Below, one piece after another: positions 1 to 53,064 of a stretch of DNA of 53,064 nucleotides. The notes under the pieces are model-generated. The model was given only the letters and a program-made list of their open reading frames with translations. It made no database searches and had not been told where the DNA came from. How positions within the stretch are numbered: position 1 is the first letter of the stretch; each line of letters opens with the position of its first letter. Position numbers and translations under genes: made by a program. Source of the DNA: Candidatus Woesearchaeota archaeon (lineage in GTDB: Archaea > Nanobdellota > Nanobdellia > SCGC-AAA011-G17 > CAYFGV01); the NCBI GenBank assembly GCA_964342845.1, contig CAYFGV010000002.1, forward strand, positions 1 through 53,064, given 5' to 3'.

Positions 1-85
1 TAAAAATCCAACCAAAAAATGTGTTAAAGGATACATAAGAAACGTAAAGAGAATTAACATTTAAATAGCTATTGGAATGAATTTT

Positions 86-367
86 TCAAATAAGATATTC
101 TCTTATAATATAACCTACTGCTTGCCCAATTGCACCACCAGCAACATAACAACCAGTTTTTTCTACTAGATCCCTCCCTTTCCTTTTTTCAATTCTTCCC
201 ACTACAAAGCCAGTAAGAGCAATATTTGCAGTAAGATACTTGAACTTTTCTTCTTCTGATAGTCCAAAGAATTCTGCTGGAAAAAGAGTGCCCACAACAG
301 CCCCGAGAGTAAACCCTCTGATAAGATCCGATAAATTCAGTTTTGAAATAATTTTTTCTTTTGGCAT
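86..367 (-). CDS. hypothetical small membrane protein
   Basis: 93-aa ORF with Gly-rich hydrophobic segments; TATA-like TTTATAAA upstream. Confidence 0.6.
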   Translation of the reverse strand: MPKEKIISKLNLSDLIRGFTLGAVVGTLFPAEFFGLSEEEKFKYLTANIALTGFVVGRIEKRKGRDLVEKTGCYVAGGAIGQAVGYIIREYLI

Positions 368-480
368 TTTTACTTAAATCTAAGCAAAATCAAGATAAAA
401 TACATCTTTATAAATCTAACGAAGAAGAAAATCCTAAAAGATAGTAACCTTTATAAAACACCTATATCAACTAATTTCTT

Positions 481-906
481 ATGGAAATAATAAAACAATC
501 AGAGTCTCCTTTACTAAAAAGAAAAAGAATAGTATTTGTAATAGACCACACTTTAAAAGCTACACCCTCAAAAAAAGAAATAATCAAAAAAATAGCAGAA
601 TCACAAAAAACAAAAGAAGATTTAGTAGCAATAAGGCATATTTACAATAAATTCGGCTCTTCACAATCAAAAATCATAGTTCATATTTACAAAGATAAAG
701 AAACTTTATTGAATTTAGAACCTAAAAAACATCATCCTAAAGAAGAAGAAAAGAAACCAGAAGAAAAACCTGCTGAAGCTCCTAAACCTGAAGAAAAGAA
801 AGAGGAACCTTCTAAACAAGAAGTTAAACCTGAAAAAACACAAAAGGAAGAAACTAAACCTGCTGAAGCTCCAAAAGAAGAAACTCCAAAAGAAACTAAA
901 GAATAA
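481..906 (+). CDS. rps24e: 30S ribosomal protein S24e with long acidic/Pro-rich C-terminal tail
   Basis: SPLLKRK...ATPSKKEI...IYNKFG...IY motif; directly upstream of S27ae as usual. Confidence 0.92.
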   Translation: MEIIKQSESPLLKRKRIVFVIDHTLKATPSKKEIIKKIAESQKTKEDLVAIRHIYNKFGSSQSKIIVHIYKDKETLLNLEPKKHHPKEEEKKPEEKPAEAPKPEEKKEEPSKQEVKPEKTQKEETKPAEAPKEETPKETKE

Positions 907-908
907 AA

Positions 909-1145
909 ATGGCAAAGAAAAAACAAATAAAAAACAAAGTCCCATCAAAAGTGTGGACAAAATACAAATTAGAAGGAGACAAACTAACAAAAAAACAAAT
1001 GTGTCCTAAATGCGGAGAAGGCTATTTCTTAGCAGAACATAAAAACAGATCATACTGTGGAAAATGCCATTATACTCATTTCCAATCAAAAAAAGAAGAA
1101 CCTAAAATTGAAGTAAATGAAGAACATCCTAAAGAAGAAAAATAA
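909..1145 (+). CDS. rps27ae: 30S ribosomal protein S27ae
   Basis: CPKCGEGYFLAEHKNRSYCGKCHYT zinc ribbon. Confidence 0.96.
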   Translation: MAKKKQIKNKVPSKVWTKYKLEGDKLTKKQMCPKCGEGYFLAEHKNRSYCGKCHYTHFQSKKEEPKIEVNEEHPKEEK

Positions 1146-1197
1146 TTCTAAATTTCACCTAACAAACGATAAAAGGCTTTGCCAAAATTTTTCTGAT

Positions 1198-1803
1198 TTA
1201 TACTCCTAACTTCTTCAAATCTTCTTTTATTTGGGTTGGATTTTTAAACAAAAGTGTTTTCATTCCTAAATCTTTTGCAGGTGCTAGATTGTGCTCCAAA
1301 TCATCTGTAAATAAAATTTCATTTGGTTTACATCCAGCTTCTTTTATGGCAACTTCATATATTTCAGTTTGTGGTTTATGAAAACCTGTTTTGTATGAAA
1401 TTATCGTAAAATCAAAATTACCTGAGATTTTATATTTCTCATCTAAGTACGGCCACCATTCTCTTGTTTGATCAGACAAAAGTCCAATTTTATAACTTTC
1501 TCTTAATTTTTTAACAAGTTCAGGCATACCTGTCTGTGGTTCAAAAGAATCTAACAACTTTTTTCTTAAATCTTTCCAATTTGCCTTTATGTTTAATTCG
1601 CTTAAGCTTTTTTCCCAGAATTCTTTCTCAGGCATTTTCCCTGAGAAGTAAGGTTTATAATATTTTTTAATCATAACATCAATTACTTGCTGGTTTGTAA
1701 CATCAAAATTTTTTATAAGATAATCCTCTCTAAATATCCAGATTCCTCTATTAAGGTAAACTCCTCCCAAATCAAAAAGTATTGTTTTTATCTTTTCTGC
1801 CAT
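1198..1803 (-). CDS. HAD-superfamily hydrolase/phosphatase
   Basis: FDLGGV motif I, LLSD motif II, KP motif III, FTDD motif IV. Confidence 0.9.
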   Translation of the reverse strand: MAEKIKTILFDLGGVYLNRGIWIFREDYLIKNFDVTNQQVIDVMIKKYYKPYFSGKMPEKEFWEKSLSELNIKANWKDLRKKLLDSFEPQTGMPELVKKLRESYKIGLLSDQTREWWPYLDEKYKISGNFDFTIISYKTGFHKPQTEIYEVAIKEAGCKPNEILFTDDLEHNLAPAKDLGMKTLLFKNPTQIKEDLKKLGV

Positions 1804-2648
1804 TTTATCAATAATAAAACTCCTCCCAATATTAAAAAGCTTCCGATAATCTGTATAAAGTTAGGAAGTTCTGAAAAAACAATAAATGCAAAAAATATTG
1901 TAAAAATAGGGGCCAATGCTCTTATTGTATTAGAAGTTCCCAATTTCAAATATTTTAAAGAATTATAGAATAGTTCAAAACCTAAAAATGCACACAAAAA
2001 AGACCCTATTATCAATAGAGGTATGTTTGCTACTTCTAAAGTTAAAGTAATTCCTTGAAAAAACGAATATAATAATCCAAAAAGTGCAATGAAAGATAAT
2101 CTAACAAGATTAATTGTTTTAGGAGAGATATTTTTGATATATTTTTTAGCTATAAACGAAGAAGTAGCAAAGAAGAAAGAAGCAACCAAAACCAAAAATG
2201 TTCCTTTTACAAAAGAGATTCCTTGATTCCAATTAATTATAAAAACTCCAATAATCGCAAAAATTATCCCTAAAAACTCAGGAAGATTGAATTTCTCTTT
2301 TAATAATATTAATGAATATATTAAAACAAATACAAAGACGAACTGAGTAATAAATGACGTCAAAACAGGACCGATGTTTTTTAATCCTGTTAGGAAAAAA
2401 ATTGAAGCCAGCCCCTCAGCTAATCCAAGAAAGATTAACAGAGAAAATTTACCTTTAATTTCGCTTAAAACTTTATGTTTCTCCTTCAAACTGAAAATAA
2501 GAGAAAAGATAAATGCAGACAAAAACCAATAAAACAAAACATTAGAAATTGATTCTTTTCTTAATAAGATTGTGAAAAAGATGTAAGAAAGACTTAATAG
2601 AATTGAAGAGAATACTATAAAAATTAATCCTTTTTGTTTATTATCCAT
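1788..2648 (-). CDS. DMT/EamA family transporter
   Basis: About 10 TM helices in two repeats (LLKEKF; F.ELP..QIIG); start moved to ATG at 2648. Confidence 0.88.
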   Translation of the reverse strand: MDNKQKGLIFIVFSSILLSLSYIFFTILLRKESISNVLFYWFLSAFIFSLIFSLKEKHKVLSEIKGKFSLLIFLGLAEGLASIFFLTGLKNIGPVLTSFITQFVFVFVLIYSLILLKEKFNLPEFLGIIFAIIGVFIINWNQGISFVKGTFLVLVASFFFATSSFIAKKYIKNISPKTINLVRLSFIALFGLLYSFFQGITLTLEVANIPLLIIGSFLCAFLGFELFYNSLKYLKLGTSNTIRALAPIFTIFFAFIVFSELPNFIQIIGSFLILGGVLLLIKWQKR

Positions 2649-2692
2649 TTTAATATAGTTTAATGAAAGCAATTAATAAAGTCATATCAAAA

Positions 2693-2727
2693 AATAAAAA
2701 AAAGCTAATGGTTTTTAGGCCACCAGC
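2693..2727 (-). terminator. hairpin plus U-tract downstream of ftsZ
   Basis: Minus strand GCUGGUGG/CCAUUAGC stem followed by a long T-run. Confidence 0.5.
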
Positions 2728-2795
2728 AAAAAAGTTCATAAGTGGGTTTAAAGCTTTTAAGGGGGGTTAAAAGGAAATAAAGAAAACTAACCCAC

Positions 2796-3869
2796 TTATT
2801 TGAGCATATCTATTCCTAACTCTCTTGTTAAACCAACTGCTTCAGGCGAAGGTTGTGTATGGTCTATCTTCCCTAAAATATAAGGAGATTTTACTCCTGT
2901 TATAATTGTCATTACTCTTACTTTTCCAGCCATCTCTTTTTCTACTCTAGCGCCCCAAATTACATTTGCATCTTGGTCAAGAGCTTGTGTAACTGTGTTA
3001 CCTATGTGATTGACTTCATCCAAAAGAAGATCTTCTCCTCCGGTTATATGGATTAATGCGCCAGTTGCACCTTCATAGGTCACATCTAATAAAGGGTTAT
3101 TTAGAGCACGCCTAATAGCTTCTTCAACTTTTCTCTCACTATCAGATTCACCAATACCAATAACACTTACACCACCATCAGACATAATTGCTTTAACATC
3201 AGCATAATCTAAATTAACCAACGAAGGAATCGCGATTATTTCTACTATTCCTTTGATCATAGTGCTAATTAACTCATTAGCTACTGCAAATGCTTGTTTT
3301 ATAGGTAAATTTCCAGCAATATTAACCAACCTATTATTGTCTATAACAATTACAGTATCAGAAACCTGCCTTAATTGTTGCAAACCAAATTCAGCTTTAT
3401 CTATTCTTGCTCTTTCTATTTGAAAAGGCATTGTAACAGTACCAATTACAATAGCACCTGACTGTTTTGCTAGTTGAGCTATTATAGGGGCTGCACCTGT
3501 TCCTGTTCCTCCGCCCATTCCAGCACATATAAACACCATATCAGTATCTTTAGTAACATCCTTTAAAGCCTGTAAACTCTCTTTAGCAGCTTCCATACCT
3601 TTATTAGGATATCCTCCGCAACCAAGACCCCTGGTAAGATCTTTTCCCATTAATATTTTTTTATCTGAAGAAATTATATCAAGGTGTTGTTTATCTGTAT
3701 TAGTAGCAATAACCTCTGCTCCTTGAACACCTTTGTTATAGAGCCAGTTTACCATATTAGATCCACCGCCACCACAACCAATGACTTTGATATTTGCTTG
3801 TCCCACTACTAAGTTATCATGATTTAATTCTTGTGTTGTTTTTAACGCATCTTGTATTATAAAATCCAT
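2796..3869 (-). CDS. ftsZ: cell division GTPase FtsZ (FtsZ2-like)
   Basis: GCGGGG, GMGGGTGTG tubulin signature, NLDYAD T7 loop; DNNRL and PSLVNLDYAD resemble archaeal FtsZ2. Confidence 0.97.
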   Translation of the reverse strand: MDFIIQDALKTTQELNHDNLVVGQANIKVIGCGGGGSNMVNWLYNKGVQGAEVIATNTDKQHLDIISSDKKILMGKDLTRGLGCGGYPNKGMEAAKESLQALKDVTKDTDMVFICAGMGGGTGTGAAPIIAQLAKQSGAIVIGTVTMPFQIERARIDKAEFGLQQLRQVSDTVIVIDNNRLVNIAGNLPIKQAFAVANELISTMIKGIVEIIAIPSLVNLDYADVKAIMSDGGVSVIGIGESDSERKVEEAIRRALNNPLLDVTYEGATGALIHITGGEDLLLDEVNHIGNTVTQALDQDANVIWGARVEKEMAGKVRVMTIITGVKSPYILGKIDHTQPSPEAVGLTRELGIDMLK

Positions 3870-4122
3870 TTTTTTATCTTCCCCCTTTATCTTATTAAAA
3901 AGTATATTCTAGACTACAACAGTCTTTATATTATAGTACATCCATACTTTCCTTAGAAATAGTTTTTATCTGCCCGGTAAAAGCTAAGCTCAATCAAATT
4001 GATACAAGGAAAAAGTTTAAGCCCGAGATTTGAGTGCCCAATTCAAATCTTAATTAAATCTATTTTTATTAAATCATATTTAATATATAAATATTATTGA
4101 ACTAAAATATATATTTCTTAGT

Positions 4123-4455
4123 TTATACTTTTAAATTATCCAACCTATTTCTAATTTCATCTAATTCTTTATCAACACCACTAACAAATCTATGATCTTT
4201 GCTAACATCAACCCTTCCCTCTGAAAAATCTAATTTAGGCATATCTCTTTTCACTTTATTCAAATCTTTATGTATATCTTTCAAAACAAGCATGAGTTTA
4301 TCAGTTAATTCATGTTTTATTCCCTTTAAAACCTTAAGATTATCAAAACTTTTTAGATTAAAAATAGTAAACTCAGCACCCTCTAATATATCCTTTCTAA
4401 AATATTCAGGCTCCTCCAACCTTATTCTCAAGGCACTTTCTTTAGTTTTAGCCAT
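4123..4455 (-). CDS. hypothetical coiled-coil protein
   Basis: 110-aa ORF with genome-typical composition, coupled to upstream ORF. Confidence 0.7.
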   Translation of the reverse strand: MAKTKESALRIRLEEPEYFRKDILEGAEFTIFNLKSFDNLKVLKGIKHELTDKLMLVLKDIHKDLNKVKRDMPKLDFSEGRVDVSKDHRFVSGVDKELDEIRNRLDNLKV

Positions 4456-4457
4456 TA

Positions 4458-4949
4458 TTAAACCTTAAATAATTTATTATCAATCTCCATAAGTTTATCT
4501 TTAATGTTATTCAGATCCTTATGCCAGTTATCTAGCTCTTTTTCTTCTCTAACTCTTATCTTAGTTAACTCATCCATTATTTTCTCAGCATCTTGAATCT
4601 TATTTTTAATCATATCTACTTTAGCTAAAACAACCTTATAATCTTCAATTTCAACAAACATATGTCCTTCTTTCTTTTCAACAGCCATATGTCTTTCTTC
4701 CTTTTCCATAGGCATAAGTTTTGGCATCTCTACTTTTGGCAGCAAAACATCTTTTTTCAAATAATCAAACTTTTTAGGCATAGTTGGTGATTTCGCTCTT
4801 TTAGGAATATTCATATCTTGTTTTTTAGCAAGATCACTTAAAATCGGTTCTTTTTTATATACTGGTACATCTAAATTTGATATCCTTTTCTTAACAGAAA
4901 ACTCTTTAGAAATATCAGGAAAACTTTGCTTTTTTTTAAACGGCCACAT
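4458..4949 (-). CDS. hypothetical protein with C-terminal coiled coil
   Basis: 163-aa ORF with GGAGG RBS; heptad-rich C-terminus. Confidence 0.75.
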   Translation of the reverse strand: MWPFKKKQSFPDISKEFSVKKRISNLDVPVYKKEPILSDLAKKQDMNIPKRAKSPTMPKKFDYLKKDVLLPKVEMPKLMPMEKEERHMAVEKKEGHMFVEIEDYKVVLAKVDMIKNKIQDAEKIMDELTKIRVREEKELDNWHKDLNNIKDKLMEIDNKLFKV

Positions 4950-5092
4950 ACTATCTACCTCCTTTATAACAGAGTTATTTATAACACTCTTCTTAAATAT
5001 TTCTCACCACTATAAGATAATCAATTTAACCCAATATCAAAAGCTTTTTAAACCCTTAATTCCTAATTAAAACAGCTTAAAAGGGGAAAATA

Positions 5093-5608
5093 ATGGAAGA
5101 TTTGCAGAAAAAAATAGAAGAACTACTAATTAATGTAATTGGTGAAGAATCTTTACCAATAGCAGAGCTTATCATAGAAGGAAAAGAAAATGTTTCTGAA
5201 TTCAAAATAGCAGAACAATTAGGTTTAACTATAAATCAAGTAAGAAACATTCTATACAAATTACAAAAACATAATCTAATTTTTTCAACAAGAAAAAAAG
5301 ATAAGAAAAAAGGTTGGTATGTATATTACTACACATTTAACTTTTCACATGCAAATTCATTATATGACTCACTAAAACAAAATAGAATAATATCTATAAA
5401 ACAACAAATACAAGAAGAAGAATCAAGAAACTTTTATGTTTGCCCAAGAAAATGTAAAAAACTTCCAATGGAAGAAGCATTAGCTAACAACTTCCAATGC
5501 CCGGAATGTAACAGAATTCTAAAAGAAGCAGATTCTACAAAAGAAATAAAAGAACTACAAAAAAAACTAATTATGTTACAAGAAGAGCCAGTTAAAGCAG
5601 AAGCATAA
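5093..5608 (+). CDS. tfe: transcription factor E (TFIIE alpha)
   Basis: wHTH (IAEQLGLTINQVRNILYKL), KKGWYVYYY, then CP..C / FQCPEC zinc ribbon. Confidence 0.93.
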   Translation: MEDLQKKIEELLINVIGEESLPIAELIIEGKENVSEFKIAEQLGLTINQVRNILYKLQKHNLIFSTRKKDKKKGWYVYYYTFNFSHANSLYDSLKQNRIISIKQQIQEEESRNFYVCPRKCKKLPMEEALANNFQCPECNRILKEADSTKEIKELQKKLIMLQEEPVKAEA

Positions 5609-5640
5609 AGCTTTAAATATTCTTTTATTATAATTTACTT

Positions 5641-6645
5641 ATGATACAAATAAATGGTTCAGAAGCAGGAGGACAAATATTAAGAACAGCCTTGGCTTTA
5701 TCCGTTTTAACAAAAAAACCATTTAAAATAACAAATATAAGAGCAAAAAGACAAAAACCAGGTGTAAAAGTACAACATTTAGAATGTATGAAAGCAATCC
5801 AAGAAATTTGTAATGCAGAAATCAAAGGAGCATACCTAAAATCAAAAAACCTAACTTTTATCCCAAAATCAATTAAAAAAACAAAAATAAATATAGAAAT
5901 ATTCACAGCAGGTTCTATAAATCTGGTTTTACAACCCTTACTAGTCATAGGGACAAATTCAGATTTAGATATAACTATCAAAGGCGGCGCAACTTATGGA
6001 AAATGGGCTCCACCAGTCCATCATCTAGAAAACGTTTTAAAATTCTTCTTAAATGAAATGAATTATAACTTCAAAATAAACATAAAAAAACATGGATTCT
6101 TTCCTAAAGGTGGCGCTCTACTTGAAATTTTTACAGAAAAAACAAACTTAAAATCAATAGAACTATTAGAAAAAGGAGAGATAAAAGAAATAAAAGGAAT
6201 TTCAGTAGCTTCTTCAATTTTAAAAAACAAAAAAGTAGCAGAAAGACAAACAAAAAAAGCTAACGAATTAATCCAAAAACATTTCAGCTTAAAACCAAAA
6301 ATAGAAACTAAATACGTAAATTCTATTTGCGCAGGTTCAGGTTTACAAATTTGGATAAAAACACAAAATTCAATAATATCAGGAAACAGCTTAGGAGAAA
6401 TAAGAAAAAGTTCAGAACAAGTAGCAGAAGAAGCATGCAATAATTTAATTTTTGAGTATGAAAACTCTGTTATAGATAGCAGAACAGCAGACCAATTATT
6501 ACCTTACTTAGCCTTAACATCAAAAGGAAAAATAAAAACATCTAAAATAACAAACCACATAAAAACTAATTGCCAGGTGATTGAACAGTTCCTTCCAGTC
6601 AAATTTGAAATAAAAGATAATTTAATTGAATGTCGAAAACTATAA
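5641..6645 (+). CDS. rtcA: RNA 3'-terminal phosphate cyclase
   Basis: GSEAGGQILRTALALS, GFFPKGG, ADQLLPYLA, catalytic H in TNHIKTN. Confidence 0.95.
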   Translation: MIQINGSEAGGQILRTALALSVLTKKPFKITNIRAKRQKPGVKVQHLECMKAIQEICNAEIKGAYLKSKNLTFIPKSIKKTKINIEIFTAGSINLVLQPLLVIGTNSDLDITIKGGATYGKWAPPVHHLENVLKFFLNEMNYNFKINIKKHGFFPKGGALLEIFTEKTNLKSIELLEKGEIKEIKGISVASSILKNKKVAERQTKKANELIQKHFSLKPKIETKYVNSICAGSGLQIWIKTQNSIISGNSLGEIRKSSEQVAEEACNNLIFEYENSVIDSRTADQLLPYLALTSKGKIKTSKITNHIKTNCQVIEQFLPVKFEIKDNLIECRKL

Positions 6646-6672
6646 AAACTAAAAAATCTTAAAATCTATAAA

Positions 6673-6825
6673 ATGGGAATAAAACATCAAAAAAGAACAG
6701 ATCTTCCTAAGCAAATTCCTAAAAGCACAGAAGGAAGCTGTCCTTATTGTCATAAACATACAAAGAATATAGAGGCCCATATAAAGTCTAAACACAAAGA
6801 AGAGTTAGAGTCTTGGGAAAAATAA
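6673..6825 (+). CDS. small C2H2 zinc-finger protein (50 aa, not in ORF track)
   Basis: Manual translation MGIKHQ...GSCPYCHKHTKNIEAHIKSKHKEELESWEK. Confidence 0.75.
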   Translation: MGIKHQKRTDLPKQIPKSTEGSCPYCHKHTKNIEAHIKSKHKEELESWEK

Positions 6826-6868
6826 AATCCAAAACCTTTAAAAACTACCCTTTTCTTTAAATCATAAA

Positions 6869-7303
6869 ATGTTAGATTCATTTTTTAACGCAATCTTCGG
6901 CTCAGTAATAGAGTCTTCTCCAGTGGGAGGGATTATCTTAATTTCTTTTATATTAACATTATTAATTACAGTAGCTTACAAATACTTTACAGACCAAGAA
7001 GTTCTAAAAAGCTTAAAACAAGAAATGAAAGAAATGAGAAAAGAAATGAAAGAATTCAAAGACGATCCAAAGAAAATGATGGAGCTTCAAAAGAAATCAA
7101 TGCAGAAATCAATGGAGCAAATGAAAATGACATTTAAACCAATGTTGATAACACTTTTACCTTTACTTGTAGTTTTCTCTTGGTTAAGAGCAACTTACAC
7201 AGATCTAGGAGATGTCTTCCTAGGATTATCATGGATATGGACATACATCATCTTTTCAATTGTATTTAGTATGACACTAAGAAAAATTTTAAAAGTACAC
7301 TAA
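6869..7303 (+). CDS. DUF106 / EMC3-TMCO1 (Oxa1 superfamily) membrane insertase
   Basis: TM1, Met/Lys coiled coil, KPMLIT TM2, WIWTYI TM3; adjacent to rpl34e as in other archaea. Confidence 0.9.
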   Translation: MLDSFFNAIFGSVIESSPVGGIILISFILTLLITVAYKYFTDQEVLKSLKQEMKEMRKEMKEFKDDPKKMMELQKKSMQKSMEQMKMTFKPMLITLLPLLVVFSWLRATYTDLGDVFLGLSWIWTYIIFSIVFSMTLRKILKVH

Positions 7304-7319
7304 TAGGAGGAATAAAAAA

Positions 7320-7586
7320 ATGCCAGCAGGAAAACATAAATCAAGATCATTAAGGAGAATCCACGTAAAAACACCTGGAGGAAAAAATAAGATCCATTAC
7401 AAACCAAGAAAACCAAAAATTGCAAAATGTGCTAGTTGTAAAAAACCACTACACGGAATACCAAGGTTAATTGCTTCAAAATTCAAAAACCTAGCAAAAA
7501 CTAAAAAAAGACCACAAAGACCATTTGGTGGGAATCTTTGTTCTAAATGCTCTAGGAAAGAAATAATAAAAAGAATTAAAATTTAA
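7320..7586 (+). CDS. rpl34e: 50S ribosomal protein L34e
   Basis: KTPGG, CASC, RPQRPFGGNLCSKC. Confidence 0.97.
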   Translation: MPAGKHKSRSLRRIHVKTPGGKNKIHYKPRKPKIAKCASCKKPLHGIPRLIASKFKNLAKTKKRPQRPFGGNLCSKCSRKEIIKRIKI

Positions 7587-7588
7587 AA

Positions 7589-8083
7589 TTATACTTTTCC
7601 TAAATTTTTTAAATCGATCTTATCAACATCTCTCATTAATTTTCTTTTATATTCAACGAGTTCTTTTTTAGAAATGATTGGGAGTTCTAGGCCGAATATT
7701 TTTTTGATTGTAGATTTTGACAACTCGTCTCCAAGAGTTTGCCATTGTCCTGTTTTTGAATCAAGAAACTTACATCCTTTATCTCCACCGATTTCAATAG
7801 TAATTCCATCTTTTTCTAGTTCCATATAATAACATTCCCAATTTTCTGATTTTGAAACATGAGGTGGTTCAACAACATATTCTTTTACTTCTGGAAGAAG
7901 CTTTTGGAAATCTTCATTTTTCATAGATAAATCAATATCTACTAACATTCTTTTTGAGCCATGTGCATATGCAGCTAATCCTCCGAGAATATTGAATTGT
8001 ATTCTTTTTCTTTTCAATACATTAACAATCCACTTTAAGGTTTTTACATATGATTTTTGATCAACTTCTTTAAATTCTTCCAT
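7589..8083 (-). CDS. nucleotidyltransferase-fold protein
   Basis: ILGGLAAYAHG...VDIDL (GG...DxD) and C-terminal R..DK.D. Confidence 0.75.
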   Translation of the reverse strand: MEEFKEVDQKSYVKTLKWIVNVLKRKRIQFNILGGLAAYAHGSKRMLVDIDLSMKNEDFQKLLPEVKEYVVEPPHVSKSENWECYYMELEKDGITIEIGGDKGCKFLDSKTGQWQTLGDELSKSTIKKIFGLELPIISKKELVEYKRKLMRDVDKIDLKNLGKV

Positions 8084-8188
8084 GCAAGTTAAAAAGAACC
8101 TTATGTTTATTAATTTAATGGAAACATGTTTACTTATATTTAGAACTAATAAAAAATAAAAAAGATCATAATTTCTGAACTAAACCCT

Positions 8189-8404
8189 TTAGGATTTTTT
8201 TCTGTTCTCAAGTATACTTTTTGCAGCAGCAGCCCGAATTTCGGTATAATCTCCTGTGAGAACGCTAGCATAGCTACACAACACTTTTTCAGGTAGATTT
8301 TTTTCATCCCAAGCTTCAATTGCCTGAGTTAACTCTTCTGCCGTATTATCTTCTTGTTCTTGTGCATACTTTAGGTATCTTGTCAATTTTGATATTCCTC
8401 TCAT
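8189..8404 (-). CDS. hypothetical protein
   Basis: Start moved to ATG 8404 (GGAGG RBS); track start overlaps the BRE/TATA at 8440-8455. Confidence 0.6.
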   Translation of the reverse strand: MRGISKLTRYLKYAQEQEDNTAEELTQAIEAWDEKNLPEKVLCSYASVLTGDYTEIRAAAAKSILENRKKS

Positions 8405-8531
8405 ATTTACTTCCTCCTGTTTTTTATAAGAGGTACTCATTTATAAACCTTTCGTTTATTTACTACTTTATAGTTAGTATATAAACATCCCCAAATAGAA
8501 GAAATAGATAAATAAAAAGAATTAAAATTTT

Positions 8532-8666
8532 TTATAATCCTAATTTCTTTTTAACTTCAGCATGTGACACTGTTTTCCCTTCTTTAATTTCTTTTTCAGC
8601 TTGTTTTATATTCTTTTTAGTTTCTTCGGATAATTCCATTGTATCTTCTTTTAATCTTTTCTTCAT
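8532..8666 (-). CDS. 44-aa antitoxin-like mini-protein (not in ORF track)
   Basis: MKKRLKEDTMELSEETKKNIKQAEKEIKEGKTVSHAEVKKKLGL; AGGAG RBS; resembles C-terminal half of archaeal RelB-type antitoxins. Confidence 0.6.
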   Translation of the reverse strand: MKKRLKEDTMELSEETKKNIKQAEKEIKEGKTVSHAEVKKKLGL

Positions 8667-8694
8667 TTTCCTTCTCTCCTTTATAAAATTCTTT

Positions 8695-8958
8695 TCAATA
8701 TCTTACCTCAAAATCTCTAAATTCTCCTTTATATTTTTCTTCTTTAACTTCTATTTTATCTACTCTAGCACCTAAAGGACCTTTTTTACAAAACTTAATC
8801 ACTTCATCTAAATCTTCACCTTCAAAAACAGCTTCTACATGATCATCAACATTCTTAACAAAACCTTTAACTTCTAATTTATCAGCTTTATCTTTAACAT
8901 TATCTCTAAAATAAACACCTTGAACCTTACCATAAATCTTAACATAAAGCCTTTCCAT
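8695..8958 (-). CDS. acyP: acylphosphatase
   Basis: GKVQGVYFR, GFVKN, GPLGARV. Confidence 0.95.
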   Translation of the reverse strand: MERLYVKIYGKVQGVYFRDNVKDKADKLEVKGFVKNVDDHVEAVFEGEDLDEVIKFCKKGPLGARVDKIEVKEEKYKGEFRDFEVRY

Positions 8959-9894
8959 CTACATAACCTTTATCTCAAAATCATCCTGAGCATACAAATA
9001 ACTTCCAATCCCTCTTCCAACTCCGTAACTCATATCGCCCATAACACCAAACAAACTCTCAAAAAAACCCTTGTTAGGAGAATAAACAACTTCTAATAAA
9101 TCTTCATAACCAGTTAATCCTTCAACATAACTAACAACATCTTTTTTATTTCCAATAGAATCAACCAAACCAACCTCTAAAGCCTCATAACCCAAATAAA
9201 ACTTACCATCAGCTAATTCTAAAGCACTTTCATAGCTTATATTTCTATTAAAAGCAACCTCACCAACAAAAAATTCATAAATTCCATCTATTTTCTCCTG
9301 TAAATATACTCTTTCATCTTCACTAAGCTCCCTAAACATACTTCCTGCTTCTTTATAATAACCTGCCGACATTTCCTCATAAGTGATATTATAATCATCC
9401 AAAAAATTACTGAACTGCAAATAAGAACTAACCACACCAACACTTCCAGTAATACTTAAATCATCAACAAAAATCATATCAGCAGCACTAGCAACCCAAT
9501 AAGCTCCAGAAGCACCAACCTCTCTTATTAAGGCAATAGTTGGCTTCTCAACCTCAGCCAAAGCATCTGCTATCTCTTTAGAAGCAACTACAGTACCGCC
9601 AGGACTATTTATCTCAATAACAATAGCTTTCACAGTCTCATCTTCAGCAGCCTGCTCAATCATCTCAACAACAGAACTAGAACTTACTCCAGAACTAAAC
9701 ATATCTGTTTCACCATCAATCATAATCATACCTTCTAAAGGAATAAAAACAAGCTTAGAATCTAAAGCAAAAGCAACACTTTGAATAATAGCAGTTATGA
9801 AAATAAAAGCAATATAAACAGTAACCACACCCCAAAAAATCTTTTTCTTATTCTTCCAGAGATTCCCTAAAAACTCCTCTTTCTTTTTTTTCAT
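8959..9894 (-). CDS. sppA: signal peptide peptidase SppA (S49)
   Basis: INSPGG, GASGAYWVASAAD, ITGSVGV; N-terminal TM. Confidence 0.93.
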   Translation of the reverse strand: MKKKKEEFLGNLWKNKKKIFWGVVTVYIAFIFITAIIQSVAFALDSKLVFIPLEGMIMIDGETDMFSSGVSSSSVVEMIEQAAEDETVKAIVIEINSPGGTVVASKEIADALAEVEKPTIALIREVGASGAYWVASAADMIFVDDLSITGSVGVVSSYLQFSNFLDDYNITYEEMSAGYYKEAGSMFRELSEDERVYLQEKIDGIYEFFVGEVAFNRNISYESALELADGKFYLGYEALEVGLVDSIGNKKDVVSYVEGLTGYEDLLEVVYSPNKGFFESLFGVMGDMSYGVGRGIGSYLYAQDDFEIKVM

Positions 9895-9991
9895 ATAGCT
9901 TTTAAGATTCACTCTTTTTTAAAGTTTGTGTTATCTTCCAGAAAGTAATTTAATTAGTAAACTTAATAAACAAAACCCTTTTTAACAATTT

Positions 9992-10594
9992 ATGGAAATT
10001 TTCAAACAAGAAACAGACAAATCTTGTGGGGTTGCTTGTCTAAGAAGCATTTTTAATCATTATGGAAATAATTTTTCTGAAAAAGATATTTGGGAAAAGA
10101 ATGCTTATTTTGGAACCAAGTATAGAATGTTAAATCCTATGCTTACCTTGGGTGTTGTCGCACTTAAATTTGGATTTGATGTGGAGTATATAGGATATCA
10201 TCCAATAATTGTGAATGGGAATAAAAAAGACACATTAAAAGATTCACTTAAAGAAAAATCAAAGAATAATTTCGATTTTGGAAAATATTATGTTGACAAG
10301 GCTATCGAATTTTTGAATTTAAAGGGCAAAATAACTATTGATAAATTAAATATTAATAAAATAAAAAAAATAATTGATAAAAACCATTTTGCTATTGTGG
10401 AGGTTAAACCTGCAATGCTCGGAATTAGGATCAGTCTCAATATGCATCATAAAGTTATTATTAAAGGATATAATAAAAAAGGATTCAAGGTTTTGGATCC
10501 AAGTGATGCAAAAGAACATTTATTGGACTATGAAAGCTTTTTATTAGCATTTTATGCAGCAATTCCAGAAATGATTATTATTAACAATAAGTAA
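9992..10594 (+). CDS. C39-like cysteine peptidase
   Basis: QETDKSCGVACL (Q-x5-C), H in HHKVIIKGY, VLDPS. Confidence 0.8.
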   Translation: MEIFKQETDKSCGVACLRSIFNHYGNNFSEKDIWEKNAYFGTKYRMLNPMLTLGVVALKFGFDVEYIGYHPIIVNGNKKDTLKDSLKEKSKNNFDFGKYYVDKAIEFLNLKGKITIDKLNINKIKKIIDKNHFAIVEVKPAMLGIRISLNMHHKVIIKGYNKKGFKVLDPSDAKEHLLDYESFLLAFYAAIPEMIIINNK

Positions 10595-10674
10595 TTCTTT
10601 TTCAAAAAACCAGCTTAAGCCAAAAACCCACCAATTAAATACCCTTATATACTACCTCTATTCCTAAAATAACC

Positions 10675-10998
10675 ATGGCAAGAGCTGAACGTTCAAGAAA
10701 TAGAGACTTTAAAGAAGATTCTCCAAGAAGAGATACCAAAAGAAGAAATTCTAGAGGAAGAAGAGATTTCGATAGAGGATCTAACAATCGTAGCAGACCT
10801 AGACGTGATATTGAGATGACTAAAGTTACTTGTTCTGCTTGTGGGGATAAGTGTGAAGTTCCTTTCAAACCAACCTCGAGCAAGCCTGTCTATTGTAGCG
10901 ATTGTTTTTCAAACAAAGATAAATCTAGTTCTAATAGAGATTTAGATATAATTAATGAAAAACTTGACAAAATAATGGAAGCTTTAGAGATTGAATAA
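10675..10998 (+). CDS. CxxC-x17-CxxC zinc-ribbon protein with Arg-rich N-terminus
   Basis: CSACGDKCEVPFKPTSSKPVYCSDCF. Confidence 0.9.
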   Translation: MARAERSRNRDFKEDSPRRDTKRRNSRGRRDFDRGSNNRSRPRRDIEMTKVTCSACGDKCEVPFKPTSSKPVYCSDCFSNKDKSSSNRDLDIINEKLDKIMEALEIE

Positions 10999-11038
10999 AT
11001 AAAATATAAGATATTTTTTGATTTCTAGTCTTTTAGGT

Positions 11039-11620
11039 TTATTCTTTTTTAGAAAGTTTTCTTCTAGAAAAAGTATGCCTTTTTTCCACAATGTAGTTGA
11101 GAACTATTGAGGCAGAAGAACTCAGATTCATACTTTCAATGATCCCATACATAGGGATTTGAATACAGAAATCACAAGATTCTAATGCTTCTTGTGACAA
11201 CCCTCGTGTCTCATTACCAAACCATACAGCCAAATAAGGTTGTGTATACTTCCCTTTAGAAAGAGGGACGTTCTTTTTACCTAATGGATGCGGAGAGGTC
11301 CCTACATTTGTAAACTTATTTTTAGCCAAGTGCTGCAAGCATTCAGCTGTTGAAGAAAACCTTTTCACAAAAAGCCATTTAATTCCAGAAGAACTTAAAT
11401 TAAGTAATTTAGGATCTTCACGCATCTTTTGCCAATCCTTTGGAAGTTTCAATCTATCGTCATCAATTAAATATAACTTGCCTACACCCAATGTTTCAGC
11501 TGTCCTAACGATCCCCATCAAATTATTGACGAGTTTAGGTTTTTCAACAACACAAACTAATGTTCTAGATCTAAAAACCGAGGCTTTATTAGCTTTTTTT
11601 CGCAGAGATATTCGTGACAT
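11039..11620 (-). CDS. TrmH/SpoU-family RNA methyltransferase
   Basis: N.MGIVRT, FGNETRGLS, IPMYGIIESMNLS SPOUT motifs. Confidence 0.92.
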   Translation of the reverse strand: MSRISLRKKANKASVFRSRTLVCVVEKPKLVNNLMGIVRTAETLGVGKLYLIDDDRLKLPKDWQKMREDPKLLNLSSSGIKWLFVKRFSSTAECLQHLAKNKFTNVGTSPHPLGKKNVPLSKGKYTQPYLAVWFGNETRGLSQEALESCDFCIQIPMYGIIESMNLSSSASIVLNYIVEKRHTFSRRKLSKKE

Positions 11621-11702
11621 TTTTGTTATCTATATTAAGATACTGATTTAAATAATTTTTTAAATTTAATAAAATTTACCTCTCCCAACCATTTTAAACA
11701 CG

Positions 11703-12356
11703 TCAAAACCTCTAAAAACACTATAAAATTTTATAAAAAACTTTAATCTTCACGTAATATCTCTTCAGTATCCTCAACAAGTTCTGCCACATCCCATCCC
11801 ATATTTAAGTCAATAAAAGGAAGAAGAATATTTTTAAAGTAGGTTCTCACAGCATAATCAGTTCCTGCACCAAACATGCCACCATCTTTTAAAGGCCATC
11901 TTTTTTCATATCCTCCAGTATCACTTTCAGCATATAAATAATCTCCAGGAGACGGACGACCCTTTGGAACAATATCTCTAATAGAGTACCTCATCGCCTG
12001 TCTGGTTTTATGACCTTCCTCGATCTCTCTAATTCTCTCAAGTTCTATCTCGTAGGTTGACATCATCCAATTATTTTCTACGTCAACAGAAGAAATAGCG
12101 GAGTTTCCTACATCTAACGCATTAAATACATTCCCTAAAACATTTCCAGTACCTGTTTTACTTGAATAGGAAGTCAGTGTCACGTATCCGCCAATTAATA
12201 TTAATGCTAGGGAAAGAGTTTTCTTTAATCTAGAGGGTGGCCTTACACTCTCAGGTTCTATAGGTATTCCACAATCCCCTTCCCTTCTTAATTTTGACGA
12301 ATAATCTACCATTTTTACCAAATAAAGGAAAACCTCTACTTTTTTAGAGGTTTTGA
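11703..12356. repeat. 16-bp perfect inverted repeat TCAAAACCTCTAAAAA at 11703-11718 / 12341-12356 flanking one gene
   Basis: Read directly; third partial copy AAAACCTCTA at 12330-12339 forms a local palindrome. Confidence 0.65.
11743..12312 (-). CDS. hypothetical membrane-anchored protein
   Basis: One TM segment; start moved to MVDYSS at 12312. Confidence 0.6.
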   Translation of the reverse strand: MVDYSSKLRREGDCGIPIEPESVRPPSRLKKTLSLALILIGGYVTLTSYSSKTGTGNVLGNVFNALDVGNSAISSVDVENNWMMSTYEIELERIREIEEGHKTRQAMRYSIRDIVPKGRPSPGDYLYAESDTGGYEKRWPLKDGGMFGAGTDYAVRTYFKNILLPFIDLNMGWDVAELVEDTEEILRED

Positions 12357-12393
12357 TAACCTTTTTAAACACCCAAAACCTAAAAAAAACCCT

Positions 12394-12564
12394 ATGAAAT
12401 CAGACATTAAATCAAGACTAGAAGAAGCAGAAAGAAATTTTAGATTCGAATACAGAGAAGAACTACTCTCAACAAGAGAAGAAGATACAGAAAGAGCTGC
12501 AAAAGGATATGAAACACATGTCGCACCTCTAAAAAAAGAATACGACGAACTCTATCAAAAATAA
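12394..12564 (+). CDS. hypothetical 56-aa helical protein (not in ORF track)
   Basis: MKSDIKSRLEEAERNFRFEYREELL...YDELYQK; TATA about 25 nt upstream; abuts elp3. Confidence 0.6.
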   Translation: MKSDIKSRLEEAERNFRFEYREELLSTREEDTERAAKGYETHVAPLKKEYDELYQK

Positions 12565-12566
12565 TA

Positions 12567-14213
12567 ATGAAATCCTACATAAAAGAACTACTAGAAAACA
12601 TAAACAATAACACTTCTCAACATAAATTAAACTCTATTAAATCAAAACTAGCAAAAAAATACAAACTAAAAAAAATCCCAACAAACATAGAAATAATCCA
12701 CCATTTAACTTCTAAACAAAAAGAAAAATACAAAAATACAATAAAAACAAAACCAGTAAGAACAATTTCAGGAGTAGCTCCTTTAGCTATTATGACTTCT
12801 CCAGCAAAATGTCCACATGGAAAATGCACTTATTGTCCTGGAGGACCAAACTCAACTTTCGGTACAACACCTCAATCATACACAGGAAGAGAACCAGCAA
12901 CAATGAGAGCAATAAGAAACAATTACGACCCTTACCTTCAAGTTTTCAACAGATTAGAACAATACACTCTATTAAACCAAACAATAGAAAAAATAGAATT
13001 AATCATAATGGGAGGAACATTCCCAGCAAGAACAATAGAATATCAAGATAGTTTCATAACATTCGCCTTAAAAGCACTAAACGACTTCTCAGATCTATTC
13101 TATAAAAACAACAAATTCAATCTAGAAAAATTCAAAACCTTCTTTGAACTTCCAGGAGATAAAAACAACATAAAAAGAACAAAATCAATACAAGGTAAAA
13201 TCTTAAAACTAAAAAAAACTTCAAACTTAAAAAAAGAACAACTAAGAAATGAAACTTCTAACATAAGAGCAATAGCTATCTGTATAGAAACAAGACCAGA
13301 CTATGGAAAACTAGCCCATGGAAACCAAATGTTAAGATTAGGAGCAACAAGAGTTGAACTAGGGATACAATCTGTATATGACGACGTATTAAAAAAAGTA
13401 AAAAGAGGACACACAACCAAAGATTCTAAAGAATCAATTAAAACCTTAAGAAATTTAGGTTTCAAGATATCAACCCACTATATGCTTGGACTTCCATTAA
13501 CACCAGAAAAAAAAGACTATCAAGGAATAAAAATATTATTCAAAGACTACAAACCAGACATGCTAAAATTATATCCTTGCTTACTTGCAAAAGGAACAGA
13601 ACTTTACAAAGATAAAAAATTCAAACCTTTAACAACAAAAAGAGCAATCCACCTAATCTCAAAAATTAAACCTTTAATACCTGAATACACAAGAATACAA
13701 AGAATTCAAAGAGATATTCCATCAAAACATATAGAAGCAGGAGTATTAGTAACAAACCTAAGACAATATATTAAAAACACAAACTGCAGATGCATTAGAT
13801 GTAGAGAAATAGGTCATATTAAAGACTTAAAAGATAAAAACCACCATATAACAATCTCTCACTATAAAGCCTCAGACGGAGATGAATTCTTTATCTCAGC
13901 TGAAAACAAACAAGCTCTATTTGGTTATTGTAGGCTAAGATTTCCTTCACAACAATTAAGAAAAGAAATAACAAAAGACTCAGCCATAATTAGAGAGATA
14001 CATGTTTACTCTTCATCCATTCCATTAAAACAAACTTCAAAAGATTCAATCCAACACAAAGGAATAGGAAAAAAACTTCTTAAAACAGCAGAAAGAATAG
14101 CAAAATCAAATAAAAAGAATAAAATGGTAGTAATCTCTGGAATAGGGGTTAGAGAATATTTCAAAAAATTAAATTACAAAAAACAAGGACCATATATGAT
14201 CAAAAGAATCTAA
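12567..14213 (+). CDS. elp3: Elp3 tRNA uridine(34) acetyltransferase (radical SAM + GNAT)
   Basis: KPVRTISGVA, CPHGKCTYCPGG, ETRPD, QHKGIGK, VISGIGVREY. Confidence 0.96.
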   Translation: MKSYIKELLENINNNTSQHKLNSIKSKLAKKYKLKKIPTNIEIIHHLTSKQKEKYKNTIKTKPVRTISGVAPLAIMTSPAKCPHGKCTYCPGGPNSTFGTTPQSYTGREPATMRAIRNNYDPYLQVFNRLEQYTLLNQTIEKIELIIMGGTFPARTIEYQDSFITFALKALNDFSDLFYKNNKFNLEKFKTFFELPGDKNNIKRTKSIQGKILKLKKTSNLKKEQLRNETSNIRAIAICIETRPDYGKLAHGNQMLRLGATRVELGIQSVYDDVLKKVKRGHTTKDSKESIKTLRNLGFKISTHYMLGLPLTPEKKDYQGIKILFKDYKPDMLKLYPCLLAKGTELYKDKKFKPLTTKRAIHLISKIKPLIPEYTRIQRIQRDIPSKHIEAGVLVTNLRQYIKNTNCRCIRCREIGHIKDLKDKNHHITISHYKASDGDEFFISAENKQALFGYCRLRFPSQQLRKEITKDSAIIREIHVYSSSIPLKQTSKDSIQHKGIGKKLLKTAERIAKSNKKNKMVVISGIGVREYFKKLNYKKQGPYMIKRI

Positions 14214-15811
14214 TAATAAGATTGAGGAAGATCACTTTCTTCTGATGGTTTTGCTTTAACAACTCTTTTTCTTTTCTTGCAACAGTTTTTATAATAACCA
14301 TAGATTGCGATAACACCTAGAACAACAATTATAAAGGCAATTAAGGAAATCCAGCCCCAATTATAATCTGTTTCTTCAACACCACTAACAAAAGGTTTTC
14401 CATCATTATAATAAATAAAACTATCATCTTCATCATAGTAATAATAGTTATCTCCACCATCGTCTTCGTCATAATAATAATAGTTGTCTTCATCATCATC
14501 CCAGACATAATGATAATCAGCATGAATTCTTAAAGTAAATTGTTCAGTATCATAACCACCCTTGCCATCTGAAACAGTAATTGTTATCTCATAAGTTCCA
14601 ACATCTCTCCAATCAGGAGTAAATCTTATTTCTCCAGTTGAAGAATCAATATCAAATAAACTAGTGTCATCTGAAAAACTTAAACTATCTCCATCAACAT
14701 CATATGCATCAACATTATAATAAAATTCACGATCTTCTTCACCATATAAATACCCTATACTATAAATTACAGGAGCATTATTTCCATCTCCATCGTCACC
14801 ATCTTCCACATAAGGGTCAGGTATTTCTTCTGTATTCTTAACAGTAATCTTAATTGTTTCAGAATCTTCTAATTCACCATCACTAACAGTAAAAGTTATA
14901 TAATAATATCCAGCATCAGAATAATCTGTTTGCCATGAAAAATATCCACCGCTTGTAAAACTAGCTCCAGAAGGCAATCCACTAGCACTAAAACTTAGCT
15001 CATCTCCATCTTCATCACTAGCACTAACTGTAAAAGATAATTTAGCACCTTCAACAGTTTCTTTATTTCCAATCTCCTTTAATTCAGGAGCAGTATTTTC
15101 ATCCCCATTATCTTGTGGAACATCATTAACAGTAATCTTAACAACTTCATAAGCATCTAAATTGCCATCACTAACAGTAAAAGTTACATAGTAAGTTCCA
15201 GCATCAGAATAATCTGTTTGCCACGAAAAATCAGCAGTTCCATCTCCATTGTCTACAAAACTAGCCCCATAAGGGTTTCCTAATATTGAAAAACTTAAAC
15301 AATCACCATCAGCATCACTAGCACTAATTGGAATAGTTAATTTATTTCCTTCATCAACAGATTTAGATCCTATAGAATCCAACTCAGGAGCATTATTTTG
15401 CTCTTCAGGTGGTTCTCCAGAAGGGTTAACAGTTAAGCTTAAGTCCTCATAATCAGAATAAGAACCATCTTCTCCAATAACCCTAATAATATAATTTCCT
15501 TCCTCACCATAATCACTTTCTGTTATTGTAAAATAATTCCAATACTCTTTTCCATTAAAACTATCAGAAGCTATAACACTAACTAAATCATAATTATTAT
15601 CTAATAAATTTATTTCATATTCTATTCCGTCTTTTGTAGTACTTATCCATACAAAAAGCTCAGCAGATTCACCTTCAGTAATTGTAACACTTGTTCCACC
15701 ATTATCAACCCAATAACTAGTAGTTACAATAGCTGCAGAAACAGGAACCACATTAATTAAACTAAATACAAATAAAAACAATACCAATAACTTTAATTTA
15801 TTCTTTATCAT
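14210..15811 (-). CDS. cell-surface protein with tandem Ig-like/cadherin-like domains and C-terminal TM
   Basis: Signal peptide; three N.AP...ASD.DGD.LSFS...FTVSDG repeats; Tyr/Asp linker; TM. Confidence 0.85.
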   Translation of the reverse strand: MIKNKLKLLVLFLFVFSLINVVPVSAAIVTTSYWVDNGGTSVTITEGESAELFVWISTTKDGIEYEINLLDNNYDLVSVIASDSFNGKEYWNYFTITESDYGEEGNYIIRVIGEDGSYSDYEDLSLTVNPSGEPPEEQNNAPELDSIGSKSVDEGNKLTIPISASDADGDCLSFSILGNPYGASFVDNGDGTADFSWQTDYSDAGTYYVTFTVSDGNLDAYEVVKITVNDVPQDNGDENTAPELKEIGNKETVEGAKLSFTVSASDEDGDELSFSASGLPSGASFTSGGYFSWQTDYSDAGYYYITFTVSDGELEDSETIKITVKNTEEIPDPYVEDGDDGDGNNAPVIYSIGYLYGEEDREFYYNVDAYDVDGDSLSFSDDTSLFDIDSSTGEIRFTPDWRDVGTYEITITVSDGKGGYDTEQFTLRIHADYHYVWDDDEDNYYYYDEDDGGDNYYYYDEDDSFIYYNDGKPFVSGVEETDYNWGWISLIAFIIVVLGVIAIYGYYKNCCKKRKRVVKAKPSEESDLPQSYY

Positions 15812-17033
15812 CTTCCTTTATAATTTCTACTAAATTAACTCCTACATTTACACCATAATTATTACCTTTAATATCGTCACTAGTCCAAAAACCTCCAATG
15901 TAAAATTTACCAAAATTCAAACCAGCTTCTAACCCATATAATGTACTAGAATTAGTAACATCTTCAGAAGGATTTTCGTCATATCCTATAGTATTCCCAG
16001 TCTTATCAATCTGTTTAACCCCTTCTGTCTCAGAAACTCTCTCAGAAACATATCCTAGTTTTCCTGTAAGTGTAAAATTACTTTTATTTAATGAAGCATT
16101 AACATGAACTTCTTCAATAGATTTAGTTTCTCTATTAGTATACCATTCACTATGCCCGCCTTCAGGATTATCATCTCCTACAATAGTTGAAATATCTGAA
16201 CTAAAATCAGCAAAACTTCTGCCATATCCTGTCCCTAAACCAAAATTTTCTGAAATATTATAAACAAAGTCTAAAGTAGCAAACTGATCTCCAGGAACAT
16301 ACCCTGCTGATATTCTTGTTTTAATTTTTTTAATGGAATCTTCCTCTTCCTTTTCTTGTATCGTTTCTTCTTTAATTTCTTCCTTTTTCACCCTTTCCGT
16401 TGTAATATTTAATAATTTAGCTCCATCAGAAGTTACAATATAAGTATCACCGCTTCCTGTTTCATTAAATATATAAAAACTATTTTCTTCTCTCTTTTTA
16501 TCTTTAATTACAACATTCTCCGACTCTTCACTTCTTTTATCAACAACAAAAAAATCACCTACAACACTTGCAACTTGTTGTCCATCATGACTAGCTCCAC
16601 CTATTAGTTTATATCTACCAGGCTCTAATTCGTCATAACAAATTTCATAATCCTTTCCAATTTTTATCACTTCTTTAGAAGGCTCATCCCCATTAAATCT
16701 TAAAAGATAATATTCTACAGGCAAGTTACTAAGTTCTTTCTTCTCATCTGCACTTAATTCCTTCTCAGCTCCATTTCCAAAAACTGTTTCCTTGGTTTCA
16801 AAATTCATACATTCATCAGGCTCTAAAACAAGACTCTCTAACCTCTCTGAGACACCGAGATCAAAGTCTACACCATCCTTTTTCACTTCAACTTCTGGAA
16901 TAACAACAACATTGTGCTGTTTTTGTGTACCTTCGGTGTATAATTTATCTTTATTAACACCTGCATAAGCAAAACTAGTAAAAAAAGAAAGTAAAGTAGT
17001 TCCAATAAGTCCTAATTTAGTGGAATATTTCAT
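15798..17033 (-). CDS. secreted protein with C-terminal beta-barrel-like domain
   Basis: Signal peptide ending AYA; eight alternating amphipathic Gly/aromatic strands in the last ~180 aa. Confidence 0.65.
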   Translation of the reverse strand: MKYSTKLGLIGTTLLSFFTSFAYAGVNKDKLYTEGTQKQHNVVVIPEVEVKKDGVDFDLGVSERLESLVLEPDECMNFETKETVFGNGAEKELSADEKKELSNLPVEYYLLRFNGDEPSKEVIKIGKDYEICYDELEPGRYKLIGGASHDGQQVASVVGDFFVVDKRSEESENVVIKDKKREENSFYIFNETGSGDTYIVTSDGAKLLNITTERVKKEEIKEETIQEKEEEDSIKKIKTRISAGYVPGDQFATLDFVYNISENFGLGTGYGRSFADFSSDISTIVGDDNPEGGHSEWYTNRETKSIEEVHVNASLNKSNFTLTGKLGYVSERVSETEGVKQIDKTGNTIGYDENPSEDVTNSSTLYGLEAGLNFGKFYIGGFWTSDDIKGNNYGVNVGVNLVEIIKEDDKE

Positions 17034-17035
17034 TC

Positions 17036-17539
17036 TTACTTTGTTTCATCTTGAATAGCAGTTTCTGTACTATCTGATTGACCTGCTAAACTATCTGGTT
17101 GAGTAATAGCCTGGATAAATGCCTGAACAATCTCTTCTTCTGGCATATTAACTCTTACTTTATTACTTTCGTTTCCTATATAAGCAATGTCTTCAGCTTT
17201 AGTATTCACTTCATTACTATCACCAGGTGCATAGATTAGTGTAGGATTTTCATTATTACTATGAACATCATTGTTCTTCCCTAGTAAAACATATAAATCT
17301 CCCTTACTATAAATAAAAGTCTCATTATCACTCTTATAAACTCTTCCCACATTTTCAGCTTCATAACCTTCATTCGCACCAATAGTCTTTGCATTCTCAA
17401 TTAACTGCTCTAACTTAGGTTCATAAGCAGGTGTAGAATCTATAGGCTGAACTGGCGTTCCTTTTGATGCACAACCTACTGTAAAAGCTGTCAAAACTCC
17501 TAAACCTAAATCTCTACCATATCTTAAATATTTATTCAT
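17036..17539 (-). CDS. putative lipoprotein
   Basis: Basic N-region, hydrophobic stretch, TVGC lipobox-like. Confidence 0.6.
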   Translation of the reverse strand: MNKYLRYGRDLGLGVLTAFTVGCASKGTPVQPIDSTPAYEPKLEQLIENAKTIGANEGYEAENVGRVYKSDNETFIYSKGDLYVLLGKNNDVHSNNENPTLIYAPGDSNEVNTKAEDIAYIGNESNKVRVNMPEEEIVQAFIQAITQPDSLAGQSDSTETAIQDETK

Positions 17540-17587
17540 TTTTATATTTCTCCATTAAATTTCATTAAAAAACACAATATACCATTA

Positions 17588-17616
17588 TTTATAAACCTTT
17601 CGTTTCTGTAACCACT
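17588..17616 (-). promoter_or_regulatory. extended promoter AGTGGTTACAGAAACGAAAGGTTTATAAA (upstream box + BRE + TATA)
   Basis: Near-identical copy at 23859-23886; related copies at 8440-8467 and 35091-35116. Confidence 0.7.
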
Positions 17617-17670
17617 CTAAAATAATTAAACAAAAACATTTATAAACCAAAAAACCTTCAAAAGACCAAC

Positions 17671-17922
17671 ATGGAACTAGGCGGTAACATAGAATTAATA
17701 AATTTCGACGACATAGAACATGGAAAATTAATTGTAATAAAGAAATTAATAGGCAACCTAACTAAAGAAATTACAGATAAAAACTTCAAAAATATAAAAA
17801 TAGAACTAAATAATAAAGAAATAGATATAAAATTAACCTTAAAAGATAAAATAAAAACCTCTAAAGAATCAGACGAAAACATATTCTATGCAATAAATAA
17901 AGCATTCAAAAAACTTAAATAA
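17671..17922 (+). CDS. small protein, possible HPF/RaiA-like fold
   Basis: Predicted beta-alpha-beta-beta-beta-alpha pattern ending NIFYAINKAFKKL. Confidence 0.5.
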   Translation: MELGGNIELINFDDIEHGKLIVIKKLIGNLTKEITDKNFKNIKIELNNKEIDIKLTLKDKIKTSKESDENIFYAINKAFKKLK

Positions 17923-17956
17923 AAAGCTTTATAAAACAACATAACCTCTACTTTCT

Positions 17957-18253
17957 ATGGTAAAAAGAATAGGCGGTCTAAGAAGAAAATCTAGGCACAA
18001 ATTAAAAAGAAACATAAGAGAAAGAGGGAAGCTTTCCTTAAGTAAGTTTTTTCAAACTTTCAAAATAGGAGAAAAAGCAACAATAATGGCTAATTCAGCA
18101 ATTCAAAAAGCATTACCTCCTTTAAGATTACACGGAAAAACAGGAGAAGTAACTAAAAAACAAGGATCATGCTATTATATAAAGATAAAAGACCATAATA
18201 AAACAAAACAAATAATAACACACCCAACACACTTAAAAAAATGTCAAAAATAG
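17957..18253 (+). CDS. rpl21e: 50S ribosomal protein L21e
   Basis: RRKSRHKL, RLHGKTG, HPTHL. Confidence 0.95.
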   Translation: MVKRIGGLRRKSRHKLKRNIRERGKLSLSKFFQTFKIGEKATIMANSAIQKALPPLRLHGKTGEVTKKQGSCYYIKIKDHNKTKQIITHPTHLKKCQK

Positions 18254-18585
18254 AAATATTGCAGGAAGAACCTTTAGCTTTACACGAAATAAAGGAAAAA
18301 CTTAGTGAAGTTAAAAAAAGAGATAAAGAATTAAGCTTTAGAACAAATAAAGCTGAAGAATACCTAAACATAATCACAAAAGTAAAGCTTAAAAAGCCAA
18401 AAGACTTAGAAAAAGAGTTAAATGCATTAAAATTTCAAAGATTAAAATCAAAACAAATAAAGAAGATAATTGACTTACAACCAATAGACTTAGACAGTCT
18501 AAAAATAGTATTATCTAACGAAAACTTAACATTAAAACAAGAAGAATTACAAAAAATCGTTGAAACAGTGAAGAAACATGTTTAA
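18241..18585 (+). CDS. rpoF: RNA polymerase subunit F (Rpo4)
   Basis: ELSFR...A.EYL, KIIDLQP; conserved position after rpl21e. Confidence 0.9.
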   Translation: MSKIEILQEEPLALHEIKEKLSEVKKRDKELSFRTNKAEEYLNIITKVKLKKPKDLEKELNALKFQRLKSKQIKKIIDLQPIDLDSLKIVLSNENLTLKQEELQKIVETVKKHV

Positions 18586-18596
18586 AAACAAAAAAA

Positions 18597-19145
18597 ATGA
18601 AACAAAAAGAAGAACACGTAATTATTTTAGATTTCCTTCCGCATGGATACCCTCAGGATACAAGGCCTATGCATATGAAGACTCCAATAGCTCAAGCTAT
18701 AGGCATTAATTATTTTATTCTCCTAGAATTAGTTCCAAAAAAAGGTCAGTTCTTACAACCTTATGAAGAAATTTATATAGGAGAAGGTAAAAGGGATAAA
18801 ATTCACCATATAACTGGAAAAATCCCTATGGATAAATTAACTGAAACTGCAAAAATGGAGTTAGAGCACGTTATAAAAGAATTAGTTAAAAAACATGAAA
18901 AAAGATTTATAGATTTCTTTAACAAAGCACAACCAATCAATATAAGAAGACACCAATTAGAACTTCTTCCAGGAATAGGGAAAAAACACGTTAAAGAGAT
19001 TATAGATAAAAGAGAAGAACCTTTTAAGTCATTCGAAGACATAAAAAAAAGAGTAAAGCTAATACCTGACCCAGAAAAGGTAATAATTAAAAGAATACTC
19101 GTAGAATTGAATGAAGAAGACAGATATAATATTTTCACCTCATAA
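18597..19145 (+). CDS. DUF655 putative RNA-binding protein
   Basis: ILDFLPHG, FFNKAQPI, HQLELLPGIGKK (HhH). Confidence 0.93.
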   Translation: MKQKEEHVIILDFLPHGYPQDTRPMHMKTPIAQAIGINYFILLELVPKKGQFLQPYEEIYIGEGKRDKIHHITGKIPMDKLTETAKMELEHVIKELVKKHEKRFIDFFNKAQPINIRRHQLELLPGIGKKHVKEIIDKREEPFKSFEDIKKRVKLIPDPEKVIIKRILVELNEEDRYNIFTS

Positions 19146-19189
19146 CCAAAACTATTTAAATAAATAAAAATCCAAGAATTCTAAATAAA

Positions 19190-19645
19190 ATGGAAGATAA
19201 AAAATTAAAACTCATGTTAAGGGTAGTAAATGTAGATTTAGATGGAAACAAACAAACCCTTATGGCCCTACAAAAAATAAAAGGTGTTGGGTTCTCATTT
19301 GCTAGTGCTTTATGTAACACATTAAATTTAAATAAAAAACAAAAAGTTGGTTATCTTTCAGAAAGCCAAGTCAAAGAAATAGAAGAAACAATAAGAGATC
19401 CAAAAGAATTCCCTTCTTGGATGTTAAACAGACAAAAAGATTATGATACTTTCAAAAGCAATCACCTAACTGGTTCTGATTTAAAATTAAGAAAAGAATT
19501 TGACATAAGGAGATTAAAGAAAATAAAATCACGTAGAGGAATGAGACATCAAGCAGGTCTTCCTGTAAGAGGACAAAGAACTAGAGCACACTTTAGAAAA
19601 GGAAAATCTCTAGGTGTTTCAAAGAAAAAGGTAGGTAAGAAATAA
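19190..19645 (+). CDS. rps13: 30S ribosomal protein S13
   Basis: IKGVG, RGMRH..GLPVRGQRT. Confidence 0.97.
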   Translation: MEDKKLKLMLRVVNVDLDGNKQTLMALQKIKGVGFSFASALCNTLNLNKKQKVGYLSESQVKEIEETIRDPKEFPSWMLNRQKDYDTFKSNHLTGSDLKLRKEFDIRRLKKIKSRRGMRHQAGLPVRGQRTRAHFRKGKSLGVSKKKVGKK

Positions 19646-19646
19646 A

Positions 19647-20267
19647 ATGGGAGATCCAAGAAAATCAAAAAAGAAATACTCTACGCCCAGCCACCCATGG
19701 CAAAAAGACAGAATTGAAAAAGAAAAAGAATTAGTAAAACAATTTGGTCTAAAAAATAAAAAAGAAATTTGGATAGCTTCTTCTCATTTAAGAAAACTAA
19801 CTACACAAGCTAAAAATTTAATCAGAGAAAAGACAGAAAAACAAGAAAAACAATTTTTAGAAAGTTTGTACAGATTTAACTTAATGAAACAAGGAGCAAA
19901 AATAGAAGAAGTTCTTGATCTAATCACAGAGGATATACTAGCAAGACGATTACAAACACTAGTATTCAAAAGAGGGTTAGCGAGATCGCCAAAACAAGCC
20001 CGTCAATTCATAACACACGGCCATATTTCTATTAAAGATAAGAAAATAAACAAACCTTCTTATTTCGTTAGTAAAGAAGAAGAATCTTTAATTTCATATA
20101 ATCCAACATCTTCAATATCTAAAATAGATCATCCAGAAAGAATAAAAGAAGAAGAAAAGAAAGAAATAATTAAAAATAAAGAAGAAATTCAAAAAAAAGA
20201 AAAACTTAAGAAAGAAGTAAAAAAGGAAGCGTTCCTAAAAAAGAGAAACCAAAAGAAAAAAAGATAG
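19647..20267 (+). CDS. rps4: 30S ribosomal protein S4
   Basis: MGDPRK, PSHPWQ, RRLQTLV, ARQFITHGHI. Confidence 0.97.
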   Translation: MGDPRKSKKKYSTPSHPWQKDRIEKEKELVKQFGLKNKKEIWIASSHLRKLTTQAKNLIREKTEKQEKQFLESLYRFNLMKQGAKIEEVLDLITEDILARRLQTLVFKRGLARSPKQARQFITHGHISIKDKKINKPSYFVSKEEESLISYNPTSSISKIDHPERIKEEEKKEIIKNKEEIQKKEKLKKEVKKEAFLKKRNQKKKR

Positions 20268-20282
20268 AAAAGAAAAAACAAA

Positions 20283-20687
20283 ATGGAAAATAAAAAACAA
20301 AACCTAAGATGGGGAATAGCACACATCTATTCATCTTATAATAATTCAATTATCCATATAACTGATATAACTGCAAGTGAAAGCATAGCAAAAGCTTCAG
20401 GTGGAATGGTTGTTAAAGCTCACAGATTAGAAGGTCAACCAACAGCAGCAATGTCAGCAGCCAAACTAGCTGCAGAACAAGCAAAAGATAAAGGCATAAA
20501 TGCAATCCATATAAGAATAAGGGCACCCGGTGGACACAACGGACCAAGTAGCACTGGTCCAGGAGCACAAGCAGCTGTACGAACATTATCAAGATCAGGT
20601 CTAAAAATAGGAAATATAGAAGAAGTCACACCTATGCCTCATGATCGATGTCGTAAAAAAGGCGGAAGAAGAGGAAGAAGACCTTAA
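20283..20687 (+). CDS. rps11: 30S ribosomal protein S11
   Basis: [28 protein letters not shown]. Confidence 0.97.
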
Positions 20688-20770
20688 AATTTTCTTATTC
20701 TTAACAAATTTTAAAAATCATTAAATCCAAACATTTATAAATCAAATACTTCCCCAAAAAAATATTCAAA

Positions 20771-21592
20771 ATGGAAATACAAACCCTAAAAGAGTCACCA
20801 GAAGAATTCTCATTTATATTAAAAGACATAAACCCAACAATAGCTAATACACTAAGAAGAACAATGGTAGCAGAAACACCAACTTTAGCTATTAATGAAG
20901 TAACATTCATAAAAAATGATTCAGCATTATACGATGAAATATTAGCACATAGACTTGGTTTAATTCCTTTGAAAACAGACTTATCAACATACGAACAAAA
21001 AGAAAAATGTTCATGTAAAGGACAAGGTTGTGTAAAATGCTCTTTAACAATCACATTAAAAACAAAAGGTCCAAAAACAGTTTACTCTTCTGAATTAATT
21101 TCACAAGACCCAAAAGTAAAACCAGTGTATGATAATATTCCTATTATAACACTCTTGAAAAACCAAGAATTAGAACTAGAAGCTACAGCTACTTTAGATA
21201 TAGGGAAAAAACATAATAAGAACTCACCAGGCTTAATTTTCTATAAATCATTCCCAAAAATAAAAATTGTTAAAGATCCTCAAAAAGTTAAAGAACTGTT
21301 AAAAGAATACAAGAACTTAGAAATCACAGATTCAGAAGTAAATATAAAAAATATTCAAGATTTCAATACAGATGTTCTTGAAAATATTTGTGGGGATTTA
21401 ATTGAAATAAAATACAGCAAAAAAGATTTTATATTCAAAATAGAGTCTTTTGGCCAATTAAAACCAAAAGAAATAATAAAGACAGCATTAAATGTTCATG
21501 ATTCAAAATTAATAGAGTTTGAACAAGCTCTAAAAGATGCTAAGCCAACAAAAATTGAATCCTTAAAAAACAAAATTAAGAAAAAGAGTTAA
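20771..21592 (+). CDS. rpoD: RNA polymerase subunit D (Rpo3)
   Basis: ANTLRR, NDSALYDEILAHRLGLIPL, Cys cluster. Confidence 0.96.
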   Translation: MEIQTLKESPEEFSFILKDINPTIANTLRRTMVAETPTLAINEVTFIKNDSALYDEILAHRLGLIPLKTDLSTYEQKEKCSCKGQGCVKCSLTITLKTKGPKTVYSSELISQDPKVKPVYDNIPIITLLKNQELELEATATLDIGKKHNKNSPGLIFYKSFPKIKIVKDPQKVKELLKEYKNLEITDSEVNIKNIQDFNTDVLENICGDLIEIKYSKKDFIFKIESFGQLKPKEIIKTALNVHDSKLIEFEQALKDAKPTKIESLKNKIKKKS

Positions 21593-21629
21593 ATTAATAA
21601 ACTCTCGCTTTTAACTTAAAGTTAAGTAA

Positions 21630-21713
21630 GCGGGAGTGCCGGAGTGGTCAAACGGGCTAGGCTTAGGACCTAGTGGCTTAGTGCCTACGCAGGTTCAAAC
21701 CCTGTCTCCCGCA
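21630..21713 (+). tRNA. tRNA-Leu (TAG)
   Basis: GCGGGAG/CTCCCGC acceptor, CTAGG-CT-TAG-GA-CCTAG anticodon arm, long variable arm, TTCAAAC T-loop. Confidence 0.96.
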
Positions 21714-21725
21714 GTACTTCAAAAA

Positions 21726-22064
21726 ATGAAATCAAACCAAAACACAGAAAAATTAATCAAGGAATTAAAGCAACTTTCAACTAAAGAAAAAACTAATGTT
21801 TGGAAAGCTATAGCTAAAAACTTAGAAAAATCTACAAGAAGAAAAAGAATAGTTAATGTTTCAAAAATAAATAAATATACAAAACCAAAAGAAACAGTGA
21901 TTGTTCCTGGAAAAGTCTTAGGAACAGGAACACTACAACACGAAGTAACAGTAGCTGCTTTTCAGTTTTCAGACTCAGCAAAAGAAAAGATAAAAAACAA
22001 TTTAACAATACAAGAATTAATGAAACAAAATCCAAAAGCAAAAAACATCAAAATACTAGGTTAA
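21726..22064 (+). CDS. rpl18e: 50S ribosomal protein L18e
   Basis: VNVSKI, VPGKVLG.G, VAAFQFS; true start ATG 21726 after the tRNA. Confidence 0.95.
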   Translation: MKSNQNTEKLIKELKQLSTKEKTNVWKAIAKNLEKSTRRKRIVNVSKINKYTKPKETVIVPGKVLGTGTLQHEVTVAAFQFSDSAKEKIKNNLTIQELMKQNPKAKNIKILG

Positions 22065-22065
22065 A

Positions 22066-22473
22066 ATGATAATCAACGGAGAAAATTTAATATTAGGAAG
22101 ATTAGCAACTTACACAGCAAAACAAGCATTGCTAGGAGAAAAAGTAGACATAGTTAACGCCGAAAAAGTTGTTATAACTGGGAAAAAACAAGACCTTCTA
22201 AAAAGATATAAAGAAAGAGTAGATAAAGGAGATCCATTAAAAGGTCCTTATTTTCCAAGAATGCCAGACAGACTTGTAAGAAGAGCTATAAGAACTATGC
22301 TTCCTTACAAAAAACAAAGAGGCACAATAGCATTTAAAAAAATAATGTGTTATATGGGAACACCAGACAAATTCAAAGACAAAGATATAAAAACACTAAA
22401 ATCAGCCAATATTCAGGAATCAAAAACTTTAAATTTCATGACAGTTGAAGAAATATGTAAAAGATTAAAATGA
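22066..22473 (+). CDS. rpl13: 50S ribosomal protein L13
   Basis: ILGRLA, VNAEKVVITG, GPYFPRMPD, MLPYK. Confidence 0.96.
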   Translation: MIINGENLILGRLATYTAKQALLGEKVDIVNAEKVVITGKKQDLLKRYKERVDKGDPLKGPYFPRMPDRLVRRAIRTMLPYKKQRGTIAFKKIMCYMGTPDKFKDKDIKTLKSANIQESKTLNFMTVEEICKRLK

Positions 22474-22862
22474 AACCAATACATTCACCAGGAAAAAGAA
22501 AAACAGCAATTGCAAAAGCAACTTTATCAAAAGGATCTGGAAAAGTTTTTGTAAACAGAACACCTTTAGAATTAGTTCAACCAGAGCAAGCTAGATTAAG
22601 AATTTCAGAACCTCTAAGATTAGCTGGAGATAAAATTAAAAACTTAAATATAAAAGTTAAAATGATTGGTGGAGGTTTCCAATCCCAAGCAGAAGCAGCA
22701 AGATTAGCAATAGCAAGATCATTAGTAAAATTAGATAAAACTTTAAAATCAACATTCTTAAACTACGACAGGCATTTATTAATTGCTGATGTTAGAAGAA
22801 AAGAGCAAAGAAAACCAAACGATTCAAAAGCAAGAAGTAAGAGACAAAAATCTTACAGATAA
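22470..22862 (+). CDS. rps9: 30S ribosomal protein S9
   Basis: GKRKTAIA, GGG...QAEA, ARSKRQKSYR. Confidence 0.97.
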   Translation: MKPIHSPGKRKTAIAKATLSKGSGKVFVNRTPLELVQPEQARLRISEPLRLAGDKIKNLNIKVKMIGGGFQSQAEAARLAIARSLVKLDKTLKSTFLNYDRHLLIADVRRKEQRKPNDSKARSKRQKSYR

Positions 22863-22874
22863 GGAAATTAAAAA

Positions 22875-23072
22875 ATGATAATTCCAATAAGATGCATAAG
22901 TTGTTCAAAACCAGTTGCACAGCTATATGAAGAATACAAAAAAAGAATCTCCAAGGGAGAAAGTACAAAAAAAGTCTTAGATGATTTAAAACTAAAAAGA
23001 TACTGTTGCAGATCTTTATTTTTAGGACATGTAGATCTAATAGACACAGTAGCAAGATTTAAAAAATTTTAA
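22875..23072 (+). CDS. rpoN: RNA polymerase subunit N (Rpo10)
   Basis: IPIRCISC, RYCCR. Confidence 0.97.
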   Translation: MIIPIRCISCSKPVAQLYEEYKKRISKGESTKKVLDDLKLKRYCCRSLFLGHVDLIDTVARFKKF

Positions 23073-23086
23073 CCTTTTTTATTCTT

Positions 23087-23488
23087 ATGAGAAATAATAC
23101 CTTCCTAGAAAATAGATTGAACCAGATCTGGGAGCTACTTTTTCCAGAAGTCCCTAAGAAAAATAAAATAACTATAATTTTCAAAGGCAAATGGAAAAAC
23201 AAATTCGGACATATTAAAAAATTAAAAGACAACTCTTCAGAAATAGCTATAAACGGCCTATTCAAAAACGAAATAGTCCCAGAATATATTTTAGACCTAA
23301 CAATAACTCATGAATTAATCCACTATATGCATGGTTTCAACTCACCATTACCAAAACTATTCAAATATCCTCATAAAGGAAACATAGTAAATAAAGAACT
23401 TAAAAAAAGAGGGTTTGAACATTTAATCAAAAAAGAAAAATTATGGATTAAAACATCTTGGCCTTATTTGTATAAAAAATTAAACTAA
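23087..23488 (+). CDS. SprT-like zinc metalloprotease
   Basis: HELIH (HExxH) plus downstream PH.G. Confidence 0.8.
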   Translation: MRNNTFLENRLNQIWELLFPEVPKKNKITIIFKGKWKNKFGHIKKLKDNSSEIAINGLFKNEIVPEYILDLTITHELIHYMHGFNSPLPKLFKYPHKGNIVNKELKKRGFEHLIKKEKLWIKTSWPYLYKKLN

Positions 23489-23492
23489 AAAA

Positions 23493-23837
23493 CTATTTAC
23501 TATCTTTGTCAGAATCGTGTTTTGCTCTTTTCCTCTTATAATCTTCAACCATATTCAATATATGGGGTAAATTTGTCGATCCCATACCTATAACAGAAGA
23601 AGCGTCTATTTCTTCAAAACCTTCAAAATCACATGCTTCTATTCCAACCTCGTCTAAAAAGAATCTTAATGCAGGTTCTATTGTAATCCTATTTGTATCT
23701 TGGTTATATGTAGAGTAAAACCCATTTATTTTTCTACCATCCACACATCTAGCAAATGCATAGTTCTCCAAAAACCTGGAATAAGGTACAACTTCCCTAC
23801 TCCCGTTAATATTCCTTCCAAATTTATGTTTTGCCAT
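23493..23837 (-). CDS. hypothetical protein
   Basis: Start moved to MAKHKF (23837); track start overlaps the promoter at 23859-23886. Confidence 0.6.
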   Translation of the reverse strand: MAKHKFGRNINGSREVVPYSRFLENYAFARCVDGRKINGFYSTYNQDTNRITIEPALRFFLDEVGIEACDFEGFEEIDASSVIGMGSTNLPHILNMVEDYKRKRAKHDSDKDSK

Positions 23838-23895
23838 AATAATACAAAAAATCAGCACTTTATAAACCTTTCGTTTTGTAACCACTACAAAATAA

Positions 23896-24189
23896 TTACT
23901 TAATTCTAAACCTCATAAACCTCTTGCATTCTAAACAATAATAAACAACCATTTTCTCTCTAACCCTGACTCTACAATTAACACCAGGCCTCAAATAACA
24001 ATAACAATGCTTACAAAACTTCCTTTTCAAATTTTTAGGAAATTTCAAATTAACTTTCATAGCAATCTTTCTAGCTAATTTAACATATCTATTAGCTAAC
24101 TTCTTATCTGCTAGCTCAGCTTCTTTAAACAAAATCTTAACTCTTTCTAAAGCTATTTTCTTCTCCAAACTCTTATTTCTTCTTACCAT
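23896..24189 (-). CDS. rnp4: RNase P protein component 4 (Rpp21)
   Basis: IALERVKILF, RYVKLARKI, FCKHC...CLEC...R. Confidence 0.93.
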   Translation of the reverse strand: MVRRNKSLEKKIALERVKILFKEAELADKKLANRYVKLARKIAMKVNLKFPKNLKRKFCKHCYCYLRPGVNCRVRVREKMVVYYCLECKRFMRFRIK

Positions 24190-26134
24190 ATTTCATTCTC
24201 TTAAGTTTATAAGGAACAATCAAATATATTGCTACACCTAACAAAACCACTGTAACACTAATTATAACAATTATTAAAGTGTTTTGGCTTTCTATTATCT
24301 GTCCAAAAATAACAGTACACGTATTATCCACACACTCTTCTCCTGAAGAACAATCATCATCGCTTACACATTCAACCCCAACACAAACCTCTTCTTCACA
24401 ACTTTCAAAACAAACATTATTCTCACAAATATAACCTTCTCCACACTCCTCATCTAAATAACACTCAGCAGTCTCAACTTCAATAACTTCAACTATAAGA
24501 CATTCATTATCTAAACACTCTTCTCCTGAAGAACAATCATTATCACTTACACATCCAACTTCAACACAAATCTCTTCCTCACATACTTCTAAATCATCAC
24601 AACCAGAATCATCTCTACATCCAGAAACACAATCATCATCCTCACAAATCTCTCCAGCAGAACAATCTCCATCATTATAACAGTCTCTACTACTTCCTCC
24701 ACTATCTCCGCCTCCGCTACTTTCGTCACTTTCTTCAGCCTCGTTAACAAAAAGAGTTATATTATCCCAGGTAATTTCAGTATAACTATCATTAGCAAAA
24801 AAACTAAGATTATTCCAAACATTATTAATTAAAATAACATTAGTTGAATTAGCCAAACAATCTTCAATAAGATAAACTTCTTCATTCAAAATATATCCAC
24901 AACTATCTAAACTAGTAGCATTTATATTCCAATTGATTAAAACATTAGTATTTGTTAAACTACTTCCATTCTCAGGATTAGTTAAATTAACAAAAACATA
25001 ATTAATCTTCTCAAAATTATAATCTAAAGCTAATAATTCCGATGTAGCTCCTAAATGTTCAGCTGATAAATATGCTTTAAATTGTACATACCTGTTGTCT
25101 TCTAAACTACTCAAATTACCAAAACTAGCATTCTCAAAATAAACACCATTATATTCTTCACCAAAACAATTTTCATCATCACAACTTCTTACTTGAAAAT
25201 TTAAATTAGCAGCTCCTTTTTTATGGTGATCAATTATAATTTCTGGAAATAAAGGGTAATTATAAATCACAAATTCATCTATATTTGCACTAGCTGCATT
25301 TTTATCAGGACCAGGAGAACCAACAAAGATTTGATCAGATATAGAATCTAAACTTATTCCAGGAGGATTACCAATGTCTTCTACAACTAAAAGACCATCC
25401 ACATAAATTCCTACCATTTCTGTACCATCTCTTAAATCCCAAACCGCCACAACATGATGCCATTCATCATTATCCCAGTGTACACTTTTTTCTATTGTCC
25501 AGCTTAAATCAGGATGTTTCTCATATATTTTCAATCTTATCTTAGTTTTAGAGTCTTTAAACACCTTAGATAAAACAAAGAAATTATTCATTAAATTTAC
25601 ATCAACAGGCATAGTTGCAAAAAAAACTCTTTCTTCATCGTCATCAACACCCCAATTAGGTTTAACCCAAAATTCAATACTCCCGCTATCTTTTTTAAAA
25701 TTCTCTTCATTTAAATTATCATATTTTACTTTTTTGTTAAAATAAGGAGCTTCATTAAAGATACCTTCTTCAAAAGCTAAATCTCCAACACCTTCTTCCC
25801 CATCTTCACAAATAAGACTATTATCAAAATGACACAATAGCAACATGCCTTCTTCCTTATCTAAACTTACTTTGTATTCAAAAGGTTCACCCCACGAAAA
25901 ATTAGTCCAATTAGCTAACATCTTTGTATCTAACACATTTGTTTCATAAGTACCTTCTATTTCTCCTTCTAATAACTTTATTTTACTTCCATCAAAATAA
26001 GTATTAACAAACTCACCTTCAGGCAGTTCAACAGGAGCCAATAAAACAGGTCCTTGAAAGAGATGTACACCAGTTATAACTATGCCAACTATTATAGTCA
26101 AAACAAATATAACCTCTTCCCAAAACTTATTCAT
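24173..26134 (-). CDS. membrane-anchored surface protein with LamG-like domain and Cys-rich repeats
   Basis: GSIEFWVKP, WHHVVAVWD, IYVDG, IDEFVIYN; repeated C..D.DC..GE.C....C units; TM at both ends. Confidence 0.85.
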   Translation of the reverse strand: MNKFWEEVIFVLTIIVGIVITGVHLFQGPVLLAPVELPEGEFVNTYFDGSKIKLLEGEIEGTYETNVLDTKMLANWTNFSWGEPFEYKVSLDKEEGMLLLCHFDNSLICEDGEEGVGDLAFEEGIFNEAPYFNKKVKYDNLNEENFKKDSGSIEFWVKPNWGVDDDEERVFFATMPVDVNLMNNFFVLSKVFKDSKTKIRLKIYEKHPDLSWTIEKSVHWDNDEWHHVVAVWDLRDGTEMVGIYVDGLLVVEDIGNPPGISLDSISDQIFVGSPGPDKNAASANIDEFVIYNYPLFPEIIIDHHKKGAANLNFQVRSCDDENCFGEEYNGVYFENASFGNLSSLEDNRYVQFKAYLSAEHLGATSELLALDYNFEKINYVFVNLTNPENGSSLTNTNVLINWNINATSLDSCGYILNEEVYLIEDCLANSTNVILINNVWNNLSFFANDSYTEITWDNITLFVNEAEESDESSGGGDSGGSSRDCYNDGDCSAGEICEDDDCVSGCRDDSGCDDLEVCEEEICVEVGCVSDNDCSSGEECLDNECLIVEVIEVETAECYLDEECGEGYICENNVCFESCEEEVCVGVECVSDDDCSSGEECVDNTCTVIFGQIIESQNTLIIVIISVTVVLLGVAIYLIVPYKLKRMKYGKKK

Positions 26135-26177
26135 AATTTCTTACCTCTTTAATAAACCTCAAATACTTCTTTTGTTT

Positions 26178-26277
26178 NNNNNNNNNNNNNNNNNNNNNNN
26201 NNNNNNNNNNNNNNNNNNNNNNNNNNNNNNNNNNNNNNNNNNNNNNNNNNNNNNNNNNNNNNNNNNNNNNNNNNNNN
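26178..26277. other. assembly gap (100 N)
   Basis: N-run in sequence. Confidence 1.
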
Positions 26278-26359
26278 ACAGTACAACCAGGAACGGAGAC
26301 TTGCTTAACTTCTGAGATCGAAACGAGATCAGGTGAACCAAGCCCCTATGATCGTCCAG
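26278..26359 (-). rRNA. rrf: 5S rRNA, 5' about 80 nt (3' end lost in gap)
   Basis: Minus strand GACGATCATAG...CACCTGATCTCGTTTCGATCTCAGAAGTTAAG...GTACT matches 5S hallmarks; TATA about 20-25 nt upstream; 5' end approximate. Confidence 0.92.
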
Positions 26360-26394
26360 AAATAAGTAAAATTGGTTATTTTTAAAACTATCGA

Positions 26395-26778
26395 TTAAAA
26401 CAATTCAGTCTGAATAGTTTTTTTATTTAAAATTATATCTAATGTAATTTTATTTCCCTCTCTTGTAAACTTAGTATTCTTCAAATTAGAAACACCATTT
26501 GCAATAGATCTAAGGTTCTTTTCAACAATATTTCTTATAGGTTCATCCTCTTCAATGGGTATATTACTCGTATCTTCGCAATGTAAATTAGGAATATTAT
26601 TACCGGAATTTCCTAAAAACAAATAACTTACATTATAATTTTTACTTGTATGATCTCCCCTAAGCCTATTCCACCCAGCAACAATTTGAGGATTATAACC
26701 TCCTGTTTCCATCAATTCTCTTACTCTTCCTGAAAAATCTAAAAGATCAGAACATTTTTCATAATATTCTTTGCTCAT
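26395..26778 (-). CDS. hypothetical protein
   Basis: 127-aa ORF with own BRE/TATA. Confidence 0.6.
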   Translation of the reverse strand: MSKEYYEKCSDLLDFSGRVRELMETGGYNPQIVAGWNRLRGDHTSKNYNVSYLFLGNSGNNIPNLHCEDTSNIPIEEDEPIRNIVEKNLRSIANGVSNLKNTKFTREGNKITLDIILNKKTIQTELF

Positions 26779-26823
26779 CTTAAAAATAGAGAAAACCTAA
26801 TCAAATTTAAAACTTTCGAAAAT

Positions 26824-27168
26824 TCATAACATCTTCAATTTTCCACTAACTTCATCAATTTTACTCTCTAAATCAGGACCAATCCCAACACAAGTCTTAG
26901 TTGCTTTCTTAAAAAAAGTTCTTCCAGCATCTTTAATTAAAACACAAACCAATTTCTTCTTCTTAGCTAATTTATACATTTCAACTAATTCTTTCTCATC
27001 CTCTACTTTCAAAACAACCTTTTTCATTCCTTCCTTCCGCCACTTCTCAACCTTTTCTTTAGAACTCTTTAAAACAGTATCAACACTAGCATGAGCTACT
27101 TGCGAACTCATCTTAGAAGAATTCATCTTCAAATCTTTCCTAACAATAATTACTTGTTTGAGAGCCAT
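26824..27168 (-). CDS. pth2: peptidyl-tRNA hydrolase Pth2
   Basis: KQVIIVRKDLKM..K...QVAHA, KKVVLKV, DAGRT, GIGP. Confidence 0.95.
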   Translation of the reverse strand: MALKQVIIVRKDLKMNSSKMSSQVAHASVDTVLKSSKEKVEKWRKEGMKKVVLKVEDEKELVEMYKLAKKKKLVCVLIKDAGRTFFKKATKTCVGIGPDLESKIDEVSGKLKML

Positions 27169-27488
27169 CTTTTAAAAAGTCTTACTTTAGAAAATTTTTT
27201 ACCTTCTTTCCTAAAATCTCCTTCAATTTTATTTAACATCTTATCCATTGTTTTATGTAAAGCAACAGCTAAATCCCAATCATCATCTCTAACAGCAACA
27301 CCTCTGTCTAATATTGCATGAAAAGAATAATGGTGCCTTTTACCTTCTTTTTCATATTTTTTACATTGCACCTTTAACTTAACATTTTCTAATCTTATTT
27401 TACGAATATAACTCTTAACAATATCATTAATAACTTTTATCTCAAAATCATCAAAATCCTTTAATCCAATAAGTTCAAACTTTTCCAT
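27150..27488 (-). CDS. stand-alone HPF/RaiA-like domain protein
   Basis: K.Y.KEG...YS.H and DWDLAVALHKTMDKM resemble the HPF domain of archaeal CBS-HPF (Hib) proteins. Confidence 0.6.
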   Translation of the reverse strand: MEKFELIGLKDFDDFEIKVINDIVKSYIRKIRLENVKLKVQCKKYEKEGKRHHYSFHAILDRGVAVRDDDWDLAVALHKTMDKMLNKIEGDFRKEGKKFSKVRLFKRWLSNK

Positions 27489-27516
27489 AAATATAATCTA
27501 GAAATCTCCCTTTTTA

Positions 27517-28062
27517 TTATTTTCTATTCTTCCCAACAACATAAACCTCTTTACTTCCAGATTTAGAAGCCTTAGGTTTAACAACTTTAACAAATTCAAA
27601 TCTTTTTTTAACCTCTTTCAACAATTCTTCAAAACCCTCACCTTGAAAAACCTTCATCAAGAAATTTCCTCTCTTTTTCAAATAAAAATCTAAAAGTTCC
27701 AAAACTCTTAAATTTAATTCTACGCTTTTATCTTGATCTAAACTTTTAACTCCTGTTTTTTTAGGAGAAACATCAGAAATAACAACATCAAATTTACCTT
27801 TCAAAACTTTAAAAATATCTTCCTTTAAAATATCTAACTTATAAAACTCTAAGTCTGTTTCAACTTCTCTAATATCAACACCAACAACTTTAGAACAAAC
27901 TCTGCTACAATATTGTAACCAACCTCCAGGATAACTTCCTATATCCAAAACCTTATCCGAAGAACCAATTAAACTTTGCTTTTTATTAATCTCTTTAAGT
28001 TTATACACACTCCTGGATTTAAATCCTTGTTTCCTTGATTTTTTAGTGTAATGGTCTTTCAT
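27517..28062 (-). CDS. rlmE: 23S rRNA 2'-O-methyltransferase RlmE (FtsJ/RrmJ)
   Basis: SRSVYKL, DIGSYPGGWLQ, VVISD, KVFQG, S..EVY (K-D-K-E tetrad). Confidence 0.94.
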   Translation of the reverse strand: MKDHYTKKSRKQGFKSRSVYKLKEINKKQSLIGSSDKVLDIGSYPGGWLQYCSRVCSKVVGVDIREVETDLEFYKLDILKEDIFKVLKGKFDVVISDVSPKKTGVKSLDQDKSVELNLRVLELLDFYLKKRGNFLMKVFQGEGFEELLKEVKKRFEFVKVVKPKASKSGSKEVYVVGKNRK

Positions 28063-28400
28063 TTATACCCGAACAATTTATTATACTTCTTATGATTGAC
28101 TATTTTCAAAACAAATAAAAAAATATCTATTCTGCTTCCTTCAATAGTATACAACATCCTCCAATAATTAGACAACTCAACTCTATATAAATTCCCTATA
28201 CCAATTTTTTTCAGTTCAGCAGGAATCAACTCTTTTTTTATAGGATTGCCAAATTGAGGATTTTCTTTCAAAATGCTTTTCATCCTTTCAATAGAATTTA
28301 AAATAGTTCTTGCCTCTTTATCTTTTCTCTTCTTTAATTCAATATAGGCCTTTCTAGCCTGTCCTTTCAATAAAATTCTAACTTCTTTTCCTAAAAACAT
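28059..28400 (-). CDS. RelE/ParE-like toxin
   Basis: Basic 113 aa, NPQFG, NLYRVEL..YWRMLYTI, H..Y...FGY. Confidence 0.7.
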   Translation of the reverse strand: MFLGKEVRILLKGQARKAYIELKKRKDKEARTILNSIERMKSILKENPQFGNPIKKELIPAELKKIGIGNLYRVELSNYWRMLYTIEGSRIDIFLFVLKIVNHKKYNKLFGYK

Positions 28401-28401
28401 C

Positions 28402-28701
28402 TTATATTTCCAAACTATCTTCCATCATTTTCTTTAAATGATTTGACTCAGAATAAATCCACTGAACTCCTTTGGGCCCGTAGATTATCTTTCCACTTCT
28501 CCAAAGATACACTAAAATAACTTTAAGTGTTTGGTGCATTACTTTCTTAGGTAATTTCTCCTTTAGTTCAGAAATCTTCATCGGAAGATCCCTATTCTTC
28601 TTTAACACATCTTCTACCATCAACACAGTATTTAGATTGGGATATCTATTTACTTTATTCTTCTTCTTTTCAATAAGTTCAGTTTGAGTTAATTTTAACA
28701 T
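28402..28701 (-). CDS. putative wHTH antitoxin/regulator paired with RelE-like toxin
   Basis: PNLNTVLMVE...LPKKVMHQTL..IL.YL..SGKI; immediately upstream of toxin. Confidence 0.6.
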   Translation of the reverse strand: MLKLTQTELIEKKKNKVNRYPNLNTVLMVEDVLKKNRDLPMKISELKEKLPKKVMHQTLKVILVYLWRSGKIIYGPKGVQWIYSESNHLKKMMEDSLEI

Positions 28702-28743
28702 TTTATTGATATAAATAAGGTATCAATTGATATATAAAGCTTT

Positions 28744-29595
28744 CTATTTCAAATGTAACTCAACAACATCCCCTTCTTTTAAAACATGATTCAAGCCAAC
28801 ACTCATCCCGTCATGCTTAGCAGAAGAGCCCCAAATCCTAGCATATTTAAATTTTTGAATAAAATCCTTATGAACATGTCCAGCCAAATCTCTAACACTC
28901 TCTCCTTTCTTCAAAGAAACAGGAGGATCATCTTTTTTCTTTCCAGGACTCTTAGTATAAACATAAATCAAATCCAATCTCTTCCATATTTTCTCTTTCA
29001 AATCAGAAAAATCTAAATCTTTATTTTTAACAACTAAGCCTTTAAAATTAACACCTCCTTTCTCTAACTCAGAAACAATGAAATTCTTAGAACTATCTCT
29101 ATCAACAACTATAACTAAATCAGCAGTTCTAATAATCCCTAAATATAAAGGACCTTTACCTTTATCAACAAAATCTTCAACAATCGCAGGAATTTCAACA
29201 ACTTGAATCTTAATTCCTTTATAATCCATAGTTCCAACTTCTGGTAATTTTGTACTAAACTCATAATCAGCAATCAAAGGCTTAGCATTTGTCAGTTTAC
29301 TCAAAACATAACTTTTCCCAGAATTAGTCTTTCCAATCAAAATAACCTGGGCAGCTCCTTCTTTTTTAACACCTATCTGGAAACCCTTTCCTTTTCTTTG
29401 TTGTTTTTCTTTAGCTAATAAAGCCTTAAGCTTAGAAATTTTTTGTTTTATTTCAACCCTAAGATTCTCAGTTCCTTTGTGTTTTGGCACTGTAGACAGC
29501 ATCTCTTGTAAAGCTTCTAATTTAGCAGGAATAGTTTCAGCTTCAAAAAACTTCTTTTCAGCATTCTCATATTCATGTGTAACATTCGTTGGCAT
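28744..29595 (-). CDS. DRG/OBG-family GTPase with TGS domain
   Basis: MPTN, PKHKGTE, GKTNSGKS P-loop, VYTKSPG, HVLKEGDVVE. Confidence 0.93.
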   Translation of the reverse strand: MPTNVTHEYENAEKKFFEAETIPAKLEALQEMLSTVPKHKGTENLRVEIKQKISKLKALLAKEKQQRKGKGFQIGVKKEGAAQVILIGKTNSGKSYVLSKLTNAKPLIADYEFSTKLPEVGTMDYKGIKIQVVEIPAIVEDFVDKGKGPLYLGIIRTADLVIVVDRDSSKNFIVSELEKGGVNFKGLVVKNKDLDFSDLKEKIWKRLDLIYVYTKSPGKKKDDPPVSLKKGESVRDLAGHVHKDFIQKFKYARIWGSSAKHDGMSVGLNHVLKEGDVVELHLK

Positions 29596-29627
29596 ATTAA
29601 TATAAAAACTAATTTATTTATATTTGT

Positions 29628-30524
29628 TTAGTTTTCCATATATTTCTCTTTTATATACTTAATAAAAGGCCTTTCATTATATTCTATCTGATATTTATCT
29701 AACACATCATAATAATCTTCTATTTCTTCTACCTTAATATCAATTAAAGGATATCCTCTTTTCCATAATATCCAATTCATAAGCAACCTAGATAATCTAC
29801 TATTTCCATCCACAAATGGTTGTATTGAAATAAGTTTTAAATGAATAAGTGCAGCTAATTCTAAAGTATGTAATTTCCTACATTCTGAACTATACCATTT
29901 AAAAAAATTATCAAGCTCTTTATCAATCTCATTCCATTTGGGAGGCACATAACTAGTTCCACCAATCTTAACATTCCTTTTTAGCTCACTTCTGAGTTTT
30001 CCAGCAATTTCATCATCCACTCCTAAAAATAATATTTTATGGAGCCTCTTTATAAAACCCAAATCTAATTTTCCTTTATACTCTGTTATAGCTACAACAC
30101 CTTTTTCGTGATTTTCTAATTCTTTAATAGTTTTAAGATTTTTAAAATTCTTTGGAATAATCCCCTCCTTTAATATAAGATATGTTTGTCTTAAAGTAAC
30201 ATCTACTCCAGACAACTTACTACTATCATAAGTATATCTTATCATAAAATTCTCAAAATTCTTCTTTTTCTCTAATTGACTTAATTTTTTAATCTCTTGT
30301 TCATATTTCTTTCTTTTTCTTTCAATATCTTCAACATCTTTTGCAGAGAAATACCTAAATCTTTCTCCTCTAATTTCCTTGAGAAAATCTTTCTTTAATT
30401 CTTCTAATACTCTTTTTGACGGTAAATTCTTACCTACATACTTTGTTTTTTGAACCACTTTGTTACCCTTCCTAGTAGAGTGTCCCAATACATAATAATC
30501 CTTAATTTTTCTTACAAATACCAT
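29628..30524 (-). CDS. Fic-domain protein with variant motif
   Basis: IQPFVDGNSRLSR versus canonical HPFxDGNGRxxR. Confidence 0.9.
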   Translation of the reverse strand: MVFVRKIKDYYVLGHSTRKGNKVVQKTKYVGKNLPSKRVLEELKKDFLKEIRGERFRYFSAKDVEDIERKRKKYEQEIKKLSQLEKKKNFENFMIRYTYDSSKLSGVDVTLRQTYLILKEGIIPKNFKNLKTIKELENHEKGVVAITEYKGKLDLGFIKRLHKILFLGVDDEIAGKLRSELKRNVKIGGTSYVPPKWNEIDKELDNFFKWYSSECRKLHTLELAALIHLKLISIQPFVDGNSRLSRLLMNWILWKRGYPLIDIKVEEIEDYYDVLDKYQIEYNERPFIKYIKEKYMEN

Positions 30525-30532
30525 CTAAGTTA

Positions 30533-30573
30533 TATACACTACACTTATTTAAAGCTTTCGTTTATACACTACA
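30533..30573 (-). promoter_or_regulatory. fic promoter: 11-bp direct repeats TGTAGTGTATA flanking BRE/TATA
   Basis: tatacactaca at 30533-30543 and 30563-30573 around CGAAAGCTTTAAATA. Confidence 0.6.
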
Positions 30574-30634
30574 AATATTTTTAATTATACAGACTCCTAA
30601 AAAAAGAAATAGAACTATTTAAAGTTTTTTTATT

Positions 30635-31120
30635 TTAATGCGCTTCAAGTAACTCCTCTATTTTTATCTTTTCTCCTCTTCTAATATCTAAGTAAACATT
30701 TCGATGATCATCTCTCTTATATCTAAAGCCGTTTAGCCCTGAATGATCTCCGACCCAGTTATAAATGTCTTTTGCAAGAGCATTATACGTTTCTTTAGAA
30801 ATATCCCTAAATGAACACCTAAAATTTATAGTCTTTAATAAAGGCTCTCCTAATCCTGAAATCATTTCATCTGTAAGAGACCCATCATGTATAATTTGAA
30901 CATTATCGCGACTTGTACCCAACTCACTAACTGTTCTCGCAAGGCTATCCATACAACCATAAATATACGTTCCTAATTTTTTCCTCATCTCATCAATTCT
31001 GGGATTTATTCTGTCTTTGAGTAATCCTATTTCAATCATTTCTTTTTTTGCAACATCTTCAAGAATAGAATATATAAACTCGTCACTTGGAACAAACCCA
31101 TTAGAGCCATTTTCTCCCAT
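30635..31120 (-). CDS. hypothetical protein
   Basis: Start moved to MGENG (31120) with TATA about 20 nt upstream. Confidence 0.6.
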   Translation of the reverse strand: MGENGSNGFVPSDEFIYSILEDVAKKEMIEIGLLKDRINPRIDEMRKKLGTYIYGCMDSLARTVSELGTSRDNVQIIHDGSLTDEMISGLGEPLLKTINFRCSFRDISKETYNALAKDIYNWVGDHSGLNGFRYKRDDHRNVYLDIRRGEKIKIEELLEAH

Positions 31121-31166
31121 ATTTTTAAATACCAATCTAACTTTATAAACCTTATTAATTAAAAAT

Positions 31167-31910
31167 CTACTTCTTACTAATCTTCTCAAAAGCTTTCAAA
31201 ACTTCAACAGGAGTAACTAACACAATAGTTGTATTCTTATCACTGCTTATATCATTTATAGTTTGTAAAGTCCTTAAATGCAAAGCACCATTAGCTTTAG
31301 ATAATCGTACAGCAGCCTTACTTAAATTCTCAGAAGCAATCACTTCTCCTTGAGCTTTAATAATTACAGCCCTTTTTTCTCTTTCAGCCTCAGCTTCCTT
31401 ACCAATAACCCTTTTCATCTCACCAGGTAACTCAATATGTTTTAAATCAACACTAACCACCTTTATTCCCCAAGGATCAGTTGCTTTATCTACAACAACT
31501 TGAATTTTTTTAGAAATTTTTTCTCTTTCACCTAATAATTCATCCAAAGTTACCTCTCCAACAGTATCTCTCATTGTTGTTTGAGCTAACTGAGAAACAG
31601 CATAATTAAAATGTTCAACTTCTAAAATAGCATGCTTAGCCTCTGAAATCTTATAATACAAAACAGCATTAACATTTACAGAAACATTATCTTTTGTAAT
31701 AGCATCTTGCTGAGGAACATCTACTGCTTTTACTCTTATATCAACTCTTGTCCAAGCTTGCACAATAGGAAGAACCATTTTTAAACCAGGCTCCATCATC
31801 CCAGAAAACTTTCCTAAAGTAAATTTAACTCCTCTTTCGTATTCTTTAACAATCTTTAAACTAGCTAAAACAAATAAAATAACTATAATTAAAAATGTTG
31901 TCCAAATCAT
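31167..31910 (-). CDS. SPFH/stomatin (slipin) family protein
   Basis: KEYERGV.F.LG, ITKDNV, AQTTMR, EAEREKRA, LRTLQT. Confidence 0.95.
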   Translation of the reverse strand: MIWTTFLIIVILFVLASLKIVKEYERGVKFTLGKFSGMMEPGLKMVLPIVQAWTRVDIRVKAVDVPQQDAITKDNVSVNVNAVLYYKISEAKHAILEVEHFNYAVSQLAQTTMRDTVGEVTLDELLGEREKISKKIQVVVDKATDPWGIKVVSVDLKHIELPGEMKRVIGKEAEAEREKRAVIIKAQGEVIASENLSKAAVRLSKANGALHLRTLQTINDISSDKNTTIVLVTPVEVLKAFEKISKK

Positions 31911-31970
31911 ATTTTTATTAAAAGTTATAGCTTCTTAATAAATGTTTTGGATTGAAAATTAGATTATTTG

Positions 31971-31998
31971 AGGGGAACTAACAGGAATTACATACAAT
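31971..31998 (-). repeat. dif-like site A: ATTGTATGTAA TTCCTG TTAGTTCCCCT
   Basis: 11-6-11 layout with TAA-N6-TTA core; near-identical to site B. Confidence 0.6.
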
Positions 31999-32105
31999 TT
32001 TTTGGGCAAAATACCTGAGGGCAAGAATTAGTTTTACCACTAATAAGTTACTATAAAACGAAAGCTTTATATACTAGTTACTCTTATCTTAATTAGTGAT
32101 ATAAA

Positions 32106-32573
32106 ATGAAACTTAAAAGAATAATCATGGGGGGACTTGTATTAGCTGGTCTCTCTACTTCACTTGGTTGTGATGGAAAGGAACAAAAACCCTTAGATGC
32201 AATTGCAGGTGTACCTGAATTACCAGCATCAAGTGTTGGGGATACAATTACAGGTGTACCTAAGTTACCAGCATCATTTATCACAAAAAACAACTATTCT
32301 ACTGAAGGCTATGTAAGTTTTGTATTAGATTTACCTGATGGAAAAGAAGTACTTTGCAGCTATAATGGACTTTATCAGACTAATAAAGTTGCCGATATTG
32401 ATGCTGTGGTAAAAGATGCCCATTTAGATAAACAGGCAATTGGTGTTTATGGAAAATTGGTTGGAAATAGAATGAGTTTTCTTGAGGTTAACCACCCGGA
32501 TTTTGACAGAATAAAATTAATGCATAATTCTAAAGGTGCTAAACATCCAGAGTATCAGAAATCTTCTTTTTAA
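32106..32573 (+). CDS. putative lipoprotein with short internal duplication
   Basis: SLGC lipobox-like; IAGVPELPAS / ITGVPKLPAS repeat. Confidence 0.65.
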   Translation: MKLKRIIMGGLVLAGLSTSLGCDGKEQKPLDAIAGVPELPASSVGDTITGVPKLPASFITKNNYSTEGYVSFVLDLPDGKEVLCSYNGLYQTNKVADIDAVVKDAHLDKQAIGVYGKLVGNRMSFLEVNHPDFDRIKLMHNSKGAKHPEYQKSSF

Positions 32574-33136
32574 TTAATGATACTGGGGCTGTTCTTGATG
32601 TAATTTTGCCTAAAAAACTCTAAAGTTTTATAACTCGACACTAATGTACGAATCTTTCTAAACATCTCTTCTCTATTCTCTGGTGTTAAATCAAAAATAG
32701 TAACATCTTTCCTTTCTCTAATTTCATCAATTAATGGATGAGAATATACTCTTGAAAAAGTCCCCAAAAAATGATTTGGTGCATCAAGATAAAGCCTTAC
32801 TAAATCTTGAAACTTATCTGCATATAATTCCATTTGACCAATTTCATCAATATACAACAATTCATCATCAAAATTAAAAAATGGAGGAAGAATTTTATTA
32901 AATCCAGAAACATCAACAAAATAACGAGAAACCTTAATTGACGAATCCATATGAGTACTTGATAGCAATCTTCTTTCTCCTGTTGATGTCACTATTTCAA
33001 ACCCTGTTCTTTGACCATCCTCTCTTATTTCTTTTGTAACAAATCCCTTTTTACGAACGCTTAAGCTATCTAAAACTCTTTCAAGTAACGTGCTTTTTCC
33101 ACTTTTTGGAACGCCTGTTATTAATACATTAGACAT
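32570..33136 (-). CDS. nucleoside-triphosphatase (NTPase_1/THEP1 family)
   Basis: ITGVPKSGKST, GFVTKEIR..G.R.GF, IDEIGQMEL. Confidence 0.92.
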   Translation of the reverse strand: MSNVLITGVPKSGKSTLLERVLDSLSVRKKGFVTKEIREDGQRTGFEIVTSTGERRLLSSTHMDSSIKVSRYFVDVSGFNKILPPFFNFDDELLYIDEIGQMELYADKFQDLVRLYLDAPNHFLGTFSRVYSHPLIDEIRERKDVTIFDLTPENREEMFRKIRTLVSSYKTLEFFRQNYIKNSPSIIN

Positions 33137-33253
33137 AAATAACTCAAAATTCAAGCGTTTTAAAAAACTTTCCTTTTTCTTAGAAATTACTTCTTAGCTG
33201 CACTTTCTTCAGTATGCAAAAAATATATAAAGTTGCAAAGATAGAACATTCAT

Positions 33254-34000
33254 ATGGTAATAGATAATGATTTTTCTGGATCTTCTGAATATTATGGCTC
33301 GTTAGGATTTAATAAAAAATCACATGATAAAAAAATCAATTTTTACAAAAAGATACTAACCAAATATAAAGTAAAATCGGTTCTTGATTTGGGATGTGGA
33401 AATGGGTTATATTTATTCCCATTAAAAAAGGCTAAATTTGATATTGAAGGTTTAGATATAAGTAAAAAAATGTTAAGTGAAGCAAGAAAAAAGAGTAAAT
33501 CAACAAAACTTTATTTACAAGATATGTCCAAATTCAAAATTAATAAAAAGTATGATTCTATAATCTGTTTAAATTCTTCATTAGTATTATTACCAAATTT
33601 CAAGCTAATTGAAAAAACAATAAAAAAATGTAGTGAGCATCTAAAAAACAAAGGAATTTTACTCTTAGATCTTCCAAATCATAAGAAAGAGATTGAGGAA
33701 GCTAATTTTGAACAAACTATTGGGACATCTAAAGTCTCTGGAGGAAGAATTGATACAATCTACAGAGATTACAAAAAAGGGAATAAATGGGTAACAGATT
33801 GGTTTGGATTTGTAAAAAAAGGAAAGAAATTTTATCAGTTTAGGGAACATTATGAAGAATTAATTTATTCACCAAAAAAACTTGAACAATCATTAAAGAA
33901 GAATAAGTTTAAAATAATTAAAATCTATGGAACCAGGCAAGGCGGAAATTTTGATTCTAATACTTCCTTTAGACGATTCTATATCTGTCAAAAAATATAG
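33254..34000 (+). CDS. class I SAM-dependent methyltransferase
   Basis: VLDLGCGNG, GLDIS..ML, QDM. Confidence 0.92.
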   Translation: MVIDNDFSGSSEYYGSLGFNKKSHDKKINFYKKILTKYKVKSVLDLGCGNGLYLFPLKKAKFDIEGLDISKKMLSEARKKSKSTKLYLQDMSKFKINKKYDSIICLNSSLVLLPNFKLIEKTIKKCSEHLKNKGILLLDLPNHKKEIEEANFEQTIGTSKVSGGRIDTIYRDYKKGNKWVTDWFGFVKKGKKFYQFREHYEELIYSPKKLEQSLKKNKFKIIKIYGTRQGGNFDSNTSFRRFYICQKI

Positions 34001-34044
34001 TTATCAGAAATTCAACGGTCTCTTCGGTCGGTCGCCTATCAGCT

Positions 34045-34072
34045 CAGGAAACTAACAGGAATTATACACAAT
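34045..34072 (-). repeat. dif-like site B: ATTGTGTATAA TTCCTG TTAGTTTCCTG
   Basis: Same orientation and same spacer as site A. Confidence 0.6.
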
Positions 34073-34087
34073 AGGAAAAAAGCCAAA

Positions 34088-34363
34088 CTAATATTTTCTT
34101 GAATCCGCTATACGCCTGAATTTTTCAGATGCCATAAAAGGATCGTCAATTTCACGATTAGCCAAAGTGTCCAATATAGTTCTTGTTGCAGCATTTGCAC
34201 AATCTTTATATAATTGAATGGTTCTTTGAAACATATCCTTATATACTTCCCCACATAATTCGTCATACAAGGGCATCAATTCTTCTGCACTCCCAATATC
34301 TGTTTCGCATGCGACAACAATTTTTTCTAGAATTTCATATAATTGAATCAATTTTTTGTTCAT
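34088..34363 (-). CDS. hypothetical helical protein
   Basis: 91-aa ORF between inverted dif-like sites B and C; own TATA. Confidence 0.6.
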   Translation of the reverse strand: MNKKLIQLYEILEKIVVACETDIGSAEELMPLYDELCGEVYKDMFQRTIQLYKDCANAATRTILDTLANREIDDPFMASEKFRRIADSRKY

Positions 34364-34429
34364 TATTTTATAGAAAGATTAACTGACTTTTAAATCTTTT
34401 GGGCTTTTCCTACTTCCTTCATTCCATTC

Positions 34430-34457
34430 AGTATGTATAACACCAATTAGTTTTAAA
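34430..34457 (+). repeat. dif-like site C: AGTATGTATAA CACCAA TTAGTTTTAAA
   Basis: 11-6-11 layout, inverted relative to A and B. Confidence 0.55.
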
Positions 34458-34513
34458 GAGGAATGCTTGCAGTTCCTTCGCAACAGATAGTCTTTTTCTT
34501 CGAAAAAGAAAAT

Positions 34514-35068
34514 TTATAGGAGTTCTTCAATCTCCTGAGCAAATTGTAGATAACTTCTTAATTTGCTTGCCTGATCAGGAAATTCTCTTTGTACTACCTC
34601 AACTAATGGACCTGGCAATAAAATTCCTTTAAGTTTTTGTGTTGGAACAACTAAGTATCTTTCTATTTCATAATTTTGTATTGTTTTGGGTGTAGCTACA
34701 AATAAACCCCATCCCCTATCCCAATAGCCTCCAACTTGTATGCTTTCAGTAGATGCCAAATTTCCATAATTTTCTATACCTACATTGTGTTTGAGTTTCC
34801 TATTCAAAAGAATTTGGCATAAAGTAGATGAATCTTCAGTTCCATGGGCGATTAAATTGTCACAGGGTACACTTTGCGAATTGTATCTGCAAGCCACTTC
34901 CGTCAAATATCTTCTTTCATCAGCAGTATCTTGAAATTCTATTTTATGCCAGAGAGGTCTCCTTAAACGTCCATATACTATTTTATCTTTAGGTACTGCT
35001 CCCAAAATTCTTTTACTGATTTCTTCAGCTTCTGTACTAATTGTATGTACTCTTCCCTGATGTGTCAT
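34514..35068 (-). CDS. hypothetical protein
   Basis: 184-aa ORF with extended promoter at 35091-35116. Confidence 0.6.
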   Translation of the reverse strand: MTHQGRVHTISTEAEEISKRILGAVPKDKIVYGRLRRPLWHKIEFQDTADERRYLTEVACRYNSQSVPCDNLIAHGTEDSSTLCQILLNRKLKHNVGIENYGNLASTESIQVGGYWDRGWGLFVATPKTIQNYEIERYLVVPTQKLKGILLPGPLVEVVQREFPDQASKLRSYLQFAQEIEELL

Positions 35069-35143
35069 AAAGTTGAATAACTTGAGAATATTTATAAACC
35101 TTCCTATTCTACCACTACTAACAAATTACTAATAAAAAACTAA

Positions 35144-35259
35144 TGGGCCCACCCGGATTTGAACCGGGGATTCTCACCTTTCTCAGCCCTTTTCCGCAAA
35201 CGCTTTTTTTAAAAGGGTTTCTTGTAAGGGTGATGTCATAACCACTAGACCATGGGCCC
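35144..35259 (-). tRNA. tRNA-Val (TAC) with 43-nt intron at canonical 37/38 (intron 35180-35222)
   Basis: GGGCCCA/TGGGCCC acceptor, TCACC-CT-TAC-A...A-GGTGA; bulge-helix-bulge CTTA/TGAG with CAA and AAA bulges. Confidence 0.95.
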
Positions 35260-35310
35260 CAACTAAAAAATAAACTAAATCAAGCATTTATATAATTTAT
35301 GATTTAAAAT

Positions 35311-35856
35311 TTATTCTAAATAACCTTTAAGTTTAGAATTAAGTTCATCATAAAGCTTAGAGTCATTTCCCTTAACAATACCAGCATATTCTTGGCACTT
35401 CTCTAAACATTCTTCTTTATAACTCTCCGCCCTAGAACCAGTAATCTTATCAACCACTTTACTTAAATTATAATAAGCCAAACATAAATTTGCATAAACA
35501 ACATCCTGAGCACTACAATCTTTACCATCCCACTTAACTCTATACCTATCATTTAAACCCAAAGCAAATAAACTATCACTTGTGTTTTCTATTCTTTCTA
35601 AACTCTCTAATCTGTCAAAATAATTAAATGGCTTTTCAGAATCATCTATCAACTTTTTGTTATAATCTTCAAATAATTTCATTAAACCACTGTAATGATC
35701 TTGTATCTTACTTTGTCCTTCAGTAAGAGAAGAACTACAAGGTGCTTCCTTTAAAAACCCTTCAAGACTTTTTCTATTTGAATCATCTTTAACACATCCA
35801 GCCACAGCTAAAGCTCCTCCAGCAACCAATAAAGCCAATAATTTTGATTTTTCCAT
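35311..35856 (-). CDS. putative lipoprotein
   Basis: LAVAGC lipobox; GGAGG RBS before ATG 35856. Confidence 0.7.
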   Translation of the reverse strand: MEKSKLLALLVAGGALAVAGCVKDDSNRKSLEGFLKEAPCSSSLTEGQSKIQDHYSGLMKLFEDYNKKLIDDSEKPFNYFDRLESLERIENTSDSLFALGLNDRYRVKWDGKDCSAQDVVYANLCLAYYNLSKVVDKITGSRAESYKEECLEKCQEYAGIVKGNDSKLYDELNSKLKGYLE

Positions 35857-35890
35857 ATTTTTTAGCAAATAACCTCCTTTTTAAATCTAA

Positions 35891-36895
35891 CTAATTTCCA
35901 AATTCCTCTTCATAAAGATTTAACTCAATATCCCCATATTCAAAACCATAGCCTCCATCAACCCCAACACCCTCTTCGCTTACTTCAACCCCAACACCAT
36001 TTACTATCTCTTGCCCAAACACAGGTTCAAAAGAAATCTCAGTATCAGTAATAATAAATTCCACCTCTCCGTTTTCAGTCCAAGTAGTCTCCTCAACTGC
36101 CTCATTAAAAATATTTAGCCCAAAGTCTGAACCACCAATAGATAAGATAATACCTATTTCCTCTTCATTCTTAAATCCAGGCATCACAGGAACTAAGGTT
36201 GCACTACCCAACCCCTTAACTGAAATCTCTATCCTCCCTACTTTAAAATCATAACCTGCTTTTGGAGAAATATCAATATTCTCCACAACAAAATTGATCA
36301 CGTCAGACATCGAAATAGTTCTACTTCCTCCACTATGCATAACACTGGGCTCAAAACCAGCCATCCTAAACTCTTCTAAAGTTTTTTCAGGCAAATCCAA
36401 ATTAAAACCAGACAAAGGAACACCTTGACCATTCTTAAAACTCTCTTCAATAATTTCCACAGGAACTTCCCCAGTAGGATCCACATACTTCATAGGATTA
36501 TCTCTAACATAAACATAAGAACTAAATAAAACATTATAAACAGGATCTACAGATATAAACCTACCTAATGAAGCATCATAATATCTAGCTCCATAATAAT
36601 ATAAACCAGAAGAATCTTTCTCTTTACCTGTATAACTATATTTTTCTTCTCCTTCAGAATTAAAAGACTCCCCAAAAGGATAATAATCAGAAGAATATTC
36701 TACACCGCCAGAAGAATTACTAACAATAGCATTACTACCTAAATGATCTTTATGATAAAAATAAGTCTCACTTCCTTGTGTCTTAGCAATCAACCCATTA
36801 GGCCCATAAGAATAAAAAACATATTCAGAACCATCAACTATAGCACTAGCTACCAAAAAAATAGCCAGAATTAAGATTATCTTGTTAATAATCAC
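35891..36895 (-). CDS. short secreted RHS repeat-associated core protein
   Basis: YHKDHLGS, DYYPFG, YTGKEKD.SGLYYYGARYYD..LGRFISVDP, NPMKYVDPTG. Confidence 0.92.
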   Translation of the reverse strand: MIINKIILILAIFLVASAIVDGSEYVFYSYGPNGLIAKTQGSETYFYHKDHLGSNAIVSNSSGGVEYSSDYYPFGESFNSEGEEKYSYTGKEKDSSGLYYYGARYYDASLGRFISVDPVYNVLFSSYVYVRDNPMKYVDPTGEVPVEIIEESFKNGQGVPLSGFNLDLPEKTLEEFRMAGFEPSVMHSGGSRTISMSDVINFVVENIDISPKAGYDFKVGRIEISVKGLGSATLVPVMPGFKNEEEIGIILSIGGSDFGLNIFNEAVEETTWTENGEVEFIITDTEISFEPVFGQEIVNGVGVEVSEEGVGVDGGYGFEYGDIELNLYEEEFGN

Positions 36896-37012
36896 TTATT
36901 ATTGGGTACATTCCAATCTTTAAATACTTTTATTCCATCTTTTTTAAAAAAAGTTCCATAATTATCTTTAGAAATCAAATAAATTCCATTTAAAGAAAAA
37001 AAACACAAAAAA

Positions 37013-37708
37013 CTACTTCCTTAAAATAATCACATTTCCTCTTCCTTTCTTAATTCTCTTAACCATTCCTTTATCTTCTAGCTCTGTTATCAACAAACTA
37101 ACCTTAGCCTCTGATAAAGGCATCATCTTCTTTCTTACCTCTTTTTGAGTAATCCGCCCTTTACTCTCCTTAATAATTCCTAAAACCTTATCCATATCTT
37201 CATCACTTTCTAAAACTTCTTTTTCTAATTTTTCTTCAGAAGGCTTTCTTCTTTTCAAATAATAAAAAAACAACACTCCAACCCCAAAAACAATCAAAAT
37301 CAAAACCAAAAGTACATAGTCAAAACCAGCTTCTTCTTCCCCAAAATCAAAATCATCTTCATCTATTGTATCATTTTCAACTAAATCATCAAAAAAACCA
37401 TCAGAATACCATAAAATCAAATGAATAACAGAGTCCCCTTCTCCTTCAATCTCAATTGTTTCATTAGTATAATACAAACCATCTGTAGAAACAGCAGTTA
37501 GAATATAGCTACCTTCGCTTAACTCAAAACTATATTCTTCTCCTTCATCAACAACCATAACTTGTTTAGGAACAGAATCAATCTCAACTATAGCACCTAT
37601 CTCTTCTAAAGTATCCCATGCATAGATTTCACCATAAATAGTAGCTCCAGAACTAACACCAACTAATAAAAAAAACATTAAAAAATAAATTACTCTTTTC
37701 ATATACAT
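37013..37708 (-). CDS. membrane-anchored protein with extracellular domain and C-terminal wHTH (COG2512-like)
   Basis: Signal peptide, beta domain, TM, GRITQKEV...SEAKVSL.ITELE.KG..KRIKKGRGN. Confidence 0.85.
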   Translation of the reverse strand: MYMKRVIYFLMFFLLVGVSSGATIYGEIYAWDTLEEIGAIVEIDSVPKQVMVVDEGEEYSFELSEGSYILTAVSTDGLYYTNETIEIEGEGDSVIHLILWYSDGFFDDLVENDTIDEDDFDFGEEEAGFDYVLLVLILIVFGVGVLFFYYLKRRKPSEEKLEKEVLESDEDMDKVLGIIKESKGRITQKEVRKKMMPLSEAKVSLLITELEDKGMVKRIKKGRGNVIILRK

Positions 37709-37784
37709 ATTCTTAAAACTAACCTTTAAATAGATTTCTAATTCACGAAAATAAAAATATAATTTTCAACACAAGAACACACAA

Positions 37785-37822
37785 TAAAGTTTCGTAAAGT
37801 TTCATAAAGTATTTTTTAAAGT
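37785..37822 (+). promoter_or_regulatory. 10-bp-periodic TAAAGT(TTC) repeats overlapping the promoter of 37883
   Basis: TAAAGT at 37785, 37795, 37805, 37817. Confidence 0.6.
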
Positions 37823-37882
37823 ATCTTTATAAACAAACTATTCTAATATACATATACAAAAAAGAGGGAGGAGAAAATAAAA

Positions 37883-39160
37883 ATGAAACTAAACAAAATA
37901 TTTGTGCTGATAGTACTAGCTTTATTTGTATTTAGTGCAATGCCTGTAGAAGCTACAAGCCTAAAAGAATTAGACCAAGCTTTCTTAACAGAGTATAATT
38001 TAATAAAAGCTAAATATACTTCTGCAACAAGCGAGTATAAAACAGCAAGAGAACAATATAAGACATTTAAAGACAAACTGTCTCAATACAAAGACTCAGA
38101 AAAAGGAACAACAGTTTTTGATAGAACTCAAGAATTTTTAACTAATGCTTTAGAAGTTCTAGACACACATAACGACGTTTTAATCCATTGGGCAGAAAAT
38201 ATAGAAATGAGTGAAGATCTTAGGGAAAACATCTTAGAGGACTTAGAATACCATACAGAAAAACTAGCTGAGTTAAAACAAGATGTAGAAGGTGCAGAAA
38301 CTGTTCAAGACTTAATAACAGTAGCTAGGAGTATTAAAGACCACTACGATGATCAAAGAGTAGCTATTAAAAGAGTATCAGGTATTTTGCTTTCAGCAAG
38401 AGCTGATCATGTGCTTGCAAGAGCTGATAAATTATCAGAAAATCTACAAACTAGATTAGACGCAGTTGAATCTGATGCTGATAAAGTAGAAATTCAATCT
38501 TTGTTAGATGATTTTTCAACAAAAGTAGCTCTAGCACAAAGTAAATACGACAAAGCAAGAGAAACATACTCAAGTATTGACGACCCTTCAGAAGCTAATG
38601 AATTGTTCAACCAAGCAAATGAATTTTTCAAAGAAGCAAATGGCTATGTTTGGGAAGCAAGAGAGTCTCTTATCCAAGCAATAAGGTTGTACAGATCCCT
38701 TGTAGAAGATGAGTTTGAATTAAGCGAATTAACTACAGGAGTTAGTGCAGTATCAGTTCCAGACTCAGTTAGACTAAGAGGAACAGGAACACTAACAGCA
38801 TCAGGAGACGGTTGGGCTCAAATTTCTGGAACAGGAGATATAACACTATCAGGTAGCGGTTATATCACAGTAAGAGACCTTATGGGAGAAGGTTCAATAG
38901 AAACTGTAGGTTTTGGAGTTATAACTCAAGACGGTTCAAGCACAAGGTATGAAACTGAAGAAGGCGAAGTAGGAACAATAACAATTACAGATGCTAACTC
39001 TATCTCTGTTTACTTTTCAGGAACAGAACTTGAAGCAGAAGTTATTGGAACTGGCTCAGCACATTTCTACGGAAGTGGTGAGTACTGTGTTAACGGAAAC
39101 TGTGGTGATTGGCCAATTGGATTTGATGTAACTTCAGGAAACGACGGAATCCAAGAATAA
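37883..39160 (+). CDS. secreted coiled-coil protein with Gly/Thr-rich beta C-terminal domain
   Basis: Signal peptide (VEA), ~250 aa helical region, G.G.I...G repeats. Confidence 0.75.
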   Translation: MKLNKIFVLIVLALFVFSAMPVEATSLKELDQAFLTEYNLIKAKYTSATSEYKTAREQYKTFKDKLSQYKDSEKGTTVFDRTQEFLTNALEVLDTHNDVLIHWAENIEMSEDLRENILEDLEYHTEKLAELKQDVEGAETVQDLITVARSIKDHYDDQRVAIKRVSGILLSARADHVLARADKLSENLQTRLDAVESDADKVEIQSLLDDFSTKVALAQSKYDKARETYSSIDDPSEANELFNQANEFFKEANGYVWEARESLIQAIRLYRSLVEDEFELSELTTGVSAVSVPDSVRLRGTGTLTASGDGWAQISGTGDITLSGSGYITVRDLMGEGSIETVGFGVITQDGSSTRYETEEGEVGTITITDANSISVYFSGTELEAEVIGTGSAHFYGSGEYCVNGNCGDWPIGFDVTSGNDGIQE

Positions 39161-39180
39161 AATCTTTTTTCTTTTCTTTT

Positions 39181-39696
39181 TTAAAATCTTAAATCTTTAA
39201 AATCCACTTTATAATGTACAGGAGGATAACCAATAAAATAATCTTTTTCAGAATAACCTAAAAGTTTTACAATTTTTAAAATATTCTTTTTAGCTCCTTC
39301 TATTTCAATAAAAACAGGAATTTTAGGCATTTTCATAATTTCAATAGAACAACCAAACAATTGCCAATATTCTCTTTTAGCTTCTGCGTACGAACTTCTC
39401 TTTAAACCTATTAGTTCTAATATTTTTTCCAGAGCTTTAAAATCCGTTATTTCAGTTTCATACTCTCTTCTAATCTTATGTCCTTTAATGAACTGAACTT
39501 TTGATTTAACAGTAAAATTAGTATACTTTCCTTCCCTTCTTATACGCACCGCCAAACCTTTAGACTTAGTATATGGATTCTCATAAATAATATTTTTTTG
39601 TAAAACCTTTTTTATAAATTTAGCTTTATTAAGTCTAAGGATTCTTCTTATTTTATTAGGATCAATTTCAAGAATTTTTATTTCAATTTCTGCCAT
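39181..39696 (-). CDS. CYTH-domain protein (class IV adenylate cyclase-like)
   Basis: EIEIK, RIR, T.K, EYET, KRE, FIEIEG. Confidence 0.9.
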   Translation of the reverse strand: MAEIEIKILEIDPNKIRRILRLNKAKFIKKVLQKNIIYENPYTKSKGLAVRIRREGKYTNFTVKSKVQFIKGHKIRREYETEITDFKALEKILELIGLKRSSYAEAKREYWQLFGCSIEIMKMPKIPVFIEIEGAKKNILKIVKLLGYSEKDYFIGYPPVHYKVDFKDLRF

Positions 39697-39788
39697 TTTA
39701 ATTATCGCTTCTTTTTAATTTAAATACTTTCTTATTCCCAACAACTAAAACAATTAACTTAATAAACCCTTATTTCTCCAAAAAACCT

Positions 39789-40631
39789 ATGGAAAACTTT
39801 CAAACAAAATTCGAAAAAAAAGTAAAAAAAACAATTAGAGAATACTCTCTATTAGATAAAAAAGATAAAGTTCTAGTAGCTTGCTCAGGACAAAAAGACT
39901 CTACAACTGTCCTATACATTCTAAAAAAACTAAATTACAATCCAGAAGCATTAATCATAGATTTAAAAATCGGCCCATGGTCTGAAAAAAACCTAGAAAA
40001 CCTAAAAAAATTCTGTAAAAAAGAAGAGATTAAGCTACATGTAATAGATATTAGAAAAGAATTTGGTTCTTCTCTATGTCATATAAGATTAAAAATACAA
40101 GATAAGAAAAAATTAAGCAACTGCATGATCTGTGGAGTAATCAAAAGATGGTTATTAAATAAAAAAGCTAAAGAACTAAAAGCAACTAAAATAGTAACAG
40201 GACATAACTTAGATGACGCAGCAGAAACAATACTAATGAACCAATTAAAAGGAAATATTAAATTAAGCCTCGGCTTAGGACCAAAAACAGGAATTCTAAA
40301 AACAAAAAAATTCGTACAAAGAGTTAAACCACTATATTTCTGTTCAAACCAAGAAGCAAAAAAATATTCTAAATTAAAAAAATTCCCTGTTCAATATGAT
40401 GCTTGTCCATGCTCAGTAAATGTTTTTAGAAGAAAAATAAGAAATCACTTAGATACTTTAGAAAAAGACTACCCAGAAATAAAAATAAACATAGTTAGAA
40501 CATTCTTAGAAATACTCCCAACTCTACAAAAAAAATTCAAACCAAAAGACAAATTAAAAGATTGTGTAGAATGTGGAGAACCATCAAGAAATGAACTTTG
40601 TAAAAGATGTGAAATATTTAAGATAAAATGA
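39789..40631 (+). CDS. TtuA/Ncs6-type tRNA 2-thiolation protein (TIGR00269-like)
   Basis: PP-loop SGQKDS, CMICGVIKR, TGHNLDD, RVKPL, CP, C-terminal Zn finger. Confidence 0.9.
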   Translation: MENFQTKFEKKVKKTIREYSLLDKKDKVLVACSGQKDSTTVLYILKKLNYNPEALIIDLKIGPWSEKNLENLKKFCKKEEIKLHVIDIRKEFGSSLCHIRLKIQDKKKLSNCMICGVIKRWLLNKKAKELKATKIVTGHNLDDAAETILMNQLKGNIKLSLGLGPKTGILKTKKFVQRVKPLYFCSNQEAKKYSKLKKFPVQYDACPCSVNVFRRKIRNHLDTLEKDYPEIKINIVRTFLEILPTLQKKFKPKDKLKDCVECGEPSRNELCKRCEIFKIK

Positions 40632-41761
40632 TATCTACAATAATCCATTATTCAGAAATCGCAATAAAAGGAAAAAATAGAACCTTTTTCGAAAACAAAC
40701 TAATCGACAACATAAAAAAAGCATTAAATAAAGACTTAATAAAAGTCTACAAACGATATGGAAGAATAATCTGTGACTGCAAAAAATACCCAGATAACTT
40801 ACAACATATACCAGGAATAACCTTTTTCTCAGAAACAATAAAATCAAAACCAGACTTAGCTCAAATTAAAAAAGATTCTTTAAATCTACTAAAAACAAAA
40901 AACTTCCAAACATTCAAAGTAATAGCAAAAAGATCAAACAAAGATTTTAAAACAAATTCAAGCCAAATAAATAACATATTAGGAGAACATATTTTAACTA
41001 AATTAAACAAAAAAGTAGACGTAAAAAACCCAGACTTAAAACTCTATATAGAAGTCTGCGAAAAAGAAGTCTTCATATACACTGAAAAACAAAAAGGAAT
41101 AGATGGATTACCAACAACTTCAAGCGGAAAACTAATTTCATCCCTCTCAGGAGGAATAGACAGTCCAGTAGCTTCTTTCTTAATGATGAAAAGAGGCTGT
41201 AAAATAATCTTCGTACACTTCCACAACCAAACACAACAAGGAGTTCTAACAAAAATAAAAGACCTAGTTAAAGAACTAACAAAATTTCAACTAAGCTCTA
41301 AACTTTACATAGTTCCATTCAGTAAAATTCAAAAACAAATCACAATAAACACACCAGCTAAATATAGGATGATTATCTACAGAATCTTTATGATGAAAAT
41401 AATTAACCAAATAGCTAAAAGAGAAAAAGCAAAAGGAATAATCACAGGAGATTCTTTGGGCCAAGTAGCTTCACAAACAATAGAAAACATTAATTGTATC
41501 TATAATTTTTCAGAATTACCTATATTCTCTCCATTAATTGGAACAAATAAACAAGAAATAATAGATCTTTCAAAGAAAATAGGAACTTACGACCATTCTA
41601 TATTACCTTATCCAGACTGTTGTTCTTTTATGATTGCTCAACATCCAGAAACAAAAGCAGATTTAAAAAAAATAGAAGGTTTAGAAAAAAACATAGAAAA
41701 CAAAGAAAGTTTAATTAAAGAAGCTATTTCAGAAGCTAAAGTTTTAAAATTCTCTATCTAA
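40628..41761 (+). CDS. thiI: tRNA 4-thiouridine synthase ThiI
   Basis: [37 protein letters not shown]. Confidence 0.95.
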
Positions 41762-42398
41762 ATCTCTCAACACCTTTCCTCTCACAAAAACCATACAACT
41801 TACATTTTGAACAAAAAGGAGAAACAGGAACACAAACATTCTGCCCATAAGCAACCAACAAATCATTAAACTCTATCCAATATTTTTTAGGAAGAATTTC
41901 TCTCAACTTAAACTCTGTTTCTTCAGGATTCTTAGTTTCAACCAATCCCAATCTATTACTCACTTTATGAACATGCGTGTCAACACAAATCCCTAATTTC
42001 CCAAAACCCAGAGTCAACACAAGATTACCAGTCTTCCTACCAACTCCTTTTAACTTCAACAATTCTTCTAATTCATCAGGAACATTACCTCCATACTCTC
42101 TAACTAAAACTTCACTTATCTCTTTTATCCTCTTAGCTTTCACTCTATAAAATGCCACAGGATAAATTAACTCACTAATCTCCTTAACTTCAAGCTTCAA
42201 CATCTCCTCAACATCTCCAGCTCTCTCAAACAATCTCTCAGAAGCCAGAATAGTAACTTCGTCCCTAGTTCTTAAACTCAACAAACAAGAAATCAAGACC
42301 TTATAAGGAGACCTATCAAATGAAACCCTAGTCACACTAGGAATCTTAAACTTCTTAACTTCTTCCCTAAGAACCAAAACTACCTTGTCAATATCCAT
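41754..42398 (-). CDS. nth: endonuclease III
   Basis: LKGVGRKT HhH, VDTHV, C.P..P.C..C.L...C FeS motif. Confidence 0.95.
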
Positions 42399-42469
42399 AA
42401 AATCTAAAACTAAACAACATTTATAAATTTATAGAAATCTTTAAATAAACATATATTTTCAATTACACC

Positions 42470-42919
42470 ATGAAAAACAGAAAAGTTGGGTTATTAATCT
42501 TAGGAATCTCTGCAATAGTAGGATTTATCATTTATTCTTTTAATAGAGCATTAACAGACATAGTAGAAACAACCTGTTCTCATGGCTCAGAATGCGTAAT
42601 GTGGGACATTTTAAGATTTCAAACAAACATAAGCATAGGTTTAATGGCATTCATTATTTTAATTGGATTATACTTAATCTTTTTCACAAAAGAGAAAAAA
42701 AAACTAACAAAAACTAAAGAAATAACATTGGACCAAGACGAAAAACTAATCCTAGAAAAAATAAAAGAATCAGAAGGAACAATATTTCAATCAGACTTAG
42801 TAGAAAAAACAGATTTCAACAAAGTAAAAGTCACAAGAATTTTAGACAAACTAGAAGGAAGGAAAATAATAGAAAGAAAAAGAAGAGGTATGACTAATGT
42901 CGTAATACTTAAAGAATGA
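42470..42919 (+). CDS. 2-TM membrane protein with C-terminal wHTH; putative metal-sensing regulator
   Basis: TM, CSHGSECVM loop, TM, QSDLVEKT.F.KVKVTRILDKLE...IERKRRGMTN. Confidence 0.8.
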   Translation: MKNRKVGLLILGISAIVGFIIYSFNRALTDIVETTCSHGSECVMWDILRFQTNISIGLMAFIILIGLYLIFFTKEKKKLTKTKEITLDQDEKLILEKIKESEGTIFQSDLVEKTDFNKVKVTRILDKLEGRKIIERKRRGMTNVVILKE

Positions 42920-43413
42920 AAACCCCAACACAAATACTTACAGAAGAGCATAAAAATATATTAAGATTAATAGAGAATCTAACTAAGGAGATAAATCTAT
43001 TAAGCTCTGGAAAACAATTAAATAATTCTTTTTTCGAAAAAGCAATAGAATTCATACAAAATTACGCTGATAAATTCCACCATGCAAAAGAAGAAGATAT
43101 ATTATTTGAGGAATTAAACAAAGTATCAGCAGATCTTCACTGTAACCCAATAGAGCAAATGTTATATGAACATGAATTAGGAAGAAAATATATAAAAAAT
43201 CTAAAAAAAGCAGTAGCAGAAAAAGACACAAAAAGTATTATAGAAAACACAAGAAACTACACACAACTATTACAAGAACATATTTTTAAAGAAGATAATA
43301 TACTTTATCCTATGGCAGACAGTGTATTAACTGAAGAAACCCAAGAAACAATATTAAAAAGATTTAAACAAACAGAACAAGAAAACATAAAAGAAATGGA
43401 AATATTAAAATGA
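42916..43413 (+). CDS. hemerythrin-domain protein
   Basis: EH, HHAKEE..LF, EH..GR, HIFKEDNILYP. Confidence 0.93.
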   Translation: MKTPTQILTEEHKNILRLIENLTKEINLLSSGKQLNNSFFEKAIEFIQNYADKFHHAKEEDILFEELNKVSADLHCNPIEQMLYEHELGRKYIKNLKKAVAEKDTKSIIENTRNYTQLLQEHIFKEDNILYPMADSVLTEETQETILKRFKQTEQENIKEMEILK

Positions 43414-43703
43414 TTAAAAACATAAAAGAACACATAGAATATCCAGAACAAGGAATACTATCAAAGGAAATAGTTAAAGACAAAATAACTCTCTTCTGTA
43501 TGGCTAAGGGCACAGAAATTTCAGAACACACAACTACAAAACAAGCAGCAGTATACGTAATAGAAGGAAAAGGAATTTTCAACCTAAATGGAAAAGATAT
43601 CCAAATGTTACCAAACAAACTAATTTTTATGAAAGAAGATGCACCACATTCACTAAAAGCAGAAGAAAATACTTCATTTCTTCTAACTTTATTTAAAAAC
43701 TGA
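43410..43703 (+). CDS. cupin-domain protein
   Basis: ISEHT, VIEGKG, PHSLKA. Confidence 0.88.
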   Translation: MIKNIKEHIEYPEQGILSKEIVKDKITLFCMAKGTEISEHTTTKQAAVYVIEGKGIFNLNGKDIQMLPNKLIFMKEDAPHSLKAEENTSFLLTLFKN

Positions 43704-43730
43704 AACTAGTTTCATACAATCGTTTATAAA
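43701..43730 (+). promoter_or_regulatory. 14-bp palindrome TGAAACTAGTTTCA upstream of the copZ TATA box
   Basis: Perfect palindrome 43701-43714; TTTATAAA at 43723-43730. Confidence 0.65.
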
Positions 43731-43753
43731 GGGTTTCAATCTTAAATTCTAAC

Positions 43754-43951
43754 ATGCTCACAAAAATTAAAGTCAAAGGTATGCACTGCAAAAGTTGTGA
43801 AATATTAATCAAAGATTCCTTAGAAGAAACAAAAGGAATTAAAAAAGTTAATATAAACAAAGAAATCGCAACAATAGAATTTGACGAATCTCAAATTTCA
43901 GAAAATAACATAAAAAAAATAATAGAAAAGGAAGGTTACAAAGTTGAATAA
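43754..43951 (+). CDS. copZ: HMA copper chaperone
   Basis: GMHCKSC, 65 aa, I...GY. Confidence 0.9.
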   Translation: MLTKIKVKGMHCKSCEILIKDSLEETKGIKKVNINKEIATIEFDESQISENNIKKIIEKEGYKVE

Positions 43952-45359
43952 AACAATTAATTTCACTGCAAAAGGAACAGTATGTGAATCTTGCTCTGAA
44001 ATAATAAAAAAACAAGCAAAAGAAATACAAGGAGTAGAAAAAATAGAATTCAACTACTCAACAGAAAGAGGTTCTGTAACTTTTGATGAATCTAAAACAA
44101 ATATAGAAGAAATTTTTAATAAAATAAATGAAAAAGGATATACTTGTAGTTTTAACAAACCAAAAAATAAAGTTCTAGGCTGGACATTCGGAATAATAGG
44201 ATCACTTATAGTACTATATTTCATATTTAATTTTGTTGACGGCATTGCTTTACCAGAAATAACCCAAAATATGGGCTATGGTCTACTCTTCTTAGTAGGT
44301 CTCTTAACAGGATTCCATTGTGTAAGCATGTGTGGAGGATTTGTTGTATCTTACACTGCAAAACATGCACAACAAGGAACTAAAACTTATAAATCTCACT
44401 TATCTTACGGTTTAGGAAGAGTAATCTCTTACACAGTCATAGGTGCTATCTTTGGTTTAATAGGTTCAATAATTGCATTTACTCCAACAATGAGAGGAGT
44501 AGCTGGAATACTCGCAGGTTTATTTTTAATATTATTCGGTCTAAAGATGTTAAACATTTTCCCGGTCCTAAGAAAAATTCAATTTAAAACACCAAAATTC
44601 ATAACAAAACTCACAGGAGCACAATCTCCAGAACAATCTAGCCCTTTAATTATAGGTCTACTAAACGGACTTATGCTTGCCTGCGGTCCTTTACAAGCCA
44701 TTTACATAATGGCAGCAGGAACAGGGAGTATGATTGAAGGAGCCAAACTATTATTTGCTTTCGCTTTAGGAACCATCCCAGTAATGCTTGGTTTCGGTTA
44801 CCTCACAACTTTTGTCTCAACTAAAGCAACCCAAAAAATCTTAAAAGCCTCTGGAGTAATTGTAATCATCTTAGGAATAATAATGTTTAACAGAGGACTA
44901 GCATTAACAGGAACAGGTTTAGATGCAAATTCATTAATTACTTCAGTCTCAGCAAGTGGAGAAGACATAACAGGCAATGCAGTGATAACATTAGAAGACG
45001 GCTACCAAATAATTGAGATGAAAGTAGATAGATACGGTTGGGATCCAGATAAATTTGTATTAGAAAAAGGAATTCCAGTAAAATGGATAATTACTGGTGA
45101 AGAAATAAATGGTTGTAATAACGCAATCCAAGTTCCAAAATTAGATCTATATTTTGATATAAAAGAAGGAGAACAAATAATCGAATTCACACCAGAAGAA
45201 GAAGGAGTTATATCCTGGAGTTGTTGGATGGGTATGATTCCAGGAACATTTATTGTAAAAGAAGATATAAGCAACGTAGAAGAAATTCAACAAGAACTAG
45301 ACTCTGTAGTAACACCTAGTGGAGGTTCTTGTGGTGGTGGTTGTGGTTGTGGAGGATGA
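43944..45359 (+). CDS. HMA + DsbD_2/TauE-like membrane domain + cupredoxin fusion
   Basis: CESC; HCVSMCGG and LACG; C...SCWMGM cupredoxin; GGSCGGGCGCGG tail. Confidence 0.88.
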   Translation: MNKTINFTAKGTVCESCSEIIKKQAKEIQGVEKIEFNYSTERGSVTFDESKTNIEEIFNKINEKGYTCSFNKPKNKVLGWTFGIIGSLIVLYFIFNFVDGIALPEITQNMGYGLLFLVGLLTGFHCVSMCGGFVVSYTAKHAQQGTKTYKSHLSYGLGRVISYTVIGAIFGLIGSIIAFTPTMRGVAGILAGLFLILFGLKMLNIFPVLRKIQFKTPKFITKLTGAQSPEQSSPLIIGLLNGLMLACGPLQAIYIMAAGTGSMIEGAKLLFAFALGTIPVMLGFGYLTTFVSTKATQKILKASGVIVIILGIIMFNRGLALTGTGLDANSLITSVSASGEDITGNAVITLEDGYQIIEMKVDRYGWDPDKFVLEKGIPVKWIITGEEINGCNNAIQVPKLDLYFDIKEGEQIIEFTPEEEGVISWSCWMGMIPGTFIVKEDISNVEEIQQELDSVVTPSGGSCGGGCGCGG

Positions 45360-45405
45360 TAACCAATATAATCATAAATAATATAAAAAAAGTATTTCAA
45401 ATAAC

Positions 45406-47574
45406 ATGAAAAAAACAACACTAACTATCTCTGGAATGCATTGTGCATCTTGTGCTCTTATAATAGATAAAGCACTAAAGAAAATTCCAAGCATTAAAAA
45501 TTCAGTAACAAACTTTTCAACTTCAAAAACAACAGTAGAATACAACCCTTCTAAAATAAAAATAGAACAAATAACAAAAAAAATACAAGCACTAGGTTAT
45601 TCTGCAGAAGAACAAAAAGACCCATATAAACAAGAACAAATAAAAAAGAAAGAACTAAAAAACTTAAAATCGAAACTAATTTTCTCTTTAATTCTAGCAA
45701 TTCCAGCATTTATTCTAGGTATGTTTTTCATGAAATCTCCACTAATACCTTATCAAGACTTTGTTTTATGGGCTTTAGCAACACCTATTCAATTCTATGT
45801 TGGTTCCCAGTTTTACAAAGGTGCTTTTGGAGCATTAAAAAACAAAACAGCAAACATGGACACCTTAATTGCTTTAGGCACATCTGCAGCTTACTTTTTC
45901 AGTATTTACGCAGTTTTATCAGGAGAGCATCATCAATATTTTGAAGCATCTGCAGTATTGATAACATTGGTAGTCTTAGGAAAATACTTAGAAGCAATAG
46001 CTAAAGGAAAAACATCTGAAGCAATTAAAAAATTAATGCATCTAACACCTAAAAAAGCAACTGTAATTAGAAACAAAAAAGAAATAATAATTCCTATCTC
46101 GGAAATAAAACTCAACGATATTATTTTAATAAAACCAGGAGCTAAAATCCCTGTAGACGGTCTAATTATAGAAGGACATTCTAGTATAAATGAATCCATG
46201 ATAACTGGAGAATCCATACCTGTAGAAAAGAAAAAAGGTGACCAAGTTATTGCAGGAACAATAAATAAACACGGCTCTTTTAAGTTTAAAGCAACAAAAA
46301 TAGGAAAAAACACAACTTTAGCGCAAATCATAAAATTAATCGAAGAAGCTCAAGGAAAAAAAGCACCAATCCAAAGATTCGCTGATACAGTCTCAGCTTA
46401 TTTTGTTCCTGTTGTTATTCTTATTGCAATCTTAACATTTTCATCTTGGTACTTTATCTTTAACGCAGAATTATCTTTCGCTTTAATAGCATCTGTAGCT
46501 GTATTAGTTATAGCCTGCCCTTGTGCTCTAGGCTTAGCCACTCCAACAGCAATAATGGTTGGCACAGGAAAAGGAGCTAAAAAAGGCATACTCATCAAAG
46601 GAGGAGATGCTTTAGAAACTGCACACAAACTAAAATATATTATATTCGACAAAACAGGAACAATTACAAAAGGAGTCCCAGAAGTTACAGATATAATTCC
46701 TTTAAACAAAAAAACAAAAAAACAAACACTACAAATAGCAGCAAGCATTGAAAAGAATTCAGAACATCCATTGGCAGAATCAATAGTAAACCATGCAAAA
46801 AATATCAAGTTAAAAAAAATAACAAATTTTAAAGCAATTCCAGGACACGGAGTTACTTGCAAAATTAATAAAAACACTTATCATCTAGGAAACTTAAAAT
46901 TACTTAAGAAACATAAAATAAAAACTTCAAGCTCAAAAAAAATAGATTCTCTAGAAAAACAAGGAAAAACAGTTATGCTTTTAGCTGAAAATAAAGAACT
47001 TATAGCTCTAATAGCAGTAGCAGACACAATAAAAGAAACCTCTCCAAGAGCAGTCAAATACCTACAAAATTTAGGATTAAAAGTTTACATGATTACAGGA
47101 GATAATCAAAGGACAGCAGAAGCCATAGCAAAAAAAGCTAATATTAAACACATTTTTTCAGAAGTTCTTCCAGAAGATAAAGCAAAATACGTTAAGAAAC
47201 TACAAAGAAAAGGAAAAGTAGCTATGGTTGGAGATGGAATTAATGACGCACCAGCTCTAGCCCAAGCAGATATTGGAATAGCAATGGGTTCAGGAACAGA
47301 TGTTGCCATGGAAACAGGAAATGTAGTATTAATGAGAAATAACCTAATAGATGTTCCTAGATCAATTAAACTAAGTAAGATAACAATGTCAAAGATAAAA
47401 CAAAACATGTTCTGGGCACTATTCTACAACACATTAGGAATTCCAATTGCTGCAGGTGTTTTATATCCTTTCACAGGTTGGTTATTAAACCCAATGATTG
47501 CTGGAGCTGCTATGGCCTTCTCTAGTGTTTCTGTAGTAACAAACTCCTTACTAATGAAAAAGAAGAAAATATGA
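45406..47574 (+). CDS. copA: copper-translocating P1B-type ATPase
   Basis: GMHCASC, TGES, CPC, DKTGT, HP, GDGINDAP, YN and MAFSS. Confidence 0.96.
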   Translation: MKKTTLTISGMHCASCALIIDKALKKIPSIKNSVTNFSTSKTTVEYNPSKIKIEQITKKIQALGYSAEEQKDPYKQEQIKKKELKNLKSKLIFSLILAIPAFILGMFFMKSPLIPYQDFVLWALATPIQFYVGSQFYKGAFGALKNKTANMDTLIALGTSAAYFFSIYAVLSGEHHQYFEASAVLITLVVLGKYLEAIAKGKTSEAIKKLMHLTPKKATVIRNKKEIIIPISEIKLNDIILIKPGAKIPVDGLIIEGHSSINESMITGESIPVEKKKGDQVIAGTINKHGSFKFKATKIGKNTTLAQIIKLIEEAQGKKAPIQRFADTVSAYFVPVVILIAILTFSSWYFIFNAELSFALIASVAVLVIACPCALGLATPTAIMVGTGKGAKKGILIKGGDALETAHKLKYIIFDKTGTITKGVPEVTDIIPLNKKTKKQTLQIAASIEKNSEHPLAESIVNHAKNIKLKKITNFKAIPGHGVTCKINKNTYHLGNLKLLKKHKIKTSSSKKIDSLEKQGKTVMLLAENKELIALIAVADTIKETSPRAVKYLQNLGLKVYMITGDNQRTAEAIAKKANIKHIFSEVLPEDKAKYVKKLQRKGKVAMVGDGINDAPALAQADIGIAMGSGTDVAMETGNVVLMRNNLIDVPRSIKLSKITMSKIKQNMFWALFYNTLGIPIAAGVLYPFTGWLLNPMIAGAAMAFSSVSVVTNSLLMKKKKI

Positions 47575-47621
47575 AACCAAAGAATTTATATTACAATCTT
47601 TAATTCAAAAAACCAAGAAAA

Positions 47622-48707
47622 ATGATATATAAAAGACTAATCAAGTCCATCTTATTCAAGACAAACCCAGAAAAAATACACAACTTAGCACTAATTATGG
47701 GCACAATTCTAAGTAAATCAAAAGTTATAAGATATTTCTTAAAAAAATCATTTCTATACAAAAATAAAACACTAGAACAAGAAATTCTAAAAATTAGATT
47801 CAGGAATCCAGTTGGTTTAGCTGCTGGTTTTGATAAAGATGCAAAATTAATAGAATTATTACCTTCTTTAGGATTTGGATTTACAGAAGTTGGTTCAATC
47901 ACTAACAAACCATGTCAAGGAAACCCAAAACCAAGATTATTCAGACTACCTAAGGAAAAGTCAATAATTATAAACTACGGATTATGCAACCAAGGTGCGG
48001 AAATACTTCACACTAAATTAAAAAACAAAGACTTAGAAATCCCTTTAGGAATAAACATTGCTAGAACAAATTCTCAGATGAGTAAAGAACAAGCAATAGA
48101 TGACTTTGTTTCAGGTTTCCAAAAATTAAAAGACTTAGGAGACTATCTTGTTATTAATGCAAGTTGCCCAAATACGTTTGATGATATAGATTTTTGTGAA
48201 ATAAACACATTAAAAACACTCTTAAAAGAAATAAACAAAGAAAATATATCCAAACCAGTCTTCCTTAAAATAAAACCAGATTTAACTCTAGATCACGTAG
48301 ATAAAATATTAGAAATTTCAAATGAATATCACTTCATAAAAGGGTTCATAATAAGCAATTTAACAAAAGATAGAACCAACTTAAAAACACCAAAAAAAGA
48401 AATAGATGCTATCTCTCTTAAAGGCGGACTAAGCGGACCACCTGTTAAAGAAAAATCAAATAAATTAATCAAATATGTATACAAAAAAACAAAAGGAAAA
48501 TATACCATCGTAGGTTGTGGAGGAATTTTCAATGCCGAGGATGCATATCAAAAAATCAAAGCAGGAGCTTCTTTAGTACAACTAATCACAGGCATGATAT
48601 ATGAAGGGCCTTCTTTAATTAAAAAAATCAATAAAGACTTAACTAAACTCTTAGAAAAAGATAACTACACAAACATTAAGCAAGCAATAGGGGTAGACAT
48701 AAAATGA
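47622..48707 (+). CDS. pyrD: dihydroorotate dehydrogenase (class 2, quinone-type architecture)
   Basis: PEKIH N-terminal extension, GLAAGFDK, GNPKPRLFRL, NASCPN, GGLSG, GASLVQ. Confidence 0.93.
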   Translation: MIYKRLIKSILFKTNPEKIHNLALIMGTILSKSKVIRYFLKKSFLYKNKTLEQEILKIRFRNPVGLAAGFDKDAKLIELLPSLGFGFTEVGSITNKPCQGNPKPRLFRLPKEKSIIINYGLCNQGAEILHTKLKNKDLEIPLGINIARTNSQMSKEQAIDDFVSGFQKLKDLGDYLVINASCPNTFDDIDFCEINTLKTLLKEINKENISKPVFLKIKPDLTLDHVDKILEISNEYHFIKGFIISNLTKDRTNLKTPKKEIDAISLKGGLSGPPVKEKSNKLIKYVYKKTKGKYTIVGCGGIFNAEDAYQKIKAGASLVQLITGMIYEGPSLIKKINKDLTKLLEKDNYTNIKQAIGVDIK

Positions 48708-49309
48708 ATAGATCAATTAAATATAATTTATATTCTCTCTTTTACAATATACTAGAATTTCCATTAGAAAAATTACTTTTTAGTAAGTGGAGAAAAATAT
48801 ATATTCCTAATCTAAAAGGAAAAGTTTTAGAAATCGGAGTTGGTACAGGTAAAAACCTAAAATACTATTCTAATAATGTTGAACTAACTGCAATAGATAT
48901 TAACCAAGGAATGCTAAATAAAGCAATTAAAGAATCTAAAAGAAATTATAAATTATTGCAAATGGATGCTCAGGACTTAAAGTTCAAAGAAAACACTTTC
49001 GATTATGTTTTATGTACTTTTGTCTTATGTTCTGTTCCAAACCCAGTAAAAACATTAAAAGAAATGAAAAGAGTTTTAAAACCAAAAGGTGAAATAATAA
49101 TGCTAGAACACGTTCTAAGTAAAAATAAATTAATTAGATTATACCAAGATATCCATAACCCATTCACAAAATTCTTATTCAGTTGTAACGTAAATAGAAA
49201 TACTATTGAAAACATTAAAAAAGCTAACTTAAAAATAAAAACAGAAAAAAACCTAGCATTAAAAGACGTTTTTAAATTTATAATTTGTAAGAAAAACCAA
49301 AAATATTAA
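48704..49309 (+). CDS. class I SAM-dependent methyltransferase
   Basis: VLEIGVGTG, MDAQ, FVLCSVP, RVLKP. Confidence 0.92.
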   Translation: MNRSIKYNLYSLFYNILEFPLEKLLFSKWRKIYIPNLKGKVLEIGVGTGKNLKYYSNNVELTAIDINQGMLNKAIKESKRNYKLLQMDAQDLKFKENTFDYVLCTFVLCSVPNPVKTLKEMKRVLKPKGEIIMLEHVLSKNKLIRLYQDIHNPFTKFLFSCNVNRNTIENIKKANLKIKTEKNLALKDVFKFIICKKNQKY

Positions 49310-49333
49310 AAAGAGGAACATTATTTTAATACA

Positions 49334-49663
49334 ATGACAAAAAAAATCTTTTTATTACTCGTACCCTTTTTACTAGTTTTATCTGGATGCTCTAGTAGTG
49401 GAGATTACGATGAATTTGCACAATGTTTAACAGAAAACAACATTAAAATGTATGGTACAGAATGGTGCTCACATTGTCAAAATCAAAAAGCAGAATTCGG
49501 AGATTCTTTCCAGTATGTAGATTATGTAGATTGTGATCAAAGTCAAGATCAATGCTTGTCTGCAGGAATTGAAGGTTATCCTACATGGGTTATATCTGGA
49601 GAAAAATATCCAGGAGAACAATCGCTATCTTATCTATCTTCTCTAAGTGGATGTGAAATCTAA
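49334..49663 (+). CDS. thioredoxin/glutaredoxin-like lipoprotein
   Basis: LSGC lipobox, MYG..WCSHC..QK..FG, GYPTW. Confidence 0.88.
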   Translation: MTKKIFLLLVPFLLVLSGCSSSGDYDEFAQCLTENNIKMYGTEWCSHCQNQKAEFGDSFQYVDYVDCDQSQDQCLSAGIEGYPTWVISGEKYPGEQSLSYLSSLSGCEI

Positions 49664-49709
49664 AGGTGTAATCAAAACTATTAAAAACACATAAATTCCA
49701 CATTATCAA

Positions 49710-50252
49710 ATGGATCCTATATATTCAAGTAATTTCATAACAGAAACCTCAATAAAATTAATAGGATCTATAACAATACTTCTATTAGGATTAGTAATAG
49801 GAAGATTTCTAAGCAAATTAACAGCTAAAATAGTTAAAGAAATAGAATTAAATAAAATAATTAAAGGAACTACAGCTTTTAAACTACCATTAGAACAAAT
49901 ATTAAGTTCAACTATAAGATATGTTATTTATTTTATATCATTAATTTTAGCATTAAATTATCTAAACCTAACTAAAACAATATTCTACATAGTCTTAGCC
50001 CTAATATTAGCAACCTTAATAGCTTTCATAATAGTTTCAATAAAAGATTTCATCCCAAACATAATCTCAGGAATTATTTTAAATAAAAAGAGGTCTTTAA
50101 AAATAGGGGATAAAATAGAAGTTCAAAACACAAAAGGAAAAATATTAGAAATAAACCTAGTAGAAACAAAAATAGAAACATCTGAAAAAGATATTATCTG
50201 GATACCTAATTCTATCTTATTGAAAAATATGGTAAAAAAAATAAAAAACTAA
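49710..50252 (+). CDS. small mechanosensitive channel (MscS family, short)
   Basis: Three TMs, KDFIPNIISG, KIGDKIEV...G, IPNS. Confidence 0.85.
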   Translation: MDPIYSSNFITETSIKLIGSITILLLGLVIGRFLSKLTAKIVKEIELNKIIKGTTAFKLPLEQILSSTIRYVIYFISLILALNYLNLTKTIFYIVLALILATLIAFIIVSIKDFIPNIISGIILNKKRSLKIGDKIEVQNTKGKILEINLVETKIETSEKDIIWIPNSILLKNMVKKIKN

Positions 50253-50491
50253 TGTAGTTTTTTCTTTATCAGATCCTCAACAACAGTACTCATCTTATAA
50301 CCATTCTTTTTACAGTATTTCCTAAATTTATTTAAGACAGATTCATCTATTGTAAAGTTTACTCTTTCTTTATAACTAACTTTTCTTAATTTTCCAGTCC
50401 TATCTAACTCTTCTAAAGCCTCTAAATAAGCCTTATTTTCCTTAACTAATTTTCTTATCCTGTTTAGTTCTTTTGGATCCGTTGTACATAT
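50249..50491 (-). pseudogene. ribbon-helix-helix protein frame lacking an in-frame canonical start
   Basis: 80-codon frame ...KERVNFTIDESVLNKFRKYCKKNGYKMSTVVEDLI; ATG at 50489 is one base out of frame; in-frame ATA at 50491. Confidence 0.6.
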
Positions 50492-50573
50492 TTATACTTA
50501 TTAGTGTGTATAAAACTTTCGGTTTTCTAAGGAAAAATACTTAAATAACCTAAATACTATTTTATCAGCGAAT

Positions 50574-50657
50574 GCGGGAGTGCCGGAGTGGTCAAACGGA
50601 GTGGCCTCAAAAGCCATTGGCTTAGTGCCTACGCAGGTTCGAGTCCTGTCTCCCGCA
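50574..50657 (+). tRNA. tRNA-Leu (CAA)
   Basis: GCGGGAG/CTCCCGC acceptor, GTGGC-CT-CAA-AA-GCCAT, long variable arm, TTCGAGT. Confidence 0.96.
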
Positions 50658-50759
50658 TAATTTTAAACTAAATCTATAGTTCTTAAAAAAATCACATGGT
50701 TTCGAAAGCTACTATATGGTAACCAAAAAGTTTATAAAGTATAAATAACAACTATTATC

Positions 50760-51326
50760 ATGACAAAAAAACTAAAAATAACAGAACTAAACGAAGCATA
50801 CCAAAAAGTAATAAATTGGTTTTTCGCCTTCTCAACCAAAGAAATTGGACTTTCTGACCTTGCAGAGGCAGTAAATATCTCTAAAACAACTGCCAACAAG
50901 GTAGTTAATCAACTAGTTCAAGAAGGATTTCTCAACTTAGAAGTATTAGGAAAAATATGGAGAATCTCTTGTAATCAAAAACACCAATACAACACCACAA
51001 GAAAAATAGCTTTCAACTTAACAAAAGTATACGAATCTAGAATTATCGAAAAAATACATAAAACAATAAAAAACCCAAAAGCAATAATCTTATTTGGAAG
51101 TTATAGGAAAGGAGATGATACAGAAGAAAGTGACATAGATATTGCGATTGAAGTATTTGATAATAAAGACCTAAAAATCACTGAATTAGAAATTCCCAAA
51201 CTAGGTTACAGAAAAAATATTAAGATAAATCTTCATATATTTTCAAGAAACAAAATAGATTTAAATCTGTTCTCTAATATAGCAAATGGAATAATATTAG
51301 AAGGATTCTTGGAGGTAAAACCTTGA
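50760..51326 (+). CDS. wHTH + minimal nucleotidyltransferase (MNT antitoxin-like)
   Basis: N-terminal HTH; LFGSYRKG....SDIDIA. Confidence 0.88.
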   Translation: MTKKLKITELNEAYQKVINWFFAFSTKEIGLSDLAEAVNISKTTANKVVNQLVQEGFLNLEVLGKIWRISCNQKHQYNTTRKIAFNLTKVYESRIIEKIHKTIKNPKAIILFGSYRKGDDTEESDIDIAIEVFDNKDLKITELEIPKLGYRKNIKINLHIFSRNKIDLNLFSNIANGIILEGFLEVKP

Positions 51327-51715
51327 GATATAAAAGACCAGACAATAAGAATGCATTAAGCATAATAGAAGCAGCAAAAAGAGATATGAAGTTCACACTA
51401 TCAATAAAACCAACAGAAGAATCTAACCCAACAATAGTAAGAAATGTTTATGAATCTTTTAGAATGCTTGGAGACGCATTACTAGTTATAAAAGGGATAA
51501 AATCAGAAGATCATATTGCTCCAATCAAAGAACTATTAAAAATAAAGGTTGAAACCAGAAGACCAATAGGCGTAATAGATAATTTAAGAAGATTAAGACA
51601 TAATATTAATTATTATGGATATAAACCAAATTTAATTGAGGTAAAAGACACAATCTCTATAGCTGAAACATGTTTTGAACCAATCTATAAAGAAATATTA
51701 AAAAAAATAAAATGA
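51323..51715 (+). CDS. HEPN-like protein (MNT-HEPN pair)
   Basis: YESFR...ALL..KG..S.DH, LRRLRHNINYYG; overlaps MNT stop. Confidence 0.75.
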   Translation: MRYKRPDNKNALSIIEAAKRDMKFTLSIKPTEESNPTIVRNVYESFRMLGDALLVIKGIKSEDHIAPIKELLKIKVETRRPIGVIDNLRRLRHNINYYGYKPNLIEVKDTISIAETCFEPIYKEILKKIK

Positions 51716-51816
51716 CAACCAAAGAAAATCTTTTAATTTCTTTAATCAAGGGATTAGAAGATATTAAATCTGGAAAAATAAAACCTTGGAAAAAGTTCAT
51801 AGAATTTCAAAAATAA
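51712..51816 (+). CDS. 34-aa antitoxin-like mini-protein (not in ORF track)
   Basis: MTTKENLLISLIKGLEDIKSGKIKPWKKFIEFQK; ATGA overlap with HEPN stop. Confidence 0.5.
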   Translation: MTTKENLLISLIKGLEDIKSGKIKPWKKFIEFQK

Positions 51817-51823
51817 TTCTTAA

Positions 51824-52051
51824 TCACAAATACTTCAAAAACTCTTCTCTAGAAATTCCTAAATCTTTTTTAATTATCTTAAGCAACAAACCCCTATCTA
51901 ACTTTTCTCCTGAATGATCTGGAACCACAGTTGTCCTTCCGTCAGGATGTCTAAAAAACACATGGCTTCCATCTTGCCTCATCTTTTCAAAACCCAATTT
52001 TTTCATAACCTTAAAAACCTTTTTTGCTGGTAGTAATGGAAGTTTTGACAT
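51824..52051 (-). CDS. hicA: HicA toxin
   Basis: LGF...RQDGSH..F.HPDGR.TVVP.H. Confidence 0.92.
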   Translation of the reverse strand: MSKLPLLPAKKVFKVMKKLGFEKMRQDGSHVFFRHPDGRTTVVPDHSGEKLDRGLLLKIIKKDLGISREEFLKYL

Positions 52052-52053
52052 TC

Positions 52054-52263
52054 TTAAACTATTATTTTTTGCAAACCAATAAACCTTTCAGCAACTTTAA
52101 CCGGTTTTTCTTGACATTTAAGAAATAATAAAATAGCTTCTTTAGTTCTCTTAATAAGTTCATCAAAAGACTTTGCTTGTGTATGACATCCTGGAAGTTC
52201 AACTACTTCAGATATTAAATATCCATCTTCCCCTTGTTCTATAATTACATTATATTCTCCCAT
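52054..52263 (-). CDS. hicB: HicB antitoxin (short form)
   Basis: YNVIIEQGEDGY...V.ELPGCHTQA....E......EAI. Confidence 0.92.
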   Translation of the reverse strand: MGEYNVIIEQGEDGYLISEVVELPGCHTQAKSFDELIKRTKEAILLFLKCQEKPVKVAERFIGLQKIIV

Positions 52264-52361
52264 AAACTCAAAATAAGTTGTTTTCCTATATAAATCTTCC
52301 TATCTCTCTTTTTGGGGCCAAAACACAAAAATATTTAAGCCACAAATCTTCAAAATATCCA

Positions 52362-53064
52362 ATGAAAATCAAAAAAATCTTAATAAAAGACAACAAAAAA
52401 TTCTACTGGTCTAAAGGAGACCTACACACAGAATTTGGAGTAGTAAAAGAAAAGAAATTAGAAAAATCAATAGTAAAAACACATCTAAACAAAGAACTTG
52501 AAGTACTAGAAGCTTCTTTCTTAGATAACTTAGAAAAAATAAAAAGAGGCCCAGCTATCATCTTAAAAAAAGACATTGGATTTATCCTAACAAATACAGA
52601 TATTAGCAAAAATTCTATAATCCTAGAAGCAGGCACAGGCTCAGCTCATTTAACCATTCATTTATCAAGATTCTGTAAAAAAATATATTCTTATGAAAAA
52701 AATAAAAACTTCCATGAAATAGCTAAAAAAAACATAGAATCTTTTGAAGTTAAAAATATAACTTTAAAAAATGAATCAATAGAAAATTCAAAAGAAAAAA
52801 ACATAGATATTGCTATTTTAGACCTACCAAACCCAGAAGAAATTATTCCAAAAATAGAAAAAACTTTAAAAAATTCAGCTTACTTAGTTACATATCTTCC
52901 AACTACAAACCAATTAATAAGATTATTAGAAAACATAAAAGGATTCATCCACATAAAAACCTCAGAAATTATAGAAAGAGAATGGCAAACTTTTGAAAAC
53001 AGAGTAAGACCTAAATCTCAAATGATTGCTCACACAGCTTTTTTAAGTGTTTTTAGAAAAATAG
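52362..53064 (+). CDS. trmI: tRNA (adenine-N1)-methyltransferase TrmI, runs off window end (not in ORF track)
   Basis: KRGPAII..KD, LEAGTGS..LT, LDLPNP, RP...MIAHTAFL. Confidence 0.9.
   Translation, partial: MKIKKILIKDNKKFYWSKGDLHTEFGVVKEKKLEKSIVKTHLNKELEVLEASFLDNLEKIKRGPAIILKKDIGFILTNTDISKNSIILEAGTGSAHLTIHLSRFCKKIYSYEKNKNFHEIAKKNIESFEVKNITLKNESIENSKEKNIDIAILDLPNPEEIIPKIEKTLKNSAYLVTYLPTTNQLIRLLENIKGFIHIKTSEIIEREWQTFENRVRPKSQMIAHTAFLSVFRKI

Follow-up and report, generated by a model that had tools for sequence, protein, structure and literature searches.

A predicted outer-membrane-type beta-barrel paired with an Ig-repeat stalk in DPANN archaea: a possible two-gene module for cell contact

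Results

Organization and archaeal origin of the locus

The window analysed here, i.e. the whole stretch of 53,064 nucleotides to which all positions refer, comes from a very small marine archaeon of the symbiont (DPANN) type. Flanked by the archaeal genes for Elp3 and L21e, it carries a three-gene locus encoding a lipobox protein, a predicted barrel protein (P0001) and an Ig-repeat stalk protein (P0002; Table 1). As stated in the preliminary description, the three genes are tightly coupled (a 2-bp gap and a 14-bp overlap, from ORF coordinates), all three proteins bear N-terminal export signals as read from their sequences, and an archaeal TATA promoter is present, with the TATA box (TTTATAAA, 17595-17588) ∼50 nt 5' of the first ATG and preceded by a purine-rich, BRE-like stretch. 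The spacing suggests that this single promoter serves all three genes. The Elp3 gene is convergent to the stalk gene, with a 4-bp overlap, and the 83-aa gene on the opposite flank adjoins the barrel-stalk pair in the genome of the nearest relative (G001), too.

Table 1. Features of the locus and its flanks (positions in the window; residues of the respective protein).
Feature	Position	Strand	Residues	Basis
Archaeal Elp3 (flank)	12567..14213	plus		TIGR01211, E 3.6e-180
P0002 gene, Ig-repeat stalk	14210-15811	minus	533 aa	ORF
P0002 C-terminal transmembrane helix (predicted)	14294..14350	minus	about 488-506	KD19 2.64
P0002 N-terminal tip domain, conserved	15395..15733	minus	27-139	Marker co-occurring with barrel gene
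P0001 gene, barrel protein	15798-17033	minus	411 aa	ORF
P0001 8-stranded OMP-type beta-barrel (predicted)	15831..16322	minus	238-401	AlphaFold2, Foldseek, VIA, face analysis
P0001 barrel strands (model)			235-246, 251-259, 264-273, 294-317, 320-343, 357-374, 377-386, 390-405	AlphaFold2 model
P0001 long acidic loop 3, extended beta-hairpin (model)	15942..16046	minus	330-364	AlphaFold2 model
P0001 long acidic loop 2, extended beta-hairpin (model)	16113..16220	minus	272-307	AlphaFold2 model
P0001 N-terminal beta-rich domain (putative)	16539..16907	minus	about 43-165	Low-confidence model, weak fold matches
P0001 signal peptide (predicted), ends A-Y-A	16962..17033	minus	1-24	KD11 1.77, low-hydrophobicity class
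Lipobox protein gene	17036-17539	minus	167 aa	ORF
Archaeal-type promoter (putative function), BRE-like purine stretch and TATA box TTTATAAA	17588..17604	minus		Sequence, motif scan
83-aa gene with weak S30AE/HPF similarity, and ribosomal L21e (flank)	17671..18253	plus, divergent		Profile matches

The bacterial type of the barrel protein raised the concern that the locus might be an assembly chimera, as considered in the preliminary description, or else bacterial DNA inserted recently and functionless in its archaeal host, and one PF13505 match in our survey of the order indeed lay on a 67% GC contig resembling contamination (G097). However, GC and GC3 of the locus agree with those of its flanks, the promoter is archaeal, and the run X1 contigs (12000-16092 and 16065-18376) show no differences and equal depth. 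Besides, an identical P0001 is found on six contigs of up to 99,947 bp, and the same pair recurs in 26 genomes, including the single-contig G064, and occupies the same slot in G001. Composition, promoter, run X1 contigs and recurrence of the pair effectively refute a bacterial chimera, whose probability we regard as negligible; the barrel gene is genuinely archaeal.

The lipobox protein is a lineage-specific passenger

With a lipobox cysteine (Cys23 in the lipobox scan) after an uncharged stretch, and Lgt (E 1.7e-73) and LspA (E 1.5e-26) encoded in the same genome, the product of the first gene qualifies as a predicted bacterial-type lipoprotein; it matched no Pfam or NCBIfam family. Its gene is missing upstream of the barrel gene in the corresponding slot of G001, and the gene upstream of the barrel-stalk pair varies between loci, so that the three-protein apparatus envisaged earlier is unsupported. 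The lipoprotein is an accessory, lineage-specific passenger in a slot that is not conserved.

P0001 is predicted to end in an outer-membrane-type barrel

P0001 consists of a weak signal peptide, a beta-sandwich N-domain, an acidic linker, the C-terminal eight-stranded barrel and a charged tail of 10 residues. Pattern and hydropathy are those of a cleavable Sec signal peptide, with cleavage probably at the A-x-A motif. The part ahead of the barrel comprises ∼200 residues, and its folded domain is probably an Ig-like sandwich, judging from the model. Among 23 barrels compared, P0001 shares this domain only with P0004; N-domains are interchanged between members of the family.

AlphaFold2, fed with an alignment of 21 sequences, modelled residues 232-411 with confidence as an eight-stranded barrel (pLDDT 87.4, pTM 0.74), in which antiparallel strands close upon themselves and short turns alternate with long loops. 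Each of the eight strands listed in the preliminary description is found in P0001 and corresponds to one of the model's eight long strands. In the fold searches, outer-membrane barrels came first: they fill Foldseek ranks 1-11, with Ail, OmpX, OmpA and OprF as best matches (E 1e-6 to 8e-5), and the top seven places of a VIA comparison against 48,161 chains (Z 12.7-11.4), led by OprF (Z 12.7, rmsd 2.4 over 119 residues). Independently, an Atlas search returned OMP_b-brl/Ail/OmpA clusters (feature scores 0.94-0.97, TM 0.61-0.74). Of the earlier assignment to an OmpA/OmpW type, the eight-stranded OMP-type barrel thus stands, the fit to OmpA/OmpX/Ail being as good as that to OmpW or a little better (Z 11.4-12.7 vs 10.8).

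The two barrel faces differ in character, the outward one having been assigned from residue type and homology rather than model coordinates, with strand phases set by eye: face A (35 residues) has a mean KD of 2.02, no charged residue and 12 aromatics, placed at both strand ends, and face B (37 residues) has a KD of -0.95, 11 glycines and six charged residues. P0001 hence displays an uncharged hydrophobic belt with aromatic girdles and a polar, Gly-rich opposite face. The same split recurs in strands 4-8 of 20 relatives (KD 1.98 vs -1.13, charged 2% vs 25%), and the most conserved residues of the family are the face B glycines. A home-made amphipathic-strand score gave 33.1 for P0001, a value reached by none of 2000 shuffles (maximum 22.4); helical membrane proteins are not set apart from barrels by this score (31.8 and 31.5 for the next ORFs).

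At the sequence level, P0001 itself matched no barrel family in Pfam and NCBIfam, including PF13505, PF01389 and PF06316. In a family with a mean barrel identity of 17%, 8 of 16 members matched PF13505 at E<=0.1 (best 3.1e-5), and a profile search gave a weak match to Opa60 (E 0.012).

It is against these data that a barrel outside any membrane has to be weighed, be it a soluble surface barrel akin to fHbp, TbpB or avidin, or one that hides its apolar face within an oligomer or protein lattice. Soluble eight-stranded barrels sharing its topology (NHBA, hemophilin, HpuA, fHbp, TbpB, avidins, designed barrels) do reach Z 8-10.9 in VIA, albeit below the membrane barrels, and an insertion machine was not found (see below). 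Besides, P0001 lacks a beta-signal with terminal aromatic residue, its last strand ending V-N-L before the charged tail, and only 7 of 21 aligned members terminate in F/W/Y, P0004 and the G001 orthologue of P0001 ending in Phe. Yet one face is wholly uncharged, with aromatics at both strand ends and the charges on the Gly-rich face, in P0001 as well as across relatives, and the sequence matches of the family fall into OMP families, not soluble ones. We therefore consider a non-inserted barrel improbable and insertion into a membrane very likely; the residue pattern speaks against the soluble sandwich or lipocalin-like barrel without hydrophobic belt and aromatic girdle that was once named as the contrary outcome.

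The stalk and its pairing with the barrel

P0002 starts with a strong signal peptide and a conserved, lineage-specific tip domain without Pfam family, followed by three He_PIG/Big_9/cadherin-like repeats (PF05345, PF17963 and PF17892 above Pfam cut-offs, three stretches each), an Asp/Tyr-rich spacer, a C-terminal transmembrane helix and a tail ending S-Y-Y. Signal peptide, tandem repeats and C-terminal anchor mark it as a candidate Ig-repeat surface adhesin. The membrane anchor of stalks is not universal, since 7 of the 15 compared lack the C-terminal helix.

Matches to a profile of the tip domain occurred in 28 of 201 genomes of the order, and in 26 of these 28 (six of eight held-out genomes included) a barrel-like gene lies directly upstream of the stalk, at a spacing of -16 to +15 nt (13 pairs). 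When a profile was built from 14 upstream barrels, excluding P0001 and P0004, it ranked P0001 first among 982 ORFs (E 1.5e-8, next 0.037). What is conserved is the combination of barrel and Ig stalk, a pair that we did not find described in the literature searched. It is single copy and patchy across genomes; two barrels (G076 and G213) have no stalk gene downstream, and in many relatives a TM-anchored coat-like protein directly follows the pair. Because kin genomes are not independent, the count of 26/28, like that of the 18 signal-peptide pairs below, overstates the number of events.

Of the 201 genomes, 30 had PF13505-like genes, some of which stand alone and adjoin archaeal ribosomal genes; counting both kinds of barrel gene raises the number to about 46 (a union of several profile searches with many weak matches). 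The near-complete genomes G002, G007, G034 and G035 gave no barrel match in profile searches, which is weak evidence of absence because barrels are so divergent. In the genome of the window (G000), only one barrel candidate stood out, and none was porin-sized.

Export, insertion machinery and lipids

The barrel's signal peptide was weaker than that of the stalk in all 18 pairs (2.02 vs 3.25); a score of at least 2.8 was reached by 45 of 59 signal-like N-termini among those listed for G000. Being that much weaker, the barrel signal peptides hint at separate export routes for barrels and stalks.

We searched for BamA/Omp85, as proposed earlier, and obtained no match over cut-off in any of the 201 genomes of the order (one weak match) and none at E<=10 in G000 (84.8% complete), where POTRA and Lnt were not found either. 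By contrast, bacterial-type Lgt is present in 184 of 201 genomes and LspA in 96 of 101. GGGP synthase gave no match over cut-off, so lipids are probably taken from a host. One report describes small barrels as needing BAM in vivo and folding poorly unaided into native-type lipids (PMC7383365). With no bacterial barrel-insertion machine found, the question arises which membrane the barrel enters, the archaeon's own or a partner's.

Discussion

Transmembrane beta-barrels of the OmpA/OmpX/Ail class are BAM-dependent and regarded as characteristic of organelles and of bacteria with two membranes. P0001 resembles Ail, OmpX and Lom (PDB 3qra, 1qj9; PF06316) as an eight-stranded up-down barrel with short turns on one side and long loops that prolong the strands into a protruding sheet, and these gave the best Foldseek matches (E 1e-6 to 8e-6, TM 0.53-0.55 by query). 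However, identity is 9-13%, loops 2 and 3 of P0001 are acidic and ∼35 residues long (8 D/E vs 3 K/R noted for loop 2; D343, G346 and D/N354 conserved in loop 3), a 200-residue N-terminal part is present and a terminal Phe is not, and the host is an archaeon without detected Omp85. With the N-terminal barrels of OmpA and OprF (PDB 1bxw, 4rlc; PF01389, PF13505) it shares a polar, Gly-rich lumen and aromatic girdles (OmpA, VIA Z 11.4), yet its soluble domain is N-terminal and variable instead of C-terminal and peptidoglycan-binding, and it has a dedicated Ig-stalk partner gene. OmpW, NspA, Opa, PagL, TtoA and the Legionella Dot/Icm porin III belong to the same barrel class (Z 9.0-11.9), from which P0001 departs in showing no sign of an enzyme site or membership of a sequence family and, unlike OmpW, a polar lumen face with no sign of an apolar channel.

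The order of signal peptide, variable N-terminal part and C-terminal barrel recalls type Va autotransporters, whose barrel has 12 strands and a central helix. P0001 has eight strands and a closed lumen, its N-domain would remain on the short-turn side, and it does not match PF03797, which a single relative reaches at E 0.045 only. The stalk shares its repeats with He_PIG/Big_9/cadherin-like surface proteins, but its tip domain travels with the barrel gene. Ig-like folds have been reported on the DPANN surface, including an Ig-fold S-layer candidate of Nanobdella aerobiophila (10.1101/2023.10.27.564410).

Taken together, we favour, at a probability of roughly 0.45, a module of two genes that serves cell contact in DPANN (Nanobdellota-type) archaea and whose barrel resides in the membrane of a partner cell. 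P0001 would be exported, lose its signal peptide and, as a closed barrel, enter a lipid bilayer unaided by any BAM from the archaeon itself. The two loops of 35 residues would stand out as a beta-sheet, resembling the adhesive loops of Ail/OmpX, with the swappable N-domain on the opposite side of the bilayer. P0002 would act as a surface-anchored stalk of four Ig-like domains, the conserved tip being the dedicated partner of the barrel and probably binding it directly; with the barrel most likely in the host membrane at the contact site, the stalk's grip would tether symbiont to host. That barrel and stalk work together appears likely, whereas the chances that the membrane is the partner's are about even. 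Single copy, patchiness, 17% identity, swapped N-domains and weak signal peptides support a partner-directed function. It speaks against this reading that both long acidic loops would need to pass through a bilayer.

A rather unlikely alternative places the barrel in the archaeon's own single cytoplasmic membrane, where it would self-insert after export and form, with the stalk, an adhesin or anchor associated with the surface or S-layer. Delivery to a second cell is then not required, near-universal Lgt and LspA suggest bacterial-type lipid handling, lipids are probably host-derived, and the coat-like protein behind many pairs would fit. However, insertion from outside would put the long loops into the cytoplasm, a poor place for an adhesin-like sheet, a helix anchor would be the simpler device for this role, and the distinct signal-peptide class is left unexplained.

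Doubtful, too, is a hitherto unrecognised outer membrane, in which P0001 would be an ordinary OMP whose loops lie outside and whose N-domain lies in a periplasm bridged by the stalk. This accommodates the OMP-like topology without strain as well as the PF13505-like genes beside ribosomal genes, and archaea with two membranes have been reported (PMC8871954). Yet neither Omp85 across the order nor POTRA or Lnt in G000 came to light, G000 has its single, non-porin-sized candidate, and in the DPANN archaeon ARM-1, what looked like an outer membrane turned out, in one account, to be an S-layer (PMC11329633). With barrels detected in about a quarter of the genomes, against 184 of 201 for Lgt, a second membrane across the whole lineage is unlikely, and the second envelope layer suggested earlier becomes the weaker option.

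The partner-membrane module resembles the Tir-intimin system of attaching/effacing E. coli by functional analogy only: there, a receptor made by the microbe is installed in the partner membrane and bound by the microbe's Ig-domain adhesin, but Tir is helical and injected and intimin carries the barrel, so the roles of the folds differ. Extending the analogy, we consider it a long shot that these archaea parasitise Gram-negative bacteria and plant the barrel as a docking receptor in the host outer membrane. Its precursor, set apart from ordinary archaeal exports by a weak, bacterial-style signal peptide, would be handed to the host and either be assembled by host Sec/BAM or self-insert, loops outward; the archaeal stalk tip would grip it, and the swappable N-domain would act in the host periplasm. 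If true, this would amount to cross-domain parasitism with Tir/intimin-like logic, and the order-wide Lgt/LspA pathway would reflect life on host-derived bacterial phospholipids.

In summary, a conserved barrel family driven by archaeal promoters and accompanied by a stalk, in an order where no Omp85 was detected, implies either that archaea assemble barrels without BAM, that a second membrane has gone unseen, or that the barrel is delivered to a partner's membrane; each of the three would be surprising. Whether some DPANN archaea have bacterial hosts is left open in an earlier report (PMC8204110), and the pair bears on this question. As two expressible proteins, barrel and stalk offer a molecular handle on how uncultured DPANN archaea attach.

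The three-gene locus and its surroundings

The three ORFs of the locus (table) are all encoded on the minus strand, and their coordinates give both the 2-bp gap and the 14-bp overlap of the preliminary description. The flanking genes are archaeal (Elp3, L21e, RpoF, uS13, uS4, uS11, RpoD and L18e). GC content is 0.32-0.34 and GC3 0.12-0.16 within the locus, and 0.27-0.31 and 0.16-0.20, respectively, in four flanking genes. The genome carrying the window (G000) comprises 573 kb in 28 contigs, with 84.8% completeness and 0.07% contamination. The sequencing runs that best matched the locus are marine metagenomes. In run X1, possibly the source sample, contigs over 12000-16092 (depth 7.9) and 16065-18376 (depth 8.5) showed zero differences and share a 28-nt overlap, below the bridging threshold of the tool; X3 and X4, which look like a single data set, gave identical but shorter pieces. 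Besides, an identical P0001 protein was found on six contigs, the longest spanning 99,947 bp. The X1 contigs, the identity across six contigs and, most strongly, the conservation of the gene pair across genomes effectively rule out the bacterial chimera that had been considered at the outset, and the three-gene feature is real. Elsewhere in the window lie an orphan protein, membrane-anchored or exported and without a Pfam match, just past Elp3, and a copper-resistance pair consisting of a CopZ-domain membrane protein and a CopA-type P-ATPase.

Features of the locus, the window and related genomes (window coordinates unless a contig or locus is named)
Feature	Coordinates	Strand	Basis or remark
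P0003, lipobox protein, 167 aa	17036-17539	minus	ORF; weak export signal
P0001, barrel protein, 411 aa	15798-17033	minus	ORF
P0002, Ig-repeat stalk, 533 aa	14210-15811	minus	ORF
TATA box (preceded by a purine-rich BRE-like stretch)	17595-17588		motif scan; ~50 nt upstream of the three-ORF set
Stalk spacer	14402-14515	minus	Asp/Glu/Tyr-rich
Orphan protein	11743-12372	minus
Copper-resistance pair	43944-47574	plus
Weak-signal gene	32106-32573	plus	orphan-looking
Weak-signal gene	35311-35868	minus	orphan-looking
Lgt (L083)	G000:C4:36284-37018		bacterial-type
LspA (L084)	G000:C4:15366-15719
Coat-like gene	G000:C6:19803-21125	minus
G001 barrel gene	L037:5110-6240		non-ATG start
Stand-alone barrel-like gene	L002:715-1338
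Stand-alone barrel-like gene	L005:1498-2166
Stand-alone barrel-like gene	L008:1459-2046
Stand-alone barrel-like gene	L011:1486-2001
Stand-alone barrel-like gene	L013:1465-2079
Stand-alone barrel-like gene	L015:479-1039
Apparently larger barrel-like protein	L003/L053:5210-6049
Apparently larger barrel-like protein	L006:1498-2325
Apparently larger barrel-like protein	L012:1078-1971
Apparently larger barrel-like protein	L052:3834-5693

Conservation of barrel and stalk

When the 201 genomes of the order were searched by sequence with the 113-residue N-terminal (tip) domain of P0002, 18 matched, three of which were dropped as partial matches to other Ig proteins (L027, L032, L033); a tip-domain profile matched in 28. 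In 26 of these 28, a signal-peptide protein with a C-terminal barrel-like domain is encoded immediately upstream. The exceptions are G088, whose tip lies at a contig end and whose barrel ends another contig, and G054, whose locus (L115) was dropped as a partial match in a different protein. Eight of the 28 had been held out when the tip profile was built, and six of these eight have an upstream barrel, with E-values of 4e-16 to 0.02 (two of them weak) computed within the small ORF set of the loci concerned. A barrel profile matched in 21 of the 201 genomes and added six, four with the stalk downstream, one at a contig end and one with a coat-like gene downstream. A profile of 14 barrels chosen by synteny, from which P0001 and its relative P0004 were excluded, ranked P0001 first among 982 ORFs (E 1.5e-8; next 0.037). 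At class level, 7/301 genomes matched, two of them beyond the order, one with a downstream stalk-like gene (by eye) and the other without. A DNA-pattern scan using the stalk tip returned zero confirmed loci. The survey of homologs and operons envisaged in the preliminary description thus identifies barrel plus stalk as the conserved unit. The barrel and tip similarity matrices correlate (Spearman 0.36, reached by 0/1000 permutations), yet shared ancestry accounts for this and we set a co-evolutionary reading aside.

G001, the nearest relative and sole other genome of the family, has the barrel and the stalk, but no lipoprotein, in the equivalent slot, where the same divergent gene adjoins them. 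P0003 is therefore accessory, and the three-protein apparatus originally proposed was rejected for want of a conserved lipoprotein. The G001 barrel gene (E 4e-10, terminal Phe) has a non-ATG start and is easily overlooked when genes are called from ATG alone. Judged by eye, the N-domain it encodes is closer to the type of G099, G052, G019 and G064 than to that of P0001.

A C-terminal TM helix is present in 8 of 15 stalks and missing from seven. In P0002, D/E/Y make up 71% of the 38 spacer residues and a DNYYYYDEDD unit is duplicated; the spacer is possibly metal-binding. Downstream of the pair, many relatives (L044, L046-L052) carry the gene of a conserved, TM-anchored coat-like protein of 420-440 aa with a Y-Y end, and after it the gene of a large exported protein; in G000, the coat-like gene sits on another contig, and P0002 has a similar Y-Y tail.

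The barrel domain of P0001

P0001 had zero Pfam and zero NCBIfam matches. Single-sequence searches returned one relative, P0004 at 38%, among 1.84 billion representatives, and P0001 itself only among 5117 candidates (1/5117) and across 61 related genomes (1/61). PDB sequence searches gave weak matches alone (Opa60, E 0.012; another, E 0.97), and PF13505 was matched at E<=0.1 by 8/16 family members. A terminal aromatic residue, present in 7/21 members, is missing in P0001. In the ESM Atlas, residues 232-411 fell with OMP_b-brl, Ail/Lom and OmpA clusters (features 0.94-0.97; structure TM 0.61-0.74).

With relatives located by synteny, a 21-sequence alignment yielded an AlphaFold2 model of the barrel (pLDDT 87.4, pTM 0.74) whose eight long strands coincide with the eight amphipathic strands first read from the sequence, two loops being extended as hairpins. 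The fold search proposed alongside them bore this out, as Foldseek placed Ail, OmpX, OmpA, OprF and CarO on top (E 1e-6 to 1e-4). Against 48,161 chains, the best seven were all membrane barrels, namely OprF (Z 12.7, rmsd 2.4, 119 aligned), a designed TMB (12.3), Dot/Icm porin III (11.9), TtoA (11.8), PagL (11.6), and NspA and OmpA (both 11.4); OmpW scored 10.8. Soluble barrels with the same topology trailed at Z 8-10.9, so the fold by itself does not decide between membrane and soluble. Their scores speak for a non-membrane barrel, which we regard as distinctly improbable. The residue pattern, rather than the fold, carries most of the case for a membrane barrel. Face A of P0001 (35 residues) has a mean KD of 2.02, no charges and 12 aromatics at both strand ends, and face B (37 residues) a KD of -0.95, 11 glycines and six charges. 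Over strands 4-8 of 20 relatives, faces A and B differ in KD (1.98 vs -1.13), charged residues (2% vs 25%) and glycine (7% vs 27%), with strand phases assigned by eye and the outward direction taken from the residue pattern, not from model coordinates. The most conserved positions are the face-B glycines G244, G267, G371 and G394. In such barrels, Gly-rich faces are directed into the lumen, and face A would therefore be the lipid belt.

Modelled at full length with two sequences as input, the protein gave a low-quality structure (pLDDT 37), and the fold of the N-domain is therefore a hint at best. N-domains across the family form several mutually unrelated groups of 90-320 residues.

Export signals

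In 18/18 pairs, the hydrophobic stretch of the barrel protein was weaker than that of the stalk (mean KD11 2.02 vs 3.25), a comparison that covers pairs with a clear start and both partners present and in which kin are not independent. This suggests different export routes for the two partners. In G000, 45/59 signal-like N-termini scored at least 2.8, with P0001 at 1.77 and P0003 at 2.02 in a low group that includes false positives. Export signals of this genome are of two kinds, one frequent and very hydrophobic, the other a small, weak class rich in Gly/Ser/Thr that is found also among lipoproteins (examples in the table). Genes with the weak class look like orphans, and the class may mark host-directed proteins.

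Assembly machinery, lipoproteins and other barrels

The BamA/Omp85 search suggested by the preliminary description found none in G000 and none above the cut-off across the 201 genomes, with one weak match; POTRA, SecA and Lnt were not detected in G000, nor was a GGGP synthase above the cut-off. A second membrane in these archaea, the other option raised there, is in our estimate decidedly unlikely. Two-membrane archaea are listed in PMC8871954; the outer layer of ARM-1 is shown to be an S-layer in PMC11329633. G000 encodes a bacterial-type Lgt and LspA, and a lipobox scan gave 18 candidates, ~15 of them credible. Across the order, Lgt occurs in 184/201 genomes and LspA in 96/101, in contrast to a 2025 paper stating that archaea have neither.

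PF13505 matched at E<=0.01 in 30/201 genomes, six above the cut-off, and the union of all barrel detections comprises ~46/201, many weak. One match, a bacterial OmpW-like gene on a 67% GC contig within an archaeal bin (L004, G097:C24), is probably contamination and was dropped. Stand-alone OMP_b-brl-like genes of 170-220 aa mostly end in Phe, and that of L005 adjoins archaeal ribosomal genes. When profiles were compared, the P0001 family and the stand-alone PF13505 barrel of L002 did not match significantly (probability 0.6%), so the two kinds are not demonstrably related. Other barrel-like proteins of relatives are apparently larger (>8 strands), and two occupy the same place in the cassette; L052/G101 and L053/G100 were excluded from the alignments.

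Discussion

P0001 falls below the cut-off of bacterial OMP families and lacks a beta-signal, and BAM was not detected, so we do not assign it to them; its predicted mode of action is that of a barrel adhesin or anchor of the Ail/OmpX type. Literature searches outside subscription journals turned up no account of 8-stranded OMP-type barrels from DPANN archaea, although the supplements of PMC12228718 and PMC8204110 could list some. A protein of Altiarchaeales that may be distantly related to PopA is mentioned by PMC12228718 in a supplementary table. The terms 'outer membrane', 'OmpA' and 'porin' are absent from the main text on 208 complete Nanobdellota genomes (10.64898/2026.05.13.725050), as are 'barrel' and 'porin' from PMC11420986.

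In our proposal, the barrel would be a closed anchor rather than a porin, inserted in a bilayer and bearing a protruding sheet as in Ail/OmpX, and the stalk, four Ig-like domains long, would present the tip domain. As the tip domain is found only together with the barrel, it is probably the barrel's partner. Unaided insertion of a small barrel is difficult under every membrane reading: such barrels enter thin bilayers by spontaneous folding, whereas folding into lipids of the native type is poor (PMC7383365). Residence in the archaeon's own cytoplasmic membrane, which shares this difficulty, is unlikely. Our tentative preference, at a probability of roughly 0.45 for the whole reading, is that the barrel sits in the membrane of a partner cell at the contact site, held by the stalk; PMC8204110 leaves bacterial hosts of these archaea open. 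We favour the partner membrane because the genes resemble ones for host interaction, not ones for envelope housekeeping: they are patchy, single-copy and fast-diverging, their N-domains are swapped and their export signal is atypical.

Follow-up and report, generated by a model that had tools for sequence, protein, structure and literature searches.

Sites and genes at the locus

The window, that is the whole stretch of 53,064 nucleotides that was analysed, contains three 28-bp sites (A, B and C), a partial site and the genes listed in Table 1. The letters given for these four sites in an earlier, sequence-only reading are exact, and the match seen there between the flanks of B and C is real. 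The tRNA-Val gene noted near the sites was confirmed as intron-containing with a TAC anticodon, and a tyrosine recombinase is absent from the window, as had been stated. Of the three genes called between A and B, the NTPase and the methyltransferase are supported by Pfam, while the supposed lipoprotein has no Pfam or NCBIfam match. The small orphan gene orf91 retrieved only itself at near length from 5.8 billion proteins and gave no usable Atlas feature match.

Table 1 Features of the locus by position in the window; cassette terms follow the reading proposed in the text
Feature	Position	Strand	Description
tRNA-Val(TAC)	35144-35259	-	43-nt intron; ARAGORN with intron option; neighbour of the array
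184-aa orphan gene	34514-35068	-	ends 56 nt before the C left arm
Site C	34430-34457	-	putative start of the orf91 cassette; left arm TTTAAAACTAA (34447-34457), spacer TTGGTG (34441-34446), right arm TTATACATACT (34430-34440)
orf91 cassette insert	34412-34429	-	18 nt, purine-rich, AGT at its end; predicted to bulge when the cassette ends pair
Second stem, start side, orf91 cassette	34398-34411	-	can pair with 34073-34087; followed by a TATA-like box
orf91	34088-34363	-	orphan cargo gene, 91 aa
Second stem, end side, orf91 cassette	34073-34087	-	can pair with 34398-34411
Site B	34045-34072	-	left arm ATTGTGTATAA, spacer TTCCTG, right arm TTAGTTTCCTG
Methyltransferase cassette insert	34016-34044 (limits approximate)	-	homologous to the insert of contig L260
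Class I SAM-dependent methyltransferase	33254-34000	+	Pfam PF13649; antisense to the array; own TATA-like box
Decayed site D	33177-33204	-	left arm AGTGCAGCTAA (33194-33204); closes the 868-bp methyltransferase cassette
NTPase_1 family cargo gene	32570-33136	-	PF03266, E 2.5e-40; NF010248 below cut-off
155-aa cargo gene	32106-32573	+	apparently lipoprotein-like N-terminus; no family
Partial site	32022-32038	-	left arm GGTAAAACTAA and spacer TTCTTG; without right arm
Site A	31971-31998	-	left arm ATTGTATGTAA, spacer TTCCTG, right arm TTAGTTCCCCT

Strict matches occur just three times in the 573-kb genome, whose assembly is 85% complete in 28 contigs, and these are sites A, B and C. A matrix built from the three and run over the whole genome, as had been proposed, scores its own sites 21.5-28.0 and the next match 14.4. 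In the window, a degenerate pattern spanning the three sites has 3 zero-mismatch matches, and with at most two mismatches it has 4, where shuffled sequence averages 0.96. This enrichment is circular because the pattern was derived from A, B and C themselves, and independent support for the sites therefore comes from other genomes. A repeat finder applied to positions 29000-38000 recovered the A/B pair only, the rest being chance AT-rich repeats, and no skew switch was found within the window.

The host is a tiny marine archaeon (small-share runs X7-X9 were left out of the habitat evidence). Near the 184-aa gene there is only a weak right-arm-like stretch (35111-35138). A left-arm-like stretch at the stop of the Fic gene (29611-29638) is a candidate only.

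Orientation of the sites

Site C had been read as inverted relative to B. A matrix trained solely on other genomes gives C a minus-strand score of 9.5 and a plus-strand score of -10.3; B scores 29.9 and A 27.3. The spacer of the partial site, formerly called a half-site, likewise fits the minus strand only (+6.3 versus -11.1). By the polarity of their spacers all sites in the window share one direction, and on the same criterion the half-site is a left arm with the polarity of the others. The apparent inversion of B and C is a palindrome split between both ends of one cassette. The left arm of B forms the end of the orf91 cassette and complements the right arm of C at 7/8 inner bases, and the right arm of B starts the methyltransferase cassette.

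A decayed fourth site, D, had been overlooked. It lies below the matrix threshold on its own and was called from positional homology to another metagenome contig, L260. The block of three genes from A to B holds at least two cassettes rather than one. The inner bases of the partial site complement the right arm of B at 7/8, and this right arm fits the distant half-site better than its own site D. Downstream of A there is neither insert nor anchor, and between A and position 25500 no anchor and no convincing left arm were found. The 184-aa orphan gene is possibly an older cassette.

Four contig sets of low coverage, two of them apparently the same data, showed no excision, inversion or empty-site joint at A, B or C; read joints with short sides were disregarded. 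Absent joints are no evidence of absence here, because contigs drop rare variants.

The methyltransferase cassette in two contexts

One module recurs in different contexts. The methyltransferase cassette is present in the window (868 bp) and in L260 (867 bp) with 87.7% nucleotide identity over 822 bp, and the homology ends at the site boundaries. The L260 copy has intact ends, different neighbours and a second stem matching at 12/12 positions. In the window the AGT has become CGT and the second stem is decayed. The right arm differs between the two copies, though the insert is conserved. A similar copy of the methyltransferase was found in 4 runs, and 4/5 of the closest methyltransferase loci lack the cassette frame.

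Cassette arrays in related genomes

Across the order the motif gave 196 matches in 109/240 genomes compared with 26 control matches (counted by hand) in 23 genomes, and phylum-wide 35 matches in 24/401 genomes compared with 0 in the control. The number per genome reaches 10 and is zero in 131/240 genomes, which are incomplete. Two of the five strict-pattern matches in other genomes (G121 and G162) lie within genes and were dropped as chance. Of the relatives' sites, 138/143 lie outside ORFs of at least 80 aa against a non-ORF background of 22%. All neighbouring site pairs are co-oriented (72/72, and 11/11 on other contigs). Synteny by way of the flanking SPFH gene matched 6/41 genomes without revealing a related locus, and no site lies near the SPFH gene of the family relative G001.

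The consensus site has a left arm ATTnnnnnTAA, a 6-nt spacer that is mostly T-N-N-N-T-G, and a right arm TTAnnnnn with a C-rich end. A cassette begins with the spacer and right arm of one site; a purine-rich insert with AGT at its end, a stem of 12-15 nt, the gene and the complement of that stem follow, and the left arm of the next site closes it. Of 5 variable bases, a right arm shares on average 3.36 with the next left arm, whereas the values are 2.42-2.50 for the two arms of one site and 2.09 for random pairs. The match is perfect in 21/72 pairs, and its mean was attained in 0/5000 within-locus permutations. On other contigs it was replicated with a fixed matrix (3.73 versus 1.73/1.18, n=11). 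A second stem of at least 11/14 is present in 26/58 cassettes (0.6 by permutation) and is unassociated with the arm match (13/15/13/17 table). The p-values are overstated because kin genomes are not independent. At the level of sequence, these counts demonstrate that polar 28-bp sites link successive cassettes head to tail and that the two ends of a cassette complement each other.

AGT precedes the second stem in 26/30 well-formed cassettes, and GNA mini-hairpins are concentrated on the site strand, with 45 against 6 on the opposite one and 8.1 in shuffles. The longest ORF of these 30 cassettes runs with the array in 16 and against it in 14; the cassettes appear to bear promoters, so that cargo orientation is free. 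The only two homologue pairs between cassettes comprise one in the same orientation and one flipped at 50% identity, which is too distant to show inversion. Right-side flanks are common to several genomes, and some arrays (L028, L039) have uniform spacers.

The recombinase clade and its anchor

A distinct clade of Xer-family recombinases occurs in 66/240 genomes and is separated from IntI and the common XerA with 100% SH-aLRT, in a quick tree of 83 rows, a subset that leaves aside about half the other DPANN enzymes and the majority of the bacterial ones. Among the matches listed, a wide scan for relatives gave mostly bacterial Xer genes. A site lies within 8 kb of 17/39 independently found clade genes compared with 2 control loci; the other 22/39 have no full site within that distance, many being at contig ends or beside an anchor only. 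Sites are present in 47/66 genomes with the clade versus 62/174 without a full clade gene. Arrays in relatives end at an attI-like anchor adjoining the clade recombinase. The anchor consists of a variable left arm with its own spacer and right arm; its spacer is unlike those of the cassettes and stays on the recombinase side whatever the left arm.

The clade enzymes are 270-310 aa long and lack the IntI insertion. Six of them score 197-217 bits on TIGR02249 in two stretches (cut-off 265), and about 32 residues are absent from them compared with a bacterial IntI scoring 395. Several pass the NCBIfam cut-off for archaeal XerA. Most genomes carrying a clade enzyme have a second, common-type XerA; among the common-type DPANN recombinases examined, none has a site within 1.5 kb and one has a site at 4 kb. 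In the 85%-complete assembly of the present genome, searches recovered neither the clade recombinase nor the anchor; the single recombinase of this genome groups with neither the array clade nor the main body of XerA. Genome G035 (2 contigs, 94% complete) has an array with one common-type XerA and no full clade gene. Viral contigs gave 0 matches to the strict site pattern and no clade enzyme, the best viral recombinase being 38% identical.

Interpretation and alternatives

The evidence supports the view that A, B and C are dif-like, putative tyrosine-recombinase sites edging mobile accessory-gene modules, and the locus is very probably a cassette array of an integron-like DPANN system. We infer, with some caution, that the cassettes recombine through folded single strands. 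The strand bearing the insert would fold and bring the cassette ends together into one rebuilt recombinase arm, which would contain a T-G pair and a large bulge. One strand would then be swapped by the recombinase at TAA|spacer, for which matching spacers would be unnecessary, and replication would resolve the junction. New cassettes would enter at the anchor and carry their own promoters, and in the present genome recombinase and anchor would have been lost or left unassembled. Taken whole, an orphaned, partly decayed integron-like array with folded-single-strand recombination is the best explanation and a probable one. That it represents an independently evolved second integron-type platform for gene capture, in which an I2-less Xer-family recombinase would insert cassettes with promoters of their own by way of a folded single strand whose ends rebuild one arm around a large bulge, is an evenly balanced proposition.

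The same array and dedicated recombinase might instead work on ordinary double-stranded circles, the split palindrome being a scar of making or repair, for example by template switching. Each junction does resemble a normal 11-6-11 duplex site, the enzymes lack the IntI insertion, and the uniform spacers of L028 and L039 and the better fit of the B right arm to the far half-site point the same way, as does integration of IMEX by one exchange and replication in the available part of bioRxiv 2021.09.09.459576. The fixed AGT and the strand bias of the GNA mini-hairpins, however, look like selected single-strand features, and anchor and cassette spacers differ, which makes this alternative unlikely, if the strongest of those considered.

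Far less is to be said for a common host XerA shuffling pdif-like modules between alternating sites, one perhaps the chromosomal dif. The sequence-only reading had proposed a pdif-type system with such an enzyme. The part of it that stands is that dif-like sites edge mobile modules, given the 138/143 sites outside ORFs and the recurring module. The alternating inverted layout is not supported, with 83/83 neighbouring pairs co-oriented and 0/83 opposed, and neither is host XerA as the main enzyme, since the sites adjoin a separate recombinase clade; host XerA may still act on orphan arrays such as the present one and that of G035. The 11-6-11 layout resembles archaeal dif (PMC8371274, PMC2958812, as far as their available text goes), several clade enzymes exceed the XerA cut-off, and G035 has its array with common XerA only. 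Against this stand the scarcity of sites near common-type recombinases, the placement of this genome's sole recombinase, and sites that are multiple, variable and patchy where dif is described, in the text available, as single copy; together these make the proposal improbable. Hardly credible is a role as transcription-factor operators or parts of small non-autonomous repeats with incidental gene modules. It would suit the ATG 47-80 nt away from 24/44 sites with a divergent start within 400 nt, the TATA-like boxes just inside the stems in the window and the common right-side flanks, but same-strand start distances vary from 22 to 395 nt, covariation extends across the gene and not within the site, shared-cassette homology ends at site boundaries, and the link to recombinase clade and anchor is tight.

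Comparison with known systems

Integrons, including archaeal ones and integrase-less arrays (CALINs), have been described (PMC9668308), as has their mechanism (PMC4792948). The DPANN arrays share with them tandem co-oriented cassettes with mutually complementary ends, a fixed attI-type site beside a tyrosine recombinase (in relatives; the anchor was not found in this genome), a likely exchange of one strand, and the occurrence of arrays without the enzyme. They differ in a recombinase without the IntI additional domain and under the TIGR02249 cut-off, in junctions that are 28-bp dif-like sites, and in seemingly promoter-bearing cargo of both orientations, where the genes of integron cassettes generally share one. 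By inspection of predicted junction folds, the DPANN fold has one arm, a one-sided bulge of 20-80 nt and a 6-nt apex, whereas the attC hairpin has two boxes, R and L, and a central terminal structure.

Acinetobacter pdif modules (PMC6449649) also place accessory genes between 28-bp 11-6-11 sites whose inner palindrome is conserved and whose spacer varies, and also carry toxin-antitoxin and Fic cargo, but their sites are inversely oriented and served by host XerCD, while the DPANN sites all run in one direction, are linked to a dedicated recombinase and anchor, and have split-palindrome ends. Archaeal dimer resolution by XerA/dif (PMC2958812, PMC8371274) similarly uses, in the available text, a single Xer-family enzyme and an 11-6-11 site; there dif is single copy and conserved, unlike the array sites, and most genomes with a clade enzyme carry a common-type XerA besides. 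IMEX such as the CTX phage are described, in the accessible portions of bioRxiv 2021.09.09.459576 and PMC4792948, as having a folded single-strand attP, one exchange and replicative resolution. They resemble the arrays in a Xer site presentable by a folded single strand and in tandem insertion at one dif-like target; on the same portions they are phages or islands using host XerCD and dif, whereas the DPANN units are cassettes of 0.07-3 kb with their own recombinase, and neither their sites nor the clade enzyme were found in viral contigs. The array departs from pdif modules, integrons and chromosomal dif in some of the features that define them. Literature searches found no description of this DPANN cassette system, and it is apparently unpublished.

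Implications

Few routes of gene gain have been described for DPANN archaea, whose genomes are tiny, and the cassette system would be a defined and widespread one. Searches for integrons based on attC probably miss these arrays. The window contributes a cassette in two contexts and an example of array decay after loss of the enzyme. A small recombinase independent of spacer homology could serve as a tool. In integron papers, cassette recombination through single strands is linked to the I2 insertion, and a Xer-like ancestor is a matter of speculation (PMC4792948); a natural Xer-type enzyme with arrays and without I2 makes this question testable. If the proposal is true, a folded-strand platform would occur in between a quarter and a half of one DPANN order, would extend across the class, and would represent in living form the step that has been proposed to link Xer recombinases with integron integrases.

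Sites and genes in the window

The letters and coordinates of the three 28-bp dif-like sites A, B and C and of the half-site are as the sequence-only reading gave them. In the matrix scan that it proposed, these three sites were the sole strong matches in the genome assembly G000 (573 kb, 84.8% complete, 28 contigs). Sequencing runs containing the window DNA carry a marine label. Gene content, together with recombinase relatives recorded as Woesearchaeota, Nanoarchaeota and Aenigmatarchaeota, suggests that the host is a small DPANN archaeon. The cargo between the sites comprises an NTPase_1 gene, a class I methyltransferase gene and two further genes with no family assigned. An intron-containing tRNA-Val is located 700 nt from the sites; the bases directly 3' of it, in a T-rich terminator, complement the left arm of C at 8/8 positions, possibly by chance.

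The ParE-like pair and the Fic gene, 1.4-3.9 kb beyond site A, may be relic cassettes. Distant homologues of both, and of the methyltransferase, are found in or beside arrays elsewhere (regions L028, L043, L102; L024, L030, L034 for the ParE-like pair and Fic).

Coordinates of the sites and associated features
Feature	Location	Description
Site A	window 31971-31998, minus	11-6-11 site
Half-site	window 32022-32038, minus	left arm and spacer, right arm absent
Site B	window 34045-34072, minus	11-6-11 site
Site C	window 34430-34457, minus	11-6-11 site
Decayed site	window 33177-33204	revealed by the match to L260
tRNA-Val(TAC)	window 35144-35259	43-nt intron; missed by ARAGORN without intron option
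12-mer TTGCCCTCAGGT	window 32010-32021; L016:3450-3461	adjoins a site in both; orientation relative to arm differs
Repeat	window 32196-32276	36-nt unit occurring twice, 45 nt apart and 89% alike, within the lipoprotein-like gene; gives repeated peptide
Scaffold gap	window ~26180-26280	100-base N run, about 5.7 kb from site A
ParE-like gene and 99-aa partner	window 28059-28701	
Fic gene	window 29628-30524	
Second cluster	G000 C20:3286-5091	homologues of 99-aa gene, ParE-like gene and Fic; no site detected there
Gene-less cassettes	L024:9842-9994; L028:11804-12026; L023	70-111 bp, tandem copies inside arrays
Methyltransferase copies	L261:703-1437; L262:1231-1974	protein 82-87% identical; among core genes of other archaea, no flanking sites
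Recombinase	L092:1-935 (start of contig C7, G001)	300 aa; anchor-like left arm directly past stop, at contig end

Distribution of the motif

The strict pattern matched in 6 of the 240 genomes of the order. Three of the five strict matches in other genomes lie within clusters of related sites with genes in between; the other two were dropped as sites, being located inside genes. A looser pattern, built partly from these clusters, gave 196 matches in 109/240 genomes, and its reversed control, counted by hand, 26 matches in 23. Across the phylum, other orders included, a stricter version of it matched 35 times in 24 of the 401 genomes (controls 0). A matrix was then trained on 43 regions around matches, a subset of all matches, with the window left out. 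Sites occupied a non-ORF position in 138 of 143 cases (ORF at least 80 aa; expected 22%).

Orientation of the sites

The spacer is polar. Among 28 non-seed sites obtained with a spacer-blind matrix, 27 have a spacer ending in TG and 22 one starting with T. Site C, described earlier as lying on the plus strand and inverted relative to B, is therefore read on the minus strand (score 9.5 vs -10.3 on plus), while the same polarity confirmed the common orientation of A and B. The half-site is likewise read on the minus strand, as a left arm plus spacer that has no right arm. Neighbouring pairs up to 4 kb apart were all co-oriented (72/72), as were 11/11 in a fixed-matrix scan of other contigs. Polarity and co-orientation together make A, the half-site, B and C direct repeats, and the proposed pdif-type layout, with its alternation, is not retained.

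Cassette ends form a split palindrome

The right arm at the start of a cassette complements the left arm at its end at a mean of 3.36 of 5 variable positions (72 cassettes, 21 perfect). Comparison values are 2.42 and 2.50 within sites, 2.25 for reverse pairing and 2.09 at random, and the mean was reached in 0/5000 within-locus permutations. Eleven independent cassettes gave 3.73 vs 1.73 and 1.18. In an all-pairs test it is the right arm that tracks the downstream flank (3.3 vs 2.0 of 5); the left arm does not.

A second stem pairs the 14 nt that lead up to the left arm with a stretch 20-80 nt past the right arm. At least 11 matches were found in 26 of 58 cassettes of at least 300 nt, vs 0.6 by permutation, and in the independent set the stem occurred in 4/8. 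In the 30 of 66 cassettes that were well formed, AGT directly precedes the stem in 26 and the insert is 63% purine. GNA mini-hairpins in the insert number 45 on the site strand, 6 on the opposite strand and 8.1 in shuffles. The own junction folds better than mismatched junctions in 52/66, and the site strand better than its complement in 57/66, a figure that is not independent because the same features underlie it. More than half of the cassettes that were called have no good second stem, and across cassettes the arm match is not associated with the stem; missed intermediate sites and decay may account for part of this. The C-to-B cassette of the window has an arm match of 4/5, an 18-nt insert ending in AGT and an ungapped stem of 10/14. 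The apparent inversion of B and C arises because the ends of one cassette form a split palindrome.

Mobility of the cargo

In four runs, two of which (X3 and X4) appear to be the same data, the contigs include the host at depth 3-5 and, at greater depth, a second version of the methyltransferase segment that is about 88% alike. The loose ends of this version are insert, AGT and stem at one side and a stem with a left arm at the other. A metagenome scan gave nine relatives. In the closest, contig L260, identity is 87.7% over 822 bp and homology ends at the cassette limits (868 bp in the window, 867 bp in L260); the ends are intact, with a 12/12 stem adjoining the arm, and the cassette has other neighbours than in the window. 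The cassette frame was absent from the next four closest relatives. Owing to the decayed site, the A-to-B block holds at least two cassettes. A and B do bracket genes, as claimed, but not a single module of three.

In one contig, from a different study, the stretch from B through the orphan gene orf91 to C is unchanged, and neither the A/B excision nor the B/C inversion joint that had been proposed was seen in the contigs of the runs examined. Just inside the stems, upstream of every cargo gene, lies a TATA-like box, an arrangement that fits the free gene orientation (16 same, 14 opposite). The methyltransferase copies in other archaea suggest that this cargo also settles outside arrays.

A recombinase linked to the arrays

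G000 encodes one PF00589 protein, truncated by the end of contig C18. Three ~13-nt motif copies (ATAAGTT-A/T-TTAG core) lie past the stop codon of this sole tyrosine recombinase (L001). A profile made from six array-adjacent recombinases set these apart from others by a score gap. The clade was found in 66/240 genomes (E below 1e-95), usually with a second, common-type XerA alongside, and not in the 85%-complete G000 by the same search. In a quick tree of 83 rows, with membership defined by score, it forms one branch (100% SH-aLRT) that excludes both the common DPANN XerA and the six bacterial IntI-like proteins included; the G000 enzyme branches outside it. Clade enzymes score close to the cut-off for archaeal XerA and under that for IntI, and do not have about 32 residues present in a true IntI. 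The recombinase of G001, the only other genome of the G000 family, is sister to the clade (88% support).

A full site lies within 8 kb of 17 of the 39 clade genes found independently of sites (control 2 loci), and many of the other 22 are at contig ends. Nearby sites were upstream and co-oriented in 26 cases and downstream and convergent in two. Sites are present in 47/66 genomes with the clade vs 62/174 others, genomes that kinship makes non-independent. Adjoining the clade gene is an attI-like anchor with a variable left arm, then a spacer, then a characteristic right arm. The anchor spacer usually starts with C, has no TG end and is constant whatever left arm precedes it, from which we infer exchange at TAA|spacer with matching spacers not required.

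Mechanism and relation to known systems

Polarity, cassette limits, end complementarity, the anchor, the recombinase link and one cassette in two contexts are established at the level of sequence. By analogy with integrons, where a folded attC meets a double-stranded attI and replication then resolves the junction (PMC4792948), and with the comparable folded strand of CTX phage (bioRxiv 2021.09.09.459576), one strand would fold, a single strand would be exchanged at TAA|spacer, replication would resolve the junction and new cassettes would enter at the anchor. The main rival keeps the same array and enzyme, with double-stranded circles instead. Host XerA, favoured by the sequence-only reading, possibly acts on orphan arrays: the nearly complete genome G035 has arrays alongside only a common XerA, so use of a host enzyme is possible. 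The G000 array shows decay, with no anchor and no clade gene in the assembly, and resembles the integrase-less integron arrays described in PMC9668308.

The folded-strand reading makes the working integron-like, but IntI and attC features are not those of this system. The 11-6-11 sites are like those of pdif, whose inverse orientation (PMC6449649) is not seen here, and chromosomal dif is single copy (PMC8371274 and PMC2958812), unlike these sites. No description of such an array was found in the searched full-text literature, which omits most subscription journals; the attC lists supplementing PMC9668308 could contain some such loci. The first reading was partly right, and the locus is a real feature, a variant of the cassette-array kind.
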